Shown here: positions 1 through 15,945 of the stretch, in pieces
Position numbering within the stretch: the stretch's first letter is position 1
Layout: the number at the start of each line of letters is the position of its first letter
Virus record (IMG/VR): IMGVR_UViG_2698536395_000013
Length of the DNA stretch: 15,945 nucleotides
Reading direction: 5' to 3' (one strand)
Origin: a virus
Lineage: Duplodnaviria > Heunggongvirae > Uroviricota > Caudoviricetes
Position numbers and translations under genes: made by a program
The notes under the pieces: generated by a model
What the model was told of the DNA's origin: nothing
The model's input: the letters and a program-made list of their open reading frames with translations, nothing else
The model's database searches: none

Positions 1-212
1 CATTCTGCTTTGGTATACGTTTTACCGAGCATGATGTCTTTTCCTGTATGCCCGTGACATACAGTCCATACACCAACAATATCTTTGTATGGTATGTAGC
101 TGACACCTTCCAGACCATCGTTACCACTTGGGCCAGTGATTAACACTGATGCTATAGCAATTGCTCCGCCACCAATAGCAGCAGCAACGGCTTTTCGTAA
201 TGATGGAGGCAT
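1..212 (-). CDS. rrrD: SAR-type endolysin (phage 21 R / DLP12 RrrD-like lysozyme), N-terminal part only; gene continues past window start
   Basis: Minus-strand ATG at 212..210 translates to [70 protein letters not shown]: Gly/Ala-rich signal-anchor segment followed by the start of a lysozyme domain. Start overlaps the holin stop (TAATG). Family assignment is from memory. Confidence 0.75.
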
Positions 213-427
213 TATTCACCTCTCGCAGCCTTGCGCTTATCTTCTTTAATCTTGAAATAAAGGTTTGTCAGGTACGTCAGCAGGCCAAATACCAGGCTAC
301 CCAGCACACCTATTGCTGCCCACTGTGAGGGCGTGACTTTATCGAGCAGCTGTAAAAACCAGTAACCGGCACTACCTGCTGAGGTGCCATAGGCGACACC
401 CGTTGTTAACTTATCCATGGATTTCAT
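212..427 (-). CDS. essD: class II holin / pinholin (phage 21 S-like), 71 aa
   Basis: Translation [71 protein letters not shown] has two TM segments and a charged C-terminus. Dual-start motif M-K-S-M, SD GAGGTGG upstream of the ATG at 427. The longer track ORF (to 472) has no SD and is rejected. Confidence 0.85.
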
Positions 428-554
428 AACCCCACCTCGCAGACAAAGCGGGTGTAAATTGAGGGAATACAACGTATCGCAAAAAAGCAGAAACGTAACA
501 GACTCGGAGTCAGTGAATAACTCAGGTATTGGGTTATCAGCTAATATCGAGACT

Positions 555-588
555 CAAAAAATGGAAAAACCCGCTCGACGGCGGGTTT
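555..588 (-). terminator. intrinsic terminator on minus strand upstream of the lysis genes (candidate tR'-like late-operon terminator)
   Basis: Perfect 8-bp stem AAACCCGC/GCGGGTTT (plus 567-574 and 581-588) with a 6-nt loop, followed on the minus strand by UUCCAUUUUUU. Position about 100 nt upstream of the holin start matches lambdoid pR'-tR' layout. Confidence 0.45.
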
Positions 589-1015
589 AAGCTGTGTGAC
601 GAAGTAACCACTCTTAACAGCATAACCAATTTTTTACGTACGTAAACCACTAAATGATATTTGCGAGAATGCTACCGAGTATTGAAAACACCACTACAAA
701 TACATAAACAAATCTCAACAAATAACCAACAAATAATTTCCAGCGTTATTTTTAGCCGATTTAAATTGAACCTTCAAATTATAGGGCACTTATAAATAAC
801 AGCCATTAATATAAATTGGCTAATAGATTTATTTTTATTCAGCCAAGAGCCATGAATAGGATTCGATAGAAAAAGTTCAGATAAAAATAGAGATCTACTT
901 CACAAATCAAATGAGAAACCAAAACTTACATCTTGAAATAATCACATTGATTAGATGAATATTTATCGCGCAGTGACATCATTTTTTAATAATAGTTCAA
1001 AAAAAAGGGCTCACG

Positions 1016-2098
1016 ATGAAAAAATTAACAGTGGCAATTTCTGCTGTAGCTGCATCAGTACTGATGGCGATGTCTGCTCAGGCAGCTGAAATTTATAATA
1101 AAGACAGTAACAAGCTGGATCTGTACGGGAAAGTTAATGCTAAGCACTACTTCTCCTCTAATGATGCAGATGATGGTGATACTACTTATGCCCGTCTTGG
1201 CTTCAAAGGTGAAACCCAAATCAACGATCAACTGACTGGTTTCGGTCAGTGGGAATATGAATTCAAAGGCAACCGCGCTGAATCTCAAGGTTCCTCCAAA
1301 GATAAAACCCGTCTTGCCTTCGCTGGCCTGAAATTCGGTGACTACGGCTCCATCGATTATGGCCGTAACTACGGTGTAGCATACGATATTGGTGCATGGA
1401 CCGACGTTCTGCCAGAATTCGGTGGCGATACCTGGACCCAAACAGATGTATTCATGACTGGTCGCACCACAGGTGTTGCAACTTATCGTAACAATGACTT
1501 CTTTGGTCTGGTTGATGGTCTGAACTTTGCTGCTCAGTATCAGGGTAAAAATGACCGTACTGACGTAACTCAAGCTAATGGTGATGGTTTCGGTTTCTCC
1601 ACTACTTATGAGTATGAAGGTTTCGGCGTAGGTGCAACCTATGCTAAATCTGATCGCACTAATAATCAGGTTATCTACGGTAACAACAGCCTGAATGCAT
1701 CTGGTCAAAATGCTGAAGTATGGGCAGCTGGTCTGAAATATGATGCGAACAACATCTATCTGGCTACTACCTATTCTGAAACCCAAAACATGACTGTTTT
1801 TGGTAAAAACCATATTGCCAACAAAGCACAAAACTTCGAAGTAGTTGCACAATATCAGTTCGACTTCGGTCTGCGTCCGTCCGTTGCTTATCTGCAATCT
1901 AAAGGGAAAGACTTGGGTGCTTGGGGTGATCAGGACCTGGTTGAATATATTGATGTAGGTGCAACCTATTACTTCAACAAAAATATGTCCACTTTTGTTG
2001 ACTACAAAATCAACCTGATTGATAAGAGCGATTTCACGAAAGCATCTGGCGTTGCTACCGATGATATCGTTGCTGTAGGTATGGTTTACCAGTTCTAA
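1016..2098 (+). CDS. nmpC: OmpC/OmpF-family general porin (NmpC/OmpD-like), 360 aa, intact
   Basis: Signal peptide [23 protein letters not shown] then [16 protein letters not shown], typical porin beta-strand periodicity, and a C-terminal ...VGMVYQF ending in Phe. AAAGGG SD before the ATG. Lies antisense between Q and the holin, as nmpC does in DLP12. Confidence 0.9.
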
Positions 2099-2104
2099 TT
2101 TGAT

Positions 2105-2149
2105 TACTAAAACATATGTTGTGGGAGGCTTTGCCTCCCCAACATATAA
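2105..2149 (-). terminator. hairpin plus U-tract on minus strand between Q and the antisense porin gene (possible terminator; also stabilises the 3' end of the porin mRNA on plus)
   Basis: Imperfect 15-bp stem ATATGTTGGGGAGG/CCTCCCACAACATAT around a CAAAG loop, followed on the minus strand by GUUUUAGUAAU. On the plus strand the same hairpin sits just 3' of the porin stop with no T-run. Confidence 0.3.
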
Positions 2150-2286
2150 GTGGCTCCCTCAAGCCACTTCCTTTAGAAGCACAACCTTGCTTCTAACTAT
2201 ATAAACCTTCTGTTATATATTACCCTTTATTTTTGGGGGCGTTTCAACGCCCCATTCTTAATAATTTTTAGTAAACAATTGGCATA

Positions 2287-2670
2287 TTAATTAGAGTTAT
2301 TAACAACGATATCCATCTCTAACCGGATATCTAATGCCATTAACATCCCTTCAATTATGCCCTCAGCCTTCTGTAACCTTTTCCCGATATAACCATCAGA
2401 GCAGCAATGCTTACCTGCCAGTGACATGAATGTCATACCGACTACATAATAATCTACTAATAAATCGTGCAAATCGCTGTTGTTCTTTTTCAGACGGGCC
2501 ATGCACCCGCAAATGATCATCGCGTCATCGTCACAACATTGCGGGCGAGATTTTACTTTTGAAGTAATTAATCCCTTAAAACCGGCGGCAATGGACGACC
2601 AGGTCACATCTTCATGATTATTAGCCGCCCACGCTCCCCAACGCTCAAGAACCATCTGAATATCACGCAT
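2287..2670 (-). CDS. quuD: late-gene antiterminator Q (phage 82 / DLP12 QuuD type), 127 aa
   Basis: Translation [34 protein letters not shown]...[16 protein letters not shown]...[13 protein letters not shown] with Cys clusters typical of 82-type Q. GGAG SD 9 nt before the ATG at 2670. The 5-codon extension in the track (MWSKL) is rejected. Confidence 0.85.
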
Positions 2671-2755
2671 CAACTTACTCCACAAAAATCAGACCAGAAC
2701 GCCAATTACAAGCAAAAATCAACGAAACAGTATTAGTTGATTGTTATCTCTGACT

Positions 2756-2896
2756 TCATACTCCTGCTCCTGTCAGGGTTTTGGCGTAATTCTTCAGTAT
2801 TCGGTAATCGGTCAAAACAGAACCGGGGAAACGATATAAGCGCAGACGCCCCCAGCGGTGGCGAAGACGTTCTGCCATATAAAACTCAAACATCAT
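2756..2896 (-). CDS. ylcG: small DLP12-type protein YlcG, 46 aa
   Basis: Not in the ORF track (under 60 aa). Translation [46 protein letters not shown]. Its ATG overlaps the rusA stop (ATGA), fitting the rusA-ylcG-Q order of DLP12. Confidence 0.6.
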
Positions 2897-3255
2897 TCAT
2901 TCCCCATTTCGGTGATGGTCAGTTCCAGCCTCCCACCTTTGGTAACAGGCATCTTCACAACGCGGTAATCAACGACCTGAGCATCATCCAGCCAGAAACC
3001 TGCTTTAGTGAGTGCGTCAAAAGCGGCTTTTTGCAGATTATCCAGGTCACGGCGACGGCGATCCGGCATGTGGCACTCAATGCGGATTTTCACAGGCATA
3101 GCCAAGCCGATATCCAGCATTGCGTTTTTAATGATTCGGGCGACGTTATCGCGGTATGCCTGCCCCTCTGCGCTGACGTGCGTGCGCCCGCGATTATGGC
3201 GGTAATAGCGATTATTGCTCGGAGGCCAGGGTAATGTGATGCTGTAGGTATTCAC
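2893..3255 (-). CDS. rusA: Holliday-junction resolvase RusA, 120 aa, GTG start
   Basis: Translation (V)[101 protein letters not shown]...; GTG start at 3255 overlaps the ybcO stop (GTGA). The longer track ORF (to 3318) is rejected. Confidence 0.85.
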
Positions 3256-3542
3256 GCCTTGATTACCCCCTCTTTCAGCCAGATAACCTGCGTTCTCGCC
3301 ATACCTTCCAGCGCGCATTCTTTTGCGTACTCAGCATCGACAAAATGCGTGCGGCGGTCGATTTCGTCGTGACAGGCAGAACAGGCAATGGTGGCAATAA
3401 GGTCTGGCGGTTTAATACCGGTGCCACACAGTCCAGCCAGCCGGATATGTGCCAGTACAGACGTTTCAGGGTTGCCATTGCATACGCCAGGGATTCTTAC
3501 CTGGCATTCGCGACCACGCGCTGCTTTTCTCAAATCAGCCAT
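3252..3542 (-). CDS. ybcO: YbcO-family (DUF1364) prophage protein, 96 aa
   Basis: Translation [96 protein letters not shown] with a Cys/His-rich metal-site pattern. AAGGAGG SD directly upstream of the ATG at 3542. Confidence 0.8.
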
Positions 3543-3705
3543 GATTCCTCCTTGCTGCCAGTCGCAACCATTTTTTATCAACCAGGCTGGCGGTATATCC
3601 GAGCAGTGTTGGTATTTCGGATGGTTTTAGCTCAGGCTTACGCTTACGACGATTTGGTACTCTGTAGATGTGTCCGTTCATGACACGAATAAGCGGTGTA
3701 GCCAT
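3535..3705 (-). CDS. ninE: NinE-like small protein, 56 aa
   Basis: Not in the ORF track. Translation [56 protein letters not shown]. Its ATG overlaps the NinB-family stop (TAATG) and its stop overlaps the ybcO start. Confidence 0.65.
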   Translation of the reverse strand: MATPLIRVMNGHIYRVPNRRKRKPELKPSEIPTLLGYTASLVDKKWLRLAARRNHG

Positions 3706-4160
3706 TACGCCTCCTGCTTGTCGCGCAGCAGCTGGAACTCGCAGCTCTGCGGAATAGTCAGGTGGCAGCCAATATTCATCGCCCAGGCTTCAACCTTACA
3801 CAGGAAGACATACATCTCTCCGGTATCAAGATCGGAGGTATGGCGTAACGACTGGATAGTAGTGATTTCGCCGGTTACGACATCAACCAGGTCCTTGGTT
3901 TCATAACCGAGGTATGTGTGTTTGAGAGCATCTTTTACCCATGCTGCGGTAGCGAACGATTTCCCCCTGCGGATAAGGTATTCACTGATTTCGCTGTACC
4001 ACATGTGGCTAAGTGCATTCTGGGAAAGACTGCGTCTCTCGCGCCACGGTTTAAGCACCATGCGAAAGCACTTGCCGTCTTCCAAATAAGGCTGGAGCTG
4101 CTGACCGATAGCGGTGAAGTTACCGCGATGCAGTTTGATGCCGTCTTGTGGGAGGTTCAC
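3705..4160 (-). CDS. ybcN: NinB-family recombination protein (DLP12 YbcN-like), 151 aa, GTG start
   Basis: Translation contains [17 protein letters not shown], which parallels the lambda NinB RSLDQN..LW motif. GGAGGTG SD upstream of the GTG at 4160. Confidence 0.8.
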
Positions 4161-4195
4161 GCTTCACCTCCGCAGAGGTCAAACGCTGGATAAAG

Positions 4196-4288
4196 AAAAT
4201 CGCAGGTGCATTTCTGCATCTGTGACGGGAGAAGATAGTTTAGATTGTATGTGCGCATAAACGTCCCCGTTTAGCGCAGAAGTCACCG
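4196..4288. repeat. 93-bp direct repeat, copy A (left boundary of the inserted cassette)
   Basis: 4196-4288 aligns base-for-base with 6518-6610 with about 5 mismatches by my manual alignment. Contains the hairpin GCGCATAAACG-TCCC-CGTTTAGCGC. Confidence 0.85.
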
Positions 4289-4381
4289 GAGGAGTTCAAA
4301 CTCCGGTGACTTAATTATGACAAGTTGATTATTGAAAATCAAAAGTCATTTAAACAATAATGATACCCAGCAAGAGATTTC

Positions 4382-4783
4382 TTATTTTAACTCATAGATC
4401 AGACAGTCAACGATTTCTAAACCATTTACCATAGAATTAGAAACGCGAACTTTACCATCGTTGACTCTAGCAAATCCTTTTAACATTTTATAAACAAAAG
4501 CTGAATCCCCCTTAGCCTCAATTGCTTCTAATGGTATCGGCTTATACTTTTTTGATATGCTATTTCTATTTATCTCACTGATTTTTCTATATATTTCTGC
4601 CGGCCCACGTTCTGAGAAGTCACTGATAACTAAAATATATCTCCAAGATAGATCTGGGTAATAAAACCACATTGCAGCATCAATAGTTAAATTCTGTAAC
4701 TTGAGTTTTTTTAACAAAAATTGACCTGAGAATTCCATATCTTTTGTCAACTCTCTGCCGATTACCAGTGTGCTTTTACCCAT
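4382..4783 (-). CDS. hypothetical protein, 133 aa, partner of the upstream HEPN gene
   Basis: ORF with GGAG SD 9 nt before the ATG at 4783; overlaps the HEPN stop by 22 nt, so the two genes are likely co-translated. AT-rich coding sequence. No motif recognised. Confidence 0.55.
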   Translation of the reverse strand: MGKSTLVIGRELTKDMEFSGQFLLKKLKLQNLTIDAAMWFYYPDLSWRYILVISDFSERGPAEIYRKISEINRNSISKKYKPIPLEAIEAKGDSAFVYKMLKGFARVNDGKVRVSNSMVNGLEIVDCLIYELK

Positions 4784-5178
4784 TTCAAAACTCCAGAATT
4801 TTGGTCACCTACAGCATCAAACAATTGTTCGGCCATAGCTTTACTTATGTTATTGTCGTATCTAAATTGCTCGCTCCAGTCTTTAACGACCGACCAGTTA
4901 ATCTCCAACGAAACATCATTTTTTGCGTCAGCAATCAAAATTTGATGTAAGTTGGCAATTTTGAGAAGTTGCGACAAATCATGAGTATATGAATCATTTA
5001 CGACTTTTTTGTTTGGAAACTCATGTTGTAAAAATGACTTGGCAATACAGGCCTTCAATGCACATTCAACTGCATACCCACAAAGATAATATGCACCATG
5101 AAAAAAGCCATGATCAAGCAAGCATTTGGCCTCATTAAGCCTAGTGTCAGATAATGCTTCAAGGTCGTTTTTATTCAT
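4762..5178 (-). CDS. HEPN-domain protein, 138 aa
   Basis: Translation ...EAKCLLDHGFFHGAYYLCGYAVECALKACIAKSFLQHEFPNKKVVNDSYTHDLSQLLKIANL... matches the classic HEPN helical pattern (A.E.ALKA ... tHDL..Ll). No canonical R-x4-6-H is visible before the His, so catalytic status is uncertain. Confidence 0.65.
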   Translation of the reverse strand: MNKNDLEALSDTRLNEAKCLLDHGFFHGAYYLCGYAVECALKACIAKSFLQHEFPNKKVVNDSYTHDLSQLLKIANLHQILIADAKNDVSLEINWSVVKDWSEQFRYDNNISKAMAEQLFDAVGDQNSGVLKWVKAHW

Positions 5179-5477
5179 ACAATTATAACTTGAATTATCC
5201 TAATTTTTATGATTATACCCTTATCAGGTATGATGTAGGAACTGAAAACAATATTGGATATCATTTTCGGTATTTCTCTGCAAATTCCAGCCCACAGGAT
5301 CTCGGTGTACAATCTGTCGCTGATCGCGCAAATTTAGGGTCAATCACTTCATTTTTTGCATCAAACCCTCACTAACATCGAACGATTATAGTACAAGTAG
5401 TGTTCTTGACTTCTCATTAAACCGTCAGCATTCAATTAATTACAAAATACTAGCGGCATTTCTCTCCCGCAACTTTA

Positions 5478-6221
5478 TTACAGCCGTTCAGAACGTAAAT
5501 GCGTCAATACTCGACTCCACTTATCATCCTGCCACGGCCGGAATTTTACATGTGCCGTTTCTCTGGCAAGGATTGCCTGTGCCTTATTGAGTATCCGGGG
5601 ATATTCTTGTTCGATTGAAGTGAAGCGACCGGCTTCGCGGTGTTCTGCTACCTGAAGAAGCGGAGTGACGTTTTGGCAAGCGGTTAACATTGTGTCACTT
5701 GCCCGCCATAACCAAGCAAGTGTGCAAAGTTCGTTATCAGTGAATTGTTTTGTGATTGGGGATTGTTGAATTTCTCGATCGAGAATATCCAGCACCCAGC
5801 GGCGGAATTCTTTGGCCACAGGAGTGCGGGCGAACATGGCGATCAGATGGGCGCCACGGAGGGAGAAAATGCGAGTCTTCTTACGATAATTTCCTGAGGT
5901 CGTTGATTCGACGACCTGAGACATTCCGTCAGTAAACTCATCAATATTTTTGTTGTAGATGTCGGTTACTGCTTTGGTGCTGGCATATTTTAATGCTGCC
6001 GCCAATTCTTTGCTGGTAAACCAGATCTGGTTGTTGTGATTTATAGGAGTGAATTTTACATCGCGGAATGCGAGCTGAGTGACCATAGCGATAATCTCGT
6101 TTTGAATTTGAGCTATCACCACCGACGACGCCAATCGACTGGTGGTGGACTGTGCAAGGTTGGCGTAACCGGTCAAAACGAAATCCGGCGCTTCCGAAGA
6201 AGCCCTCACACAGCCCACCAT
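5478..6221 (-). CDS. Bro-N domain protein (Roi / antirepressor-like), about 247 aa; start uncertain
   Basis: Translation contains FRDVKFTPINHNNQIWFTSKELAAALKYASTKAVTDIYNKNIDEF, which resembles the Bro-N DNA-binding domain. Start chosen at MVGCV (ATG 6221) because the longer track ORF (to 6323) would read through an intrinsic terminator at 6249-6270. A later start at MVTQ (6089) is possible. Confidence 0.55.
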   Translation of the reverse strand: MVGCVRASSEAPDFVLTGYANLAQSTTSRLASSVVIAQIQNEIIAMVTQLAFRDVKFTPINHNNQIWFTSKELAAALKYASTKAVTDIYNKNIDEFTDGMSQVVESTTSGNYRKKTRIFSLRGAHLIAMFARTPVAKEFRRWVLDILDREIQQSPITKQFTDNELCTLAWLWRASDTMLTACQNVTPLLQVAEHREAGRFTSIEQEYPRILNKAQAILARETAHVKFRPWQDDKWSRVLTHLRSERL

Positions 6222-6248
6222 AATTTTTGTGTAGACGTGCACTGCGCA

Positions 6249-6270
6249 TAAAAAAACCGCGAACGCGGTT
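6249..6270 (-). terminator. intrinsic terminator on minus strand (nin-region tR-like) immediately upstream of the Bro-N gene
   Basis: 6-bp stem AACCGC/GCGGUU with a 4-nt loop, followed on the minus strand by UUUUUUA (plus 6249-6254 is TAAAAAA). Confidence 0.5.
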
Positions 6271-6330
6271 ATGCGTCGTTTTGATGTCCGGGACGCCAAT
6301 CCCGTGTGCCGATTTTGCGGCAACGCACAG

Positions 6331-6360
6331 AATATAGCGCCGGATAAATAATGTCGTCAA
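6331..6360 (-). promoter_or_regulatory. candidate sigma70 promoter on minus strand feeding the terminator/Bro-N leader
   Basis: Minus-strand TTGACG (6360..6355), 18-nt spacer, TATATT (6336..6331). The spacer is 1 nt longer than optimal. Sequence-only prediction. Confidence 0.3.
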
Positions 6361-6517
6361 CCCTTGCATATGGGGGGCGCGATGATCACTACTACCACCA
6401 TAATCGCTCCAACTGTTGCAACTACTTTAGGCTAAGACATCACGATTTCCATATCACCTTTAGCCGCCAGACAAACAGAGACTCCCTGTTCTTGGCTGCC
6501 AAAAACACCGAATGCAA

Positions 6518-6610
6518 AAAATCGCAGGTGTATTTCTGCATCTGTGGAGGGAGAAGAGAGTTTGGATTGTATGTGCGCATAAACGTCCCCGTTTAGCGCA
6601 GAAGTCACCG
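6518..6610. repeat. 93-bp direct repeat, copy B (right boundary of the inserted cassette)
   Basis: See copy A; the two copies are 2322 bp apart. Similarity stops abruptly on both sides of each copy. Confidence 0.85.
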
Positions 6611-6838
6611 TAGTTGTTCATATTCTGATGACATGATAATTTCCTATTGAATAGAAAAAATTAACACGACTCATTCTTATGACTGGAAAAAGCAATCATG
6701 CTAATAATCATTGTTGTTCCAGTTCCAAATGCAGCGAAATAATCACCAATATTTTTTCTACCGGTTTCGACTTTGATGCTATATTCTGCTAACACCTAAC
6801 TAACACTACGTTTCACACAGCAATTACATGGAAATAAC

Positions 6839-7186
6839 ATGACTATCAAAGCGACTGACATAGAGATTCTTCATCGTTATGCTGAAGGGGTAATGGAACG
6901 TTCTAACCATCATGCAAAAAATGTTGGTGCAGCCGCTCTTACATTGCTAGGAGGTGTTATCTGGAAAGCCCTGCCCGGATCAATCGAGATAAGAACGTAT
7001 AACGGAAGTCTTGCAAATATGGTGTGGTGGCAAAGCGAAAGAACATTAAAAAATTATGCAATCTCATACAACCATAATTCATGTGAAATTGAAATGAGAG
7101 ATGAATCAGTCAAAGGTGCTGTATTATTTAGCATTTCCAACGAAACCACTCCAGAAAAAATATTATCACAGCTTTCTGAGCTTTAA
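6839..7186 (+). CDS. hypothetical protein, 115 aa, solitary plus-strand gene inside the minus-strand early-right operon
   Basis: ORF MTIKATDIEILHRYAEGVMERSNHHAKNVGAAALTLLGGVIWKALPGSIEIRTYNGSLANMVWWQSERTLKNY.... Very AT-rich gene and upstream region. Extended -10 TGcTATATT at 6777-6785. Followed by a hairpin at 7192-7209. No family recognised. Confidence 0.55.
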   Translation: MTIKATDIEILHRYAEGVMERSNHHAKNVGAAALTLLGGVIWKALPGSIEIRTYNGSLANMVWWQSERTLKNYAISYNHNSCEIEMRDESVKGAVLFSISNETTPEKILSQLSEL

Positions 7187-7191
7187 TTAAA

Positions 7192-7209
7192 GGCGGTGCT
7201 AACACCGCC
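7192..7209 (-). terminator. hairpin between the convergent 115-aa gene and P; candidate tR2-like terminator for the minus-strand operon
   Basis: 7-bp stem GGCGGTG/CACCGCC with loop CTAA. On the minus strand it is followed by UUUAAUUAAAG; on the plus strand there is no T-run. Confidence 0.4.
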
Positions 7210-7390
7210 CATACCATTACTCCACATCTTACGCAACTTGATAATTATGCTCTATTAAATACCCACAATATTTCATCAATGCATGGGTCAGCTACAAAAT
7301 GTTTACCGTGGTAATTCCTGTTTTCGCAACATCTCAAAAGAACAATAAACACTGTATTTCTTCAAGTAACGAAGAATCTTTCTTTGCCCG

Positions 7391-8092
7391 TCATACACTT
7401 GCTCCTTTCAGCCCAAACTTAGCTTTGATTTCTGCGATCTTCGCCAGAGCCTGTGCACGATTTAGAGGTCTACCGCCCATAACAGGAAGTTGTTTTACTG
7501 GTTCAGGTATCGTCTCACCACGGTTAATTCGCGCTGTCATACAGGTCAGTTCATCGGCAGCCTTGCGCCGTAATTCCGCGTCAGTCAGCGCATTGGCCCG
7601 CATGTTCTGGTACAGGTTGGTAACCAACCAGTAATGCGCGTTCGATTTCCACGGATAAGACTCTGCATCCGGATACAGGCCACGCTTCCGGCAATACTCG
7701 TAAACCATATCAACCAGCTCGCTGACGTTTGGCAGCCCGGCGTTAACGGATGCTTCTTCCCGGCACCATGCAACAAACTGCCCGGGTGATGGCAGAAATG
7801 GTCTATTCTGCCGACGGGCAACACGCATTCCGGCGCTCACCTGTTCCATCGTGGTGATCCCGTTTTCCCGGAAAGCCAGAACCCACTGGCGGCGGATTTC
7901 GTTCAGTTCGTTCTGGTCACGATTAGCCAGGCTCGCCGGGAAAGTTGCCAGTAACTGGCTGAATACACCGTTGATTATCTGCGCTACCTGCTGTACCTGC
8001 GGCTTTTCGTCGTACTGTTCCGGCATGTTGTTGGCGATCCGACGCATCTGCTCACGGTCAAAGTTAATCATCTGTGCGGCGATGTTTTTCAT
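7391..8092 (-). CDS. P: replication protein P (DnaB helicase loader), 233 aa
   Basis: Translation MKNIAAQMINFDREQMRRIANNMPEQYDEKPQVQQVAQIINGVFSQLLATFPASLANRDQNELNEIRRQWVLAFRENGITTMEQV...AKIAEIKAKFGLKGASV is close to lambda P as I recall it. ATG overlaps the O stop (ATGA). The extended track ORF (to 8197) is rejected. Confidence 0.9.
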   Translation of the reverse strand: MKNIAAQMINFDREQMRRIANNMPEQYDEKPQVQQVAQIINGVFSQLLATFPASLANRDQNELNEIRRQWVLAFRENGITTMEQVSAGMRVARRQNRPFLPSPGQFVAWCREEASVNAGLPNVSELVDMVYEYCRKRGLYPDAESYPWKSNAHYWLVTNLYQNMRANALTDAELRRKAADELTCMTARINRGETIPEPVKQLPVMGGRPLNRAQALAKIAEIKAKFGLKGASV

Positions 8093-9018
8093 AGATCCAC
8101 CCCGTAAATCCAGTCTGTGTTTGTCAGGTCGAGTTTTGGTTTGCCGACTGTCACGCCAGCCTGTTGCTTGTTCCGGTTGATTTCGAGCTGGGTCCACTTG
8201 TCGCGGAGTTTGGCCGGACTCAGCACGTTACCGGACCAGAAGTTGTCCTGGCAGGCCCAGCGGAACAGTACACACATGTCGCGGTGGTTACGTCCATCAC
8301 GTTCACGCATCAGACGGATATCGTTAGCCCACCCTGCAAAATTCGGTTTTCTGGCTGATGGCGCGATGGTCTTCACCATGTCAAACATCCACTCTGCGGC
8401 GGTCAGGTCTTCTGCTGTCCCCCACTTGCTGCCGCTCTGAATCGCAGCATCCGCTTTCACCACAGGAAGGTCGTTTTCTGGCAGGTCAGAGGATTCGCCA
8501 GAATTCTCGGACGAATAAGGTTTTATATTGTCTTTTGTTAGTTTGTCTTTTGTGTTTACCTGATTCGGGTAAGTGCCTTTACCTGATTTGGGTAAACTTT
8601 TCTTACCTGATTCAGGTAAATTTACCTCTTTCAGGTAAACTTTATTTTTCTTACCTGATTCGGGTAATGTTGACCATTCACTGACCACATTATTAATGCC
8701 GATATTCCGCCCGCTCTGAATAAAAATCCCACGCTTTACCAGAACACTTTTTGCAGCAGAACACTTGTGCGGCAATATCCCGGTCAACTCGGAAAGTTGC
8801 TCGTTGCTCACCCAGTCCAGTTTTTTATTAAAGCCATATGTTTTGCGCATGACAGCCAGGAAGACCAGAAGCTGGTGCTGTGTTAATCCGGCCAGCATTA
8901 CAGCTTCCAGCAACTCATTTGCAATGCGCGTATAACCATCATCGAGATCTGCCACGCGCGGCTCCTTTTGTGCCGCATCCGGCACTGGAAAATTGAATAT
9001 CTCAGCAGTGTTTGCCAT
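8089..9018 (-). CDS. O: replication initiator O, 309 aa; N-terminal iteron-binding domain diverged, C-terminal P-interaction domain lambda-like
   Basis: Starts MANTAEIFNFPVPDAAQKEPRVADLDDGY with GGGAGG SD. The C-terminal part AIQSGSKWGTAEDLTAAEWMFDMVKTIAPSARKPNFAGWANDIRLMRERDGRNHRDMCVLFRWACQDNFWSGNVLSPAKLRDKWTQLEINRNKQQAGVT is close to lambda O. The iteron array lies inside the gene. Confidence 0.9.
   Translation of the reverse strand: MANTAEIFNFPVPDAAQKEPRVADLDDGYTRIANELLEAVMLAGLTQHQLLVFLAVMRKTYGFNKKLDWVSNEQLSELTGILPHKCSAAKSVLVKRGIFIQSGRNIGINNVVSEWSTLPESGKKNKVYLKEVNLPESGKKSLPKSGKGTYPNQVNTKDKLTKDNIKPYSSENSGESSDLPENDLPVVKADAAIQSGSKWGTAEDLTAAEWMFDMVKTIAPSARKPNFAGWANDIRLMRERDGRNHRDMCVLFRWACQDNFWSGNVLSPAKLRDKWTQLEINRNKQQAGVTVGKPKLDLTNTDWIYGVDL
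8556..8667. repeat. ori iterons: five copies of a 17-bp near-palindrome TTACCTGATTCGGGTAA inside the O gene, next to an AT-rich segment (about 8500-8555)
   Basis: Copies at 8556-8572, 8579-8595, 8603-8619, 8622-8638 and 8651-8667 with 1-3 substitutions. Encoded as the repetitive LPESGK peptide in O. Confidence 0.8.
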
Positions 9019-9104
9019 AATTCCTCCCGCAATGAGTGTGTTACGATTTGCACCTGAAAGTCGGTTCTGTTCCAGCAGACCGGCTTTCGCCATTTCTGAA
9101 CCTG

Positions 9105-9644
9105 TCATATCGCCCCCAGCATGGTAGTAACCATCGCCATCAATGGACCAGCCAGCTCTGGGTCCACACGAAACATCGACACAATACCTTCACTAATTTC
9201 CTTCAGTTTCTGGTGGCGTGGTGCGTTGAGAATGACAGCCTGTTTTGCCTCACTGAGTTCCTTTTCCATTTCAGCCAACCTAGCCATGAAGCTATCCTGC
9301 TCAACCAGGTAACCGCGATATTCCAGCGGTAGTACCGCCAGAATTGCCGGGGTCAGTTCACGCACGTTATTTCGGTATTTTTCAGAATCGAATTTGTTAT
9401 CGAGGAAGCGGAACAGCTTCTGGCGTGTACGGCTGACATCATCAGGGAAATCGATGGTGCCGCCGCCCTGCTCCCGATACTCATTCACAATGAGTGTGGC
9501 AACGACATCCTGATTATCTACAGCCGACCAGGCGCGGACGGCATCACGGATTTTTTCGTGGCCTGGCACCTGTTTTGTTTGAGAACGATTTATCACCGCA
9601 GTCGGGCTAAATCCGCTAGTCTGTTGGTATGGAAGTGGTTGCAT
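9105..9644 (-). CDS. hypothetical phage regulatory protein in the cII position, 179 aa
   Basis: ORF with AAGGAG SD before the ATG at 9644, between cro and O. Much longer than lambda CII (97 aa) and no HTH recognised by eye. Functional assignment is positional only. Confidence 0.45.
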   Translation of the reverse strand: MQPLPYQQTSGFSPTAVINRSQTKQVPGHEKIRDAVRAWSAVDNQDVVATLIVNEYREQGGGTIDFPDDVSRTRQKLFRFLDNKFDSEKYRNNVRELTPAILAVLPLEYRGYLVEQDSFMARLAEMEKELSEAKQAVILNAPRHQKLKEISEGIVSMFRVDPELAGPLMAMVTTMLGAI

Positions 9645-9713
9645 AATTGACTCCTTTAGTTTGAATTGACTGTTAAGTTGATTGCTTATTGTTAAAGAGC
9701 GTGAAATGGAAAT

Positions 9714-9944
9714 TTAAGCTGCGTTCTTTTCGGTGTGTGGAAACAACTTCGGAAGATCCGGGCGAATCTGGTATGCCTTCACTACTCCACCAGTAGCCGT
9801 AACAATGCTGCCGACATGTTCAGGGGATACCTTTGCTTTGTTGTGAAGCCACTTATAGACGGCCTGCTGTGAAACTTCGCAGGCAGCGCCCAGTTTCTTT
9901 TGTGAACCAACGATATTGATCGCTGTTTTGATAGCTGGGTTCAT
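9714..9944 (-). CDS. cro: Cro-like HTH repressor (Cro/YdaS family), 76 aa
   Basis: Translation MNPAIKTAINIVGSQKKLGAACEVSQQAVYKWLHNKAKVSPEH contains a helix-turn-helix (QKKLGAACEVSQQAVYKW). GGAGG SD. Divergent from cI across an operator region. Confidence 0.7.
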   Translation of the reverse strand: MNPAIKTAINIVGSQKKLGAACEVSQQAVYKWLHNKAKVSPEHVGSIVTATGGVVKAYQIRPDLPKLFPHTEKNAA

Positions 9945-10048
9945 AACAACCTCCGTGGTTAATTTGAATCAAGATTAAAACTATGGTTGTCTTTAGTCAA
10001 CAACCATTTTCGTTTGATGGAATAAAACCTTGGTTGTACATTTGGACT
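9945..10048. promoter_or_regulatory. OR region: divergent pR (minus, for cro) and pRM (plus, for cI) with operator palindromes
   Basis: 25-bp palindrome ATGGTTGT-N9-ACAACCAT at 9983-10007 overlaps the minus-strand -35 TTGACT of a pR candidate. A further TGGTTGTACA half-site at 10031-10040 overlaps the pRM -10 candidate TACATT (10037-10042), with -35 TTGATG at 10015-10020. Confidence 0.5.
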
Positions 10049-10738
10049 ATGAAAACAACACTCTCAGAAAGACTTAAAGAAGCCAGATTAGCGCGAGGCC
10101 TTACACAAAAGGCGCTTGGGGATTTGGTCGGGGTTAGCCAGGCTGCTATTCAGAAAATCGAAACAGGGAAAGCTAATCAAACAACTAAAATCGTGGAGAT
10201 CGCGAACGCTTTGGGTGTGCGCGCAGAATGGTTATCTTCTGGCGTTGGAAATATGTCAGACAGTACAGTGCAACCAATACAATCAACTGTCAGCCATTCC
10301 AAATACTTCAAGATTGACGTTCTTGATATAGAAGTCAGTGCTGGGCCGGGAGTCATCAACCGTGAGTTTGTAGAAGTTCTACGCTCGGTTGAGTACTCGT
10401 TTGACGATGCTCGTCACATGTTCGATGGTAGGAAGGCAGAAAATATCCGCATCATTAACGTGCGTGGTGACAGCATGTCAGGAACGATCGAACCAGGTGA
10501 TCTGCTGTTCGTTGATATCACGGTTAAATCTTTCGACGGTGATGGTATCTATGCATTTCTGTACGACGACACCGCCCATGTAAAGCGCCTGCAAATGATG
10601 AAGGATAAACTGCTGGTTATCTCTGATAACAAGAGCTACTCACCGTGGGACCCTATCGAGAAAGACGAGATGAACCGGGTATTCATATTCGGTAAGGTTA
10701 TTGGGAGCATGCCGCAGACGTACAGAAAACACGGATAA
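10049..10738 (+). CDS. cI: CI-type prophage repressor (N-terminal HTH, C-terminal S24 LexA-like autopeptidase), 229 aa, probably leaderless
   Basis: Translation MKTTLSERLKEARLARGLTQKALGDLVGVSQAAIQKIETGKA (HTH) ... INVRGDSMSGTIEPGDLLFVD ... VKRL (Ser/Lys dyad context). No SD; the ATG lies about 7 nt after the putative -10. The upstream in-frame ATG at 9983 lies inside the operator and is rejected. Confidence 0.85.
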   Translation: MKTTLSERLKEARLARGLTQKALGDLVGVSQAAIQKIETGKANQTTKIVEIANALGVRAEWLSSGVGNMSDSTVQPIQSTVSHSKYFKIDVLDIEVSAGPGVINREFVEVLRSVEYSFDDARHMFDGRKAENIRIINVRGDSMSGTIEPGDLLFVDITVKSFDGDGIYAFLYDDTAHVKRLQMMKDKLLVISDNKSYSPWDPIEKDEMNRVFIFGKVIGSMPQTYRKHG

Positions 10739-10819
10739 TCAGCCGCGTGTTGATGAGGCTTTTGGGTAATACGCTGAAGAAAATACCTTATAAAAAATAA
10801 CATTACGGGAAAGGCAAAA

Positions 10820-11083
10820 ATGAGTAATAAAACACTTGTTAAAAAATCAAATAACTGTGTCGATGCATACGCCGACGCGTTTGGCTACTCTTCGTTTGGT
10901 GACGGCTCTCAGCGCCTAGGTTCAATTTCTTTTTTTCATAATGTAACTGAATGGCCTGTTGATGAAAGTGACGATGTTGAGAACATAAAGTACAACATTG
11001 CAACCATTAGAATGCCCGAAGAATTGATGCTTAAATTGGCTGACTTCATTCGCGACCAGCATGACAAAGCTAAAACAAACTAA
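10820..11083 (+). CDS. hypothetical acidic protein, 87 aa, first gene in the rexA-equivalent position
   Basis: ORF downstream of cI on the same strand; AT-rich; GGGAAAGG upstream of the ATG. No family recognised. Confidence 0.5.
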   Translation: MSNKTLVKKSNNCVDAYADAFGYSSFGDGSQRLGSISFFHNVTEWPVDESDDVENIKYNIATIRMPEELMLKLADFIRDQHDKAKTN

Positions 11084-11095
11084 TCGTAATTAATT

Positions 11096-11539
11096 ATGAA
11101 ACACGATTATTACGAAGCTCCAAACCTAAATGATAAAATTGCAAAGGCGGCAGAATCATTTTGTTTGCACTCCAGTGCGTCTTCCCAGCTAGCAGGTATA
11201 TCTGGAAAAAGATGGGACATGCTACAATCAAGTGGTAGCAGTGGGTCTGGGAGTGATAACATGCCTGAAAAAGTTGCAAAACTGGAGTCCGATGTTGCTC
11301 ATATCAAACGAGACGTTGATGAACTTAAAACAGACGTTAAAGCTATCGACAAAAATATGATAACTATTCTTGCACGTCTGGACTCTATAAAAGAATCCTT
11401 AACAAACAAGCCATCAAGTGATGCTGTCGATAGAAAGATTTCAGACGCAAAGCTTGCGGTATTGCTTGGTGTTCCAGCAATCATCGCTGCAGGAACAGGA
11501 CTTTATAAGCTATCAATGTACTTTTTCTTTAGTGCTTAA
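11096..11539 (+). CDS. hypothetical coiled-coil protein with C-terminal transmembrane anchor, 147 aa (alternative start at 11261 gives 92 aa)
   Basis: Heptad-like segment KVAKLESDVAHIKRDVDELKTDVKAIDKNMITILARLDSIKESL followed by the hydrophobic LAVLLGVPAIIAAGTGLY. The ATG at 11096 has no SD; the in-frame ATG at 11261 has GGGAG upstream. Confidence 0.5.
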   Translation: MKHDYYEAPNLNDKIAKAAESFCLHSSASSQLAGISGKRWDMLQSSGSSGSGSDNMPEKVAKLESDVAHIKRDVDELKTDVKAIDKNMITILARLDSIKESLTNKPSSDAVDRKISDAKLAVLLGVPAIIAAGTGLYKLSMYFFFSA

Positions 11540-11613
11540 GAAAATGCTCGCACCCTTGCATTAGGTAAAGCGATTTTTCATTCCCCATTACCCTCGCTCT
11601 TAACCAATCATCT

Positions 11614-11643
11614 AAACCCGGCCACCGTGCCGGGTTTTCTTTT
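11614..11643 (+). terminator. intrinsic terminator ending the cI-87aa-147aa transcript (timm-like)
   Basis: Stem CCCGGC (11617-11622) / GCCGGG (11629-11634), extendable to AAACCCGGC/GCCGGGTTT, followed by TTTTCTTTT. Confidence 0.6.
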
Positions 11644-11769
11644 GCCCTCCCCTCATCATACACCGTTCAAAAAAACCACCACGACCTCGCTTCAGTTATC
11701 GCTATGCGATGCAAGTCACAAAATAAATCCATCTTAAATACAACCAGTTATATCTAAAACAACCAACAA

Positions 11770-11812
11770 AACAACTTTTGTTGTTGACGATAAAACAACT
11801 ATAGTTTTAAAT
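11770..11812 (+). promoter_or_regulatory. candidate pL with OL operator palindrome
   Basis: -35 TTGTTG (11778-11783), 16-nt spacer, -10 TATAGT (11800-11805). The perfect palindrome AACAACTTTTGTTGTT (11770-11785) overlaps the -35 and shares the ACAAC/GTTGT half-site with the OR region. Confidence 0.4.
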
Positions 11813-12005
11813 GAGTTCATCGCAACAACACAACGATACGGCAATCACCTGATTCACCGTTGCGATGACCGCTTAGATCCGCAGCTTGAATTTCAGCAGG
11901 CTTCGGGGAGTGCGAGGGATGAAACGGACGCGTGAACGTCGGTGTGACCAGCTGAAATCAACTCAACATTTCATACCTTAGTCGCTTCAACGAGGCGGCT
12001 TAGTT

Positions 12006-12296
12006 ATGACAACCGGCGGCCATCCACCGCCTGAATACGCGCAGAAGTCTTTATATGTTCAGCAGCCCAGCTTACGGGCAGGAGTTTTTATGGTTCATCA
12101 ACATTACGGAACGCAGACCGTTAATCGCGGTGCGGTCATGCCAGGAATGCTGGTCAAACGCAAAGATGGTACCTGGACTGCATCAGCTAATTTACGCGGA
12201 CGACTTTATCTGCATCGCGGCATTGAGCGCACTTATACCCGTGACTTGCTCGTGGAAGTTTTTCTCGACGGACGCGGCAACGCTCTGAATCACTAA
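12006..12296 (+). CDS. hypothetical protein, 96 aa, in the kil/cIII position upstream of gam; possibly the C-terminal part of an interrupted reading frame (see findings)
   Basis: ORF in the same frame as the Arg-rich 20-codon ORF at 11919-11981, separated from it by a TAG. No family recognised. Confidence 0.35.
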   Translation: MTTGGHPPPEYAQKSLYVQQPSLRAGVFMVHQHYGTQTVNRGAVMPGMLVKRKDGTWTASANLRGRLYLHRGIERTYTRDLLVEVFLDGRGNALNH

Positions 12297-12371
12297 TCCC
12301 CTTTCCTGTTTTCCGAATCAGCCTGGCATTCCGCGGGCGATTTTTTCACAGCCATTTTCAGGAGTTCAGCC

Positions 12372-12668
12372 ATGAACGCTTATTACATTCAGGATCGTCT
12401 TGAGGCTCAGAGCTGGGCGCGTCACTACCAGCAGATCGCCCGTGAAGAGAAAGAGGCAGAACTGGCAGACGACATGGAAAAAGGCCTGCCCCAGCACCTG
12501 TTTGAATCGCTATGCATCGATCATTTGCAACGCCACGGGGCCAGCAAAAAAGCCATTACCCGTGCGTTTGATGACGATGTTGAGTTTCAGGAGCGCATGG
12601 CAGAACACATCCGGTACATGGTTGAAACCATTGCTCACCACCAGGTTGATATTGATTCAGAGGTATAA
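12372..12668 (+). CDS. gam: Gam (RecBCD inhibitor), 98-aa short form
   Basis: Translation [60 protein letters not shown]...[10 protein letters not shown] is close to lambda Gam as I recall it. AGGAG SD. Confidence 0.9.
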
Positions 12669-12673
12669 AACGG

Positions 12674-13459
12674 ATGAGTACAGCACTCGCAACGCTGGCA
12701 GGGAAGCTGGCTGAACGTGTCGGCATGGATTCTGTCGACCCACAGGAACTGATCACCACTCTTCGCCAGACGGCATTTAAAGGTGATGCCAGCGATGCGC
12801 AGTTCATCGCATTGTTGATCGTCGCCAACCAGTACGGCCTTAATCCGTGGACGAAAGAAATTTACGCCTTCCCTGATAAGCAGAACGGCATTGTTCCGGT
12901 GGTGGGCGTTGATGGCTGGTCCCGCATCATCAATGAAAACCAGCAGTTTGATGGCATGGACTTTGAGCAGGACAATGAATCCTGTACATGCCGGATTTAC
13001 CGCAAGGACCGTAATCATCCGATCTGCGTTACCGAATGGATGGATGAATGCCGCCGCGAACCATTCAAAACCCGCGAAGGCAGAGAAATCACGGGGCCGT
13101 GGCAGTCGCATCCCAAACGGATGTTACGGCATAAAGCCATGATTCAGTGTGCCCGTCTGGCCTTCGGATTTGCTGGTATCTATGACAAGGATGAAGCCGA
13201 GCGCATTGTCGAAAATACTGCATACACTGCAGAACGTCAGCCAGAACGCGACATCACTCCGGTTAACGATGAAACCATGCAGGAGATTAACACTCTGCTG
13301 ATCGCCCTGAATAAAACATGGGATGACGACTTATTGCCGCTCTGTTCCCAGATATTTCGCCGCGACATTCGCGCATCGTCAGAACTGACACAGGCCGAAG
13401 CAGTGAAAGCTCTTGGATTCCTGAAACAGAAAGCCACTGAGCAGAAGGTGGCAGCATGA
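12674..13459 (+). CDS. bet: Bet (Red-beta single-strand annealing protein), 261 aa
   Basis: Translation [66 protein letters not shown]... is close to lambda Bet over its full length. Confidence 0.95.
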
Positions 13460-14136
13460 TACCGGACATTATCCTGCAGCGTACCGGGATCGACGTGAGA
13501 GCTGTCGAACAGGGGGATGATGCATGGCACAAATTACGGCTCGGCGTCATCACCGCTTCAGAAGTTCACAACGTGATAGCAAAGCCCCGCTCAGGAAAGA
13601 AGTGGCCTGACATGAAAATGTCCTACTTCCACACCCTGCTGGCTGAGGTTTGCACCGGTGTGGCTCCGGAAGTTAATGCTAAGGCGCTGGCCTGGGGAAA
13701 ACAGTACGAGAACGACGCCAGAACCCTGTTTGAATTCACTTCCGGCGTGAATATTACTGAATCCCCGATCATCTATCGCGACGAAAGTATGCGCACCGCC
13801 TGCTCTCCCGATGGTTTATGCAGTGACGGCAACGGCCTTGAACTGAAATGCCCGTTTACCTCCCGGGATTTCATGAAATTCCGGCTCGGTGGTTTCGAGG
13901 CAATAAAATCGGCTTACATGGCCCAGGTGCAGTACAGCATGTGGGTGACGCGAAAAGATGCCTGGTACTTTGCCAACTATGACCCGCGCATGAAGCGTGA
14001 AGGCCTGCATTATGTCGTGATTGAGCGGAATGAAAAGTACATGGCGAGTTTTGACGAGATGGTGCCGGAGTTCATCGAAAAAATGGACGAGGCACTGGCT
14101 GAAATTGGTTTTGTATTTGGGGAGCAATGGCGATGA
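13456..14136 (+). CDS. exo: Exo (Red-alpha 5'-3' exonuclease), 226 aa
   Basis: Translation [43 protein letters not shown]...GEQWR is close to lambda Exo. ATG overlaps the bet stop (ATGA). Confidence 0.95.
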
Positions 14137-14315
14137 CGCATCCTCACGATAATATCCGGGTAGGCGCGATCACTTTCGTCTACTCCGTTACAAAGCGAGG
14201 CTGGGTATTTCCCGGCCTTTCTGTTATCAGAAATCCACTGAAAGCACAGCGGCTGGCTGAGAAGATAAATAATAAACGGGAGGCGGTATGCACAAAGCAT
14301 CTCCTGTTGAGTTAA
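14133..14315 (+). CDS. lambda orf60a-like small protein, 60 aa
   Basis: Translation [63 protein letters not shown] overlaps the exo stop (ATGA). Identity is from position and recollection. Confidence 0.65.
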
Positions 14316-14479
14316 GAACGAGTATTGAGATGGCACATAGCCTTGCTCAAATTGGAGTCAGGTTTGTGCCAATACCAGTAGAAACAGACGAAGAATTTCA
14401 TACGTTAGCCACATCCCTTTCACAAAAGCTGGAAATGATGGTGGCGAAAGCAGAAGCAGATGAGAGAGACCAGGTATGA
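14288..14479 (+). CDS. lambda orf63-like protein, 63 aa
   Basis: Translation [71 protein letters not shown]. Confidence 0.7.
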   Translation: MHKASPVELRTSIEMAHSLAQIGVRFVPIPVETDEEFHTLATSLSQKLEMMVAKAEADERDQV

Positions 14480-14559
14480 CAACCACTGAATGCATTTTTC
14501 TGGCAGCGGGCTTCATATTCTGTGTGCTTATGCTTGCCGACATGGGGCTTGTTCAATGA
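14476..14559 (+). CDS. possible 27-aa hydrophobic micro-protein, translationally coupled on both sides
   Basis: Not in the ORF track. Translation MTTTECIFLAAGFIFCVLMLADMGLVQ (single TM-like helix). Its ATG overlaps the orf63 stop (ATGA) and its stop overlaps the next ATG (ATGA). Confidence 0.3.
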   Translation: MTTTECIFLAAGFIFCVLMLADMGLVQ

Positions 14560-14771
14560 CACCTCAGCAAGAAAACGCCCTTCGCAGCATTGCCCGTCAG
14601 GCTAATTCTGAAATCAAAAAAGCCAGACAGCATTTTCCGGATAAAAACGTCGATGACATTTGCCGTAGCGTACTAAAGAAGCACCGCGAAACGGTAACGC
14701 TGATGGGATTCACACCGACTCATTTAAGCCTGGCGATCGGCATGTTAAACGGCGTCTTTAAGGAACGGTGA
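14556..14771 (+). CDS. small lambda early-left-region protein (orf61-like), 71 aa
   Basis: Translation MTPQQENALRSIARQANSEIKKARQHFPDKNVDDICRSVLKKHRETVTLMGFTPTHLSLAIGMLNGVFKER. The longer track ORF starting at 14490 has no SD and is rejected. Confidence 0.55.
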   Translation: MTPQQENALRSIARQANSEIKKARQHFPDKNVDDICRSVLKKHRETVTLMGFTPTHLSLAIGMLNGVFKER

Positions 14772-14792
14772 ACATGAAAAGCAAAATCATCA

Positions 14793-14817
14793 GGGAGCTA
14801 CAGGCTCCTTTTTTATT
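14793..14817 (+). terminator. possible intrinsic terminator
   Basis: Stem GGGAGC/GCUCCU (one G-U pair) with loop TACAG, followed by TTTTTTATT. Confidence 0.35.
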
Positions 14818-14869
14818 GTTCGCATTCATCCTCAAGCGTATTAACCAACAATTCAGGGATTAATGGAAG

Positions 14870-15088
14870 ATGGCAGACATCATTGATTCAGCATCAGAAA
14901 TCGAAGAATTACAGCGCAATACAGCAATAAAAATGCGTCGTCAGAACTACCAGACTGTATCCGCAACTCATTGTTGTGAGTGTGGCGATCCGATAGATGA
15001 GCGAAGACGCCTGGCTGTTCAGGGTTGTCGGACTTGTGCAAGTTGCCAGGAGGAGATCGAACTTAAGAACAAACAATGGGGACTGTGA
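14870..15088 (+). CDS. TraR/DksA-family C4 zinc-finger protein (lambda Orf73-like), 72 aa
   Basis: Translation ...CCECGDPIDERRRLAVQGCRTCASCQEE... has the CxxC-N17-CxxC zinc-ribbon motif of the TraR/DksA family. Confidence 0.75.
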   Translation: MADIIDSASEIEELQRNTAIKMRRQNYQTVSATHCCECGDPIDERRRLAVQGCRTCASCQEEIELKNKQWGL

Positions 15089-15135
15089 TGGCCTCAAAGC
15101 AGCAAATTTCAACATCGTCCAACTGAGGTGTAAAA

Positions 15136-15414
15136 ATGTTCAGAATCATTTTTCCTAACACCTGGTACGTCGACCACCACGGCACTCCCTGCAAAATCCT
15201 GCGTTCTACCCACAACAAAGTTCACTACATCCGAAAAGGCAGAACATGTATCGCCAGCATGTTCCGCTTTAATCATGACTTTGAACCTGTGAATAAAGCT
15301 GATGCAGATCGGATAGCAGAAGAGATCGAAACGGCAGAACACATTAAGAAGTTACGTGACATGCGTTCAAAAAGCAGAGGTAACCATGGAATCATACAGC
15401 CTCACACTCGATGA
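15136..15414 (+). CDS. hypothetical protein, 92 aa
   Basis: ORF with GAGGTG SD before the ATG at 15136. Its 3' end overlaps the xis start in another frame. No family recognised. Confidence 0.45.
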   Translation: MFRIIFPNTWYVDHHGTPCKILRSTHNKVHYIRKGRTCIASMFRFNHDFEPVNKADADRIAEEIETAEHIKKLRDMRSKSRGNHGIIQPHTR

Positions 15415-15757
15415 GGCCTGTCAGTTTCTTAAGATATCCAGACCAACCGCCACCAACTGGATACGAACAGGCCGCCTACAGGCAACACGTAAAGATCCAA
15501 CCAAGCCAAAATCTCCTTACCTCACAACACGGCAAGCCTGCATTGCGGCGCTTCAGTCTCCGCTGCATACTGTCCAGGTGAGCGCGGGTGATGGCATAAC
15601 AGAGGAAAGAAAATGTCACTCTTCCGCAGAAATGAAATATGGTATGCCTCGTATTCGCTCCCGGGCGGGAAACGAATTAAGGAATCTCTTGGCACAAAGG
15701 ACAAGCGGCAAGCTCAGGAGTTGCACGACAAGCGAAAAGCAGAACTCTGGCGAGTAG
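15386..15757 (+). CDS. xis: excisionase-like HTH protein (AlpA/Xis family); 3' extent uncertain
   Basis: Translation [38 protein letters not shown] is a typical Xis/AlpA HTH. GAGGT SD. The ORF runs 145 nt into the int start, so the true C-terminus may be shorter. Confidence 0.55.

Positions 15758-15945: not shown

Follow-up and report, generated by a model that had tools for sequence, protein, structure and literature searches.

Porins of lambdoid phages have long been described, as Lc in phage PA-2 and as NmpC in the K-12 prophage qsr'/DLP12. Lc is said to be a major outer-membrane protein of PA-2 lysogens, a finding attributed to Schnaitman in 1975, and PA-2 itself reportedly uses OmpC as its receptor. 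The RNA IpeX is said to follow the porin stop codon directly, as Castillo-Keller, Vuong and Misra reportedly found in 2006. IpeX is described as 167 nt long, as part of the porin transcript made from the phage porin promoter, and as lowering OmpC and OmpF (PMC12197685, PMC8065619, PMC3333887). Its mechanism, worked out on the K-12 and PA-2 sequences, is only partly understood. NmpC protein has been seen by proteomics in the wild strains STEC PMK5 and UPEC CFT073 (PMC9731836, PMC12890032); in CFT073 it is favoured at 37 °C, and its expression depends strongly on temperature (PMC12890032). As to late transcription, the pR'-to-tR' distance in Sakai was determined by dRNA-seq and Term-seq as 258 nt (PMC7547250).

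We analysed a 15,945-nucleotide stretch of viral DNA (IMG/VR record IMGVR_UViG_2698536395_000013; hereafter the window), which represents the early/regulatory half of a DLP12-type lambdoid prophage. On its minus strand, the pR-operon genes end in quuD and are followed by the lysis genes, which begin with essD; a porin gene lies between the two groups on the plus strand (table 1). This gene is very probably an intact Lc/NmpC porin that forms a self-contained cargo cassette in a DLP12-type prophage at argU, occupying the gap between Q and pR' and staying outside the late transcript. The 1.7 kb from 600 to 2300 is 100% identical to many EHEC O26/O103/O111 chromosomes. In strain E2865, whose genome matches fully, the prophage adjoins intD and a tRNA-Arg gene, which is the DLP12 site; given the IS elements inside its head genes, the E2865 prophage may be defective. 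The quuD protein aligns with solved Q21 structures (E=7.6e-07) and is 78% identical to Q of the 933W/Sakai-type Stx phages, and the nucleotide sequence of the gene is 100% identical to K-12 quuD.

Table 1. Features of the porin locus, with positions counted from the first nucleotide of the window.
Feature	Position	Strand	Basis
essD (P21-type holin, first late gene)	212-427	-	PF04971, E=2e-35, and annotation
Hairpin and U-tract about 24-52 nt past the pR' start, candidate tR'	567..588	-	scan and homology
pR' homologue: -35 TTTACG (646-641), -10 TATGCT (624-619), start near 612	612..646	-	homology to Sakai Sp5 and phi345
AT-rich control region, 29% GC	651..1015		95-97% identical to K-12 and PA-2
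CRP-like site TGTGA-N6-TCTCT	887..907	-	CRP site in PA-2 record; 100% conserved
Candidate porin promoter TTGAAA-N18-GAATAT	933..962	+	hand-picked from sequence
Sigma-E-like promoter TGAACT...TCACT, start near 966	972..1000	-	inferred from published primer coordinates
Porin CDS, Lc/NmpC type, 360 aa, intact	1016..2098	+	ORF, Pfam, alignment to solved porins
Signal peptide, 23 codons	1016..1084	+	maps to sig_peptide of PA-2 J02580, amino acids identical
Equivalent of the K-12/phage 434B IS5 site, after NmpC codon 346; uninterrupted here	2040..2041	+	
Structured 3' UTR, IpeX homologue	2099..2265	+	95.8% identity to K-12/PA-2, fold
First hairpin past porin stop, candidate terminator for transcripts leaving quuD	2117..2148	-	fold and sequence
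Terminator-like hairpin GGGGCGTTTCAACGCCCC and U-rich tail (hairpin 2236-2253)	2236..2269	+	terminator scan
quuD (Q, Q21-family antiterminator, 127 aa)	2287-2670	-	PF06530, E=3.5e-53

The original prediction, an intact full-length OmpC-family porin flanked by Q and the holin and encoded on the other strand, stood up well: ORF, Pfam and signal peptide evidence agree, and re-translation from the ATG start ran through 360 codons with no internal stop or frameshift. The span had been given as 1016-2149. The coding sequence, on the plus strand, ends at 2098; a span reaching to 2149 also includes the UTR's first hairpin, and the transcription unit more likely extends to about 2265. Residues 29-360 of the protein match PF00267 (Porin_1) over the full length of the profile (positions 1-337 of 337, E=3.4e-153), and the full mature length can be aligned to the solved structures of OmpC, OmpF, PhoE and OmpK36 (E 1e-120 to 1e-136). 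The Sec signal peptide has an AXA cleavage site, and the mature protein begins with AEIYNKD, lining up there with the starts of mature OmpC, OmpF and PhoE. Residues 133-138 read PEFGGD, the motif of the L3 constriction loop in general porins, and the C-terminus is VYQF, ending in the aromatic residue that serves general porins as an assembly signal. From the end-to-end alignment to solved porins we infer a sixteen-strand trimeric beta-barrel fold, and a pore-forming function in the outer membrane is plausible.

The gene is the already known Lc/NmpC porin of lambdoid phages. Its product is 91.1% identical in amino acid sequence to PA-2 Lc and to K-12 NmpC with IS5 removed. Window positions 1-2800 are collinear with K-12 DLP12 minus IS5 (93.4% nucleotide identity over 2.8 kb), and the window is likewise collinear with the PA-2 lc record (92.7%; the alignments span 2.3-2.8 kb). 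The locus has the position between Q and S-R-Rz on the opposite strand, the collinear flanks and the IpeX-type UTR with terminator of the Lc/NmpC cassette. K-12 nmpC is indeed disrupted by an IS element, as had been stated with the prediction: IS5 sits after codon 346. Comparison with this insertion point, proposed at the time as a check, revealed that the equivalent position, 2040/2041, is continuous here, with CGAA in place of the CTAA target that is duplicated in K-12.

What the earlier reading overlooked was the structured 3' UTR and the membership of the PA-2 Lc family, in which intact copies are very common. Of 5426 complete E. coli genomes, about 2500 contain a full-length match, in most cases labelled an intact porin; at least 1000 contigs encode the exact protein, and 36 sequenced phages carry the porin. 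Intact copies are the rule, not the exception, and the window copy is ordinary. IS elements also seem to have inactivated the porin gene repeatedly (ISVsa5 and IS1, and IS5 in K-12 and phage 434B). In NZ_CP077567.1 and NZ_CP077491.1 (O111:H11), the allele of the window is split by the IS4-like ISVsa5, and a related allele is split by IS1 in NZ_CP053594.1, a B-strain derivative.

Comparison with K-12 and PA-2 revealed that the two halves of the gene differ in divergence. Codons 1-180 carry near-exclusively synonymous differences (dS ~0.2); codons 181-360 have a dS of ~1.05 and contain all the indels. At the nucleotide level, 1556-2098 (+) is only 79% identical to K-12 and PA-2, against 95-100% in the flanks. 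The amino acid changes fall at positions where OmpC, OmpF and PhoE likewise vary and carry indels, and which align as external loops. The 3' half was probably recombined in from a distant allele of the same family, and it may reflect selection by phages or antibodies that recognize external loops. Over the whole gene, dN/dS against K-12 and PA-2 is ~0.10 (0.03 over the first 180 codons), which argues that the protein is under purifying selection.

The 188 nt from the porin stop to the convergent quuD stop are 95.8% identical to the sequences downstream of K-12 nmpC and PA-2 lc, although the adjoining 3' half of the ORF is far less conserved. Its predicted fold contains four or five hairpins (MFE -67.3 kcal/mol, z = -10). 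Counting 167 nt from 2099 leads to about 2265, within the U-tract of the terminator-like hairpin. The identity, together with the fit of this length to the U-tract, identifies the UTR as IpeX, and the hairpin is likely the end of the porin/IpeX transcript, ahead of quuD. An Rfam search of the window returned no family for the 3' UTR (IpeX) or the pR' leader, the only matches being C4, isrK and c4-a1b1 elsewhere. The recently described prophage sRNA svsR was also considered and rejected, as it is unrelated to the porin locus. On the minus strand, the first hairpin past the porin stop (2148-2117) is followed by GUUUUAG here and by CUUUUUCG in K-12, and may stop transcripts leaving quuD.

Upstream of the porin, a consensus promoter scan of the plus strand between 650 and 1015 revealed no sigma-70-like site for the gene. 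The candidate promoter that we picked by hand would set the CRP-like site near -72, and the porin probably uses a CRP-assisted promoter. The PA-2 record of 1986 holds another 'CRP site', corresponding to 592-612, which we rejected as a porin regulator because it is a half-site only and falls exactly on the opening 21 nt of the predicted pR' transcript. These nucleotides are kept in 933W-type phages and SfII, and the site is more likely part of a Q-loading or pause region. The control region of the DLP12 lysis operon has been studied as an amplicon, whose range is given as '-121 to +650' in PMC7918800, citing Rueggeberg 2015. Its primers map to 1088->1069 and ~304-323, and the fragment (1088->~304) reaches only 73 nt into the porin ORF, all the rest being on the holin side. 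This lends independent support to a late promoter beyond the porin. Primers and range together point to an RpoE-dependent start near 966, directed toward the lysis genes. The sigma-E-like promoter and the porin 5' UTR overlap on opposite strands, and this promoter stands back to back with the candidate one for the porin.

The original prediction also held that the porin is necessarily crossed antisense by late transcription from pR'. Here the prediction failed, since the pR' homologue, at 647->565 on the minus strand, reads away from the gene. This segment is homologous to the one directly after Q in Stx phages, for which phi345 annotates a 'Promoter' and a 'Terminator'. Its Sakai Sp5 counterpart, TTTACG-16-TATCAT, lies 258 nt upstream of a strong terminator. 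This is the mapped pR'-tR' distance (PMC7547250), and by homology we assign the segment at 647->565 as the putative pR'. The segment is 100% identical to K-12, and the conserved start region within it (600-618) occurs nowhere else in the window. A consensus scan of the minus strand from 2286 to 650 likewise revealed no promoter-like site between Q and the porin. Sakai Q aligns to 2672->2338 and the Sakai pR' segment to 647->565; the two are 88 nt apart in Sakai and 1690 nt apart here. Homology to the Sakai phage is lost at 2338 and regained at 647, which leaves the porin cassette in the space between Q and pR', outside the late transcript. The late transcript is predicted to start near 612 and to read into essD.

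Further observations concern the two edges of the cassette. The homology of QuuD to 933W-type Q stops about 17 codons short of the QuuD stop (window 2287-2337, minus strand), and QuuD, with 127 aa against 144 aa for 933W-type Q, is 17 residues shorter. A left edge of the cargo insertion inside the 3' end of Q would fit both the lost homology and the shorter length. At the other side, 565-647 (-) is homologous to the beginning of the transcript made from pR' in Stx phages, which is the precursor of StxS. The corresponding Sakai hairpin, with U7, lies at +24 to +52 of the 258-nt transcript and so is read through there. In the window, the 588-567 hairpin is the only terminator-like element ahead of essD. 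We assign it as tR' provisionally, because its Sakai homologue is evidently read through without Q. Within the holin leader, 16 nt (474-489) are present here and in PA-2 and absent from K-12 DLP12. A tRNA scan of the window found none, so there is no block of tRNA genes of the kind found in Stx phages.

The model behind the original prediction placed the porin downstream of pR', in the position of stx, with Q-antiterminated transcription crossing it antisense toward the holin. It could draw on the fact that pR' directly follows Q in lambda and Stx phages (PMC7547250), and on the richness in hairpins of 2286-2100, as would be expected of a pR'-tR' segment. These hairpins, however, lie in 2099-2286, which is the porin's own 3' UTR, and the minus strand from 2286 to 650 offers no promoter-like site. 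The sole homologue of the pR' promoter and leader is the 647-565 segment shared with K-12, the break in Q homology from 2338 to 647 places the cassette in the gap between Q and pR', and SfII has the same layout with a different antisense cargo. We therefore regard crossing by the late transcript as highly improbable and favour a porin cassette upstream of pR'. The only candidate for transcription that crosses the porin antisense is read-through of the early pR operon past quuD, which would meet the hairpins of IpeX in reverse complement. A search of the pL operon against Pfam and PHROGs revealed nothing recognizable as an N-type antiterminator.

The identity of the gene and its activity each invite another explanation. 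Taken literally, the RefSeq naming would make the gene the host chromosomal ompC and not phage cargo, and PGAP labels it 'ompC: porin OmpC' in most genomes. The chance of this is vanishingly small: in other genomes the genuine ompC and ompF align to no more than a third of this gene, at 73% nucleotide identity, and the gene sits in a prophage between quuD and essD. Its product is 62-65% identical to K-12 OmpC, OmpF and PhoE (63.6% for OmpC), as opposed to 91.1% for Lc/NmpC, so that 'ompC' is a family label and does not denote orthology. On the 63.6% identity and the prophage synteny, we rejected orthology to the ompC locus. In EHEC and other E. coli, the label can mislead porin-based typing, work on phage receptors and conclusions about antibiotic permeability. 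Alternatively, this Lc/NmpC gene might be intact but quiescent in the lysogen, either through H-NS acting on the AT-rich upstream DNA or because an activating condition is missing, and contribute little to the outer membrane. We consider this unlikely, although the upstream region has only 29% GC, the consensus scan found no promoter for the porin, expression in UPEC is strongly temperature dependent, and nmpC is termed a 'quiescent' porin of laboratory strains in the literature, with reference to Prilipov 1998. Silence in K-12 and B strains is explained by the IS5 and IS1 insertions, and NmpC protein is found in wild STEC PMK5 and UPEC CFT073. The dN/dS of ~0.1 argues for ongoing selection on the protein, and PA-2 lysogens are said to make Lc in major amounts. 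We conclude that the gene is real, intact and probably functional, serving as a lysogenic-conversion porin. The original suggestion that it may be functional is plausible from dN/dS and from the NmpC protein of wild STEC and UPEC (PMC9731836, PMC12890032). The 29% GC DNA upstream could be silenced by H-NS, or be temperature- or CRP-dependent.

The following scheme takes integrity, homology, synteny, UTR fold and the position of the pR' homologue from the window, and draws on the Lc, NmpC and IpeX literature for expression in this strain, repression of OmpC and OmpF, and phage exclusion. The cassette, ~1.7 kb in length (roughly 650-2337), would consist of the AT-rich control region, the porin ORF and the IpeX 3' UTR with its own terminator. 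Host RNA polymerase would transcribe it in the lysogen, independently of the lytic programme. Judging from its family, the precursor would be exported and form a trimeric general-diffusion porin of 16 strands, and the IpeX part of the transcript would, as for the published RNA, lower OmpC and OmpF post-transcriptionally. The major porins of the host would then be partly replaced by the phage porin, and this shift would alter permeability, surface antigenicity and the range of porin-dependent phages and colicins that attack the cell. If OmpC is the receptor of PA-2, as reported, the shift would act as superinfection exclusion. The Q-dependent late transcript would run from near 612 into essD, away from the porin.

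A wider reading of the locus is more speculative, and we put it forward tentatively, as something that may well prove wrong. The gap between Q and pR' might be a recurrent cargo slot, filled by porin and IpeX here and by two unrelated antisense ORFs in SfII, which would keep conversion genes out of the late transcript. The IpeX hairpins might have a dual role: on the plus strand as a trans-acting RNA and porin terminator, and on the minus strand through the last hairpin and U-tract, which would end Q transcripts and shield the porin. The sigma-E start at ~966, back to back with the porin promoter, might link envelope stress, lysis and porin supply. Whatever the fate of this wider reading, the corrected map matters for models of expression, as the porin should be neither coupled to nor opposed by Q-dependent late transcription and the promoters that serve the lysis genes are located beyond it. 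What is known of the Lc/NmpC/IpeX system is unchanged by these results.

Elsewhere in the window we noticed further features. The Rfam matches to the C4 antisense RNA (82.5 bits), isrK (64.1 bits) and the c4 a1/b1 target lie at 6138-6337 (-), and directly downstream of them is a Bro-N/P22_AR_C antirepressor-like gene (5478-6086, -). Together these are an RNA-controlled antirepressor module of the P1/P7 or Gifsy type in the nin region. At 4382-5178 (-), a gene for a HEPN-domain protein (138 aa) overlaps a 133-aa ORF without known function (phrog_5737, phrog_5760), and the two genes may together form a toxin or defence cargo. Another likely cargo gene is a 115-aa ORF (6839-7186, +) that belongs to the VCH_CASS14 integron-cassette protein family and is oriented opposite to the pR operon.

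With the chromosomal porins OmpC, OmpF and PhoE (PF00267), the window porin shares family, length, type of signal peptide, PEFGGD and the C-terminal YQF; it differs from them in its 62-65% identity, its location in a prophage and the lack of the ompC/ompF upstream region. Relative to IpeX of K-12 and PA-2, the putatively active version of the window differs at 8 of 189 aligned positions, and several of these eight differences fall in a bulge, the loop or the flank of the first hairpin. Shigella phage SfII (KC736978.1, 35266-37807) has Q, two antisense ORFs, the same pR'-like module and then the holin. Its two cargo ORFs have no annotated function, and the larger is without a Pfam match. The stx genes of Stx phages resemble the porin in being accessory genes in the lambdoid Q-to-S interval. 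They lie downstream of pR'/tR', co-oriented with the late genes and dependent on Q, whereas the porin, upstream of pR', runs in the other direction and has signals of its own. A stx-like placement inside the Q-dependent late transcript was therefore rejected, as the porin is upstream of both the pR' homologue and the 588-567 hairpin.

The closest relatives are the two described porin loci. K-12 DLP12 (qsr') shares prophage type and the argU/intD integration site with the window, and its Q-to-holin region is collinear, with quuD and the pR' segment identical throughout. In K-12, IS5 replaces the last 19 residues of NmpC, including the C-terminal Phe, whereas the window copy is uninterrupted. 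In PA-2, Lc (gene lc, GenBank J02580; Blasband, Marcotte & Schnaitman 1986) lies in the same place and direction as the window porin and has an identical signal peptide, the first 180 residues differ by one or two substitutions, the CRP-site sequences upstream are the same, and the structured UTR downstream is 95.8% identical. Compared with Lc, the window porin is five residues shorter, and its residues 181-360 come from a far more divergent allele.

Follow-up and report, generated by a model that had tools for sequence, protein, structure and literature searches.

Results

Gene content of the locus and anatomy of the repeats

The window, by which we mean the whole 15,945-nucleotide stretch of tailed-phage DNA analysed here, belongs to an E. 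coli lambdoid prophage of the DLP12/phage-82 type and covers its early-right region, which reads on the minus strand (Table 1). Two direct repeats, L and R, match at 88 of 93 positions (5 mismatches, ~95% identity), as a first-pass annotation of the window had reported, and bracket 2.3 kb lying between P and a NinB-family gene, here of the ybcN type. Three minus-strand genes stand between them, encoding an antirepressor, a HEPN-domain protein and its 133-aa partner. Because the second-strongest direct repeat in the window is merely 34 nt long at 71% identity, a chance origin of the 93-bp pair is excluded. The hairpin GCGCATAAACG/CGTTTAGCGC that had been noticed in each repeat is indeed present in both, at 4253-4277 and 6575-6599. 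Similarity was also said to end abruptly outside the repeats, but on the P-proximal side it fades gradually, with 24 matches over the 38 positions of 4293-4330, and set against copies in other phages the homologous unit spans ~165 bp. The 93-bp repeat is the best-conserved core of this ~165-bp regulatory element, which we name the ylcH/orf33 leader.

The description of the block interior as one-third GC holds for the HEPN-pair half (4346-5440, ~35%), but not for the interior as a whole (41%, against 49-51% in the flanks), for the antirepressor gene (47%) or for the region of two small-RNA genes of the C4 and IsrK families (51%). The three interior genes do not form one AT-rich unit; the HEPN pair alone is AT-rich exchangeable cargo. 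Between P and the R leader, a VCH_CASS14-family gene occupies another cargo slot in an AT-rich stretch of its own (6839-7186, GC 36.5%), and ren, present in relatives, is missing from this region of the window. This plus-strand gene, the absence of ren and the two RNA genes, both recognized at the level of Rfam, had gone unmentioned in the first-pass annotation.

Table 1. Features of the locus, in order of position in the window.
Feature	Position	Strand	Basis or description
ybcN, NinB/Orf-family gene, PRK09741 type	3705..4160	-	NCBIfam NF007281, E = 4e-83; PGAP
ylcH/orf33, 33-codon upstream ORF	4157..4258	-	translation; phage 82 annotation; PGAP WP_072097617.1
left 93-bp repeat, L core	4196..4288	.	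repeat comparison
leader hairpin 3, L copy	4204..4221	-	AGAUGCA-GAAA-UGCACCU, RNAalifold prediction
leader hairpin 2, L copy	4253..4277	-	GCGCUAAACG-GGGA-CGUUUAUGCGC
leader hairpin 1, L copy	4280..4312	-	10-12-bp stem, 9-nt loop UUUGAACUC
L-leader promoter-like site	4314..4342	-	-35 TTGATT (4337-4342), 17-bp spacer, -10 CATAAT (4314-4319)
AT-rich variable cargo slot, antirepressor gene to L leader	4346..5440	-	35% GC
133-aa HEPN partner gene	4382..4783	-	predicted MNT-like fold
HEPN-domain protein gene	4762..5178	-	Pfam PF05168, E = 3e-6; phrog_5737
antirepressor gene, Bro-N + P22_AR_C, 202 aa	5478..6086	-	Pfam; PHROG anti-repressor Ant families
45 codons in frame upstream of antirepressor ATG	6087..6221	-	positional equivalent of Gifsy-1 orf45
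C4 antisense RNA family member	6138..6225	-	Rfam RF01695, 82.5 bits vs gathering score 45
IsrK-family small RNA	6250..6322	-	Rfam RF01394, 64.1 bits vs gathering score 50, full-length
isrK intrinsic terminator	6255-6270	-	terminator-like hairpin + T run
isrK promoter-like site	6331..6360	-	TTGACG, 18-bp spacer, TATATT; consensus scan 10/12
small hydrophobic ORF	6357..6452	-	MEIVMSWPKVVATVGAIMVVVVIIAPPICKG in relatives
chimeric upstream ORF, R copy, 46 codons	6440..6580	-	translation; PGAP: truncated pseudogene
right 93-bp repeat, R core	6518..6610	.	repeat comparison
degenerate upstream part, R copy	6604..6650	-	hairpin 1 cut to 6 bp, -5.2 kcal/mol; good -35 absent
VCH_CASS14-family gene	6839..7186	+	Pfam PF18315, E = 6e-20

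The L copy as a putative leader RNA

The L leader heads the operon ybcN-ninE-ybcO-rusA-ylcG-Q, of which ybcN is the first long gene. Its promoter-like site, with the -35 inside the palindrome TTGATTnnnnnnAATCAA (4325-4342), scores 9/12 in a consensus scan, has a TG preceding the -10, and is conserved over 108 copies, a conservation from which we infer promoter activity. Three hairpins follow. The loop of hairpin 1, whose fold in the L copy has z = -5.8, belongs to a family with the consensus YCUGAACA; hairpin 2 carries a Shine-Dalgarno-like GGGGA in its loop and the ylcH AUG within its 3' arm; hairpin 3 lies inside the ylcH ORF, with GCGAUUUUC coming directly after it. The L core takes in the 3' end of the 3' arm of hairpin 1, hairpins 2 and 3, and ylcH codons 1-21. 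The stop of ylcH overlaps the GTG start of ybcN (GTGA), and in divergent leader variants the ORF is kept in frame and ends in ATGA or GTGA. The order thus conserved would be that of a sigma-70-like promoter, a 5' leader RNA, and an upstream ORF of 31-33 codons bearing hairpin 3, with the stop-start overlap probably coupling translation of this ORF to that of the next gene, an arrangement that suggests a regulatory role for the ylcH leader.

In a covariance-model alignment, which was fitted to the proposed leader structure, compensatory changes are seen at 8 of the 10 pairs of helix 1 and at 9 of 10 in helix 2, and 96.7% of cells overall are paired, compared with 81.9% in shuffled alignments (0/500 shuffles equal the observed value) and 17-42% when the partners are slid. 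At least 12 distinct stem sequences occur for helix 1 and at least 6 for helix 2, and the abundance of G.U pairs in these covarying stems points to an RNA structure and to selection on RNA. Hairpin 3 is invariant in the set of 120 IMG/VR loci fetched with the helix-3 pattern, a biased sample in which its invariance is forced by the selection. In a sample chosen by way of the YbcN protein, not a DNA motif, the leader is present in 12 of 16 loci from six genera, the upstream ORF is still in frame, and helix 3 varies: Siccibacter has a compensatory change, and Phytobacter has a different hairpin in its place. The window's L copy has every feature by which we define the ylcH leader: the covarying hairpins 1 and 2, the YCUGAACA loop, the GGGGA loop, and the ORF ending in ATGA/GTGA.

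Roughly 142 leader copies were found in 131 loci, ~123 of them directly upstream of ybcN/ninE and 12 upstream of an isrK/C4-antirepressor unit; all 12 of the latter are accompanied by a downstream L copy wherever the locus is long enough. Among 5,426 complete E. coli genomes the element occurs in 2,756 and an R-type junction in 297. Rfam has no match at the L or R copy at E <= 1, and neither Rfam nor the literature that we searched records the ylcH leader as a covarying RNA structure. The first-pass annotation took the repeat for a conserved linker or site. As far as sequence conservation and covariation can tell, it is instead a functional promoter/leader/upstream-ORF element with covarying helices, not a neutral linker, an att site or a dedicated recombination site.

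The R copy and its antirepressor unit

Hairpins 2 (6575-6599) and 3 (6526-6543) are intact in the R copy, which scores 133.6 bits against a covariance model of the leader (R1), compared with 154 bits for L. It departs from the definition of the leader in its weakened hairpin 1 and in the end of its upstream ORF, a chimera in which the ylcH N-terminus is joined to a different C-terminus. The R copy appears to head an accessory unit that begins with a small hydrophobic ORF, broken in the window by a nonsense codon (TGG to TAG at 6432-6434), and continues with what would be a self-contained IsrK/C4-orf45-antirepressor module with a promoter of its own.

By its architecture this is a known kind of unit, a putative antirepressor operon controlled by IsrK and C4 small RNAs. 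Start codon analysis places the true start of the antirepressor at ATG 6086, and the 45-codon frame ahead of it (6087-6221) overlaps the C4-like RNA. That RNA matches RF01695 over the full length of the model (E = 2.7e-15), as its homologues in loci L002 and L003 also do above the gathering score, and its predicted pairing with the antirepressor leader (6060-6140) reaches -55.7 kcal/mol; shuffled sequences average -39.2 +/- 5.0, and none of 300 paired as well. The Rfam target element RF03163 (c4-a1b1) reaches 40.6 bits at 6285-6337, under its gathering score of 46.7 and overlapping the isrK match. Promoter-like sites in the region as a whole are not commoner in the consensus scan than in shuffled sequence. 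Homology to the antirepressor modules of Stx phages starts near 6369, and the same module stands in the nin region of Stx phages without a leader.

The poor -35, the weak hairpin 1 and the nonsense codon mean that the window's R copy may itself be a relic and not a working leader. A stronger form of this idea is that R copies are functionless: the antirepressor module would long ago have inserted illegitimately into the ylcH-ybcN leader and left a truncated ylcH pseudogene behind, and the cassette behaviour described below would be an accident of the remaining homology. PGAP calls the R copy an incomplete pseudogene, and the module, with its own promoter, does occur elsewhere without the leader; in locus L136 it stands at this very place without an upstream repeat. 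Yet R copies have been kept in several lineages at 78-93% identity with hairpins 2 and 3 intact, hairpin 1 is preserved by compensatory or wobble changes in IdasGreatGrand and PhiR26_1, and the full promoter palindrome survives in the R copies of five further loci (L003, L037, L116, L047 and L124). The chimeric upstream ORF and the hydrophobic ORF coupled to it are likewise conserved and intact in relatives. The window R and the IdasGreatGrand R have derived bases in common, which argues for descent under constraint and not for free decay. We therefore think it unlikely, if still worth keeping in mind, that the R copies are dead sequence.

The HEPN pair and the variable slot

The HEPN protein scores 27.8 bits against PF05168 (cut-off 22) and matches the PADLOC model PDC-M28A (E = 1.8e-7). 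Its gene overlaps that of the 133-aa partner by 22 nt, and the predicted fold of the partner most resembles those of minimal nucleotidyltransferases and MNT antitoxins; the partner has not kept the catalytic acidic residues, and the G-S...D-x-D signature is absent from it. A small HEPN protein with an overlapping small partner of MNT-like predicted fold resembles HEPN-MNT type II toxin-antitoxin pairs and the PADLOC candidate defence system PDC-M28, and the two genes probably constitute a defence pair of the toxin-antitoxin or abortive-infection type. No promoter-like site belonging to the pair itself was found in the consensus scan.

Homology with two phages that carry both leader copies, IdasGreatGrand and PhiR26_1, breaks at 4346-4353 and at 5443-5485, the two ends of the AT-rich slot. 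The first-pass annotation had anticipated other cargo between the same repeats, and at least five different gene sets are found across phages in the slot behind the antirepressor gene; phage L100 has a pyocin/colicin-immunity module between its repeat copies. Its view of the site as one where accessory genes gather also fits the data: the 790 bp upstream of the ybcN-proximal copy are hypervariable, falling into 58 sequence clusters among 111 loci. Leader copies may head accessory operons of more than one kind, the antirepressor unit in the window and, in L100, a 271-aa Cys-rich gene after a bacteriocin module. Parts of the block also occur without the upstream repeat, the antirepressor module at the corresponding place in L136 and the HEPN pair in STEC409, where most of the antirepressor gene is lacking too.

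Occupied and empty alleles

In E. coli NJS001 and STEC799, ybcN is separated from the same VCH_CASS14-P flank by a single repeat copy, the empty site that the first-pass annotation had envisaged. A synthetic probe for the empty site aligns to both without interruption at 98.4% identity, and in NJS001 the YlcH and VCH_CASS14 proteins on either side of the single leader are identical to those of the window. The one leader of these two genomes is a perfect chimera of the window's copies, L-type through all five SNPs and R-type beyond 6610, so that the junction lies inside the repeat and the crossover within a 46-bp identical tract. A second lineage supplies an independent case, in which PhiR26_1 is occupied, five related loci are empty (L044, L034, L127, L067 and L152), and all align collinearly at 97-98% identity on both sides of the inter-repeat segment, which alone interrupts them; here the two alignments overlap by the 104-bp leader core. 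Hybrid copies also exist, as in L124, where the repeat is 629 bp long at 98.6% identity. Mosaic breakpoints independent of the repeat are common (STEC409, L136, PhiR5_1), so that exchange at the leader is only one of several routes.

We consider it likely, from comparison of these sequences, that the block owes its cassette behaviour to homologous recombination between the duplicated ylcH leaders that bracket it. The 2.3 kb would act as a cassette because the two adjoining transcription units start with the same ~100-165 bp. Recombination between the leaders would delete the block and leave one chimeric leader, while a leader crossover paired with another at any point of the conserved nin genes would make the block transferable to any phage bearing the leader. 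The first-pass annotation had proposed a cassette gained by recombination: the crossover in the repeat stands, whereas the empty alleles are compatible with either gain or loss, and the two of the window type would more readily be read as deletions. The L and R copies are old paralogues, each travelling with its own downstream unit. Phages L038 and L100 each carry two copies of different subtypes, and the copies are therefore not a duplication made at insertion.

Hairpins, crossovers and a neighbouring gene could together suggest site- or structure-specific recombination, with the repeats as att- or attC-like sites and the 2.3 kb as an integron-type gene cassette. Each repeat does hold a conserved hairpin, the inferred crossovers of both lineages fall in the hairpin-2 segment, and PF18315, the family of the neighbouring VCH_CASS14 gene, was first described in Vibrio integron cassettes. 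The hairpin-2 segment, however, is also the longest tract of perfect identity in both lineages, where homologous recombination would be expected to act, and the hairpin arms (GCTAAAC, GTTTATG) misfit the attC core sites RYYYAAC and GTTRRRY. No integrase or recombinase gene was found in or beside the block among the ORFs and annotations from ybcN to O. The predominance of single copies fixed as the 5' leader of ybcN (~123 of ~142), the G.U-rich helices and the mixed subtypes of L038 and L100 all weigh in the same direction, and we regard such sites as very improbable. Still less credible, and effectively refuted, is a repeat freshly duplicated in a recent single insertion of three genes (as a long target-site duplication or by replication slippage): direct repeats of 95% identity do flank foreign-looking DNA, but their 5/93 differences are about the divergence between copies in different phages, R-specific bases recur in the R copies of other phages, L038 and L100 each combine two subtypes, the interior joins a conserved module whose GC is normal to an AT-rich slot that is exchanged separately, and neither a transposase nor terminal inverted repeats were found.

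Discussion

The leader-bearing operon of the window has a close and partly annotated relative in phage 82/DLP12 (GenBank X92588), which matches the window at 94% identity throughout the L copy and all that lies downstream, in the gene order orf33 (ylcH)-orf151 (ybcN)-ninE-ybcO-rusA-ylcG-Q. At the homologous positions that record annotates orf33, a ribosome-binding site, a putative -35, a -10, and an inverted repeat described as a 'possible regulator-binding site'. It treats the inverted repeat as a DNA operator, whereas the covarying, G.U-rich stems described here point to RNA, and conservation extends to two more hairpins and to the coupled upstream ORF. The phage 82 record also has a single copy, whereas the second copy in the window heads an accessory unit.

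The unit behind that second copy resembles the isrK-orf45-anrP locus of Gifsy-1 and the immI region of P1/P7 (c4 antisense RNA-icd-ant) in the order of its promoter-like site, terminated small RNA, C4-family RNA, 45-codon frame and Bro-N-type antirepressor. Its architecture matches that of Gifsy-1 isrK-orf45-anrP of Salmonella (Hershko-Shalev et al. 2016, PMC4825925). Known here from its sequence, the window's module differs from both in its location between P and ybcN, in the ylcH leader copy ahead of it, and in its 45 codons, which are in frame with the antirepressor with no intervening stop.

The block also recalls two concepts for mosaic lambdoid phages, morons and boundary or linker sequences, which are reportedly those of Susskind and Botstein and of Hendrix, Juhala and co-workers. 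Genes of deviant GC stand between the neighbours of relatives in a hypervariable slot, with exchange at a short sequence on a module boundary. The flanking genes are adjacent in a close relative, NJS001, which has ybcN-ylcH-leader-VCH_CASS14-P and lacks the 2.3 kb, as they also are in the empty loci of the PhiR26_1 type, and the deviant composition is that of the HEPN pair (35% GC), the antirepressor/C4/isrK part (47-51%) being like the flanks. In contrast to a generic linker, the boundary here can be named as one particular structured regulatory leader, of which there are two copies, and occupied and empty alleles have been found with the crossover mapped to a 46-bp tract.

We regard the block as solid mosaic-phage biology of moderate novelty, and the unannotated leader RNA as its most interesting part. 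A wider reading, which we put forward tentatively and hold to be somewhat less probable than its negation, would join the two: the ylcH leader would be an undescribed, very widespread cis-regulatory RNA of lambdoid prophages, consisting of three hairpins and a coupled ORF, in which a phage or host factor reads the YCUGAACA loop to set nin/Q expression, and which has been copied in front of accessory operons and serves as a portable patch of homology. If so, accessory operons would be co-regulated with the nin genes, and lambdoid phages would swap defence and antirepressor cargo through leader homology. In a prophage type that is very common, the putative leader RNA fronts the operon that runs through to Q, the late-gene antiterminator; its role is easily testable.

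The locus offers a sequence-resolved example of mosaic lambdoid prophages exchanging accessory genes at a duplicated regulatory leader, with occupied and empty alleles both present in natural E. coli genomes. The block carries an antirepressor putatively under small-RNA control and a candidate HEPN defence or toxin-antitoxin pair. Some 186 complete genomes have it, among them Shiga-toxin-producing E. coli of types O26 and O157, so that its movement is relevant to how prophages are induced, and phages resisted, in pathogens.

Prophage setting

The window is the early region of a lambdoid prophage of the DLP12/phage-82 type, read on the minus strand, and it matches the chromosome of E. coli E2865 over 9,980 bases at 100% identity. 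In order of descending coordinates, cI is followed by cro and by a YdaT-domain gene in the cII position, then by O and P; beyond the 2.3-kb block lie ylcH, ybcN, ninE, ybcO, rusA, ylcG, quuD and a porin gene (see table). Five copies of a 22-nt iteron (core TTACCTGATTCGGGTAA) occur within O, and we take them to be the expected lambdoid replication origin. A boxA-like site (CGCTCTTTAAC, 9690-9700, minus strand) lies directly 3' of cro, with no obvious boxB hairpin after it. The porin gene (1016-2098, plus strand), annotated ompC and nmpC-like, stands, as in DLP12, with the antiterminator gene quuD on one side and the lysis genes on the other.

The gene ren, which lies 3' of P in relatives, is not present in the window, and its place is occupied by a VCH_CASS14-family gene between P and the block. 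The interval from the right repeat to P (6611-7390) is a second AT-rich stretch, at 36.5% GC; in other phages the same slot holds PD-lambda-1, emrE-ybcK, an acyltransferase with a lipoprotein, or a TagO-like gene. The ORF at 7299-7634 had no match in Pfam.

The repeat as part of a putative structured leader

The two repeat copies that bracket the block, left (ybcN-proximal) and right (P-proximal), are identical at 88 of 93 positions, and the next-longest direct repeat within the window is only 34 nt at 71% identity. The first-pass annotation, which had called this pair near-identical and placed it around three genes, with a hairpin in each copy, described these features correctly. It had also stated that similarity stops abruptly outside the repeats, which is true towards ybcN, where it is gone within a few bases, but not towards P, where it decays more slowly (24 of 38 matches over 4293-4330).

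The repeat had been read as a conserved linker or recombination site; it is instead part of a promoter-like, structured leader with an upstream ORF. Where the phage 82 record X92588 is homologous to the left copy, it labels a putative -35 and a -10, a ribosome-binding site, an inverted repeat that it calls a 'possible regulator-binding site', and orf33, which overlaps the start of orf151 (ybcN). By the leader features mapped in the window, the 93-bp repeat extends from the last bases of the 3' arm of hairpin 1 as far as ylcH codon 21. In the PGAP annotation the left ORF encodes 33 aa and the right copy is called a truncated pseudogene; YlcH had no match in Pfam. The -35 palindrome, TTGATN8ATCAA, was considered as an operator shared with other sites such as OR and was rejected, its sole exact occurrence in the window being the left copy.

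Features of the window discussed in the text
Feature	Position	Strand	Remark
cI	9983-10738	+	
O	8089-9108		five iterons inside gene, 8551-8667
P	7391-8197		
VCH_CASS14-family gene	6839-7186	+	phrog_5959
Right repeat	6518-6610		
Small hydrophobic ORF	6357-6452	-	overlaps end of chimeric upstream ORF; just 5' of isrK
Promoter-like site	6360-6331	-	5' of isrK
IsrK small RNA	6250-6322	-	Rfam, 64.1 bits
Terminator	6270-6255	-	at isrK
C4 antisense RNA	6138-6225	-	Rfam, 82.5 bits
-35, TTGATT	4337-4342	-	left copy, promoter-like
-10, CATAAT	4314-4319	-	left copy, promoter-like
Hairpin 1	4280-4312	-	left copy
Hairpin 2	4253-4277	-	GGGGA in loop, AUG in 3' arm
Left repeat	4196-4288		
ylcH	4157-4258	-	terminates in GTGA on ybcN start
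Hairpin 3	4204-4221	-	inside ylcH

Conservation of the leader RNA

When copies were folded individually, hairpin 1 was represented by at least 12 distinct stem sequences and hairpin 2 by at least 6, nearly all of which fold, with G.U pairs common and with conserved loops (YCUGAACA in hairpin 1, GGGGA in hairpin 2). RNAalifold on a plain MAFFT alignment recovered helices 1 and 3 and missed helix 2 owing to misalignment of the stem variants, so the structure had to be specified by hand and the copies aligned with a covariance model; the model was built from 12 gapless E. coli-type copies, and 109 copies were aligned to it. In this alignment 96.7% of cells are paired; shuffles give 81.9%, with none of 500 as high as the real alignment, and sliding the partners gives 17-42%. 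Compensatory changes are present at 8 of 10 helix-1 pairs and at 9 of 10 helix-2 pairs. Helix 3 is invariant among these 109 copies, a set retrieved with a pattern taken from helix 3 itself, and for that reason we drew an independent sample from GTDB genomes by way of the YbcN protein. Here the leader was found in 12 of 16 loci (Escherichia, Enterobacter, Citrobacter, Huaxiibacter, Siccibacter and Phytobacter), and the covariance model did not find it in the Pantoea or Rosenbergiella loci of this sample. Helix 3 in Siccibacter shows a compensatory change in the loop-closing pair, and Phytobacter has a different 8-bp hairpin in its stead, with the upstream ORF in frame and still ending on the ybcN start.

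The loop of hairpin 1 was also considered as a boxB-like N-utilisation site and set aside: CUGAACA occurs four times in the window, near chance, and never in hairpin context. Neither copy matched Rfam at E <= 1. Literature searches on ylcH, on ylcH with ybcN, and (in full text) on the leader core sequence returned nothing relevant; a HusR/rusA paper was set aside, as its site is a different one, between ybcO and rusA.

Distribution and genomic context

BLAST located the leader in 29 phage records, among them phi80, HK639, HK225 and phages of Enterobacter and Klebsiella; in the records inspected (phi80, HK639, HK225, CobraSix and the E. coli phages) its position is directly 5' of a ybcN-type ninB. 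An IMG/VR scan with the core pattern yielded 120 loci. (Loci from this and the other samples are numbered with the prefix L below.) Over all loci, approximately 123 copies are directly 5' of ybcN/ninE, and 12 are 5' of an isrK/C4-antirepressor unit, each with a second copy downstream if the locus extends far enough. Among complete E. coli genomes the leader is present in 2,756 of 5,426 and the right-type junction in 297.

The DNA 5' of the leader is hypervariable, forming 58 clusters among 111 loci for left copies and 7 different sequences among 8 loci for right copies, which bears out the earlier view of this position as an accessory hotspot; a hotspot literature search found only P2/P4 and general defence-system work. 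In three loci of the YbcN-based sample (L143, L144 and L145, from prophages of Huaxiibacter, Siccibacter and Enterobacter), strong intrinsic-terminator-like hairpins (e.g. GGCCTCTTCGGAGGCCTTTTT and AAGCCCCGAAAGGGGCTTTTTT) immediately precede the leader -35, about 20-60 nt away. They look like terminators of upstream cargo, and their position before the -35 fits a promoter that restarts transcription after that cargo.

Contents of the block

The block contents are of known kinds, and they do not form the single AT-rich unit first described. An interior GC of one-third holds for the HEPN gene and its 133-aa partner (4346-5440, 35%) but not for the antirepressor gene (47%), the RNA-gene region (51%) or the whole interior (41%), so that an antirepressor module of normal GC adjoins a separate, variable, AT-rich slot.

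The module has the same architecture as Gifsy-1 isrK-orf45-anrP (PMC4825925) and as P1 immI. Its C4-like RNA is complementary to the antirepressor leader, and 0 of 300 shuffles pair as well; pairing of the C4-like RNA or IsrK with the repeated leader, considered as a regulatory link, was no better than in shuffles (fraction at least as good 0.15-0.89). A 45-codon frame (6087-6221, minus strand) runs from an ATG at 6221, in frame and uninterrupted by any stop, into the antirepressor start codon (ATG, 6086), and matches Gifsy-1 orf45 in position and length; its equivalent in phage PhiR26_1 is a separate ORF of 46 aa, and the frame had no match in Pfam. From about 6369 onward the module also occurs, without the leader, between ninE and roi/ninG in many Stx phages.

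The stretch from the right core to isrK contains a chimeric upstream ORF of 46 codons and then an overlapping small hydrophobic ORF, which had no Pfam match. The latter reads MEIVMSWPKVVATVGAIMVVVVIIAPPICKG in IdasGreatGrand and L124, with a variant ending ...AAMAVIIMVSIYWG in PhiR26_1, L116 and L037; in the window it is broken by a TGG-to-TAG change at 6432-6434, and it is intact in relatives. Its product could be a toxin or a small membrane peptide expressed from the right leader. Within the segment that holds this ORF, 6379-6407 forms a 29-nt inverted repeat (83% complementary) with 3190-3218 in the rusA/ybcO overlap region, which may be a chance match.

As had been anticipated, other cargo is found between leader copies. 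The slot 3' of the antirepressor holds the HEPN pair in the window, L111, L116 and L037, a 169-aa protein in PhiR26_1 and L047, a 118-aa protein in IdasGreatGrand, a reversed 241-aa ORF in L124 and three ORFs in L038; the alternative cargos of PhiR26_1, IdasGreatGrand and L038 had no match in Pfam. L100 (6847-11076) has a bacteriocin module between two heterologous leader copies; it is composed of a tail-fibre-like protein (Gp34_trimer and Peptidase_S74), a cloacin immunity protein and an S-type pyocin/colicin E3-like toxin. Just 32 ybcN codons come after the first copy, while the gene headed by the second is not ybcN but one for a Cys-rich protein of 271 aa.

Occupied and empty alleles

The block behaves as a cassette, as the first-pass annotation had proposed. 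A synthetic empty-site probe (window 4000-4288 joined to 6611-6900) matched E. coli NJS001 and STEC799 without a break along 100% of its length, with 98.4% identity, and about 183 genomes in two parts. NJS001 has the order Q-ylcG-rusA-ybcO-ninE-ybcN-ylcH, one leader, then VCH_CASS14-P-O, and its YlcH and VCH_CASS14 proteins are identical to those of E2865. Its single leader follows the left copy at all five diagnostic positions and the right flank from 6611 on, a chimera whose crossover must lie within the 46 bp that the two copies share without a mismatch (4243-4288 / 6565-6610). In a second, independent case, five loci (L044, L034, L127, L067 and L152) are collinear with PhiR26_1 (L003) at about 94-99% identity on both sides and do not have its positions 2080-3909. 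The overlap between the two alignments is the 104-bp leader core, and the one copy present is right-type at its 5' end and left-type at its 3' end.

Empty alleles as such cannot show direction, gain versus loss. Because the NJS001-type leader, which places a degenerate right-type hairpin 1 and promoter before ybcN, is atypical among the ~123 left copies, and because occupied genomes outnumber empty ones by ~90:1, deletion is the more likely origin of the NJS001 and STEC799 alleles.

L124 carries a 629-bp direct repeat (1-629 and 2464-3092, 98.6% identity) comprising 500 bp of cargo flank and the leader; its right copy is a left/right hybrid through this repeat, and the contig starts inside the repeat, which suggests either unequal crossing-over between left and right leaders, i.e. 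tandem cassette duplication, or an assembly break. Other alleles show that leader recombination is one route among several that shape the region: STEC409 has the HEPN pair and, from the antirepressor gene, its final 85 bp, with one leader, no right copy and no isrK/C4, L136 has the antirepressor module at the block position with no right copy, and PhiR5_1, Turner and D2 have partial antirepressor remnants.

Origin of the two copies and a possible mechanism

The left and right copies are not a fresh duplication: in the window their cores diverge about as much as copies of different phages do, the window right copy has derived bases in common with that of IdasGreatGrand, and L038 and L100 each hold two copies of different sequence subtypes. 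The differing subtypes and shared right-copy bases indicate that the right copy travels with the accessory unit. Right copies are complete with the promoter palindrome in L003, L037, L116, L047 and L124, and truncated at the promoter in the window, L002 and L038; hairpin 1 of the window right copy is the weakest of all variants.

Site-specific recombination at the repeats is unlikely, since recombinase genes are absent, the arms of the hairpin differ from attC core sites, and both mapped crossovers fall in the longest identical tract. Building on the observed anatomy, covariation, contexts and alleles joined within the repeat, we propose homologous recombination between leaders. The leader would be a promoter and structured 5' untranslated region, with an upstream ORF that would couple translation to the next gene, and the accessory unit would have acquired its own leader copy. 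The two copies would then offer ~100 bp of homology to RecA or to phage recombination functions, by which the 2.3 kb could be deleted, and one crossover in the leader with one in the conserved nin genes could move the block to another phage.

Taken as a whole, the original observation was essentially correct; its interpretation was right as to cassette-like behaviour and the accessory hotspot, and mistaken as to the identity of the repeat and the unity of the cargo. The leader RNA, conserved, covarying and unannotated, is the part that merits experimental follow-up.

Follow-up and report, generated by a model that had tools for sequence, protein, structure and literature searches.

A HEPN gene and its overlapping partner in a prophage of Shiga-toxin-producing E. 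coli look like an undescribed toxin-antitoxin or phage-defence module

Introduction

HEPN RNases are among the commonest effectors of toxin-antitoxin, abortive-infection and CRISPR systems. In the RnlA/RnlB system the gene for the toxin precedes that for the antitoxin, which is not an enzyme; RnlA has several domains and a canonical HEPN motif, and structures of RnlA/RnlB should be in the PDB. In both RnlA/RnlB and LsoA/LsoB, a small protein antitoxin neutralises a HEPN RNase toxin, and the systems act in phage defence (PMC8266594). The type VII HepT/MntA systems, which include Shewanella SO_3165/3166 and the HEPN/MNT pair of Aphanizomenon, join a DUF86 HEPN protein bearing an Rx4HxY motif to an AMPylating MNT nucleotidyltransferase, which modifies the Tyr of that motif. 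In AF0298-like HEPN-T proteins and in AbiV, the Arg of the motif is present without its His, and an insert between helices 2 and 3 supplies a second, strongly conserved His, which could make up an alternative active site with the motif Arg and an acidic residue of helix 2 (Anantharaman et al. 2013; PMC3710099). AbiV of Lactococcus belongs to a two-component system whose second component acts as RNA, which places it in type III.

HEPN effectors are also found as defence genes of prophages. HepS of Gifsy-1 is a validated solo HEPN defence located in an accessory region equivalent to the one described below (PMC13043305). HepS, Tha of S. aureus prophages and gp57r of Butters are all prophage HEPN defences, and HepS and gp57r are reported to be non-toxic at rest. 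Phage tail proteins trigger HepS and Tha, and escape mutations from gp57r map to minor tail proteins.

Here we analyse a HEPN gene and an overlapping second gene in 15,945 nucleotides of DNA from a virus of the Caudoviricetes (IMG/VR record IMGVR_UViG_2698536395_000013), referred to as the window. A sequence-only reading of the window had proposed that the two genes form a toxin-antitoxin or abortive-infection pair. We compare both proteins and their genomic context with the systems above and weigh the mechanisms that they might share.

Results

A two-gene cassette in the accessory slot of a lambdoid prophage

The sequence-only reading described two open reading frames of 138 and 133 aa overlapping by 22 nt. 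Both lie on the minus strand at the positions given here, and RefSeq annotates the same coding sequences.

5178..4762, minus strand: HEPN gene, 138 aa, ATG start (RefSeq WP_001038620, 'HEPN domain-containing protein')
4783..4382, minus strand: partner gene, 133 aa, ATG start (RefSeq WP_000520500, 'hypothetical protein')
5478-6086, minus strand: Bro-N/P22AR-C antirepressor-like gene, directly before the HEPN gene in operon order
Minus strand, early-right operon, first part: cro-like gene, ydaT, two replication genes, Bro-N/P22AR-C antirepressor-like gene, HEPN gene, partner gene
Minus strand, early-right operon, part after the partner gene: orf33, ybcN, ninE, ybcO, rusA, ylcG, Q
~4346..5477: low-GC island with the cassette, 33-37% GC against ~51% in the flanks, from the composition profile

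The 1.2-kb stretch around the pair matches the chromosome of E. coli O26:H11 str. 11368 at 100% identity, as it does those of many other Shiga-toxin-producing strains. In the annotated O26:H11 record, the pair lies within a lambdoid prophage whose integration site adjoins a tRNA-Arg gene and fimZ. The gene order of the operon places the pair in an accessory slot that separates the replication genes from the nin genes. By RefSeq annotation, the low-GC island is bounded by the Bro-N/P22AR-C antirepressor-like gene on one side and by a phage-82-type orf33-ybcN-ninE-rusA-Q module on the other. Homology to the phage 82 / lambda-like phage backbone picks up again at 4262-4345, a segment that contains a putative promoter and a 12-bp inverted repeat upstream of orf33, as annotated in X92588. 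A search of the island for a non-coding RNA or RNA antitoxin gave no significant Rfam match and found no tandem repeats.

The 138-aa protein belongs to the HEPN-T clade and keeps a variant set of polar residues

The HEPN signature named by the sequence-only reading (ECALKACIA and YTHDLSQLLK) is present in the 138-aa protein, and both family and fold searches bear the assignment out. The protein matches Pfam PF05168 over residues 12-118 with 27.8 bits (gathering score 22; E=3e-6), most of its relatives carry a precomputed PF05168 annotation, and it matches phrog_5737 with 318 bits. That reading had also suggested structure prediction of both proteins. For the HEPN protein, an AF2 model built from an alignment of 40 relatives is all-helical with a pLDDT of 93.5, and its best Foldseek matches in the PDB are 1wol, 1ufb, 1o3u and 2hsb, followed by 2q00 (probability 0.97-1.0). 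The leading matches are the small HEPN proteins ST0689, TT1696, TM0613 and AF0298 (probability 0.99-1.0); TM scores against PDB HEPN structures lie between 0.48 and 0.62, but the E-values are weak (0.06-0.6). Searches of PDB chains with the protein or its profile found no sequence relatives. The 138-aa protein is a member of the HEPN-T clade (PF05168), which normally pairs with MNTs.

The residues that are invariant in the 40-sequence alignment include R13, E38, K42, H66 and R106-Y107. The sequence-only reading had called the R-x4-6-H motif missing. This holds in that no His lies 4-6 residues after R106, where the family consensus in the 40-sequence alignment is SRYxxxxS, but the motif is not simply missing, as R106 and H66 are both invariant. 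The Rx4HxY motif is likewise absent from the HEPN family, in which R106-Y107 alone is kept. In the predicted structure, E38 falls within helix 26-47 and H66 within the insert 48-67 that joins helices 2 and 3; R106 closes helix 103-107 (helix 3), ahead of the loop to helix 113-124. The invariant residues therefore sit where PMC3710099 places the helix-2 acidic residue, the insert His and the Arg at the end of helix 3. We propose E38, H66 and R106-Y107 as the alternative active site of this protein, which looks like a potentially active variant and not a dead domain. Any RNase activity would, from this comparison of sequence and structure, depend on the proposed site. Because such a variant site is accepted within the HEPN-T clade, membership of the clade stands despite the absent Rx4-6H. 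For this HEPN family, we found no published test of the alternative Arg/His site proposed in 2013.

The two genes share a dual-coding junction

The junction between the genes has the following features.

4762..4783, minus strand: 22-nt overlap of the HEPN and partner genes, read from the sequence
4791..4794, minus strand: GGAG Shine-Dalgarno sequence of the partner gene, 7 nt upstream of its ATG, within the HEPN coding sequence

The ATG of the partner gene is formed on the Trp133 codon of the HEPN gene (A-TGG), and the terminal TGG-TAA of the HEPN gene reads ..CTG-GTA-A (Leu-Val) in the frame of the partner. It is because the junction is dual-coding that L6-V7 of the partner and the C-terminal W..KxxW of the HEPN protein are so conserved. 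An overlap of exactly 22 nt occurs in 64 of the 70 loci with an assignable start, across diverse phyla, and it is also found in enterobacterial, Acinetobacter and metagenomic copies. The dual-coding 22-nt junction argues for translational coupling, and we predict that the partner is made by coupling to translation of the HEPN gene. The sequence-only reading had taken the overlap to imply coupled expression, a view with which its retention at 64 of 70 loci agrees.

A fusion protein made by programmed -1 frameshifting was considered and set aside: the reading frame of the partner is indeed -1, but no X_XXY_YYZ slippery site occurs in the overlap, and the partner has its own ATG or GTG start, preceded by GGAG in the copy in the window. 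One locus (L091) appears as a natural fusion; it results from a 1-nt insertion in a nanopore-derived metagenome-assembled genome and is probably an error.

The partner belongs to a large family of hypothetical proteins

The 133-aa protein has no match in Pfam, NCBIfam or PADLOC, and its match in PHROGs is limited to phrog_5760, of unknown function. Among 60 diverse relatives, no Pfam or PADLOC family was matched consistently, and the database names of its relatives are all 'hypothetical protein'. A word-seeded search returned 32 close relatives confined to Enterobacteriaceae and Acinetobacter, and a profile search of 1.84 billion cluster representatives returned 808 relatives at E<=0.001 (clusters at 50% identity), of which the best 150 are 92-192 aa long, mostly ~125-150 aa. 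The open reading frame is a real gene, since it is conserved as a protein in more than 800 clusters, has a confident fold and is preceded by GGAG upstream of its ATG; the sequence-only reading was right to treat it as one.

In an alignment of 60 diverse members, W39, W47, G60 and Y130 are invariant, G20, L23, L27, Y65, R113 and D126 are nearly so, and the family shares a C-terminal motif, R..N..(I/V)NG..I.D..IY. The AF2 model has a pLDDT of 93.8 and a predicted topology of a1-b1-b2-a2-b3-a3-b4-b5. Foldseek gave no significant match of this model to solved PDB structures, and neither the partner nor its profile found a sequence relative among them. In the Foldseek ranking, uS3 KH-like, BolA, RimP and EscJ folds stand above MNT (rank 23, probability 0.21).

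The sequence-only reading saw no GS...DxD in this protein and no obvious MNT, and the family-wide comparisons lead to the same answer. The hG[GS] and [DE]x[DE] motifs occur nowhere in the alignment of 60 diverse members, 0 of the 60 match a nucleotidyltransferase Pfam family even at E<=0.1, and hhalign gave a probability of 0.09% between the partner profile and an MNT alignment in which two members are confirmed as PF01909/PF18765. When the model is mapped element by element, the a1-b1-turn-b2-a2-b3-a3 portion of the partner might be equivalent to the core of an MNT, in which case Trp39 and Trp47 stand at the places of GS and DxD. We do not class the partner as an MNT, and an origin from a dead MNT is possible. 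Pfam and a fold search against PDB structures found no DNA-binding domain (HTH, RHH, AbrB or Phd) of the kind by which antitoxins autoregulate in either protein. In the window, the HEPN protein is acidic (pI 5.8) and the partner basic (pI 9.3), which is the opposite of the usual toxin-antitoxin pattern if the HEPN protein is the toxin; across the family, isoelectric points show no discriminating trend between the two proteins.

The pair is inherited as a unit across many phyla

A scan of one genome per species (185,579 species genomes) found at least 582 loci with a relative of the HEPN protein. For the count of pairing, 80 of these loci were kept, from ~14 phyla: Bacteroidota, Gamma-/Betaproteobacteria, Desulfobacterota, Acidobacteriota, Verrucomicrobiota, Chloroflexota, Chlorobiota, Nitrospirota, Planctomycetota, Spirochaetota, Latescibacterota, Poribacteria and Methylomirabilota. 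In 80/80 genome loci and 42/42 viral contigs, the next gene downstream of the HEPN gene on the same strand is the partner, and the HEPN gene was upstream in all 7 look-ups seeded with the partner. Judged from these genome sequences, the two genes form an obligate and ancient pair. The module resides mainly on chromosomes, is spread over many phyla, and its carriage by phages is occasional (42 viral contigs versus at least 582 genome loci).

The surroundings of the pair vary. No conserved third gene was found at the loci, the biggest cluster of neighbours having 4 of 292 members. The 150 immediate neighbours contain no Pfam family in more than 3 instances. They are mainly housekeeping genes, AAA_15/AAA_21 and antitoxin genes turn up now and then, and there is no enrichment of defence genes. 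At some loci, the pair is surrounded by PIN, HicB and Fic genes. Such a sporadic distribution with variable neighbours is typical of toxin-antitoxin modules, and the pair has the generic genetic features of a type II-like system: small, co-oriented, overlapping genes that always occur together, with a patchy distribution and variable neighbourhoods.

The two proteins differ in how fast they diverge. Median pairwise identity is 48.5% for the HEPN protein and 34.3% for the partner; the HEPN value exceeds that of the partner in 98% of pairs, and the two proteins diverge in a correlated way (r=0.70). A HEPN protein better conserved than its partner is as expected for an effector with a co-evolving inhibitor. 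At two loci, a HEPN gene disrupted by a nonsense mutation stands beside an intact partner gene, which is weak evidence. Taken together, the lack of a third gene, the mixed neighbours, the difference in conservation and the loci with HEPN nonsense mutations are the hallmarks of a two-gene module for addiction or immunity that is mobile, and differ from those of a defence-island system.

Prophages carry the pair with a candidate promoter

The cassette is mobile. Prophages of E. coli, Klebsiella and Citrobacter hold the pair in the same slot between the replication and nin genes, and Acinetobacter prophages hold it between the lysis genes and the integrase gene. Among deposited phage genomes, the pair is found only in Klebsiella phage Kp4864-1. 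One intact copy with at least 99% identity is present in 190 of 5426 complete E. coli genomes. The carriers are mostly Shiga-toxin-producing strains of O26, O103 and O157, and their copies are 99-100% identical. In one of the 190, an O157:H7 strain, the pair lies in another prophage, which is Stx-phage-like and has a SIR2 gene as well.

Two promoter-like elements precede the HEPN gene.

5212..5217, minus strand: candidate -10 box with the perfect sequence TATAAT, 33 nt before the HEPN start codon
5242..5237, minus strand: weak -35-like GTTCCT, upstream of the candidate TATAAT

The ~75 nt upstream of the HEPN ATG, including the TATAAT, are kept among enterobacterial copies whose proteins are 75-85% identical, and the GGGTATAAT block and the 5' leader that follows it are conserved in Klebsiella and other enterobacterial copies. 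Because this upstream stretch is conserved despite the divergence of the proteins, it suggests that a promoter travels with the cassette and could allow expression in the lysogen. A strict promoter scan did not call the TATAAT at 5212..5217.

Discussion

Comparison with described systems

Among described systems, the HEPN-T/MNT pairs as classified by Anantharaman et al. 2013 are close to the present one on the HEPN side. AF0298-like proteins, TM0613, TT1696 and ST0689 belong to the same Pfam family, have the same fold and provide the closest solved structures; they have the same variant site, with the Arg kept, the motif His lost and a His in the insert, and they too are encoded in small two-gene operons. 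The likeness ends at the second gene, which is an MNT in those pairs, whereas the partner here is not one by motif, Pfam or profile comparison. The distance from HepT/MntA is greater still: the pair here has no Rx4HxY, no nucleotidyltransferase catalytic residues and a reversed gene order. The MNT gene comes first in HepT/MntA, whereas the HEPN gene is upstream in 122/122 loci found from the HEPN protein and in 7/7 found from the partner, as expected from the sequence-only reading, which had pointed out that the HEPN-first order differs from HepT/MNT. The absence of Rx4HxY and of transferase residues, together with the reversed order, makes neutralisation by AMPylation unlikely.

In its mode of action, the module would come closest to the logic of RnlA/RnlB, in which a protein antitoxin restrains a HEPN toxin, although neither protein here has a sequence match to any solved structure. 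HepS, Tha and gp57r are prophage-borne HEPN effectors, as the 138-aa protein here would be. They are single genes, and HepS and gp57r have a canonical Rx4-6H, in contrast to the obligate two genes and the variant motif of the present pair; HepS is a precedent for function and is not detectably related to the HEPN protein studied here. AbiV structures appear among the low-ranking Foldseek matches of the HEPN model, but its second component acts as RNA, whereas the partner here is conserved at the amino-acid level across phyla and has a confident fold. We therefore rejected an AbiV-type (type III) system: the partner is a conserved protein with a pLDDT of 93.8, with no Rfam match and no repeat array.

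PADLOC does not recognise the pair as a system. The HEPN protein weakly matches its PDC-M28A model, which also has 138 positions (E=1.8e-7, 29.7 bits). PDC-M28 is an untested three-gene cassette, FAM_01482>>FAM_02546>>FAM_01036, embedded in BREX, DISARM or type I RM systems. Identity with PDC-M28 was rejected: that cassette has three genes, the partner and 60 of its relatives match no PDC-M28 model, and there is no third gene here. In the literature, we found neither protein accession named, no paper on PDC-M28 and no description or name for the pair. The portion of the DefensePredictor supplementary text that was available does not have the pair among its HEPN-containing systems; DS-28, in that same portion, is a different HEPN pair, of a 163-aa and a larger protein. 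The view that this is an uncharacterised pairing is thus upheld, in that it is a conserved unit with no description or name found in the literature or in family databases.

A proposed mechanism and its rivals

With slightly better than even confidence, we favour a model in which a HEPN RNase effector that uses R106, H66 and E38 is held in check by a coupled, non-enzymatic partner, the two being prophage cargo for addiction or abortive infection. The 138-aa protein would be a small dimer-type HEPN RNase, acting as effector or toxin, and catalysis would proceed through the alternative Arg106/His66/Glu38 site instead of Rx4-6H. The 133-aa protein would be its dedicated partner, produced by translational coupling from the 22-nt overlap, and would most likely keep the RNase inactive by direct binding, like a type II antitoxin or an immunity protein; nucleotidylation would not be its mode of action, given the absence of transferase residues. 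The cassette as a whole would be a moron with its own promoter-like region. Seated in the STEC prophage in the accessory slot that follows the replication genes and precedes the nin genes, it may help to maintain the prophage, block competing phages by abortive infection once the partner is lost or displaced, or do both. We infer the RNase activity, the identity of the toxin, inhibition by binding and the role in phage defence from the features described above. The HEPN-first order is a point against this model, as most type II and type VII systems have the opposite order, and by that rule the HEPN protein would be the antitoxin.

The main rival keeps the RNase and changes the role of the partner from inhibition to activation. 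As a sensor-effector abortive-infection pair, the HEPN protein would be inactive by default and the partner would recognise a phage protein and switch the RNase on. The prophage HEPN defences HepS, Tha and gp57r give this arrangement some appeal, with HepS and gp57r non-toxic at rest, HepS and Tha triggered by tail proteins and gp57r escape mutations falling in minor tail proteins; the faster evolution of the partner would suit a sensor in an arms race, and the partner has no DNA-binding domain of the antitoxin type. We nonetheless think it unlikely. Most copies are chromosomal, sit beside housekeeping genes and belong to neither prophages nor defence islands; such fixed translational coupling and a near-1:1 design are what one expects of an inhibitor and its effector; and HEPN nonsense mutants with an intact partner fit the loss of a toxin better. 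In an exchange of roles, toxicity would reside in the 133-aa protein, and the HEPN protein, without Rx4-6H, would serve as an antitoxin that has no catalytic activity and whose gene leads the operon, as antitoxin genes do in most type II systems. This would make sense of the upstream position of the putative antitoxin gene, the absent canonical His and the basic partner (pI 9.3) and acidic HEPN protein (pI 5.8) of the window. The trend in pI, however, fails across the family, the HEPN protein is the more conserved of the two and has the invariant polar set R13, E38, K42, H66 and R106, and the invariant residues of the partner are mostly hydrophobic (W39, W47, G60, Y130), with only R113 and D126 charged among its conserved positions. 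Nonsense mutations, moreover, were seen in the HEPN gene and not in the partner gene, and we judge the exchange very improbable.

We weighed two further readings. The partner might be a minimal nucleotidyltransferase that has diverged strongly yet still modifies the HEPN protein, perhaps at the invariant Tyr107 beside Arg106, which would make the pair a degenerate HepT/MntA (type VII) system. We give this hardly any credence, given a partner family with no hG[GS] or [DE]x[DE] anywhere, 0/60 members matching a nucleotidyltransferase Pfam at E<=0.1, an hhalign probability of 0.09%, a Foldseek ranking that does not favour MNT (rank 23, probability 0.21) and a reversed gene order. Alternatively, the two genes might be an accessory pair outside conflict altogether, in which a nucleotide- or RNA-binding HEPN module and a KH-II/BolA-like partner bind or process RNA in a regulatory role and hitch-hike on prophages. 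This is improbable in view of the patchy distribution (at least 582 loci among 185,579 species genomes), the low-GC prophage copies that are 99-100% identical across STEC lineages, the lack of a conserved neighbourhood and the retention of a catalytic-type residue set in the HEPN protein.

Returning to the favoured model of an RNase checked by its coupled partner, a broader version extends it to the whole family, and we offer it tentatively, as rather more doubtful than the model itself. In this version, the 133-aa protein founds an unannotated family (at least 808 clusters at 50% identity, ~14 phyla) of dedicated inhibitors or sensors of an alternative-site HEPN RNase. The family may derive from a catalytically dead MNT, and would then neutralise by binding and not, like MNTs, by AMPylation. 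The pair would then represent a new and widespread toxin-first family of HEPN toxin-antitoxin or abortive-infection systems with 22-nt coupling, captured as anti-phage cargo by prophages of STEC, Klebsiella, Citrobacter and Acinetobacter.

Significance

To our knowledge, the small-protein regulators of HEPN RNases are essentially MNT enzymes and RnlB-type antitoxins. From its sequence features, the pair looks like an undescribed toxin-antitoxin or phage-defence module, and it would add a third kind of HEPN regulator, an unannotated partner family tied strictly to one HEPN lineage in widely separated bacteria. Its interest lies in the size of that unannotated family, in the strict pairing with a hard-wired overlap and in the fact that the module is directly testable in STEC prophages, where it would offer a tractable test of whether the AF0298-like alternative Arg/His site is catalytically active. 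In STEC pathogens, the cassette may affect prophage maintenance, superinfection and susceptibility to phage therapy.

Other genes and boundary sequences around the pair

Further genes and putative regulatory sequences around the HEPN-partner pair are located in the window as follows:

1016-2098 (+), prophage-borne ompC-like porin gene, 360 aa (RefSeq: porin OmpC)
4280-4312 and 4314-4342 (-), perfect 12-bp inverted repeat and promoter-like TTGATT-17-CATAAT (sequence and phage 82 comparison)
5180-5260 (-), block and AT-rich leader upstream of the HEPN gene (comparison of E. coli and Klebsiella-type copies)
5478-6086 (-), antirepressor-like gene directly upstream of the pair
6503-6580, annotated pseudogene remnant
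6839-7186 (+), 115-aa ORF on the strand opposite the early-right operon (PF18315 match)

The gene directly upstream of the pair encodes Bro-N and P22_AR_C domains and is therefore antirepressor-like. A mechanical ORF listing gives a longer ORF reaching 6323, whose TTG start is probably not the true start of this gene. On the other side of the pair, the right-hand boundary of its low-GC island is marked by a region (4280-4342) in which the perfect inverted repeat, AAGTCACCGGAG / CTCCGGTGACTT, closely follows the promoter-like sequence. This region is ~85% identical to the phage 82 sequence upstream of orf33, in which a 'possible regulator-binding site' is annotated together with putative -35/-10 signals.

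The 115-aa ORF sits within a second low-GC stretch (6500-7300, ~38% GC). It matches, at 5.7e-20, the Pfam family PF18315, named 'integron cassette protein VCH_CASS14'; it had no PADLOC match and is probably a further moron (accessory prophage cargo gene) of unknown function. The porin gene is flanked by the lysis cassette and Q.

Disrupted and overlooked copies in other genomes

Two other loci, L038 (~4060) and L048 (~4140), carry an in-frame stop within the HEPN gene (GAY*L and KKV*QYDFP) and an intact partner. In a single Bryobacterales MAG (L091, 4000-4777), an apparent HEPN-partner fusion arises from a single inserted T, which is probably a long-read error. In one further genome (L143, 1700-2520), the gene caller overlooked a HEPN gene upstream of the partner; its reading frame hits the HEPN profile at 2e-57 but lacks a standard start codon where one would be expected. 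Because an upstream HEPN gene can be overlooked in this way, a tally of 'orphan' partners drawn from called genes would be inflated.

A conserved region upstream of the HEPN gene

The HEPN gene has no obvious Shine-Dalgarno sequence. The region 5180-5260 (-) contains a GGGTATAAT block followed by an AT-rich leader (ACATAATTCAAGYTAG..), and both are kept in E. coli and Klebsiella-type copies, the proteins of which diverge by 15-25%. This stretch could be the promoter of the cassette together with an operator or leader.

Follow-up and report, generated by a model that had tools for sequence, protein, structure and literature searches.

An isrK-C4 RNA module of the P1 immI and Gifsy-1 type ahead of a Bro-N antirepressor gene in a lambdoid prophage

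The stretch of DNA analyzed here (the window; 15,945 nucleotides) matches, at 100% identity, a DLP12-like lambdoid prophage present in Escherichia coli O26/O103 strains, e.g., E2865. Its minus-strand gene order is cro, a cII-like gene, O, P, the isrK-C4-ant segment, a HEPN gene, nin genes, and quuD (Q); cI is divergent from cro, and a porin gene and lysis genes lie beyond Q. A repressor of the S24 type is encoded at 10049 to 10738. When the whole window was scanned with Rfam at gathering thresholds, only two matches were obtained, isrK and C4, and both lie in the leader of ant, the antirepressor gene (Table 1). PGAP places no annotation over either RNA in the matching prophage.

Table 1. Features of the isrK-C4-ant segment; positions are those of the window
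Feature	Position	Strand	Description
sigma-70 promoter of isrK	6331..6360	-	-35 TTGACG 6360-6355, 18-nt spacer, -10 TATATT 6336-6331
IsrK sRNA gene	6250..6324	-	Rfam RF01394 match 6322-6250
IsrK hairpin 1	6322-6307	-	predicted by MFE fold
IsrK hairpin 2	6304-6289	-	predicted by MFE fold; a1 in and around the loop
a1	6299-6293	-	UUGGCGU, in IsrK hairpin 2; complementary to a'
b1	6284-6276	-	UCAAAACGA, in single-stranded IsrK spacer; 9 bases pair with the b' loop
IsrK intrinsic terminator	6270-6250	-	third hairpin of isrK, AACCGC-GTTC-GCGGTT followed by 7 T; terminator scan
C4 antisense RNA	6138..6225	-	Rfam RF01695; 24 nt downstream of IsrK
AUG in C4 5' strand	6219..6221	-	also the first AUG of Gifsy-1 orf45; 45 codons ahead of ant and in its frame
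b' loop	6184-6173	-	AUUUCGUUUUGA, second hairpin of C4; direct reading
a'	6166-6160	-	ACGCCAA, in C4; direct reading
a2	6128..6134	-	UUGGCGU, just 3' of C4; complementary to a'
Conserved GGUGGUGA	6116..6123	-	near-invariant in 14 loci
b2	6094..6105	-	UCAAAACGAGAU; complementary to the b' loop
Antirepressor gene (ant)	5478..6086	-	202 aa, Bro-N + P22_AR_C; start ATG 6086-6084, stop ends at 5478

The initial annotation of this DNA had described the gene as a Bro-N gene of antirepressor type, and the domain searches bear this out. The mechanical open reading frame (ORF) from 6323 to 5478 matches the Pfam families Bro-N (E value of 2e-13) and P22_AR_C (1.5e-16), and the 202-amino-acid protein within it scores 52.2 bits against Bro-N (PF02498; cut-off, 25.6) and 61.6 bits against P22_AR_C (PF10548; cut-off, 22.4) and matches the PHROGs family “anti-repressor Ant” (9.6e-56). 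The ORF extending up to TTG 6323, which had been doubted from the outset, is rejected as a gene on grounds of conservation and structure; translation of it would have to read through IsrK, the terminator, and C4, and its upstream limit is a mere mechanical ORF boundary.

A promoter and an intrinsic terminator (at about 6249 to 6270) had also been proposed upstream of the gene, and both are present. The promoter is the best sigma-70-like site between positions 5000 and 7000, with 10 of 12 consensus matches. Promoter-like sites in this 2-kb region are not in excess of chance (5 seen versus 3.9 expected from shuffled sequences), so the case for the isrK promoter is one of conservation and homology: its position is kept across the related loci in an alignment of 14, and its -10 element aligns, via the c4-a1b1 model, with the annotated P1 promoter P1c4/P51b. 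In the Salmonella prophage Gifsy-1, transcription is lost when the isrK promoter is deleted, and the +1 nucleotide lies 7 nt after the -10 element (PMC4825925; numbering checked on the Gifsy-1 sequence). Transcription in the window is predicted to start at about G6324. The terminator, recovered by a terminator scan about 60 nt past the -10 element on the minus strand, has a T-run at its position in 14 of 14 loci.

The RNA bounded by these two signals gives a full-length match to the Rfam family isrK (64.1 bits versus a gathering score of 50; E value of 5e-12). Folded alone, it forms three hairpins in the minimum free energy (MFE) structure, two at the 5' end followed by the Rho-independent terminator, and 7 of 12 hairpin pairs have compensatory changes among the 14 loci. 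The c4-a1b1 family (RF03163) is matched over its full length at 6337 to 6285, with a score (40.6 bits; E value of 5e-9) under the gathering score of 46.7, which is reached by Gifsy-1, Sakai, one Stx2a phage, and P1. The layout characteristic of that family is present in the window: a1 lies in the second hairpin and is followed directly by b1, and both are complementary to C4. Promoter and terminator together make up a gene for the IsrK sRNA and are not merely a cis leader.

The match of the second RNA to the Rfam family C4 covers model positions 1 to 87 of 87 (82.5 bits versus a gathering score of 45; E value of 2.7e-15). C4 folds into a long basal stem with two enclosed hairpins (-42.4 kcal/mol; z score of -5.1), and compensatory changes among the 14 loci affect 13 of its 27 pairs, none of which is broken save for one gap. 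It is not a tRNA-like gene call, as a tRNA/tmRNA scan of the window found none. By analogy with P1, whose annotated C4 ends were used as a guide, the mature RNA is predicted at about 6219 to 6141, probably cut out of the read-through RNA by RNase P. The initial annotation overlooked C4, which, with its a2 and b2 targets over the ribosome-binding site, is the main regulatory element.

The window was compared with 13 phage loci that share the leader alone or the whole region, including Gifsy-1, VT2-Sakai, Stx2a and Stx2c phages, SfV, phiV10, Enterobacter phage Tyrion, one Yersinia phage, and several further E. coli phages; P1 was also examined. All 13 contain isrK followed by C4, 23 to 27 nt apart, and an antirepressor-type gene lies downstream in every annotated record among them, while P1 has C4 and the c4-a1b1 motif. 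The downstream genes are mosaic: the window and one relative (L003) encode Bro-N plus P22_AR_C, Gifsy-1 AnrP is an ORF6N protein, VT2-Sakai Ant combines ORF6N with P22_AR_C, phiV10 and Tyrion have Bro-N, the Yersinia phage has ORF6N plus Rha, and P1 Ant1 has ANT/KilAC. The conserved unit is thus the RNA module and not the protein. Yersinia phage vB_YpM_44 has a small ORF separating b2 from the antirepressor gene; it was considered as an Icd homologue and rejected, no alignment with Icd having been found.

Two sequences of C4, a' and the b' loop, each find a complement in IsrK (a1 and b1) and another downstream of C4 (a2 and b2). In the window, the b':b2 duplex comprises 12 of 12 pairs (11 Watson-Crick and one G:U; -12.4 kcal/mol) and is the best among 14 candidate targets, while a':a2 is a 7-nt duplex of -10.3 kcal/mol. 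The corresponding duplexes in IsrK have energies of -10.3 (a1) and -10.1 (b1) kcal/mol, with the cognate the best of 14. b2 overlaps the Shine-Dalgarno sequence GAG (6098 to 6096), 9 nt ahead of ATG 6086, and its 3' end lies 7 nt ahead of that codon.

Specificity was assessed with all-against-all duplex energies for the 14 loci and 20,000 permutations. The cognate b':b1 duplex ranks first of 14 in 13 of the 14 loci, and cognate b':b2 ranks first or second in 12. Mean energies for b1 and b2 are -11.4 and -11.3 kcal/mol for cognate pairs versus -4.6 and -5.3 kcal/mol for non-cognate pairs, and none of the 20,000 permutations matched the observed cognate means. The b sequences are different in almost every phage yet co-vary with their targets, and the a', a1, and a2 sequences vary in concert in Tyrion (GACC, GGUC, and GGUC) and in one further locus, L011 (GUAGCAA, UUGCUAC, and UUGCUAC). 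Pairing at b2 is not universal, as the closest relatives of the window gene (L003 and L014) have b' and b1 with no b2 complement.

Between a2 and b2, the conserved GGUGGUGA is predicted to fold in either of two ways. Pairing with the C4 3' strand CACCACC would leave a2 in a loop, whereas pairing with the bases immediately ahead of the ant AUG would put b2 in a loop and draw the Shine-Dalgarno sequence into a stem. Since this sequence hardly varies, covariation lends the two modeled pairings no support; the fact that it can pair in two ways suggests that alternative folds probably matter.

It might be argued that the leader is an inert relic without current function, its promoter and terminator being fortuitous matches within a cryptic DLP12-like prophage that is decaying. 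Such a view is in line with promoter-like sites being no more numerous here than in shuffled sequences and with the late genes of the prophage resembling those of cryptic DLP12. We regard it as highly improbable, given that gathering thresholds are exceeded for two Rfam families, that the structures, the target complementarity, and the ant ORF are all intact, and that 173 records match the region at 99% identity or more, the best ones at 100%.

The Gifsy-1 homologue has been studied as isrK-orf45-anrP (Hershko-Shalev et al. 2016, PMC4825925). In that system, anrP is transcribed from the isrK promoter through read-through of the IsrK terminator, and the long RNA is transcribed but left untranslated without IsrK in trans (280 versus 4 Miller units). 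IsrK supplied in trans raised anrP translation more than 100-fold, a1 mutants of IsrK were inactive, and the compensatory mutations G28A/C162U and G31A/C159U defined a helix between IsrK and “orf45” (PMC4825925). A stable processed RNA, STnc1160, was noted within the orf45 region, and orf45 was found to be conserved in nucleotide sequence and not in amino acid sequence (PMC4825925). The published numbering was mapped onto the Gifsy-1 sequence, and every named base was reproduced. G28 and G31 fall in a1 while C159 and C162 fall in a', so that the published pairs G28:C162 and G31:C159 are a1:a' pairs; G114 pairs with C175 in the C4 basal stem, and A107 belongs to the AUG of the C4 5' strand. Gifsy-1 orf45 (nt 107 to 244) encloses the Rfam C4 match (nt 103 to 186).

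These observations bear on the earlier suggestion that expression depends on antitermination or attenuation. One part of it stands, as the terminator must be read through in Gifsy-1; a simple cis leader does not, since an IsrK sRNA and C4 are encoded. A purely cis-acting leader, with attenuation or protein antitermination at 6270 to 6250 and no RNA acting in trans, would agree with the location of a terminator between promoter and gene and with the read-through seen in Gifsy-1 (PMC4825925). The module also occupies a place between P and Q in the rightward early operon, and phage transcription that has been antiterminated could traverse it too. Such a leader would, however, leave the conserved, co-varying C4 and its a2 and b2 targets unexplained, and the Miller units measured in Gifsy-1 argue that control is mainly translational (PMC4825925). 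No N-type antiterminator gene was recognized in the window, where the only matches of the ORFs left of cI are PHROGs of unknown function. We consider a purely cis-acting leader quite improbable.

The locus is best explained, with a probability of roughly 0.85, as a P1-type (immI-like) antisense RNA switch that silences the prophage antirepressor gene. Transcripts from the isrK promoter would mostly end at the terminator and yield an IsrK sRNA of about 75 nt. Those that read through would carry C4, probably excised by RNase P as in P1, and a' and the b' loop of C4 would then pair with a2 and b2 on the read-through mRNA. Because b2 covers the ribosome-binding site of the ATG 6086 gene, translation of ant would be blocked, with b2 and the Shine-Dalgarno sequence as the point of control. 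As a1 and b1 copy the two target sequences, IsrK could act as a decoy that competes with a2 and b2 for C4, whether free or within the long RNA, and this competition would allow an excess of IsrK to turn the antirepressor on. The antirepressor, with its Bro-N and P22_AR_C domains, would in turn inactivate a phage repressor and favor induction. The window gene has a weak Shine-Dalgarno sequence (GAG), which is also predicted to lie inside a local hairpin, for which reason ant may be off even without C4.

Several steps of this antisense switch have been demonstrated in its relatives: promoter use, terminator read-through, a1:a' pairing, and activation by IsrK in trans in Gifsy-1 (PMC4825925) and repression by C4 via a2 and b2 in P1. 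The supplement to Weinberg et al. (2010), the paper in which the c4-a1b1 motif is described, attributes to Citron and Schuster (1990) the proposal that a1 and b1 compete with a2 and b2 for C4 and in this way permit ant expression.

Two candidate start codons bear on how the antirepressor is made. Conservation places the true start at ATG 6086, which is aligned with the start codon in 14 of 14 loci and is also the RefSeq/PGAP start of the 202-amino-acid protein (WP_001415151.1); in each of the 14 loci, a purine-rich Shine-Dalgarno sequence lies upstream of the start, abutting or overlapping b2. The initial annotation had instead favored ATG 6221, about 30 nt after the terminator, and had suspected that automatic annotation misplaces the start. 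That suspicion does not hold here, given the PGAP start; it does hold for several relatives, in which coding sequences (CDSs) extend across IsrK and C4. SfV orf37, the 1720a-02 “antirepressor,” and the PhiR47_1 “Rha protein” span both RNAs, and small spurious CDSs lie over the RNAs in VT2-Sakai and IdasGreatGrand. ATG 6221 itself is rejected as the gene start. It lies inside the conserved UUAUGGUGGG, which makes the 5' strand of the C4 basal stem, and the ORF beginning at this position has no conserved frame or length: it runs for 8, 15, 33, 35, 36, or 45 codons in eight loci, is out of frame in one, and is fused with the antirepressor in the window and four others.

Basal expression in Gifsy-1 went up when a1 was mutated in cis (PMC4825925), a derepression not predicted by a pure model in which C4 represses and IsrK titrates. 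Coexpression of STnc1160, i.e., the C4 region, left IsrK toxicity unrelieved, and the authors' explanation invokes alternative folds together with an upstream ORF (uORF) translated from the AUG in the C4 stem (PMC4825925). Applied to the window, it would make AUG 6221 a real start, with IsrK in trans opening the fold and ribosomes crossing C4 to produce a 247-amino-acid extended antirepressor, where Gifsy-1 relies on coupling. An SPA-tagged orf45 product was detected in Gifsy-1, activation by IsrK fell when the first AUG was mutated or a stop was inserted early (PMC4825925), and no stop separates AUG 6221 from ant, whose frame it shares. Against this, the same Gifsy-1 mutations alter C4 too, neither frame and length across the 14 loci nor amino acid sequence (PMC4825925) is conserved, and PGAP starts the gene at 6086. 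In addition, direct reading of the sequence found no Shine-Dalgarno sequence ahead of AUG 6221, which is buried in a 17-bp stem in the C4 fold, and the annotated 5' end of the mature P1 C4 (misc_RNA) splits the equivalent AUG between U and G. We therefore judge the uORF account rather unlikely for the window. The cis a1 effect, the STnc1160 result, the lack of a b2 complement in L003 and L014, and the two folds of GGUGGUGA nevertheless keep a uORF or alternative-structure model as a partial rival.

The two accounts could also be combined. Because AUG 6221 shares the frame of ant and the P1 RNase P cut falls inside the equivalent AUG, each read-through transcript may face a binary choice: once processed, it would give C4 and an AUG-less mRNA silenced by C4, and once opened by IsrK, it would give the 247-amino-acid protein from 6221. 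We think such a switch between RNase P and the ribosome unlikely. If it existed, the same 88 nt would serve as both an antisense repressor and a coding sequence, and the “orf45” and “C4” accounts would be halves of one switch.

The leader is the already known isrK-C4 module of the P1 immI and Gifsy-1 type, real, functional-looking, and ordinary. Homologous modules are present in 2,423 of 5,426 complete E. coli genomes (~45%); a single genome has as many as 7, and strain E2865 has 3. Among the matches listed, the records annotate nothing or part of a protein gene over the module. The main value of the finding is for annotation, as recognizing both RNAs fixes the start codon of the antirepressor. 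The useful outcomes are the corrected start, the recognition of C4, and an explicit statement that the IsrK and C4/a1b1 descriptions are equivalent, and the Gifsy-1 work on IsrK and “orf45” and the P1 work on a1b1 and C4 concern one and the same module. “isrK” and “c4 antisense” are rarely mentioned together in the literature searched. The presence of isrK and C4 beside a BRO-N gene was already noted in a paper on APSE phages, and a 2025 review still treats the two RNAs as separate entries. The b loops are not the same in prophages that share a host, and each varies together with its targets; they therefore probably set which prophages can cross-talk in poly-lysogenic enterohemorrhagic E. coli (EHEC), which would bear on the induction of Stx phages.

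Among known systems, HK022 and HK97 resemble the window in having an antirepressor-type gene, roi, between P and Q, and the initial annotation had likened the Bro-N protein to Roi. This likeness did not survive comparison. HK97 roi overlaps ninF and has neither a promoter of its own nor an RNA leader, IsrK, or C4, and the domains of HK97 Roi are Rha plus ANT/KilAC, as opposed to Bro-N plus P22_AR_C, with no similarity between the proteins detected by BLASTP (E value of 0.07). In the ant leader of VT2-Sakai and other Stx phages, as in the window, isrK, c4-a1b1, and C4 precede “anti-repressor Ant” in the nin region of an EHEC lambdoid phage. This leader shares ~73% identity with the window in the RNA region and differs in b specificity and in its cargo, an ORF6N plus P22_AR_C protein.

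Gifsy-1 shares with the window both the IsrK and the C4 (STnc1160/“orf45”) RNAs, identical a1 and a' sequences, and near-identical promoters (-35 TTGACA in Gifsy-1 versus TTGACG; -10 TATATT in both), as well as an AUG in the C4 5' strand, 45 codons ahead of the gene. Gifsy-1 orf45 ends in an AUGA that overlaps the start of anrP; in the window, the length differs by 1 nt, and the two frames run together with no stop. AnrP (ORF6N) is not an orthologue of the window protein, to which it is 31% identical over 54 residues (E value of 9e-4), and the b' specificity differs. Unlike in Gifsy-1, isrJ is absent downstream, and Q lies ~3.4 kb downstream in the window rather than immediately upstream.

The immI region of P1 and P7 comprises the P51 promoter, a1 and b1, c4 RNA, a2 and b2, icd, and ant1/2, an element order that the window shares; the P1 record annotates promoter, a1, b1, C4, a2, b2, the ribosome-binding site of icd, and ant. 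Common to both are a C4 of one Rfam family with a' in the junction and b' in the loop of the second hairpin, a2 just 3' of C4, b2 over the ribosome-binding site, a T-rich hairpin between b1 and C4, and an antirepressor gene downstream. A repressor operator at the isrK promoter, comparable to P1 Op51, was sought as an 8- to 10-mer common to the cI-cro intergenic region and positions 6301 to 6440, a weak test that returned none. The gathering score for isrK is reached by the window leader (64 bits) and missed by that of P1 (35 bits). Whereas icd is needed for ant expression in P1, the window lacks an icd-like ORF, and b2 lies directly before the antirepressor gene, which encodes Bro-N plus P22_AR_C in place of ANT/KilAC; moreover, P1 is a plasmid prophage, and the module of the window resides in the nin region of a lambdoid one. 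In architecture, the locus is P1 immI without icd and, equally, the isrK-orf45-anrP locus of Gifsy-1 with the uORF frame fused to the antirepressor gene.

The phages designated L003 (IdasGreatGrand) and L014 carry the antirepressor genes nearest to that of the window among the phages compared. In both, the b' loop of the C4 RNA is GUUUGAGUAG, whose complement is present as b1 in IsrK, and no b2 complementary to it precedes the antirepressor gene (duplex −2.4 kcal/mol, ranked 12 of 14). This pattern suggests either a recombination joint between C4 and its cargo or the loss of b2 control in these two phages.

A further segment, GGUGGUGA, lies 3' of a2 in the same column of all loci and is near-invariant. 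Two pairings are predicted. With the 3' strand of C4 (CACCACC), it would place a2 in a hairpin loop, as is also the case for a2 in P1; with the bases directly 5' of the ant AUG, it would place b2 in the loop and the Shine-Dalgarno sequence in the stem. The near-invariant column may represent a conserved conformational switch.

In five loci, the deposited records draw protein-coding genes across IsrK and C4. Across the whole genome of E2865, the source-type strain (NZ_AP018808.1), homologues of the isrK-C4 leader occur at three places; up to seven are present in other E. coli genomes. Co-resident copies with a common b specificity could cross-talk.

Features of the window and of the compared phage loci
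Feature	Locus	Coordinates	Strand	Remark
GGUGGUGA segment	window	6116-6123	-	3' of a2
C4-region stretch	L003	1344-1475
C4-region stretch	L014	820-951
HEPN-domain ORF	window	5178-4762	-	Pfam E 3e-6; directly 3' of antirepressor gene
133-aa ORF	window	4783-4382	-	unknown-function phrog_5760; overlaps HEPN ORF by 22 nt
115-aa ORF	window	6839-7186	+	unknown-function phrog_5959; between P and isrK promoter
Short ORF remnant	window	6432-6608	-	incomplete pseudogene per PGAP
SfV orf37	L009	821-1657		CDS across IsrK and C4
1720a-02 antirepressor	L010	1121-1984		CDS across IsrK and C4
PhiR47_1 Rha	L012	821-1969		CDS across IsrK and C4
VT2-Sakai orf34	L004	1305-1478		CDS across IsrK and C4
IdasGreatGrand small CDSs	L003	1209-1458		across IsrK and C4

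Upstream of the leader, the 115-aa ORF lies on the strand opposite the early operon, has promoter-like sites at 6812-6840 and 6855-6883, and looks like a moron. A terminator-like hairpin (6540-6523) lies with the ORF remnant close upstream of the isrK promoter. Downstream of ant, the HEPN ORF and the 133-aa ORF, the latter having no Pfam match, may represent an insertion into the nin region, of either toxin-antitoxin or defence type.

An Stx2a phage has a match to sRNA-Xcc1 (RF02221, 75.7 bits) at L005 1988-2071, ~560 nt 3' of its C4 RNA. In Yersinia phage vB_YpM_44, a 63-codon ORF (L006 1435-1626) is located between b2 and the ORF6N/Rha antirepressor gene; no sequence similarity to Icd was found for it, and it overlaps the start of the antirepressor gene as icd does in P1. 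The window also contains a complete OmpC/NmpC-type porin gene (1016-2098, plus strand; Porin_1 E 3e-153) that is carried on the opposite strand and flanked by the gene for the Q antiterminator and by the lysis genes, the same placement as that of the porin gene in the cryptic lambdoid prophage DLP12.

Follow-up and report, generated by a model that had tools for sequence, protein, structure and literature searches.

We found that, in a lambdoid prophage of enterohaemorrhagic (EHEC)-type Escherichia coli, a 770-bp low-GC block has replaced ren immediately downstream of gene P, and that the single gene of this block is selectively maintained and encodes a cytoplasmic member of the Vch_cass14 family. 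These observations are best accounted for by an accessory unit of the moron type that took the place of ren. The explanation taken as a whole (a ren-replacing moron with a pocket protein as its product and, most likely, a function in conflict) is in our judgement the probable one, if by a modest measure.

Genomic context of the Vch_cass14 gene

The window (the whole stretch of 15,945 nucleotides that was analysed) represents the early and late-regulatory region of the lambdoid prophage, and the 1.2 kb around the Vch_cass14 gene are 100% identical to the chromosomes of O26, O103 and O157 strains. Its map was drawn from the RefSeq annotation of one identical chromosome together with Pfam scans, and contains:

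10049-10738, plus strand: cI, followed by two small uncharacterised genes and then by kil-gam-bet-exo
9714-9944, minus strand: Cro/YdaS-like gene (RefSeq/Pfam)
9105-9644, minus strand: YdaT (RefSeq/Pfam)
8089-9108, minus strand: O (RefSeq/Pfam)
7391-8092, minus strand: P (RefSeq/Pfam)
6839-7186, plus strand: coding sequence of the Vch_cass14-family gene, 115 aa (RefSeq WP_000152742.1)
5478-6086, minus strand: Bro-N/P22_AR_C antirepressor-like gene (RefSeq/Pfam)
after Bro-N/P22_AR_C in the order of transcription, minus strand: HEPN pair, ybcN-ninE-ybcO-rusA-ylcG-Q, lysis genes

The order of the minus-strand genes places the early-right operon on the minus strand, and the Vch_cass14 ORF is antisense to it. 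A preliminary description of this DNA had pointed to a 115-aa plus-strand ORF that is solitary and antisense to its surroundings, and both points are accurate: the ORF coincides with the RefSeq-annotated gene, which is the sole plus-strand gene between a porin gene (1016-2098) and cI, with minus-strand genes on either side (P, O, YdaT and the cro-like gene on one, Bro-N/P22_AR_C on the other). Some 9,000 assembly blocks contain the identical protein, and all ten E. coli places sampled from these show one and the same local order (Bro-N/P22_AR_C, Vch_cass14 gene, P-O-YdaT).

The window holds several other features of accessory character. The porin gene (OmpC/NmpC-like, 360 aa, plus strand) lies antisense between Q and the lysis genes, is preceded by very AT-rich DNA (29-30% GC at 600-1050) and is a second moron-like plus-strand gene of the window. 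The rexAB-position slot 3' of cI (10820-11539, plus strand) is occupied by two uncharacterised genes (87 and 147 aa), instead of which sibling prophages with the same P-O-YdaT block (L043, L045, L047 and L049) carry SIR2_2, DUF7946/DUF7947 or DUF3800; this slot is a variable cargo hotspot, co-expressed with the repressor. Within the nin region, a gene for a HEPN-domain protein (4762-5178, minus strand; Pfam HEPN; PADLOC candidate PDC-M28A, E 1.8e-7) shares 22 nt with a 133-aa ORF that matched no family (4382-4783, minus strand), and the two may constitute a two-gene toxin-antitoxin or defence module. Furthermore, gathering-level Rfam matches to the isrK Hfq-binding RNA (6250-6322, minus strand) and to the C4 antisense RNA (6138-6225, minus strand) lie on the same strand as, and directly 5' of, the Bro-N/P22_AR_C antirepressor-like gene, and there is a good sigma-70-like site at 6360-6331 (TTGACG-18-TATATT, minus strand). 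Because of these elements the region looks like a separate RNA-controlled antirepressor unit, resembling the P1 immI or Gifsy IsrK style, and not simply like a part of the early-right operon. A minus-strand terminator-like site (6523-6540; a 5-bp stem and then ATTTTTTGCA) is situated between the isrK unit and the Vch_cass14 gene, and this plus-strand gene is flanked by two minus-strand terminator-like sites (6523-6540 and 7192-7209).

A low-GC block in the place of ren

In lambda, ren is normally the gene after P (the two meet in an ATGA overlap of the ren start with the end of P) and protects the phage from Rex exclusion. At this position the window shows:

6611-6838, plus strand: AT-rich upstream part of the block (228 bp, 32.5% GC), left homology break at 6610/6611
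7210-7380, no strand assigned: AT-rich right part of the block, whose right edge carries decayed 5' sequence of ren; lambda homology ends at ~7381
7362-7394, minus strand: ren stub (MTGKERFFVT-stop), overlapping the P stop codon and aligned with lambda

On the right flank, similarity to lambda, 434, 21, HK140 and many other phages covers P and stops at ~7381, and the left flank resembles phage IdasGreatGrand over 6300-6610 and no further. The claim of a very AT-rich leader is borne out by the composition of 6611-6838 (32.5% GC, versus 48-51% in the flanks: 48.5% on the left, 50.8% in P and O on the right), and GC is also low in the ORF (38.5%, with 30% at third codon positions), in 7187-7380 (36.6%) and in the whole block 6611-7380 (36.2%). 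The block thus shows two characteristics by which morons are recognised, namely a base composition distinct from that of the surrounding phage genes and a site between genes that is differently filled, or contiguous, in related phages. At the start that in lambda initiates Ren (MTGKEAIIHY...), the prophage encodes MTGKERFFVT-stop, its first five codons (MTGKE) being those of lambda Ren; this truncated start (MTGKE and five out-of-frame codons) persists after P, and the block therefore displaced ren and left a stub behind.

The preliminary description had named homology to a housekeeping phage function, such as a ren-like protein, as evidence that would count against a novel factor. The gene is not ren-like: searches of Pfam (E ≤10) and PHROGs (E ≤1) gave only PF18315, phrog_5959 (unknown function) and noise, without any ren family.

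The block is found in 181 of 5,426 complete E. coli genomes (3%), and in all 181 carriers it is single-copy, whole and at least 99% identical. Neither the block nor its gene occurs in 50,697 deposited phage genomes, even by tblastn, and so the carriers may be largely defective prophages; signs of prophage decay are seen in the ren stub, in a pseudogene (6503-6580) and in a nearby IS3 element. DNA similar to the AT-rich upstream region was found nowhere in phage records, and Rfam detected no regulatory RNA in 6400-7450. We also considered, as the source of the upstream DNA, a decayed copy of the theta-subunit-like gene that borders the Citrobacter orthologues; this idea is unsupported, the only resemblance being a 7-residue match (NIASKSK vs NIAAKSQ; E 0.27 in a tiny search space).

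A portable unit in different prophage backbones

Homologues with 73-78% identity are present in Citrobacter on three lambdoid prophage backbones, which differ in their replication modules (of the DnaB or the O/DnaC type) and in which the homologues stand alone on their own strand between ead/replication genes and a theta-subunit-like gene followed by ninB. The same solitary antisense arrangement characterizes IMG/VR copies at 72-75% identity, and two more distant IMG/VR copies (49% identity, in unrelated metagenomic viral contigs) are also antisense, between a methyltransferase/ParB pair and a phrog_914 gene with antirepressor/regulator genes beyond. At the DNA level the similarity between E. 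coli and Citrobacter starts ~45-75 nt 5' of the ATG and ends with the hairpin after the gene: the portable unit that they have in common comprises a short 5' leader with a ribosome-binding site, the ORF and a stem-loop. Comparison with the Citrobacter and Serratia copies gave dN/dS values of 0.05-0.14 (with saturated synonymous sites), indicative of strong purifying selection. The regulatory features in and around the unit are:

6777-6785, plus strand: candidate extended -10 element (TGCTATATT), 53 nt 5' of the ATG, best -35 matching 3/6
6830-6835, plus strand: ribosome-binding region GGAAAT, conserved as GGAAAT[G/A]A[T/C]ATG in the Citrobacter DNA alignment
7192-7209, no strand assigned: hairpin GGCGGTG-CTAA-CACCGCC, 5 nt after the stop codon, with a 7-bp G+C-rich stem

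The strong hairpin reported earlier is real (-13.2 kcal/mol, z -3.7, with none of 200 shuffles folding as well), and its stem is kept by compensatory changes (GGCGGTG/CACCGCC here, GGCGGCA/TGCCGCC in L002 and L003, GGCGGC/GCCGCC in L067 and L069). The accompanying notion that it is shared with the convergent P gene has to be revised, since it lies 182 nt from the P stop codon and has its T-rich tail on the minus strand (TTTAATT, 7191-7185), the plus strand continuing as CATACCA with no U-tract. The corresponding minus-strand (phage-operon) tails are TATTTTT in L002 and L003, TTGATTT in L067 and TTTTTTT in L069, and only L069 has TTT after the hairpin on the gene's own strand. Given this T-rich tail on the phage-operon strand, the conserved stem-loop looks like a terminator facing incoming early-right transcription; as a terminator for the Vch_cass14 gene itself it would be weakly bidirectional at best. 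A consensus terminator scan listed the hairpin on neither strand. During lytic growth, N- or Q-type antitermination could override a minus-strand terminator of this kind.

As for the promoter that the gene had been said to own, the motif TGCTATATT is indeed present at its reported place, but such motifs are no more frequent than chance predicts, and orthologues do not share it. Matches to TGNTATAAT with at most one mismatch number 10 in the window (15.8 ± 4.4 expected from shuffles), the best -35 for the candidate (TCTACC) agrees at 3/6 positions, and a consensus promoter scan of 6300-7500 returned 4 sites (3.0 expected) among which the TGCTATATT site is not listed; two other weak sigma-70 matches are likewise at chance level. 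Moreover, the motif is absent from the Citrobacter orthologues, and conservation between the E. coli and Citrobacter units does not extend to the upstream promoter region. We thus treat TGCTATATT as a plausible candidate only; if the gene has a promoter, 6611-6838 must contain it. A perfect 10-nt direct repeat (TGCTAACACC, plus strand, 6787-6796 and 7197-7206, the second copy forming the loop and 3' arm of the hairpin) brackets leader, ORF and hairpin; we do not regard it as meaningful, since chance alone would give ~0.5 repeats of this kind per 1 kb and the Citrobacter copies lack it.

The product and its pocket

The protein had been described as having no assignable features, which proved incorrect, as it belongs to Pfam PF18315 (VCH_CASS14), a family with a crystal structure (3IMO). 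The profile match is strong (E 5.7e-20; 71.7 bits against a gathering cut-off of 26.7; residues 12-104 to profile positions 2-92 of 97), the 3IMO chain is matched with E 1.3e-17, and in one RefSeq genome the gene already bears the label 'Vch_cass14 family protein'. According to an AlphaFold2 model made from 74 family sequences (pLDDT 94.3, pTM 0.86), the fold is predicted to be of the 3IMO type, a two-layer sandwich of the order beta1-alpha1-alpha2-beta2..beta6-alpha3. The alpha+beta two-layer sandwiches of frataxin/CyaY-like, YdhG-like and YjbR-like proteins score far below family level and differ in the order of strands and helices, so that no functional inference from them is warranted.

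The structure 3IMO is that of Vch_cass14, a Vibrio cholerae integron cassette protein and founding member of the family (from an integron cassette of an environmental Vibrio), which in the crystal and in solution forms a homodimer of alpha+beta sandwiches through their helix faces (Sureshan et al. 2013, PMC3548836). Each subunit possesses a hydrophobic pocket ~15 Å deep, buried within the monomer and holding a linear organic molecule, with a gate of Tyr14, Arg21 and Asn60 at which acetate is bound (PMC3548836). In our alignment with 3IMO, each of the 17 hydrophobic pocket positions has either the residue of 3IMO or a conservative replacement (16 are hydrophobic; A22 is replaced by Ser), and 74/74 family sequences, the E. 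coli prophage copy included, share the gate residues Y14, R21 and N60. Invariance extends to H25 and W63 and is nearly reached by H24, Y73, N78 and H79. From this conservation, the prophage protein is predicted to keep the deep hydrophobic pocket with its polar gate, and by analogy with 3IMO it is presumably a dimer.

The family is a small one, falling into 282 clusters (50% identity) in a library of 1.84 billion representatives, and its members are nearly all stand-alone proteins of ~113 aa, mostly mildly acidic (median pI 6.4). A search for fusion partners was fruitless: the few longer members have no second informative domain, and one of them (a transposase-type HTH with a partial domain) is probably a gene-call artefact. 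No family of PADLOC-DB v2.0.0 matches the protein at E ≤ 0.1, nor does any NCBIfam model, and there is no structural similarity to solved anti-defence proteins. Literature searches with the accession, with 'Vch_cass14 family' and with the PHROG id returned nothing, and none of the literature on integron defence cassettes is known to cover the family.

Integron cassettes lie next to an integron and carry, downstream of the ORF, an attC site, which is an imperfectly palindromic stretch of 60-140 nt with the core motifs RYYYAAC and GTTRRRY. In 7151-7400 there are no attC core-site motifs, the sole structure is the 18-nt hairpin and the context is that of a prophage; an integron gene cassette, or an integron origin visible in the DNA, was rejected on these grounds.

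Neighbours of distant relatives

We surveyed the neighbourhoods of distant relatives at 33 genome loci (from a contig profile search with a 12-sequence alignment), in 3 plasmid hits (2 inspected) and in 10 further contig look-ups, using crude ORF calls and no matched background control. The relatives are typically cargo of small integrative islands: at least 6 loci have a tyrosine integrase gene that runs into the stop codon of the family member or stands only a few genes away, and the vicinity also holds transposase genes, one for a serine recombinase and toxin-antitoxin genes (HigA, Gp49/HigB, TacA, HipA). The gene located directly upstream on the same strand is frequently of a defence type (DruA, GmrSD_N, HNH_2, two Eco57I-type methylase proteins, and the AIPR and AAA_13 genes described below); anti-restriction ardC (one relative) and the error-prone DnaE2 polymerase (n=3) also occur there. 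Some relatives are flanked by plain metabolic genes.

In Serratia marcescens (L005-L007, 4218-6348), an AIPR gene ends 34 nt upstream of the family member, and in L078/L079 (3299-7354; a metagenomic and a MAG contig) an AAA_13 ATPase gene lies upstream, with phospholipase C and integrase genes downstream. The gaps between AIPR or AAA_13 gene and family member are 18-34 nt, and these loci may be multi-gene defence loci that include the Vch_cass14 protein.

Directly downstream, at least 3 unrelated protein families were encountered. At 8 loci this place is taken by an uncharacterised ~165-aa protein, and in 5 of them the next gene (two genes downstream of the family member) codes for a Fic protein that fits the SoFic defence model; elsewhere the partner is DUF2513 (n=2), an uncharacterised ~180-aa protein (n=2), or nothing. 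A fixed two-gene system was rejected after all-against-all clustering of the neighbours, which gave lineage-restricted partners only, and the want of a constant partner gene argues for a protein that works alone. Taken together, the neighbours point, on circumstantial grounds, to phage-host or inter-element conflict.

Proposed role and alternatives

The moron architecture proposed in the preliminary description stands as regards the solitary antisense position, the foreign sharp-edged block, the conserved hairpin and the recurrence in other backbones; the support for the promoter and the orientation of the terminator did not hold up. We propose that in the repressed prophage the gene would be transcribed alone, its promoter lying within the 228 AT-rich bp upstream; a promoter of its own in the lysogen is suggested by the fact that no phage promoter points that way (pRM and the genes downstream of it run away rightward). 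The stem-loop would mainly shield the gene from convergent early-right transcription, and might in addition serve to terminate or stabilise the mRNA of the gene. Its product probably needs no partner and would, as a homodimer, bind a linear amphipathic small molecule ~15 Å long. The most speculative step concerns the selected function, which may lie in phage-host or inter-element conflict (exclusion, sensing or modulation). Such a conflict-related function is the most likely among the alternatives, because the relatives are integrative-island cargo and often lie beside defence genes, the evidence being circumstantial. A housekeeping phage function is less likely, and the lysogenic-conversion or exclusion role suggested at the outset is possible, with mild support from the defence-island neighbourhoods of the relatives.

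Among the competing explanations, that of host-fitness cargo unrelated to phages, with the protein as a carrier, sensor or enzyme for a lipid-like molecule (e.g. a medium-chain fatty acid), is unlikely but the first to be weighed. It would account for the ~15 Å pocket with its bound linear organic molecule and for the Arg/Tyr/Asn gate that holds acetate in 3IMO, and H24, H25, N78 and H79, all of them invariant or nearly so, might belong to an active site; in line with it, some relatives sit among metabolic genes, the founding member is an environmental Vibrio integron cassette, and the gene would have been spread by mobile elements as many integron cassettes are. However, the neighbourhoods are dominated by integrases and by toxin-antitoxin, restriction-modification and abortive-infection genes and not by any metabolic pathway, no metabolic partner is conserved, and recurrent solitary antisense placement in prophage early regions typifies genes that serve the prophage-host pair.

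Quite unlikely, in our view, is a counter-defence gene that the phage or mobile element directs against host immunity, for example in the form of an orphan antitoxin-like neutraliser or a sponge for a hydrophobic signalling molecule; it would be made early in infection or at induction and not in the lysogen. Phages carry this protein, which is small, presumably oligomeric and pocket-bearing, and many of its relatives come first in a tight two-gene pair whose small second gene varies (the DUF2513, ~165-aa and ~180-aa partners, seen 2, 8 and 2 times), an arrangement that resembles mix-and-match toxin-antitoxin pairs; the superintegron that supplied Vch_cass14 is known for its toxin-antitoxin cassettes, and the relative next to ardC directly follows this anti-restriction gene. 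Against these points, all phage contexts encountered have the gene running against the early operon, which is poorly suited to early lytic expression; the hydrophobic pocket is buried in each monomer, unlike in known nucleotide sponges; no solved anti-defence protein is structurally similar; and family members also reside in chromosomal defence islands, 3' of defence genes themselves.

We regard it as very improbable that the gene is a silent passenger, with its ORF intact but without meaningful expression in a decaying prophage, and with a promoter and terminator that are chance AT-rich features. The chance-level promoter motifs, the lack of the gene in any sequenced free phage and the decay of the prophage (ren stub, pseudogene, nearby IS3) would fit such a state, but the low dN/dS across the E. 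coli, Citrobacter and Serratia copies, the covariation of the hairpin, the conserved ribosome-binding region and the intactness of the block (at least 99% identity) in all of its complete carrier genomes speak against it. Lastly, a spurious ORF overlying a real minus-strand gene or non-coding DNA, for which only the short minus-strand ORFs that overlap the region could be adduced, is refuted by the Pfam (E 6e-20) and PDB (E 1e-17) matches, the confident fold prediction, the strong purifying selection and the 282 clusters of the family in the 1.84-billion representative library.

Going beyond the ren-replacing moron of the prophage itself, one may conceive of the Vch_cass14 family as a hitherto unrecognised, self-contained phage-host conflict module that travels on prophages, integrons and islands, whose gated pocket would sense or sequester an amphipathic molecule and whose E. 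coli copy would be a lysogen-expressed exclusion or immunity-modulating factor; this wider reading is tentative, and we think it doubtful. Should the account proposed for the prophage gene hold, a family so far familiar only as an orphan of structural genomics from a Vibrio integron would acquire a biological context, as a stand-alone cargo that E. coli and Citrobacter temperate phages keep antisense and insulated in their early region and that lies beside defence genes in islands. As it stands, the gene is one more prophage accessory gene. Since it is common in Shiga-toxigenic E. coli lineages, and since a high-resolution structure of a homologue with a ligand-filled pocket exists, it is a cheap and well-defined candidate for phage-challenge experiments and for ligand identification.

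Comparison with known systems

The Vch_cass14 gene shares with lambda ren the slot immediately downstream of P and the character of a non-essential accessory gene at a known mosaic junction, and differs from it in being on the opposite strand and unrelated in sequence. The classical lambdoid morons (lambda bor, lom and rexAB, HK97 gp15) are reportedly those defined by Juhala and Hendrix. Like them, it is an extra gene that is present or absent among relatives, foreign in composition and oriented independently of the operon, with a candidate promoter and a stem-loop at its flanks; unlike them, its unit has the U-tract of the stem-loop facing the phage operon, and its product is soluble, cytoplasmic and pocket-bearing, whereas bor, lom and gp15 are membrane or surface proteins. 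In comparison with Vch_cass14 (3IMO) it is the vehicle that differs, which here is a solitary antisense prophage gene with flanks of its own and not a promoterless integron cassette. A moron at the P/ren/nin junction and the PF18315 family with its solved structure are thus both of known kinds; what is new is the placement of the Vch_cass14 family in temperate phages in a conserved solitary antisense arrangement, with a stem-loop oriented towards the phage operon, and the company that the family keeps with integrases and defence genes.

Follow-up and report, generated by a model that had tools for sequence, protein, structure and literature searches.

The stretch of DNA analysed here, a viral record of 15,945 nucleotides (IMG/VR IMGVR_UViG_2698536395_000013; hereafter the window), carries on its minus strand the gene of a lambdoid prophage replication initiator, O, with its own origin inside the coding sequence. 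The question raised by this locus is whether O is built of two parts of different kinship, one that reads the origin and one that recruits the helicase loader, and whether the repeats of the origin belong with the first of these. A first-pass annotation made from the letters alone had read the gene in this way. We conclude that the region is very probably the replication module of a lambdoid prophage located at tRNA-Arg/intD in Shiga-toxin-type E. coli of the O26/O103 lineages, and that its O gene is a two-module recombinant. Such an arrangement is already known: it is classical lambdoid modularity in a common allele. In phage lambda the N-terminal part of O binds four iterons as dimers, the C-terminal part binds P and a flexible linker lies between them (PMC6022878; PMC4488673), and O proteins vary with origin specificity (PMC6022878; PMC4488673; PMC8022706; PMC2629481). 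The principle that the N-terminal domain goes with ori and the C-terminal domain with P dates to the 1970s–80s, as related in PMC6022878 and PMC2629481; the modular structure was derived from lambda-phi80 and lambda-82 hybrids (Furth & Yates 1978, as cited in PMC6022878 and PMC4488673), and the N-terminal 162 residues are described as enough for origin binding (Wickner & Zahn 1986, as cited in PMC2629481). The genes of the module are as follows.

~10049-10738, plus strand: S24-peptidase repressor gene, divergently transcribed
9714-9944, minus strand: Cro-like gene
9105-9644, minus strand: gene in the cII position, 179 aa, phi80-type CII (Pfam YdaT_toxin)
9019-9108, minus strand: optional in-frame 5' extension of O, 30 codons, with an ATGA overlap with the upstream gene
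8089-9018, minus strand: O gene, 309 aa and stop
7391-8092, minus strand: P gene, 233 aa, lambda-type helicase loader (Phage_lambda_P, PF06992, E=1e-61)

The minus-strand reading frame that ends at 8089 is genuine. Read from 9018 it encodes 309 residues, of which 21-115 match the Pfam family Phage_rep_O (PF04492) with E=7.2e-34 and cover the full profile (1-95), and in homologous phage records at 96-97% identity the gene is labelled replication protein O. The start codon is ambiguous: a longer in-frame reading from 9108 gives 339 residues, and this is the form annotated by PGAP and in the Lambda_4C10 record. We favour 9018 because it is preceded by a GGGAGG ribosome-binding site, because all 12 of 12 O homologues share a start of the form M-x-N-[TL]-A at the equivalent point (MANTAE here, compared with MTNTAK in lambda O), because the phi80 reading frame is closed upstream of that point, and because variation across 76 loci in the 90-nt extension comprises three synonymous and eight non-synonymous changes, against 26:21 in the N-terminal domain. 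This evidence, drawn from sequence comparison, is suggestive, not decisive; the extension (9019-9108) is probably not translated, which would make the PGAP start 30 codons too long.

The gene order cro, cII-position gene, O, P and the placing of the origin inside O are those of lambda. The start of P overlaps the stop of O (ATGA), as it does in lambda, and P itself is identical to lambda P at 226 of 233 residues (97%), so that the expectation of a lambda-type P alongside a lambda-like end of O was borne out. The gene upstream of O differs: lambda has its own cII there, whereas the protein encoded here is 66% identical to the one annotated as cII in phi80. Within O, the following segments can be told apart.

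8671-9018, minus strand: part encoding the N-terminal origin-binding domain, aa 1-116, of a non-lambda specificity type (Pfam match at aa 21-115)
8509-8555, minus strand: A-rich, AT-rich segment (ACACAAAAGACAAACTAACAAAAGACAATATAAAACC...), presumed DNA-unwinding element and shared sequence at which the modules join
8092-8517, minus strand: part encoding the lambda-type C-terminal domain, aa 168-309, for which binding of P is presumed from the lambda literature (PMC6022878)
7381-8555, minus strand: continuous lambda-homologous DNA comprising the AT-rich region, the O C-terminal domain and P (blastn, 94.2% over 1,175 bp)

The array of repeats lies between the two domains, at gene nucleotides 352-463 (aa 118-155), and consists of five palindromic iterons of 17 bp, TTACCYGAATCAGGTAA, with half-sites TTACC-N7-GGTAA. 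They occupy 8556-8667, exactly where the first-pass annotation had placed them, and read in the sense of O they are:

8651-8667: iteron 1, TTACCCGAATCAGGTAA, an additional copy lying 29 bp upstream of iteron 2
8622-8638: iteron 2, TTACCTGAAAGAGGTAA
8603-8619: iteron 3, TTACCTGAATCAGGTAA, a perfect palindrome
8579-8595: iteron 4, TTACCCAAATCAGGTAA
8556-8572: iteron 5, TTACCCGAATCAGGTAA, the last copy, with lambda homology from the next base

A search of the whole window with the iteron pattern at up to two mismatches gave 11 matches, ten of which are the five palindromes found on both strands; the chance expectation is 0.05, and the observed count was reached in none of 200 shuffles. A search for the lambda-type iteron (TCCCTC-N5-GAGGGA) at up to three mismatches found none within O or close to it, which confirms that these repeats are unlike those of lambda. 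In their geometry the two arrays are alike. Both are made of 17-bp dyads directly followed by an A-rich segment, and iterons 2-5 are spaced, start to start, at 19/24/23 bp, compared with 20/24/23 for the four O-binding sites of lambda; the same geometry is found in P22, phage 2851 and PhiR12_5. The additional copy that brings the number from four in lambda to five here, iteron 1, is comparable to the two extra iterons of 933W.

Two simpler readings of the gene have to be set against a recombinant O with its own DNA sites. Were O merely lambda O that had diverged uniformly, identity should not change abruptly along the protein, yet the identity to lambda O is 49% over residues 1-116 and 96% (137/142) over residues 168-309; by blocks of 20 residues in a global alignment, identities number 4-14 up to about residue 160 and 18-20 from residue 181. 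The lambda-homologous DNA is a single blastn segment (lambda 39119-40293) that starts exactly after the last iteron. Moreover, the Klebsiella phage GZ7 has the same type of N-terminal domain with an unrelated C-terminal domain, and PhiR12_5 and SEN34 have the lambda type of C-terminal domain with other N-terminal types. Apart from the homology that the N-terminal domain still retains with that of lambda, nothing was found in favour of uniform divergence, and we regard it as almost certainly wrong. The alignment thus bears out a lambda-like C-terminus and a different N-terminal half, with a sharp junction at the boundary between the last iteron and the AT-rich segment; the extent of the lambda-like part needs correcting, from the 100 or so residues first proposed to about 155, 142 of them at 96%. 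It could also be argued that the recombinant has no DNA sites at this point, the iterons being a by-product of a peptide repeat, LPESGKK, in a flexible linker. The repeats do coincide with the stretch of the gene that encodes the linker between the domains, and the three at gene nucleotides 352, 400 and 424 encode LP(E/K)SGK. Those at 381 and 447, however, stand in a different codon position and encode the unrelated YLKEV and YPNQV, so that the repeat must have been kept at the level of DNA, not of peptide. Every copy is in addition a DNA palindrome, for which a peptide repeat has no need, and the spacing equals that of the proven O-binding sites of lambda. Finally, variation is lower in the iterons than in the spacers that separate them: in a set of 70 related full-length alleles (62 of them distinct) taken from viral contigs, the iterons have a nucleotide diversity of 0.005 and the 27 intervening spacer positions one of 0.055, with common polymorphisms at 0 of 85 and 4 of 27 positions, respectively (Fisher p=0.003). 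A peptide by-product is therefore very improbable, and codon positions, spacing and low diversity together argue for repeats that act as DNA sites.

If the iterons are sites read by the N-terminal domain, their sequence may be expected to vary with that domain, as had been suggested at the outset. We compared 12 O-type genes, hand-picked from annotated phage records, which fall into six iteron classes.

TTACC-N7-GGTAA: this window, Lambda_4C10, Klebsiella GZ7
TTACC-N5-GGTAA: P22
TTAGC-N7-GCTAA: SEN34, 2851
TCCCTC-N5-GAGGGA: lambda, 434, 933W
TGTCAC-N7-GTGACA: PhiR12_5
CGGGAA-N5-TTCCCG: phi80, HK225

N-terminal domains that are at least 83% identical share one iteron class, and nearly all pairs at 62% or below belong to different classes. 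Within the lambda class the domains of lambda, 434 and 933W are 98-100% identical to each other; O of the window stands outside it, at 49% and with a different iteron consensus, and is 83% identical in this domain to its GZ7 counterpart, 61% to that of SEN34 and 59% to that of P22 gp18. The C-terminal domains group otherwise. A lambda-type domain together with P is found in the window, 4C10, SEN34, PhiR12_5, lambda, 434 and 933W, a P22-type domain with a DnaB-like helicase in P22 and 2851, a third type with a DnaC-like loader in GZ7, and a phi80-type domain forms the fourth grouping of the panel. At the level of sequence it thus holds for these 12 proteins that iteron class tracks the N-terminal domain and is independent of the type of C-terminal domain and helicase loader. 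The exception to the identity rule is the pair SEN34 and 2851, which share half-sites though their N-terminal domains are only 39% identical overall. These two share the residues HHTH at the start of a segment that aligns with ILPHKCSAAKS in the window and LPVKRCNEAKL in lambda. From this alignment and a weak secondary-structure prediction we infer that the segment is the recognition helix, and the residues of O that would read the iterons are likewise putative. A sequence search found no solved O protein structure, and a single-sequence AlphaFold2 model of O had a mean pLDDT of 40 and a pTM of 0.26, too low to be of use.

The association was also seen among viral contigs. In 80 of 80 IMG/VR loci with the N-terminal type of the window the iterons are at the same positions, 75 loci having five exact copies and five having four; as these N-terminal domains are 95-100% identical, the loci show constancy within the class, not diversity between classes. 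Altogether the TTACC-N7-GGTAA iterons were present in 83 of 83 fetched loci of this N-terminal type and in none of nine loci of other types, and the co-variation of iterons and N-terminal domain is upheld by both comparisons. The C-terminal domain of O was lambda-type in all 75 of the 80 loci in which it could be scored, and nearly all have a P gene.

Where the two modules meet can be located closely. The last iteron ends, in the sense of the gene, at 8556, and homology to lambda runs from the very next base, 8555; in lambda, iteron 4 is annotated as ending at 39118 and the homology opens one base later, at 39119. On the 5' side of this junction the sole DNA match to lambda is a 23-nt island encoding VADLDDGY. 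DNA homology to GZ7 (80%) extends from the ribosome-binding site at 9027 down to 8526, in the middle of the AT-rich segment, and homology to lambda and PhiR12_5 begins at 8555/8568. With the GZ7 homology ending at 8526 and that to lambda beginning at 8555, the stretch 8526-8555 is common to both; its sequence, ACACAAAAGACAAACTAACAAAAGACAATA, is the start of the AT-rich segment 8509-8555, which is homologous to the AT-rich region of lambda, is 70% AT and is strongly asymmetric, its sense strand having 25 A and 8 T. The first 12 bases after the last iteron, ACACAAAAGACA, recur in every type examined except phi80/HK225, displaced by one base in P22 and PhiR12_5 and with C instead of A as the first base in SEN34. 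The crossover point is likely to have been this short shared sequence, and the conserved 12 bases right after the last iteron in particular. Among similar alleles, mean divergence from O of the window is 3.8% in the 3' half of the gene and 1.7% in the 5' half; a more diverse 3' half is in keeping with repeated exchange.

Among known systems, coliphages Lambda_4C10, 4A7, 1W, 3W, Perceval, PhiR26_1 and others share the allele, their O genes being full length and 96.3-97.3% identical in nucleotides; the five iterons and the order of cII-type gene, O and P are the same, and substitutions are few. GZ7 has five TTACC-N7-GGTAA iterons at identical gene positions; it differs in that the annotation of the partner downstream of its O gene is that of a loader of the DnaC/DnaI type and not of P. 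Of the classical systems, gene 18 of P22 is the closest to the specificity module. Its N-terminal domain is 65% identical by tblastn over aa 19-117, its iterons are spaced at 20/24/23 and the conserved 12 bases begin one base after the last of them. In P22, however, there are four copies, the half-sites are separated by 5 bp and not 7, and the C-terminal domain of gp18 is unrelated and has as its partner a DnaB-type helicase, gp12, where the window has P downstream.

Our working model of how the module would operate is taken by homology from lambda. The parts are a specificity module, made up of the N-terminal DNA-binding domain and the five matching TTACC-N7-GGTAA iterons, of the GZ7 type and with P22 gene 18 as kin, and a lambda-type module, made up of the AT-rich unwinding segment, the C-terminal domain of O and P. 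Dimers of O would bind each iteron through the N-terminal domain, as their lambda homologues do, and the bound O would assemble an O-some and distort the adjacent A-rich segment 8509-8555. The lambda-type C-terminal domain would then recruit P bound to host DnaB, and host chaperones would release the helicase. Since the iterons differ from those of lambda, the origin should fire only with its own type of O; P and the interactions with the host would be interchangeable with those of lambda.

The prophage is widespread. Its 930 bp of O are found unchanged (100% identity) in complete genomes of E. coli strains that include O26 and O103; there a prophage with ybcN, ninE, rusA, quuD and essD lies beside tRNA-Arg/intD, and PGAP names the gene 'replication protein'. 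A match to the O gene is present in 3,288 of 5,426 complete E. coli genomes and at least 80% of the gene in 2,368 of them. At least 1,000 contigs encode the exact protein, which belongs to a cluster named 'Replication protein O' with 7,825 members. At least 15 deposited phage genomes have the full-length allele, annotated as O, at 96.3-97.3% identity, and in several of these E. coli C or MG1655 is given as the host. The repeats were thus rightly called novel relative to lambda; the allele that bears them is a common one among publicly available genomes of phages and of E. coli.

Two further readings concern how distinct this origin is and whether it is still in use. Cross-reaction between O of the window and the P22 gene 18 origin would mean that its specificity is not distinct. 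The half-sites TTACC/GGTAA are identical in the two, and gp18 (59%) is, with SEN34 (61%), one of the two nearest non-identical N-terminal relatives in the panel. Yet widening the half-site spacer by 2 bp, from N5 to N7, shifts and also rotates one half-site relative to the other, the N-terminal domains differ at about two residues in five, including the putative recognition helix (ILPHKCSAAKS compared with MAPTKCSTAKN), and elsewhere in the panel an identity of about 60% goes with different iterons. We therefore consider cross-reaction improbable. A somewhat less remote reading, though still an unlikely one, is that the module is intact in sequence and silent, in a prophage that no longer replicates from this origin. 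DLP12 of K-12 is defective; the prophage occupies the same tRNA-Arg/intD site, shares the DLP12-like genes ybcN, ninE, rusA, quuD and essD and has pseudogene fragments nearby, and from its location at a DLP12-type site the replication module may be inactive here. Against this, O and P are full length, O is 100% identical in 15 of 15 strains among the matches listed (O26, O103 and others), the immunity region, O, P, the nin genes and Q are all present, and the same allele occurs in deposited complete phage genomes. The objection moreover concerns activity in one strain and not the nature of the element, which we take to be a lambdoid prophage with a recombinant O.

None of the four annotated records that we examined (Lambda_4C10, GZ7 and a RefSeq E. 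coli record among them) has the iterons annotated. A search of the accessible literature found no paper containing the iteron sequence, and a search for "five iterons" likewise gave nothing relevant. It is possible, and we put this forward tentatively and with some doubt, that the TTACC-N7-GGTAA iterons and their N-terminal domain form a specificity class never characterised experimentally or spelled out in print. The difference from the P22 class is a mere 2 bp in half-site spacing, at an N-terminal identity of 59%. If this is a new class, the two would be a natural pair for studying how half-site spacing is re-tuned by a dimer of the O type, and an occurrence in ~44% of complete E. coli genomes would bear on the replication compatibility of co-resident lambdoid and Stx prophages. 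The origin could equally be the classical origin of phage 82. The DLP12-type rusA/quuD genes of this prophage resemble those of phage 82, and no phage 82 record was among the phage-collection matches to O or to the 82-like Q/rusA region. Beyond correct annotation the locus is of little importance. It is a clean example of how lambdoid phages swap origin specificity separately from helicase recruitment by the O C-terminal domain and P, with a crossover that probably fell within the conserved A-rich stretch that follows the last iteron. Where several lambdoid prophages share one Shiga-toxin-producing E. coli, they could be classified by origin type.

A few observations lie to one side of these questions. 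The YdaS/YdaT Pfam matches upstream of O prompted us to consider ydaU of the Rac prophage as a relative of O; YdaU is a DUF1376 protein, and the candidate was rejected. At the cII/O junction, a search for an oop-like antisense RNA found neither a terminator-like site nor an Rfam match, and the plus strand has there a promoter-like match at 8993-9021 alone; such an RNA is not established. The eleventh match to the iteron pattern is at 5215-5231, with two mismatches. The chain of interactions shows itself in related loci, in four of which P is itself mosaic, its first ~100 residues being lambda-like, then phi80 gp14-like; the C-terminal domain of O in these four is lambda-type, and the lambda-like residues are the part of P that is said to bind O.

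The start of O, the replication initiator gene, differs between records; the features of this region are as follows.

8993-9021, plus strand: promoter-like site, TTGAAT-17-CATAAT with an upstream TG
9019-9108, minus strand: 5' extension of O from the alternative start (RefSeq/PGAP and Lambda_4C10 annotation)
9105-9644, minus strand: gene in the cII position, 179 aa, matching Pfam YdaT_toxin (E=7e-30)

In RefSeq/PGAP and in the record of Lambda_4C10, a phage with the same O allele, the gene starts at 9108 and encodes 339 aa, and the protein databases hold O in both this length and that of 309 aa. Homology and the substitution pattern favour the start at 9018 (309 aa), as does the ribosome-binding site. 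The promoter-like site is directed antisense, outward from the O start, and occupies the position of the lambda pO promoter for oop RNA; neither a terminator-like site nor an Rfam match was found downstream of it. The cII-position protein shares 66 % identity with a phage phi80 protein annotated as CII, and the family name 'toxin' is probably misleading here.

The O proteins of phages SEN34 (L006, 1501-2406) and 2851 (L091, 1453-2274) have N-domains with an identity of only 39 %, but they share a local HHTH motif where the putative recognition helix begins, and the half-sites of their iterons are the same, TTAGC/GCTAA. These shared features may point to the site at which specificity is read. 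In four related viral contigs (L016, L022, L029 and L047), P, the gene downstream of O, is itself mosaic, lambda-like over residues 1 to approximately 100 and phi80 gp14-like thereafter, yet the O C-domain is still of lambda type, consistent with co-inheritance of the O C-domain and the P N-domain.

Further features lie at lower coordinates.

4382-5178, minus strand: two small overlapping genes between the replication and nin regions
5215-5231: single iteron-like sequence, ATACCCTTATCAGGTAT, with two mismatches
6138-6225, minus strand: match to C4 antisense RNA (Rfam, 82.5 bits, above gathering score)
6250-6322, minus strand: match to isrK Hfq-binding RNA (Rfam, 64.1 bits, above gathering score)

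The iteron-like sequence is distant from the origin and is probably a chance match. In RefSeq, the product of one of the overlapping genes is annotated as a HEPN domain protein and that of the second as hypothetical; the two could form a toxin-antitoxin or defence pair. Both RNA matches lie directly upstream of a gene annotated in RefSeq as encoding a P22AR C-terminal domain (antirepressor-like) protein.

Follow-up and report, generated by a model that had tools for sequence, protein, structure and literature searches.

The long gene between cro and O of this lambdoid phage belongs to the YdaT/phi80-CII family of known DNA-binding regulators, of which it is an ordinary representative, and very probably encodes the phage's equivalent of lambda CII, to whose fold that of the family is unrelated. 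Membership of the family, the fold, the conserved DNA-reading residues, the genomic slot and the occurrence of the family's operator in the phage DNA were all observed in the window, by which we mean the whole stretch of 15,945 nucleotides analysed. A long cII gene of this type is an already-known kind of CII analogue, and the gene itself adds nothing new; for annotation, this "long CII" is settled as the phi80-type CII analogue. The only part of the analysis that merits experiment is a predicted operator map, a side result of modest value.

Genomic context of the long cII gene

The window has the layout of a lambdoid early region in reversed orientation (Table 1). The CI-type repressor gene and the gam/bet/exo genes were found on the plus strand. 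On the minus strand the order was the Cro-like gene, the cII ORF, O, P, an accessory block, a ybcN/ninB-like gene, Q and a porin gene. The cII gene thus has the context of the family, with a YdaS/Cro-like gene on one side, the replication genes on the other and a CI-type repressor gene opposite. The TGA of cII (9107-9105) and the ATG of the O-like ORF (9108) share the tetranucleotide ATGA.

A sequence-only reading of the same DNA had described an ORF of 179 aa at 9105-9644 without naming its strand. The ORF is a genuine gene, on the minus strand; chance was ruled out as its origin because database homologues of the protein number 528 and in Enterobacteriaceae are typically 179-180 aa long. The strong Shine-Dalgarno sequence described in that reading was present as AAGGAG, the gene was the only one in the cro-to-O gap, and its reported size of almost double that of lambda CII corresponds to 1.85 times the 97 aa of the lambda protein.

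Table 1. Positions of the genes, sites and RNA elements discussed in the text (window coordinates)
Feature	Position	Strand	Details
ydaT-type cII gene	9105..9644	minus	179 aa; ATG start at 9644-9642
Shine-Dalgarno sequence AAGGAG	9651..9656	minus	6 nt 5' of the cII ATG
Cro analogue, YdaS family (PF15943)	9714..9944	minus	76 aa; assigned with Pfam; 5' of cII
Replication protein O (PF04492)	8089..9108	minus	start overlaps cII stop
P (PF06992)	7391..8197	minus	downstream of O
CI-type repressor (HTH_3 + Peptidase_S24)	9983..10738	plus	divergent; presumed target of the establishment transcript
Q	2287..2685	minus	with a porin gene also on the minus strand
Degenerate YdaT box GTGATAaatcgtTCTCAA	9579..9596	minus	gene nt +49..+66; 4 mismatches to TTGATT-N6-AATCAA
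-10-like hexamer TAGTCT	9617..9622	plus	antisense; gene nt +28..+23; 20 nt from box
Perfect YdaT box TTGATTattgaaAATCAA	4325..4342		165 bp 5' of the ybcN/ninB-like gene in the pR direction
Promoter-like site TTGATT-17 bp-(TG)CATAAT	4314..4342	minus	box spans approximately -35 to -18
Structured leader, three hairpins	4192..4312	minus	single-sequence folds; precedes the ybcN/ninB-like gene
Hairpin 1	4280-4312	minus	conserved CCUGAACAA loop
Hairpin 2	4252-4278	minus	GGGA loop
Hairpin 3 and U-run	4203-4222	minus	terminator-like; scan hit; compensatory pairs

Several other features of the early region were recorded. The first two genes on the pL side (87 and 147 aa; 10820-11539, plus strand) matched only PHROGs of unknown function, and neither an N nor a cIII homologue could be recognised within the window. 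Repeated ATGGTTGT/ACAACCAT palindromes in the cI-cro intergenic region (9945-10037) are probably the OR operators, and iteron-like repeats of TACCTGATTCGGGTAA inside O (approximately 8540-8670) presumably mark the replication origin.

Assignment of the protein to the YdaT/phi80-CII family

The cII protein matched Pfam PF06254 (YdaT_toxin) with an E-value of 7.4e-30 and a score of 103.7 bits (cut-off, 21), and PHROG 163, "CII-like transcriptional activator", matched it over its full length (5.4e-67). An NCBIfam search with the protein gave no match. In phmmer searches of PDB sequences, only 8BT1, the YdaT of CP-933P, and 3C4R were matched; residues 28-106 aligned to 8BT1, with QKLFRFLD in the recognition helix corresponding to QKIFRWLD. 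Pfam Phage_CII did not match the protein at E<=0.1, and BLASTP against lambda CII gave an E-value of 0.34 over 28 residues outside the HTH. The earlier proposal of a different type of lysis-lysogeny regulator was therefore supported by these searches, the type being that of the YdaT/phi80-CII family.

Among the 528 homologues, 179-180 aa was the usual length in Escherichia, Citrobacter, Klebsiella, Enterobacter, Salmonella and other genera. Sixteen E. coli phages, among them the PhiR series, 4A7/Lambda_4C10 (genus Bievrevirus), Perceval and Turner, carry the cII gene at 94-99% nucleotide identity, and most of these copies are annotated as cII or "CII-like transcriptional activator". More distantly, the CII proteins of mEp237, HK225 and HK639 were 52-67% identical to the window protein.

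The phi80 CII (NC_021190 gp48, 180 aa) was 66% identical over the full length, belongs to the same length class and is encoded in the corresponding slot, flanked by cro (gene 30) and an O-like gene (gene 15). The two phages differ in the cI/cro immunity region, and an oop-like M3 RNA follows cII in phi80, whereas cII overlaps O directly in the window phage. The phi80 record of 1988 gives a cII of 132 aa from an internal start, and RefSeq gives 180 aa (3750-4148 in our locus L187 versus 2172-2714 in L062); the long ORF is likely the product, since the short version would lose helix 1 of the HTH domain.

We also considered a diverged or fused lambda/P22-type CII (Phage_CII) with extra domains. 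In its favour, the window gene sits in the same genomic slot, and an R-W motif common to helix 3 of YdaT and of lambda CII has been pointed out in one paper. This explanation is effectively refuted by the Phage_CII and BLASTP results given above, and the closed 222 symmetry and inverted repeats of YdaT are set against the direct TTGC-N6-TTGC repeats and asymmetric tetramer of lambda CII, which showed no sequence or structural relationship to the window protein. The fusion suggested in the sequence-only reading was likewise not upheld, because 179-180 aa is normal for the subfamily across many genera; the whole length forms one conserved unit of HTH, oligomerisation helix and C-terminal helices.

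Predicted structure and DNA-binding residues

An AlphaFold2 monomer model of moderate quality (pLDDT 72, pTM 0.48) showed, as in the YdaT family, an all-alpha domain with a POU-like HTH and, C-terminal to it, a long helix. Helices were modelled at 28-43, 45-58, 73-81, 88-104, 107-112 and 119-138, the last being the long helix, which had high pLDDT, and two more conserved helices lie at 143-178. Residues 1-27 were predicted to be disordered, yet they were partly conserved. The HTH domain, made up of the first five helices, covers approximately residues 28-112, with a recognition helix at approximately 69-82. The model has a coil at 59-72, and the loop between helices 2 and 3, at about 9 residues, is 5 residues shorter than that of CP-933P YdaT and inside the range of the family. 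When the PDB was searched with the model by Foldseek, the top five matches were all YdaT (3C4R and 8BT1; probability 1.0, TM 0.62-0.65) with approximately 120 aligned columns at 26% identity, and the next match had an E-value of 1.8.

Structure prediction had been proposed as a check when the gene was first noticed, and it returned the YdaT fold. No obvious HTH had been seen at that time; the phmmer alignment, the AlphaFold2 model and the Foldseek matches show that an HTH is present, though an atypical one whose two helices are separated by a long loop.

In an alignment of 30 homologues, Q75, K76, F78 and R79 were invariant. R79, which lies in the recognition helix, aligned with the arginine of the same helix that is required for DNA binding in CP-933P YdaT (R60) and Rac YdaT (R57). 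Prolic-Kalinsek et al. (PMC9986795) solved the structure of CP-933P YdaT and reported that helices 2 and 3 of its POU-like HTH are joined by a long loop, that it forms a tetramer via helix 6, that oligomerisation is needed for DNA binding, and that its footprint covers TTGATT-N6-AATCAA. In the family, the tetramer is built as an antiparallel bundle of the long helix. By homology, the window protein would form a tetramer via its long helix and would bind inverted repeats related to TTGATT-N6-AATCAA through the atypical HTH, with Arg79 in the recognition helix.

The window protein shares with CP-933P YdaT (8BT1, 3C4R) the Pfam family, the modelled fold, the recognition helix, the essential arginine and the cro/cII-slot context, and the proven operator of CP-933P YdaT, TTGATT-N6-AATCAA, is present perfectly in the window phage. 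The two proteins are, however, only approximately 26% identical. Besides the shorter loop, the window protein has approximately 24 extra N-terminal residues and approximately 19 extra C-terminal residues that form a conserved hydrophobic helix.

Published functions of the homologues and the toxin label

Family members have been shown by experiment to act as CII analogues (PMC8630535, PMC9986795, PMC11879457). Jurenas et al. (PMC8630535) described CP-933P YdaT as a non-toxic homologue of phi80 CII that turns on the otherwise silent promoter PRE933P. Wons et al. (PMC11879457) found that the start codon of Rac ydaT is overlapped by a box, ATGATT-N6-AATCAA, to which the protein binds, that Rac YdaT raises the activity of a reverse promoter for racR 29-fold, and that the Rac and CP-933P proteins, which are only 30% identical, cross-bind each other's boxes. 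Rac YdaT of E. coli K-12 belongs to the same family and acts on a reverse promoter that serves the repressor gene, although it differs from the window protein in its length (141 aa), in activation from approximately 190 bp, in having host targets (rcsA) and in residing in a defective prophage.

These reports bear on the reading in which the window protein is the toxin of a YdaS/YdaT toxin-antitoxin pair and harms the host. Pfam names the family "Bacterial toxin ydaT", the neighbouring gene matches "YdaS_toxin", and over-expressed Rac YdaT causes filamentation and cell death, an effect that is explained by mis-regulation of rcsA. However, CP-933P YdaT is a regulator without toxicity, the fold is that of a DNA-binding HTH, and the gene occupies the cII slot of plaque-forming temperate phages in which it is annotated as cII. 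The homologue literature against a toxin-antitoxin role includes PMC5917428 and PMC5917430. We regard a toxin role as very improbable.

The Pfam name is a historical misnomer, because the CP-933P and Rac proteins were shown to be tetrameric regulators that activate the leftward repressor promoter. Assignment to a known non-regulatory family, which the sequence-only reading had named as evidence against a regulator, was thus found in name only, through the word "toxin", whereas the literature describes a transcription factor. The label "toxin YdaT" should not be taken to indicate a toxin in intact temperate phages.

A predicted pRE-like promoter and operator inside the cII gene

The degenerate box at 9579-9596 lies within the 5' end of the cII gene. 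We compared 51 distinct homologous genes, which are non-independent sequences, so that the following conservation counts overstate significance. The best box match within the gene was at +49 in 49 of the 51, and TGAT (+50-53) and T63/C64 were invariant. At the isoleucine codon in the box, ATA was used 41 times, ATT 10 times and ATC never, whereas ATC made up 56% of the isoleucine codons elsewhere in the same genes. The half-sites were kept while the encoded peptide varied (MINRAQ, LISQNQ, MIYQNR, LIFENQ, LISIYQ). Relatives with only 1-2 mismatches in the box at +49 were also found (ENT1, TTGATTtcgattTATCAA; L037, TTGATAaatcgcTATCAA), and phi80 cII has a box-like sequence at +49 as well (ATGATAaaccgcGCTCAA).

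On the antisense strand, TAnnnT occurred at +28..+23 in 51/51 genes (TATTGT, TACTCT, TATCAT and others) despite varying amino acids. With a predicted start at approximately 9629, the centre of the box falls at approximately -41.5. A consensus promoter scan of 9000-10900 returned nothing, so the proposal of a pRE here draws on comparative conservation only. From this conservation we infer that 9579-9596 is an autogenous/pRE operator, and the box and TAGTCT together look like pRE. The disordered N-terminal extension of 27 residues probably exists because the ORF crosses this promoter and operator DNA, which would also account for its partial conservation.

The arrangement is similar to that of lambda, in which pRE and the CII site lie inside the 5' end of the cII gene and transcription runs antisense through cro into cI. 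The Rac box, which lies over the start codon just 5' of the code for helix 1, is the positional equivalent of +49..+66 in the window gene.

The cro/cII junction was examined as the main operator and rejected. Its one box-like site (9678-9695) has 3 mismatches, and apart from this only half-sites in direct repeat (AATTGACT twice) were found; the junction was dropped because this stretch is not conserved in 4A7, which has the cII gene in common with the window phage and a different cro; homology between the two phages starts exactly at the cII ATG. In this respect the window phage differs from CP-933P, where the strong operator is at the ydaS/ydaT junction, since its junction-proximal site is degenerate and its perfect site is 5.3 kb away.

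A perfect YdaT box and a structured leader at the entrance to the nin-Q region

The box at 4325-4342 was the only exact match to TTGATT-N6-AATCAA in the window and lies 5.3 kb from the cII junction. The 49-kb genome of 4A7 also contains just one perfect box, at the nin site. In PhiR34_1 and 4A7 the half-sites are identical to those of the window phage but the spacers differ, and the box is where homology among the three phages begins. In 55 scanned YdaT loci (approximately 1.06 Mb), which are prophage loci found through the protein, the exact box occurred 19 times against approximately 0.06 expected. When one mismatch was allowed, the box was found in the same context in approximately 25 loci, and its distance downstream from the gene was in every case 3.4-9.3 kb.

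The shared context was TTGATT-N6-AATCAA-N5-CATAAT followed by hairpins 1, 2 and 3 and a U-run. The elements of the promoter-like site are marked as a putative -35/-10 in the phage 82 record (X92588). The stems of the leader differed among prophages while the loops were kept, and each sequence folded alike on its own. RNAalifold on a MAFFT alignment recovered only hairpin 3; as hairpins 1 and 2 are misaligned through indels, single-sequence folds were used. No Rfam family matched this leader, and the phage 82 and phi80 records mark hairpin 1 as no more than a "possible regulator-binding site" and "IR4", respectively. The segment 4192-4342 could act as an antitermination element or attenuator, or could encode a small RNA. 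On the other side of the nin box, where the sequence is non-homologous among phages, no -10 of an antisense promoter was conserved.

The nin site of phi80 carries another half-site variant, the symmetric TTGATA-N6-TATCAA, upstream of ybcN. As a control, two Klebsiella phages with a lambda/P22-type CII were inspected; they keep the -10 and the hairpins without the AATCAA half-site. We then scanned IMG/VR for the terminator hairpin of the leader and counted only loci with a visible cII type. Of the loci with a YdaT-type cII, 28/28 had a box with two or fewer mismatches, 14 of them exact. None of the nine loci with a lambda/P22-type CII had an exact box; four had one mismatch, one had two mismatches and four were without a box. 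Hypergeometric tests of box against cII type gave p values of approximately 0.002 and 0.007, which are uncorrected for shared ancestry and overstate the significance. The association favours a YdaT-type CII as the binder of the nin box. The palindrome is not exclusive to YdaT phages, since five of the nine lambda/P22-type CII phages carry a box with 1-2 mismatches; it could also be bound by something else or be a recombination relic.

FNR was considered as a binder of the palindrome. The FNR consensus is TTGAT-N4-ATCAA, and FNR was rejected on spacing, the palindrome here having N8 in place of N4.

The position of this box suggests a further reading, namely that the protein is a YdaT-family DNA binder whose main task is to repress or obstruct transcription at the nin-Q entrance, at pR or at both, with cI established in some other way. 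The only perfect box of the phage covers the -35 and spacer of a promoter-like site that precedes the nin genes, weak intergenic operators allow Rac YdaT to lower the expression of racR, and 2-mismatch boxes adjoin the cro start in two different immunity types (9955-9972 in the window; 11483-11500 of our locus L002 in 4A7). However, both studied homologues activate the leftward repressor promoter, the arrangement of in-gene box and TAnnnT is kept throughout the gene set described above, and the phi80 gene was named cII. We consider a mainly repressive role possible but unlikely, and prefer that of a CII equivalent.

An identical perfect box (TTGATTttgggaAATCAA) with the same -10 and hairpins was noted in the DLP12 prophage of E. 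coli K-12 MG1655, upstream of ylcH-ybcN (NC_000913.3, approximately 572285-572302; 1686-1703 in our locus L066). DLP12 is without a cII of its own, and the Rac YdaT in the same cell recognises this type of sequence. The ylcH-ybcN genes are not mentioned in the Rac YdaT paper, and a literature search for ylcH gave only irrelevant matches.

Proposed mechanism

In the model that we propose for a CII equivalent, the protein would be made early from pR, after cro. It would bind the degenerate box in its own gene and, from approximately -41.5, activate the weak leftward promoter with its -10 at 9617-9622. The predicted transcript would run antisense through cro into cI, so that repression would be established as from lambda pRE. 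The protein may also bind the perfect box over the -35 and spacer at the nin-Q entrance, where the most likely effect would be repression or a roadblock to transcription that delays Q, as a protein counterpart of lambda paQ. The direction of this effect, repression rather than activation, is a guess from position and is the weakest step of the model.

Lambda CII follows the same logic, as it is made from pR after cro and has a second site near the Q region. Lambda paQ, however, gives an antisense RNA inside Q, whereas the box in the window overlaps a sense-strand promoter-like site upstream of nin.

With rather less than even confidence, we put forward the following joint reading. YdaT-type CIIs would have a conserved second operator, a perfect palindrome over the -35 and spacer of a promoter at the head of a three-hairpin leader that includes a terminator, and would in this way gate Q directly, as a substitute for paQ; Rac YdaT could cross-regulate DLP12; and the subfamily would have its N-terminal extension simply because the ORF overlaps its own pRE and operator. 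If this is true, a second operator far from the immunity region would control access to the late-gene antiterminator. The reading would extend the known sites (three in Rac and one in CP-933P) to a general lambdoid layout, and it offers a testable map for this class of CII analogues, with a pRE-like promoter in the 5' end of the gene itself and a nin-Q operator that is found also in K-12 DLP12.

Accessory modules between P and the nin region

Rfam matches on the minus strand placed isrK at 6250-6322 and a C4 antisense RNA at 6138-6225, directly upstream of an antirepressor gene (5478-6095; Bro-N and P22_AR_C). Together they make up an ant module under RNA control, of the P1/Gifsy-like kind, that has been inserted in the stretch from P to the nin region. 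A gene for a HEPN-domain protein (4762-5178, minus strand) overlaps a partner gene of 133 aa (4382-4783) just upstream of the nin box, and the two may form a toxin-antitoxin or defence pair. Finally, an ORF of 115 aa (6839-7186) on the plus strand, antisense to the early operon, matched the integron-cassette family VCH_CASS14.

Follow-up and report, generated by a model that had tools for sequence, protein, structure and literature searches.

Predicted 434-type operators and a putative leaderless cI in the lambda-like control region of a common Escherichia coli prophage

The DNA described here controls the on/off switch of a lambda-like prophage that is very common in E. coli, and it is of an ordinary kind. 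In the window (the whole stretch of 15,945 nt that was analysed), the 104-nt spacer between the divergent cro and cI genes (9945-10048) and the pL region (11740-11813) very probably form the OR and OL of a lambdoid prophage, with sites of the form ACAAC-N4-GTTGT and a leaderless cI. The site unit, its positions, conservation and geometry were read from the sequence and its comparison with relatives, and from these we infer binding, the order of occupancy, activation and the exact 5' end of the transcript. The comparison set comprised the window and 30 Enterobacterales relatives with 35-80% CI identity and the recognition helix SQAAIQKIE; as this helix was part of the peptide seeds used for retrieval, the sample is enriched for this specificity. 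Of 5426 complete E. coli genomes, 1519 (~28%) carry the module.

The cro-cI and pL control regions

The initial annotation had described a divergent cro/cI control region, and the protein families assigned by Pfam agree with it. Cro is YdaS/P22_Cro-like, with matches to YdaS_toxin (4.1e-17), P22_Cro and HTH_3, and belongs to phrog_35 (transcriptional repressor), while CI combines HTH_3 (5.4e-13) with Peptidase_S24 (1.2e-18) and matches UmuD as well. Direct reading of the CI translation locates the Ala-Gly in EVSAGPG, the GDSM serine and the VKRL lysine; the protein thus has the N-terminal HTH and C-terminal LexA-like self-cleaving domain of a lambdoid repressor. Among solved structures it comes closest to the 434 repressor (4.5e-9), residues 5-68 aligning with residues 2-65 with zero gaps, and its DNA-binding domain is homologous to 434 repressor residues 1-69. 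The Cro recognition helix SQQAVYKW is kept in the relatives, whereas the heteroimmune type (L002 and L009) has different helices in both Cro and CI, the two having changed jointly; the geometry of these loci is unchanged, and a different 14-mer, ATACG-CAAG-CGTAT, ends on their -10.

Table 1. Genes, putative operators and predicted promoter elements, with positions in the window.
Feature	Position	Strand	Description
cro	9714..9944	-	76 aa, YdaS-type HTH; SD GGAGG at 9954->9950
Ambiguous operator-like 14-mer	9946..9959	+	ACAAC-CTCC-GTGGT over cro RBS, about +7..+20 of pR
pR -10, predicted	9972..9977	-	TAATCT; starts on the last base of OR1
OR1, putative	9977..9990	-	ACAACCATAGTTTT (+ strand AAAACTATGGTTGT); between pR -35 and -10
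pR -35, predicted	9995..10000	-	TTGACT, 17 nt from -10; starts on the last base of OR2 (- strand)
OR2, putative	10000..10013	+	ACAACCATTTTCGT; inner half consensus, outer half weak (TTCGT)
pRM -35, predicted	10014..10019	+	TTGATG, 17 nt from -10; TTG invariant in 16 aligned relatives
OR3, putative	10024..10037	-	ACAACCAAGGTTTT (+ strand AAAACCTTGGTTGT); fills pRM spacer; exact consensus match
pRM -10, predicted	10037..10042	+	TACATT; starts on the last base of OR3
cI	10049..10738	+	229 aa; 434-like HTH domain and S24 self-cleaving domain
OL3, candidate	11740..11753	+	ACAACCAGTTATAT; consensus half ACAACCA, second half degenerate
OL2, putative	11771..11784	+	ACAACTTTTGTTGT; perfect palindrome, core of the initially annotated 16-mer; last T is the first T of pL -35
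pL -35, predicted	11784..11789	+	TTGACG; TTGAC(A/G/T) kept in relatives
OL1, putative	11795..11808	+	ACAACTATAGTTTT; between pL -35 and -10; in 22 relatives
pL -10, predicted	11807..11813	+	TTAAAT (17-nt spacer) or TAAATG (18 nt)

All the sequences reported in the initial annotation are present where it placed them, far above chance. The half-site ACAAC/GTTGT has 43 copies on both strands of the 15.9 kb, including five that cluster over 110 bp at the cro-cI spacer and seven over 96 bp at pL. For ACAACNNNNGTTKT there are 6 matches against 0.10 expected, a number reached in 0 of 200 shuffles, and all but one of them lie in OR or OL.

The putative OR1, OR2 and OR3 are spaced 23 and 24 bp centre to centre, forming a set of three similar operators about two helical turns apart over pR and pRM, in which the outer half of OR2 is weak. 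Their offsets from the cI ATG (-72, -49 and -25) are fixed from Escherichia to Photorhabdus and Pantoea, as is the downstream OL2/OL1 pair 24 bp apart. OR1, an exact match to ACAACNNNNGTTKT, stands at -72 in 16 relatives, and its half-site columns are invariant (alignment A1). OR2 has 2 mismatches to the consensus; in relatives it stands at -49 and its outer half reads TTCGT, TTTGT or ATTGT. In the window this outer half agrees at only 3 of 5 positions, and its conservation could partly reflect the adjoining pRM -35. OR3 is found at -25 or -26 in 30 of 30 same-helix relatives and is a perfect ACAAC-N4-GTTGT in 27. The TGGTTGT at 10031-10037, previously taken for an extra half-site over the pRM -10, is present but constitutes the inner half of the full 14-bp OR3, which overlaps that -10 by one base. 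The earlier reading had overlooked the outer halves (AAAAC at 9977-9981 in OR1, AAAAC at 10024-10028 in OR3 and the weak one in OR2) and, likewise, OL1. Across the footprint alignment the half-sites, the TTG of the pRM -35, GTTGTA..T and the ATG are invariant, with variable surroundings.

The three promoters are weaker, hand-placed matches, none of which passed a scan at 9 of 12 consensus positions. The predicted pR start lies near 9965, giving a cro leader of ~21 nt, and the pR -10 register in relatives is occupied by TAATCT, TATTCT, TATTAT, TATATT or TATACT. The one-base overlap of operator and -35 seen at pR recurs at pL (OL2 and TTGACG) and in relatives.

At the pL candidate, where the half-site had been said to recur in a perfect palindrome, AACAACTTTTGTTGTT is present at 11770-11785 and has OL2 as its core. 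As the same ACAAC/GTTGT half-site stands in the cro-cI spacer and at pL, a single repressor specificity at both regions, as initially proposed, is implied. OL2 is perfect in ~13 relatives and always lies 24 bp (23 in one) before OL1. The operator type of OR is repeated at pL by this pair, which flanks the TTGACG -35; OL1 and OR1 have ACAACYATAGTTTTAA in common. The candidate OL3, 31 bp ahead of OL2, makes a weak full site; an extra half-site lies near it (11759-11763), and an ACAACCA half-site at the OL3 distance is kept in most relatives. Homology with heteroimmune phages restarts at 11820. A search for structured RNA in the pL leader (11820-12005) gave folds no better than shuffles (z = -0.6) and no Rfam match.

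Several other operator-like matches were set aside. The 14-mer at 9946-9959 has a match with at most one mismatch at the same place in ~14 relatives; however, lambda, with its unrelated operators, carries ACAACCTCCTTAGT at the equivalent place, so most of the match would be the shared cro RBS, GGAGGTTGT(T)ATG, and we downgraded a fourth operator over this RBS. The match at 2109-2122 lies in a terminator hairpin stem after a porin gene and is probably due to chance. The ACAAC copies at 11825 and 11830, two of the seven at pL, are kept in heteroimmune phages and are therefore not immunity-specific operators, and the ACAAC at 10055 and a 2-mismatch 14-mer at 10181 fall within conserved codons (MKTT and QTTKIV).

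Start of cI and the predicted leaderless transcript

The cI ATG (10049-10051) follows the -10-like TACATT after the 6 nt TGGACT, its A being the seventh base, and no Shine-Dalgarno sequence is found within these 6 nt. The initial annotation had compared this arrangement, an ATG lacking an SD about 7 nt past the -10, with that of lambda, and the relatives bear the comparison out: the distance is 6 nt in 28 of 31 loci, identical to the TAGATT-6 nt-ATG of lambda, and 7 nt in 3, and every one of the 31 has a TAnnnT at the position of this -10. The OR3 palindrome, usually a perfect one, ends on its first T. The sequence of the 6 nt varies among loci, and a weak GGA is gone in L005 and L006. With a -10 positioned for a start at the A of the ATG and no SD, the locus has the geometry of the leaderless type, and the A of the cI ATG is the predicted pRM +1.

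The operators and promoters would be the same if pRM started a few bases further upstream and cI had a very short leader. The choice of start 6-9 nt past a -10 is flexible, and the three relatives with 7 nt would fit such a leader, but the 6-nt spacing is kept in the other loci though their sequence is free to vary, and it equals that of lambda, whose mRNA begins at the AUG according to a passage in PMC8630535. We consider a short leader unlikely and retain the leaderless start as the preferred reading.

The operator unit and the 25-bp palindrome

A scan of ACAAC-Nk-GTTGT over the window and the 30 relatives yielded a sole peak at k=4, with 40 perfect copies and 128 at no more than one mismatch, and at most 2 copies at any other k. 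For the inverse arrangement, GTTGT-Nk-ACAAC, there were 15 copies at k=9 (pR) and 15 at k=10 (pL), an even split that points to a gap between two adjacent operators, not to a single dimer site. The predicted operator unit is the 14-bp ACAAC-N4-GTTGT, of the 434 type (ACAA-N6-TTGT).

This bears on the most conspicuous element of the initial annotation, the 25-bp palindrome ATGGTTGT-N9-ACAACCAT overlapping the pR -35. Its left arm (9983-9990), spacer CTTTAGTCA (9991-9999) and right arm (10000-10007) form an 8+8 inverted repeat free of mismatches; the window contains 13 such perfect repeats with 8-bp arms (shuffle mean 2.7). The pR -35 falls within the spacer and one base of the right arm. Sequence and position thus stand, but the reading as a single operator does not survive the spacing scan. 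On that reading a single CI dimer or tetramer would occupy the palindrome, and pRM would have an additional half-site apart from it. Its perfect symmetry, the recurrence of GTTGT-N9-ACAAC in 15 relatives and a weak two-sided covariation at 2 of 8 arm positions speak for such a site. However, the window holds no second copy of the palindrome even at up to 3 mismatches, and the equivalent pair at pL is spaced by N10, a distance that 14 relatives share with the window. The half-site centres would be 14 bp apart, where a 434-type dimer needs ~9-10 bp (PMC1636474), and beyond the 5-bp cores the arms are non-complementary in L007, L008, L013, L032 and L037. The model also fails to account for the invariant OR1 outer halves (AAAAC...GTTGT) and for the perfect palindromes with N4 spacing that occur at OR3 and OL2. 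On the spacing scan and the N10 pair at pL we rejected the palindrome as the operator unit and regard the one-operator model as very improbable. On the comparisons given here, the palindrome is composed of the inner halves and spacer bases of two neighbouring putative operators, OR1 and OR2, which flank the pR -35.

Two further readings of the same bases are more improbable still. The palindrome might act as RNA, as a hairpin or terminator, and a scan does mark it as terminator-like on the - strand, where it folds at -10.6 kcal/mol (z = -4.2); yet the - strand copy lies upstream of the predicted pR start and would not be made from pR, the + strand fold, which pRE-type read-through into cI would produce, is no better than shuffles (z = -1.1), and the covariation is limited to two positions and closely related lineages, so that we discarded this possibility. 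Finally, the palindrome would be coding sequence, and the mRNA not leaderless, if CI were the 251-aa protein from the ATG at 9983 that phage GenBank records annotate (a 756-nt CDS in PhiR34_1), a start that is in frame with no stop in between but is replaced by ATT in strain 3-72 (L007) and by ATA in most relatives, falls within pR between -35 and -10, is passed over by RefSeq PGAP in favour of 10049 in four genomes, and lies upstream of the homology with 434 repressor and Cro, which sets in at residue 4-5 of the shorter protein; we dismissed it as hardly credible. The cI start would accordingly be mis-annotated in several phage GenBank records, and is corrected here.

Relation to known switches and implications

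In the model of two-sided 14-bp operators, both CI, with its 434-like HTH and LexA-like S24 domains, and the YdaS-type Cro would recognise ACAAC-N4-GTTGT. By analogy with lambda, CI dimers at OR1 and OR2 would shut pR, CI on OR2, centred at -42.5 from the cI ATG, would be positioned to stimulate the weak pRM, and OR3 filled by Cro, or by excess CI, would shut pRM; OL2 and OL1 would have the equivalent role at pL. Transcription from pRM would begin at, or one to two bases from, the A of the cI ATG, giving a leaderless prophage cI mRNA.

The layout matches that of lambda closely. Both have divergent cI and cro genes whose start codons lie ~100 nt apart (lambda 101, this module 105) and three sites with centres 23 and 24 bp apart, as judged from the annotated lambda operators. 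In both, OR1 lies between the pR -35 and -10, OR2 touches both -35 hexamers (centre at -42 in lambda, -42.5 here), and OR3 sits in the pRM spacer and ends on the -10, from which 6 nt lead to the ATG. A LexA-like S24 domain in CI and the return of OR-type operators at pL are likewise shared. The components differ: the operators here have 14 bp (5+4+5) as opposed to 17 bp in lambda and have unrelated sequences, the domain with which CI binds DNA is 434-like and not lambda-like, Cro has a YdaS-type HTH, a YdaT-type protein occupies the position of cII, and there is no N gene between pL and kil. In most relatives of this module OR3 is the best palindrome, opposite to the affinity order of lambda CI, so the occupancy order and positive autoregulation may differ.

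In the 14-bp operators of 434, 5+5 bases are contacted and the central 4 bp are not (PMC1636474). The sites described here are also two-fold symmetric 14-mers, with the conserved outer ACAA and TTGT of the 434-immunity OR (ACAA..TTGT), and the CI and Cro recognition helices are similar, as in 434. In 434 repressor, Gln28, Gln29 and Gln33 contact bases, as established by the co-crystal literature. Only Gln28 is kept here (Q31), whereas Gln29, Gln33 and Arg43 are replaced by A32, K36 and Thr46; the contacts of 434 therefore cannot simply be carried over, and helix residues Q31, A32 and K36 mark this as a 434 relative and not the 434 immunity type. Other differences are the fixed fifth base (C/G) of the present sites, the spacing of the operators (22/23 bp in 434, 23/24 here) and the 434 cI ATG, which stands 31 nt past OR3 after GAGGTGG and is by this geometry not leaderless.

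A precedent for a YdaS/YdaT switch is CP-933P of E. coli O157:H7, which has the same Cro (YdaS) and cII-equivalent (YdaT) families. Its divergent spacer is short (97 bp), its repressor and YdaS footprints cover parts of both promoters, and 5' RACE and N-terminal sequencing showed its paaR2 mRNA to be leaderless (PMC8630535). In contrast to the present switch, PaaR2 is short and has no S24 domain, a toxin-antitoxin pair follows it, and the repeats are 18-bp palindromes of consensus GTTTAGTAA, four of them equally spaced (PMC8630535).

Outside prophages, the RdgA-RdgB DNA-damage circuit of Pectobacterium shows the same elements. The CI-like protein of L019-L031 has the identical helix SQAAIQKIE, a perfect ACAAC-N4-GTTGT ends on the -10 and lies 6 nt before the ATG, and a ACAACTATAGTTTT site is located ~100 nt upstream of a Mor-family gene. 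Partly on PMC13566846, we take L019-L031 to be the published rdgA/rdgB. In Erwinia phage phiEt88 the homologue is annotated rdgA. RdgA-RdgB differs in being a chromosomal regulatory pair and not a prophage switch, and L019-L031 has no adjoining YdaS-type cro and no OR1/OR2 pair at -72/-49.

An open-literature search found the operator sequences of this specificity in no open-access paper, and the names of the homoimmune phages gave no relevant match. The operator specificity thus appears to be without description in the searchable literature, within a kind of system that is already known. Evolution of such switches would be modular, the geometry and leaderless start of lambda having been kept almost base for base and the DNA-binding module swapped to the 434 type. 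It is conceivable, although we hold it to be doubtful, that a single SQAAIQKIE/ACAAC-N4-GTTGT specificity is common to the E. coli prophage family in ~28% of complete genomes, other Enterobacterales prophages and the chromosomal RdgA regulators of Pectobacterium, and that the switch has a non-lambda logic (OR3 as the best site in most relatives, a possible fourth site at 9946-9959 over the cro RBS). If so, prophages and the SOS-type circuits of their hosts could repress one another across genera. For an immunity type present in roughly a quarter of complete E. coli genomes, the analysis provides a concrete operator definition and a predicted promoter map, and the operator definition may help in predicting immunity to superinfection, how prophages behave on induction and the cross-talk among prophages that share a host.

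Predicted operator unit of the cro-cI module

The window contains a lambdoid prophage early region that runs opposite to the lambda map, and in it cI is followed by two small ORFs of unknown function, a terminator, the pL region, kil, gam, bet and exo. Of 5426 complete E. coli genomes, 1519 carry the cro-cI module with an identity of 95-99.9%; among sequenced phages it is present in only six, all deposited in 2024-25.

Coordinates of genes, predicted operators and predicted promoter elements in the window
Feature	Position	Strand	Remark
replication gene P	7391-8197	-	
replication gene O	8089-9108	-	
YdaT-type cII equivalent	9105-9644	-	
YdaS-type cro	9714-9944	-	
pR -10 TAATCT	9977->9972	-	predicted; 17 nt from -35
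OR1	9977-9990		predicted
pR -35 TTGACT	10000->9995	-	predicted
OR2	10000-10013		predicted
pRM -35 TTGATG	10014-10019	+	predicted
OR3	10024-10037		predicted
pRM -10 TACATT	10037-10042	+	predicted; 17 nt from -35
cI	10049-10738	+	HTH_3 and Peptidase_S24 domains
terminator	11614-11637		between the two small unknown ORFs and the pL region
OL2	11771-11784		predicted
pL -35 TTGACG	11784-11789	+	predicted; 17 nt before -10 TTAAAT
OL1	11795-11808		predicted

All strings quoted in the initial annotation were found where it had placed them. The ACAAC/GTTGT half-site is strongly clustered: of 43 copies in 15.9 kb, the 110-bp cro-cI spacer accounts for five and a 96-bp stretch at pL for seven. Two of these seven, at 11825 and 11830, were ruled out as operator sequence, since heteroimmune phages carry them too. 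Alignment by eye of pR (minus strand) with pL (plus strand) yields the common sequence GTTGT-TGAC...ACAAC-YATAGTTTTAA and suggests 14-bp units of the form ACAAC-N4-GTTKT. Where 0.10 matches to this pattern would be expected, the window has six; five are at OR1, OR3, OL1 and, on both strands, OL2. A weaker copy of the unit, ACAACCATTTTCGT, lies at OR2. The earlier proposal of one half-site common to the cro-cI spacer and pL holds, in the form of 14-bp units at both.

The same annotation had taken a 25-bp palindrome (9983-10007) as the operator, but no second copy of it exists in the window with up to three mismatches allowed. In an unbiased scan of half-site pair spacings across the window and 30 relatives, k = 4 gives 40 perfect copies of ACAAC-Nk-GTTGT and 128 one-mismatch ones, and no other k gives more than two perfect copies, which settles ACAAC-N4-GTTGT as the predicted 14-bp operator unit. 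For the order proposed initially, GTTGT-Nk-ACAAC, 15 pairs have k = 9 (pR) and 15 have k = 10 (pL). As a one-base difference in the gap is normal between two operators but not within one dimer site, the palindrome represents the inner halves of the predicted OR1 and OR2, one on each side of the pR -35; its arms extend to 8 bp because all strong half-sites have the consensus ACAAC-Y-A-T.

An ambiguous case is a possible fourth operator at 9946-9959, where an operator-like 14-mer overlies the cro ribosome-binding site and recurs in about 14 relatives; because lambda has ACAACCTCCTTAGT at the equivalent position, most of this match reflects a common cro ribosome-binding site, GGAGGTTGT(T)ATG. The idea that the 25-bp palindrome forms an RNA hairpin was set aside: its minus strand is flagged as terminator-like and folds at -10.6 kcal/mol (z = -4.2), but this copy lies upstream of the predicted pR start and the plus-strand fold has a z of -1.1, while two-sided changes at two of eight positions, although above shuffles, are confined to closely related lineages and compatible with a common spacer preference. 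The operator-like 14-mer AAAACATATGTTGT (2109-2122) was rejected, being part of a terminator stem in the first hairpin after a porin gene. Four hairpins in a row follow this phage-borne general porin gene (Porin_1, 3.4e-153) in the stretch 1016-2260.

Predicted operators and recognition helices in relatives

Scanning CI relatives in one genome per species gave 35 loci, 30 of which (35-80% identity) have the identical recognition helix SQAAIQKIE; they come from Klebsiella, Kosakonia, Enterobacter, Providencia, Morganella, Photorhabdus, Xenorhabdus, Serratia, Erwinia, Pantoea, Brenneria, Pectobacterium and other genera. Measured from the cI ATG, 14-mers with at most one mismatch from ACAAC-N4-GTTGT lie at about -25 in all 30 and at -72 in 16, the OR2 copy at -49 mostly has two mismatches, and a pair of sites 24 bp apart lies downstream in about 14 loci. 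Heteroimmune relatives (phage Lambda_4C10, L002, and a Raoultella locus, L009) keep flanking genes and geometry but carry a different 14-mer, ATACG-CAAG-CGTAT where it ends on the -10 and ATAGC-type sites elsewhere. Where the window has SQAAIQKI in CI and SQQAVYKW in Cro, their helices read AQPTIWRL and AQPTVWRW, respectively; operators and helices thus change jointly on a fixed scaffold.

In three loci of Brenneria and Symbiopectobacterium (L026, L033, L034), at about -72 to -36 from the cI ATG, OR1 stands in inverted orientation, reading ACAAC-TATA-GTTTT on the cI strand, and OR2 has AAAAC as its inner half; the resulting inner pair GTTTT-N9-AAAAC is a lineage-specific symmetric change in both inner halves. 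Their Cro helix, TQAAVQKW, is nearer to that of CI.

The same helix and operator occur at CI-like loci of Pectobacterium, where the CI-like gene has a perfect site at -25 and a second site precedes a Mor-family gene by about 100 nt. We take these loci to be the rdgA-rdgB genes of published RdgA work. Throughout L019-L031 (Pectobacterium and Samsonia; e.g. L028 2501-4087) a chromosomal CI-like gene with this recognition helix precedes a Mor-family activator, the 14-bp sites stand before both genes, and an extra site inside the gene, ACAACCAAAATTGT, is found at +132. Its counterpart in the window (10181-10194) has two mismatches and codes for QTTKIV.

Among solved structures, the N-terminal domain of the window CI comes closest to the 434 repressor (E = 4.5e-9, ungapped). 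In phage 434, OR and OL each comprise three 14-bp sites, in which 5+5 bases are contacted and the four central ones, which are not, tune affinity up to 50-fold (PMC1636474). The window sites fit the 434 outline ACAA-N6-TTGT, and the 434-immunity OR of phage Sf101 has ACAA...TTGT sites 22/23 bp apart. As only one of the three 434 recognition-helix glutamines is retained (Q31, A32, K36), the predicted specificity is related to that of 434 but not identical.

Predicted promoter geometry and the start of cI

None of pR, pRM and pL passes a 9-of-12 consensus promoter scan; all three were positioned manually and count as weak or moderate matches. The first T of the hexamer coincides with the operator end for OR2/pR -35, OR1/pR -10, OR3/pRM -10 and OL2/pL -35, and the overlap of the pL -10 with the OL1 end is one or two bases, according to which spacer is taken; these registers are kept in relatives. 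The geometry is nearly superimposable on lambda's annotated operators, with centre-to-centre spacings of 24/23 bp (lambda 23/24), the OR2 centre at -42.5 from the cI ATG (lambda -42), 11 bases from OR3 to the ATG (lambda 10) and TACATT plus 6 nt before it (lambda TAGATT plus 6 nt). In this it is unlike the 434-immunity OR of Sf101, where OR3 and the cI ATG are 31 bases apart and GAGGTGG lies between them.

The initial annotation had also proposed a leaderless cI, which the comparison supports. In 28 of 31 loci TAnnnT is followed by exactly 6 nt and then the ATG, with 7 nt in the other three (L008 being counted from its second ATG, MKKT), and these 6 nt show essentially no sequence constraint (TGGACT, TCAGAT, TCGATT, GCGCGT, GAACGA, AACTAC etc.); the sole SD-like bases within E. 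coli, GGA, are gone in two genomes (L005 and L006). There is precedent in the CP-933P YdaS/YdaT switch, where 5' RACE and protein sequencing place the start of the paaR2 mRNA at the AUG, and in the lambda repressor mRNA cited in the same work (PMC8630535). A leaderless cI mRNA is thus a prediction well supported by sequence comparison, although a start one to three bases upstream of the ATG is conceivable.

RefSeq PGAP starts cI at 10049, whereas some phage GenBank annotations begin at the in-frame ATG 9983, giving 251 aa; strain 3-72 has ATT at this codon and most relatives have ATA. In phage PhiR34_1 (L001 1884-2639, equivalent to window 9983-10738) the annotated 251-aa CI starts at an ATG inside OR1/pR. 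That record probably misplaces the start, PGAP and the comparative data favouring the 229-aa form.

Proposed switch and neighbouring elements

By analogy, CI dimers on OR1 and OR2, and on OL1 and OL2, would block pR and pL. At OR2, abutting the weak pRM -35, CI would be placed as lambda CI is when it activates pRM. Occupation of OR3 would block pRM. Cro, with a helix resembling that of CI, would bind the same sites, and CI, which has an Ala-Gly site and a Ser/Lys dyad in its S24 domain, would be expected to cleave itself under RecA stimulation. Of 30 relatives, 27 have a perfect palindrome at OR3; in E. coli OR3 has one mismatch, as does OR1. The four bases at the centre of OR3 are richer in G+C, and vary more, than those of OR1, OL1 and OL2 and, given the role of these bases in 434, half-site matches do not reveal the affinity order.

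Between cI and the terminator, at the position of rexAB in lambda, lie two ORFs of unknown function (10820-11539; phrog_4231, phrog_3556). In homoimmune phages and prophages this slot holds HipA/HipD, GevT/GevA, an ASCH-domain pair or nothing, which marks it as a predicted variable moron or defence hot-spot. The roughly 270 nt between pL and kil (11820-12090; kil 12090-12296) contain no N-like ORF, have no Rfam match and fold no better than shuffles; they are 95-99.6% conserved, heteroimmune phages included, share a 63-nt core (11969-12031) with HK225 and phi80, and may be a cis-acting antitermination or nut-like element. The cro-cII spacer (9645-9713) has closely spaced TTGACT, TTGAAT, TTGACT and TTGATT repeats on the cI-sense strand. 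As CP-933P YdaT binds TTGATT-N6-AATCAA (PMC9986795), this spacer is a candidate YdaT-dependent pRE-like promoter.

The operator sequences are absent from the open-access papers searched, and none of the classical phages has the same immunity type. The predicted switch is of the lambda-type bistable kind, with 434-type operators and YdaS/YdaT-type partners. Within 5478-6323 (-) lies an antirepressor-like ORF (Bro-N and P22_AR_C), with C4 antisense RNA (RF01695, 82.5 bits; 6138-6225) and isrK (RF01394, 64.1 bits; 6250-6322), both on the minus strand, upstream of and overlapping it. This P1/P7 immI-like c4-ant module inside the lambdoid nin region may provide a second immunity layer acting on the window CI.

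What the first reader, a model, noticed from the sequence alone, without database searches (positions are those of the whole stretch)
10820..11643. Two-gene module in the rexAB position: acidic 87-aa protein plus coiled-coil tail-anchored membrane protein
In lambda the genes co-transcribed with cI from pRM are rexA and rexB, an abortive-infection system with a membrane effector. Here the same slot holds two unrelated AT-rich genes. The second encodes a heptad-like coiled coil ending in one C-terminal TM helix, resembling small membrane-damaging effectors such as XhlA-type proteins (weak, from memory). The unit ends in a terminator at 11614-11643. This is a candidate non-Rex exclusion system expressed in the lysogen.
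Basis: partly seen in the sequence, partly recalled or inferred. Interest (0 to 1): 0.7.

Follow-up and report, generated by a model that had tools for sequence, protein, structure and literature searches.

The report
Uncharacterised two-gene membrane cassette behind cI
Two real but unstudied genes sit where phage lambda keeps its rexAB defence genes: a small soluble protein and a membrane-anchored coiled-coil protein. Related cassettes recur just behind the repressor genes of many unrelated prophages, so this is a good untested candidate for a new phage-exclusion system.

Summary
Gene A (10820-11083, 87 aa) and gene B (11096-11539, 147 aa) lie between cI (10049-10738) and a strong terminator (11614-11647). 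The OL/pL operators follow the terminator, so this is the lambda rexAB slot. The window is a DLP12-type prophage at argU of E. coli O26:H11.

Both genes are under purifying selection and have 38-40% GC against about 50% in the flanks. They are an insertion: most E. coli prophages with the same cI and terminator have an empty slot.

B has a perfect heptad coiled coil, a KKPS hinge and one highly conserved C-terminal TM helix. Neither protein matches RexA/B, SieA/B, any Pfam or NCBIfam family above threshold, or any PADLOC model beyond generic coiled-coil matches. The XhlA resemblance is generic coiled-coil similarity.

New findings:
- The B core always follows a variable partner gene, and the partner family predicts B's N-terminal segment.
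- In 14 of 20 context types the cassette sits directly behind a lysogeny repressor (cI-type, short HTH, or Mnt in the P22 sieA slot).
- All 11 loci examined have an in-frame internal ATG/GTG with a strong Shine-Dalgarno at the start of the coiled coil. This suggests two isoforms, as in P22 sieB/esc.

Function is inferred, not shown. The most likely role is a repressor-operon phage-exclusion module.

The parts
10049..10738 (+). cI-type prophage repressor (HTH_3 + Peptidase_S24). It is the upstream gene of the operon that carries the module.
   Evidence: Pfam hits at 1.2e-18 and 5.4e-13. phrog_4 transcriptional repressor. Divergent cro at 9714-9944.
10739..10819 (+). 81-nt spacer between cI and gene A. 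It has no promoter-like or + strand terminator-like site and marks the left edge of the inserted cargo.
   Evidence: Promoter and terminator scan. Sequences diverge from empty-slot prophages immediately after the cI stop codon.
10820..11083 (+). Gene A: an 87-aa soluble, mildly acidic protein (phrog_4231, unknown function). The predicted fold is a 3-4-stranded sheet plus a C-terminal helix.
11096..11539 (+). Gene B, long form: a 147-aa tail-anchored coiled-coil membrane protein (phrog_3556, unknown function). The ATG has no Shine-Dalgarno and lies 12 nt after the stop codon of A.
   Evidence: The model shows helix 11-26, disorder 27-55, helix 56-104, a KPS break and helix 108-146. dN/dS is 0.09-0.13 for the core and 0.36-0.58 for the N-terminal segment.
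11096..11260 (+). B N-terminal variable segment (residues 1-55, including a Ser/Gly-rich linker). Its type co-varies one-to-one with the partner-gene family.
   Evidence: Alignment A2. Partner and N-terminal clustering.
11249..11263 (+). GGGAG followed 7 nt later by an in-frame ATG (Met56). This is a candidate internal start for a 92-aa short isoform (coiled coil + TM).
   Evidence: The sequence itself. ATG or GTG with a GGAGG-like motif 6-10 nt upstream in 11 of 11 loci. Gene callers chose this start in relatives whose upstream frame I confirmed open in the two loci checked, L016 and L017.
11261..11407 (+). Coiled-coil region of B (residues 56-104), with a perfect heptad register.
   Evidence: 14 of 14 a/d positions are hydrophobic in one register. 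Some relatives carry 7-residue insertions.
11408..11539 (+). KKPS hinge, juxtamembrane helix and C-terminal TM helix (about residues 118-138, LLGVPAIIAAGTGLYK). This is the most conserved part of the family. A stripe of small residues lies at 121/125/128/132/135.
   Evidence: Invariant columns K105 P106 S107 I115 S116 A118 K119 L120 L124 P127 G133 T134 K138. Hydropathy.
11614..11647 (+). Intrinsic terminator closing the cI operon. It is a backbone element shared by prophages with empty or differently filled slots.
11735..11812 (+). OL operators and the probable pL (TTGACG, 17 nt, TTAAAT), downstream of the terminator. They define the right border of the slot.
   Evidence: Inverted and direct matches to the OR operators. 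The promoter assignment is my reading of the sequence.

Best explanation
A and B form a mobile two-gene cassette (a 'moron', an add-on gene unit) inserted into the repressor operon of a DLP12-type lambdoid prophage. They are transcribed with cI in the lysogen.

B is a cytoplasm-facing, tail-anchored inner-membrane protein. It oligomerises through a heptad coiled coil and through a conserved TM helix rich in small residues. A is a small soluble protein that works with B's matching N-terminal segment as the specificity or regulatory part.

The most likely role is exclusion of other phages. In the Rex-like version I favour, infection is sensed through A and the B N-terminus, and the coiled-coil/TM core then damages or blocks the inner membrane. 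A short isoform of B from an internal start may tune or restrain the long form, as Esc does for SieB.

Shown here: gene reality, the insertion, architecture, partner-to-N-terminus matching, and the recurrent position behind repressors. Inferred: co-transcription, topology, the A-B interaction, the two isoforms, and any anti-phage or membrane-damaging activity.

The confidence of 0.35 is for the Rex-like triggered membrane-effector version. I put an anti-phage role of any kind at about 0.55, and 'a real cassette expressed with the repressor' at about 0.9.
For: Position and insertion:
- The pair sits between cI and OL/pL with no intervening promoter or terminator.
- The slot is empty in most of the at least 1032 E. 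coli genomes that share both flanks. In others it holds a BamE-like lipoprotein or a multi-TM protein.
- The cI-to-N region is a known hotspot that holds rexAB and bstA (PMC8585504).

Recurrence behind repressors:
- The cassette follows Mnt with an overlapping stop and start in P22-like prophages, in the orf59a/sieA region of P22.
- It follows unrelated cI-type or short HTH repressors in Serratia, Phaseolibacter, Symbiopectobacterium and others.
- Overall this holds for 14 of 20 context types, about 43 of 58 IMG/VR loci.

Selection and architecture:
- Both genes are under purifying selection.
- B's architecture is established.
- The juxtamembrane and TM region is the most conserved part of the family.

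Modularity:
- Partner family maps one-to-one to B N-terminal type, while the TM type can differ within a class.
- A1-family genes are always followed by a tail-anchored coiled-coil protein, even one with no detectable similarity to the B core.

Internal start: an ATG or GTG with a strong Shine-Dalgarno occurs in 11 of 11 loci. P22 sieB/esc is the annotated precedent.
Against: - There are no functional data of any kind, and no paper mentions the genes.
- There is no homology to any known defence protein.
- A tail-anchored protein exposes almost nothing to the periplasm. That is unlike most injection-blocking Sie proteins.
- The partner-to-N-terminus covariation could partly reflect simple physical linkage of adjacent DNA.
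- Gly codons are inherently similar to a Shine-Dalgarno sequence, so the internal-start signal could be a by-product of a flexible linker. In one lineage the gene caller placed the short start before the Gly run.
- The host prophage is defective, so the genes may be carried passively.
- Some Pantoea and Erwinia copies are chromosomal and lack a partner.
Confidence: 0.35

Rival explanations
1. Non-abortive superinfection exclusion. B is a harmless membrane tether and scaffold. It holds the variable partner protein at the cytoplasmic face of the inner membrane. There the partner intercepts ejection proteins or DNA of incoming phages, or occupies a host membrane protein that they need.
For: The partner is the variable element and B is the constant one. 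The cassette occupies the sieA region of P22-like phages. SieA acts at the inner membrane on ejection proteins (PMC10883804). Conserved TM residues could reflect binding to a conserved host membrane protein.
Against: Almost none of B is periplasmic. Known Sie proteins differ in topology; SieA has 3 TM helices. Several alternative TM types exist, which fits poorly with one conserved host target.
Confidence: 0.2
2. A toxin-antitoxin-like addiction or self-regulated membrane toxin. B is a small membrane toxin, and A (or the short or long isoform) neutralises it. The pair stabilises the prophage rather than defending against phages.
For: Two small, tightly coupled or overlapping genes. Partner and B N-terminus are matched. 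B has a small oligomerising TM protein architecture. One context lies next to a YafO toxin gene.
Against: There is no match to any TA family. The putative antitoxin lies upstream and would be the variable element across at least five unrelated families, which is unusual. The strong preference for repressor operons is more typical of lysogen-expressed exclusion genes. Partner-less copies persist in Pantoea chromosomes.
Confidence: 0.12
3. Lysogenic conversion unrelated to phages. A tail-anchored coiled-coil protein modifies host envelope or stress physiology, in the manner of the E. coli tail-anchored proteins ElaB and YqjD (from my own knowledge).
For: Expression in the lysogen is inferred from position. 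The tail-anchored coiled-coil architecture is established. The cassette is retained in a defective prophage in 205 of 5426 E. coli genomes.
Against: There is no sequence similarity to those host families. The cassette shows modular shuffling and a fast-evolving N-terminal segment (dN/dS 0.36-0.58). These features are more typical of conflict systems than of housekeeping physiology.
Confidence: 0.13
4. A lytic-cycle membrane function: an XhlA-like or holin-accessory protein, or a lysis-timing factor.
For: Weak hits to PHROG 'hemolysin' families (1.4e-4 and 1.2e-3) and to XhlA. The dual-start idea recalls the holin/antiholin arrangement.
Against: XhlA scores far below its gathering threshold and no better than unrelated coiled-coil families. 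The genes lie in repressor operons, far from and often opposite to the lysis cassette. The window has its own essD/rrrD/rzpD cassette elsewhere in the prophage.
Confidence: 0.07

Closest known systems
Lambda RexA/RexB
   Same: Identical genomic slot, between cI and OL/pL in the repressor operon. Both are two genes: one soluble protein and one inner-membrane protein. Both are proposed to act in the lysogen.
   Different: No sequence similarity. RexA is 279 aa against 87 aa for A. From my own knowledge RexB is a multi-pass membrane protein; B has one C-terminal TM helix and a long cytoplasmic coiled coil. Here the soluble partner is interchangeable among unrelated families.
P22 SieA (with orf59a) downstream of mnt
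   Same: Close relatives of A-B occupy the orf59a/sieA region of P22-like prophages, immediately behind mnt. Both include an inner-membrane product.
   Different: SieA has 3 predicted TM helices and its own promoter, and it is sufficient alone (PMC10883804). There is no similarity to A, B or orf59a.
P22 SieB/Esc (in-frame internal start giving a truncated self-inhibitor)
   Same: B has a conserved in-frame internal start with a strong Shine-Dalgarno. It would yield a truncated isoform sharing the oligomerisation and membrane parts. sieB/esc is annotated this way in P22.
   Different: There is no sequence similarity. Production of two isoforms is not demonstrated here. The genomic position also differs, since sieB lies in the pL region.
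BstA (BTP1 and other prophages)
   Same: Sits downstream of the cI repressor, presumably shares its promoter, and ends at a terminator (PMC8585504).
   Different: According to that paper, BstA is a single protein that localises to sites of phage DNA replication. A-B is a membrane-anchored two-gene unit. No PADLOC model of any defence system matched beyond coiled-coil noise.
XhlA-type phage membrane proteins (PF10779)
   Same: Gross architecture: an N-terminal coiled coil and a C-terminal TM helix.
   Different: Scores 12.1 bits against a gathering score of 34.7, and is not distinguishable from other coiled-coil families. The genes are not in a lysis cassette.

Membership tests
Lambda Rex (RexA/RexB) | Sequence homology to RexA and RexB | tested here: not met
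   BLASTP and family HMMs against lambda RexA and RexB gave E >= 0.35 and no more than 17 bits in an 8-sequence database.
Lambda Rex (RexA/RexB) | Located between cI and OL/pL and transcribed with cI | tested here: met
   Position shown, and compared with lambda. Co-transcription is inferred from the lack of a promoter or terminator, not measured.
Lambda Rex (RexA/RexB) | Multi-pass membrane channel component | tested here: not met
   B has one hydrophobic segment, at residues 118-138.
Lambda Rex (RexA/RexB) | Abortive infection with loss of membrane potential | not testable with these tools
   Needs phage challenge and membrane-potential assays.
P22 SieA | Homology to SieA and a three-TM topology | tested here: not met
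   No similarity. B has a single TM helix. SieA topology is taken from PMC10883804.
P22 SieA | Encoded downstream of mnt in immI | tested here: met
   True for relatives of the window cassette (L001, L002-6, L026, L029/30, L063). It is not true of the window copy itself.
SieB/Esc-type dual-start exclusion gene | In-frame internal initiation giving a truncated isoform | tested here: inconclusive
   An internal ATG or GTG with a GGAGG-like motif occurs in 11 of 11 loci. Gene callers often pick it. There is no protein evidence.
SieB/Esc-type dual-start exclusion gene | Sequence homology to SieB | tested here: not met
XhlA (PF10779) | Score at or above the Pfam gathering threshold | tested here: not met
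   12.1 bits against 34.7. 12 of 21 members give weak hits, best E 0.004. FlaC_arch, SlyX and others score as well or better.
XhlA (PF10779) | Encoded in a lysis cassette next to holin and endolysin | tested here: not met
   The module lies in the immunity region. The lysis genes essD/rrrD/rzpD are about 10 kb away.
Known anti-phage systems (PADLOC-DB v2) | Match to a model of a described or candidate defence protein | tested here: not met
   A matched no family. B gave only coiled-coil matches to PbeC, LmuB and JetC at E >= 0.004.
Type II toxin-antitoxin | Recognisable toxin or antitoxin domain | tested here: not met
   No Pfam or NCBIfam family above threshold.
Type II toxin-antitoxin | Toxicity of one product neutralised by the other | not testable with these tools
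   Needs expression experiments.
Prophage moron in the repressor operon (a generic class) | Insertion relative to otherwise identical prophages, atypical composition, and ending at a terminator | tested here: met
   Empty-slot relatives share the same cI and terminator. GC is 38-40% against about 50%. Terminator shown.

The most novel reading that the evidence does not exclude
A-B represents a previously unrecognised modular class of prophage abortive-infection systems. A conserved tail-anchored coiled-coil membrane effector is armed by interchangeable sensor modules, each made of a partner protein and a matching N-terminal docking segment. The effector is held in check by its own internally initiated short isoform. 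The class has been recruited repeatedly into the operons of unrelated lysogeny repressors (cI-type, short HTH, Mnt) in Enterobacterales.
Probability: 0.3. Interest if true: 0.75.

Novelty: new variant of a known kind. Interest (0 to 1): 0.6.

Why it matters
If it is active, this would be a new phage-exclusion system. It is small (about 0.7 kb), it has a swappable specificity module, and its effector is simpler than the Rex system, whose mechanism is still described as poorly understood (PMC8585504).

It is carried by the O26/O111 Shiga-toxin-producing E. coli (STEC) lineage and by Salmonella, Serratia, Klebsiella, Pantoea and Morganella prophages. It could therefore influence which phages, including Stx phages and therapeutic phages, can grow on these strains.

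The recurrent placement behind three kinds of repressor also gives a simple rule for finding more such cargo. The survey confirms the cI-to-pL slot of DLP12-type prophages as a small cargo site for envelope proteins.

Tried and rejected
Family and model libraries:
- Pfam, NCBIfam and PADLOC gave only sub-threshold coiled-coil hits for B and nothing for A.
- PHROGs placed both proteins in unknown-function families.
- Scanning all 21 B-family members against Pfam showed that XhlA is no better than FlaC_arch, SlyX and similar families. XhlA kinship was therefore rejected.

Structure:
- A BFVD Foldseek search gave nothing at E <= 0.001.
- I use these results only as a fold description, not as homology.
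- The afdb50 library was unavailable.
- The B model is long helices with low pLDDT (59.7), so I did not run a fold search on it.

Direct comparisons:
- Comparison with RexA/B, SieA/B, orf59a, the P22 holin and Rz found no similarity.
- hhalign of the A1 family against the 88-aa partner of L017 was only suggestive (E 0.0028, probability 11%). Against the 93-aa Rahnella partner it found nothing. I treat the partners as separate families.

RNA: Rfam found nothing at the module, the terminator or the pL leader. The 190-nt pL leader is only mildly structured, with z = -1.6.

Literature: searches found no paper on these genes or locus tags.

Complex prediction: I considered predicting the A-B complex as a fusion protein.
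Full report
WHERE THE WINDOW COMES FROM

The 2.7 kb around the finding is 100% identical to the chromosome of E. coli O26:H11 str. 11368 and many O26/O111 STEC genomes. It belongs to a DLP12-type lambdoid prophage at the argU tRNA gene. The prophage carries intD, exo/bet/gam, kil, cI, cro, O/P, rusA, quuD, an ompC-like porin gene and essD/rrrD/rzpD.

THE OBSERVATION

- Gene A (10820-11083, 87 aa) and gene B (11096-11539, 147 aa) are on the + strand, directly after cI (10049-10738; HTH_3 plus Peptidase_S24).
- A strong intrinsic terminator follows at 11614-11637 plus a T run. Its fold has z = -3.7.
- Operator-like repeats shared with OR (9975-10040) occur after the terminator at 11735-11810. 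They are followed by kil, gam, bet and exo.
- The pair therefore occupies exactly the position of rexA-rexB in lambda.
- No promoter-like site and no convincing + strand terminator lies between cI and 11614. Read-through from pRM/pRE is the simplest expectation, but this is an inference.
- The module has 38-40% GC against about 50% in the flanks.
- A is only mildly acidic, with pI 4.96.

THE GENES ARE REAL

Against orthologues at 75-95% protein identity, dN/dS is 0.05-0.12 for A. It is 0.09-0.13 for the B core and 0.36-0.58 for B's first 55 codons.

THE MODULE IS AN INSERTION

I searched with the 3' end of cI joined to the terminator and pL region. At least 1032 complete E. coli genomes hold both flanks close together. 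In the rows sampled, most have a span about 105 nt longer than the query, which means an empty slot. One such locus (L019, strain H3) has about 125 nt of non-coding DNA and the same terminator.

Other prophages carry a 126-aa lipoprotein with a sub-threshold BamE match (21.5 bits against a 23.2 cut-off), or a 170-aa multi-TM protein, before the same terminator. The A-B module itself is in 205 of 5426 genomes.

The terminator is therefore backbone, not part of the module. The slot is a small cargo site that tends to hold envelope proteins. Owen et al. already describe the cI-to-N region as a mosaic hotspot that holds rexAB and bstA (PMC8585504).

WHAT THE PROTEINS LOOK LIKE

Gene B. The parts in order are:
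- a short N-terminal helix at residues 11-26;
- a disordered Ser/Gly-rich stretch at 27-55;
- one long helix at 56-104, in which all 14 a/d heptad positions are hydrophobic;
- a KPS break;
- a final helix at 108-146 that contains the only hydrophobic segment, at about 118-138.

Across 21 relatives the most conserved part is the hinge, juxtamembrane and TM region: KKPS-x-D-x-V-D-K-K-I-S-D-A-K-L-A-V-L-L-G-V-P-A-I-I-A-I-G-T-G-x-Y-K. Some members carry exact 7-residue insertions in the coiled coil. Small residues at 121/125/128/132/135 follow a 4-3-4-3 spacing. That spacing would continue helix-helix packing into the membrane; this is my reading of the sequence.

With no signal sequence and fewer than 10 residues after the TM helix, an N-in, tail-anchored topology is the only plausible one. 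This is an inference.

WHAT THE PROTEINS ARE NOT

- A has no Pfam, NCBIfam or PADLOC match. B has only sub-threshold coiled-coil matches.
- PHROGs places them in phrog_4231 and phrog_3556, both of unknown function.
- Direct comparison with lambda RexA, RexB and SieB found nothing. The same was true for P22 SieA, SieB, orf59a, the holin and Rz.
- XhlA scores 12.1 bits against a gathering score of 34.7. Across the family it is one of many weak coiled-coil hits.
- No paper mentions the genes.

HOW RARE THE FAMILY IS

- The B core gives 10 representatives at E <= 1e-30 and 29 at E <= 1e-10 among 1.84 billion proteins. Beyond that the hits include many long multi-repeat (generic coiled-coil) proteins alongside small, more distant tail-anchored relatives.
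- It occurs in 8 of 185,579 species-representative genomes, all in Enterobacterales genera or MAGs apart from one unclassified MAG.
- Only one isolated phage of 50,697 records, Salmonella phage UPF_BP1, carries the pair.
- The A family has 37 clusters. All those that carry a source name are called 'hypothetical protein', and every named source organism belongs to Enterobacterales.

RESULT 1: RECURRENT POSITION BEHIND LYSOGENY REPRESSORS

In UPF_BP1 and in P22-like prophages of several hosts, the cassette follows mnt. The mnt stop codon overlaps or abuts the first gene's start. P22 itself has orf59a and sieA in this region.

In other prophages the cassette follows unrelated cI-type (HTH plus S24) or short HTH repressors that are divergent from a cro-like gene. 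These include the Rac-like L017, Serratia L022, L024, L033, Phaseolibacter L037 and a pseudogenised copy in Symbiopectobacterium L040.

I made a systematic pass over 61 IMG/VR loci, of which 58 were resolved. The co-oriented upstream gene is a repressor in 14 of 20 distinct context types, about 43 of 58 loci. That is 8 HTH+S24, 5 HTH/Phage_CI_repr and 1 Arc/Mnt. Two types lie beside a DUF6246 tail-region gene, one beside a chromosomal AraC regulator, and three are unclear. Other tail-region sites were seen in Pantoea and Klebsiella.

Genes placed this way are expected to be made in the lysogen.

RESULT 2: MODULARITY

The B core is always preceded by a small gene, but the gene family differs:
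- the A family (87-94 aa);
- a 93-99-aa family;
- a 139-167-aa beta-rich family;
- a 119-aa zinc-ribbon protein;
- an 88-aa protein.

Clustering shows that the partner family predicts the type of B's N-terminal segment essentially one-to-one. The TM type can differ within a class. UPF_BP1 shows this directly: it combines the window-type A and B N-terminus with a different coiled-coil/TM end.

Distant A-family genes in Morganella and Klebsiella are again followed by tail-anchored coiled-coil proteins. One of these has no detectable similarity to the B core.

The recombination joint therefore lies at the Gly-rich linker inside B, not at the gene boundary. I read the partner plus the B N-terminus as one functional unit, probably a physical complex. 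Simple linkage of adjacent DNA could contribute to the pattern.

RESULT 3: A POSSIBLE SECOND ISOFORM

In all 11 loci examined, the first codon of the conserved core is ATG (10 loci) or GTG (1 locus). It is preceded at 6-10 nt by GGGAG or GGAGG-type motifs encoded by the Gly codons.

In the window this is GGGAG at 11249-11253 and ATG at 11261. The long-form ATG at 11096 has no Shine-Dalgarno sequence and lies 12 nt after A's stop codon. Gene callers chose the internal start in many relatives. In the two loci I checked (L016 and L017) the upstream frame is open.

A 92-aa short form (coiled coil plus TM) may therefore be made alongside the 147-aa form. The annotated precedent in a prophage exclusion gene is P22 sieB/esc. 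This is suggestive only, because Gly codons are inherently similar to a Shine-Dalgarno sequence.

MOST LIKELY MECHANISM

The cassette is expressed with the repressor. B sits in the inner membrane as a coiled-coil oligomer facing the cytoplasm. A docks on B's N-terminal segment.

I favour a Rex-like scheme. A phage-derived signal acts on the A and B N-terminus unit. The conserved coiled-coil/TM core then perturbs the membrane and aborts the infection. The short isoform would modulate the long one.

A non-abortive variant is nearly as plausible. In it, B is a tether that positions the partner where incoming DNA or ejection proteins arrive.

Less likely are a toxin-antitoxin-like addiction pair, a phage-unrelated lysogenic-conversion function, and a lysis accessory role.

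Everything beyond architecture, position and evolutionary pattern is inference.

COMPARISON WITH KNOWN SYSTEMS AND NOVELTY

The cassette works like Rex in position and in pairing a soluble protein with a membrane protein. It is like SieA in its locus in P22-like phages, and possibly like SieB/Esc in gene organisation. It is a member of none of these; their defining homology and topology features were tested and not met.

It is an uncharacterised family, best rated as a new variant of a known kind: lysogen-expressed prophage exclusion cargo in the repressor operon. The finding is a well-supported candidate rather than a discovery. Function is untested and the slot's hotspot nature is already known. 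The modular design and the recurrent recruitment behind repressors make it an unusually well-motivated target for experiment.

Noticed in passing
window 4382-5178 (- strand): Two overlapping genes in the nin region: a HEPN-domain protein (4762-5178, 138 aa) and a 133-aa hypothetical protein (4382-4783). The HEPN protein weakly matches the PADLOC candidate PDC-M28A (1.8e-7). This may be a second defence or toxin-antitoxin-like pair in the same prophage.
   Followed up: partly
window 5478-6322 (- strand): A C4 antisense RNA (6138-6225, 82.5 bits) and isrK (6250-6322, 64.1 bits) lie just upstream of a P22AR C-terminal-domain antirepressor gene. This is a P1/P7-style antirepressor control module inside a lambdoid prophage.
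   Followed up: no
window 11812-12090: There is no N-like antiterminator ORF between the probable pL and kil (12090-12296). The roughly 190-nt leader is only mildly structured (z -1.6) and has no Rfam match. How pL transcription passes downstream terminators here is unclear.
   Followed up: partly
L020 2130-2510 and L021 2191-2703 (E. coli prophages with the same cI or slot): Alternative cargo in the same cI-to-terminator slot: a 126-aa BamE-like lipoprotein (phrog_3135) and a 170-aa multi-TM protein (phrog_19124) preceded by a small TM ORF. Both are uncharacterised. They are plausible superinfection-exclusion candidates.
   Followed up: partly
protein P0070 (E. coli, 134 aa): An in-frame fusion. 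The first roughly 57 residues of an A-family protein are joined to the coiled-coil/TM end of the UPF_BP1-type B protein. This is apparently a deletion that fused the two genes.
   Followed up: no
L034-L039 (Pantoea/Erwinia chromosomes): B-family genes lie between an AraC-type regulator and a membrane transporter gene. Some have no partner gene. Others are preceded by a second, different tail-anchored coiled-coil ORF (85-99 aa). They look like remnants at an integration site or domesticated copies.
   Followed up: partly
L040 2752-3299 (Symbiopectobacterium MAG): A B homologue behind a cI-type repressor is split by a frameshift. This fits gene decay in a symbiont.
   Followed up: no
window 1016-2098 and 6839-7186: An OmpC/NmpC-like porin gene lies downstream of the Q antiterminator gene (2287-2685, - strand). 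It is an add-on gene, as in DLP12. A 115-aa + strand ORF with no PADLOC match lies between the antirepressor module and the replication genes.
   Followed up: no
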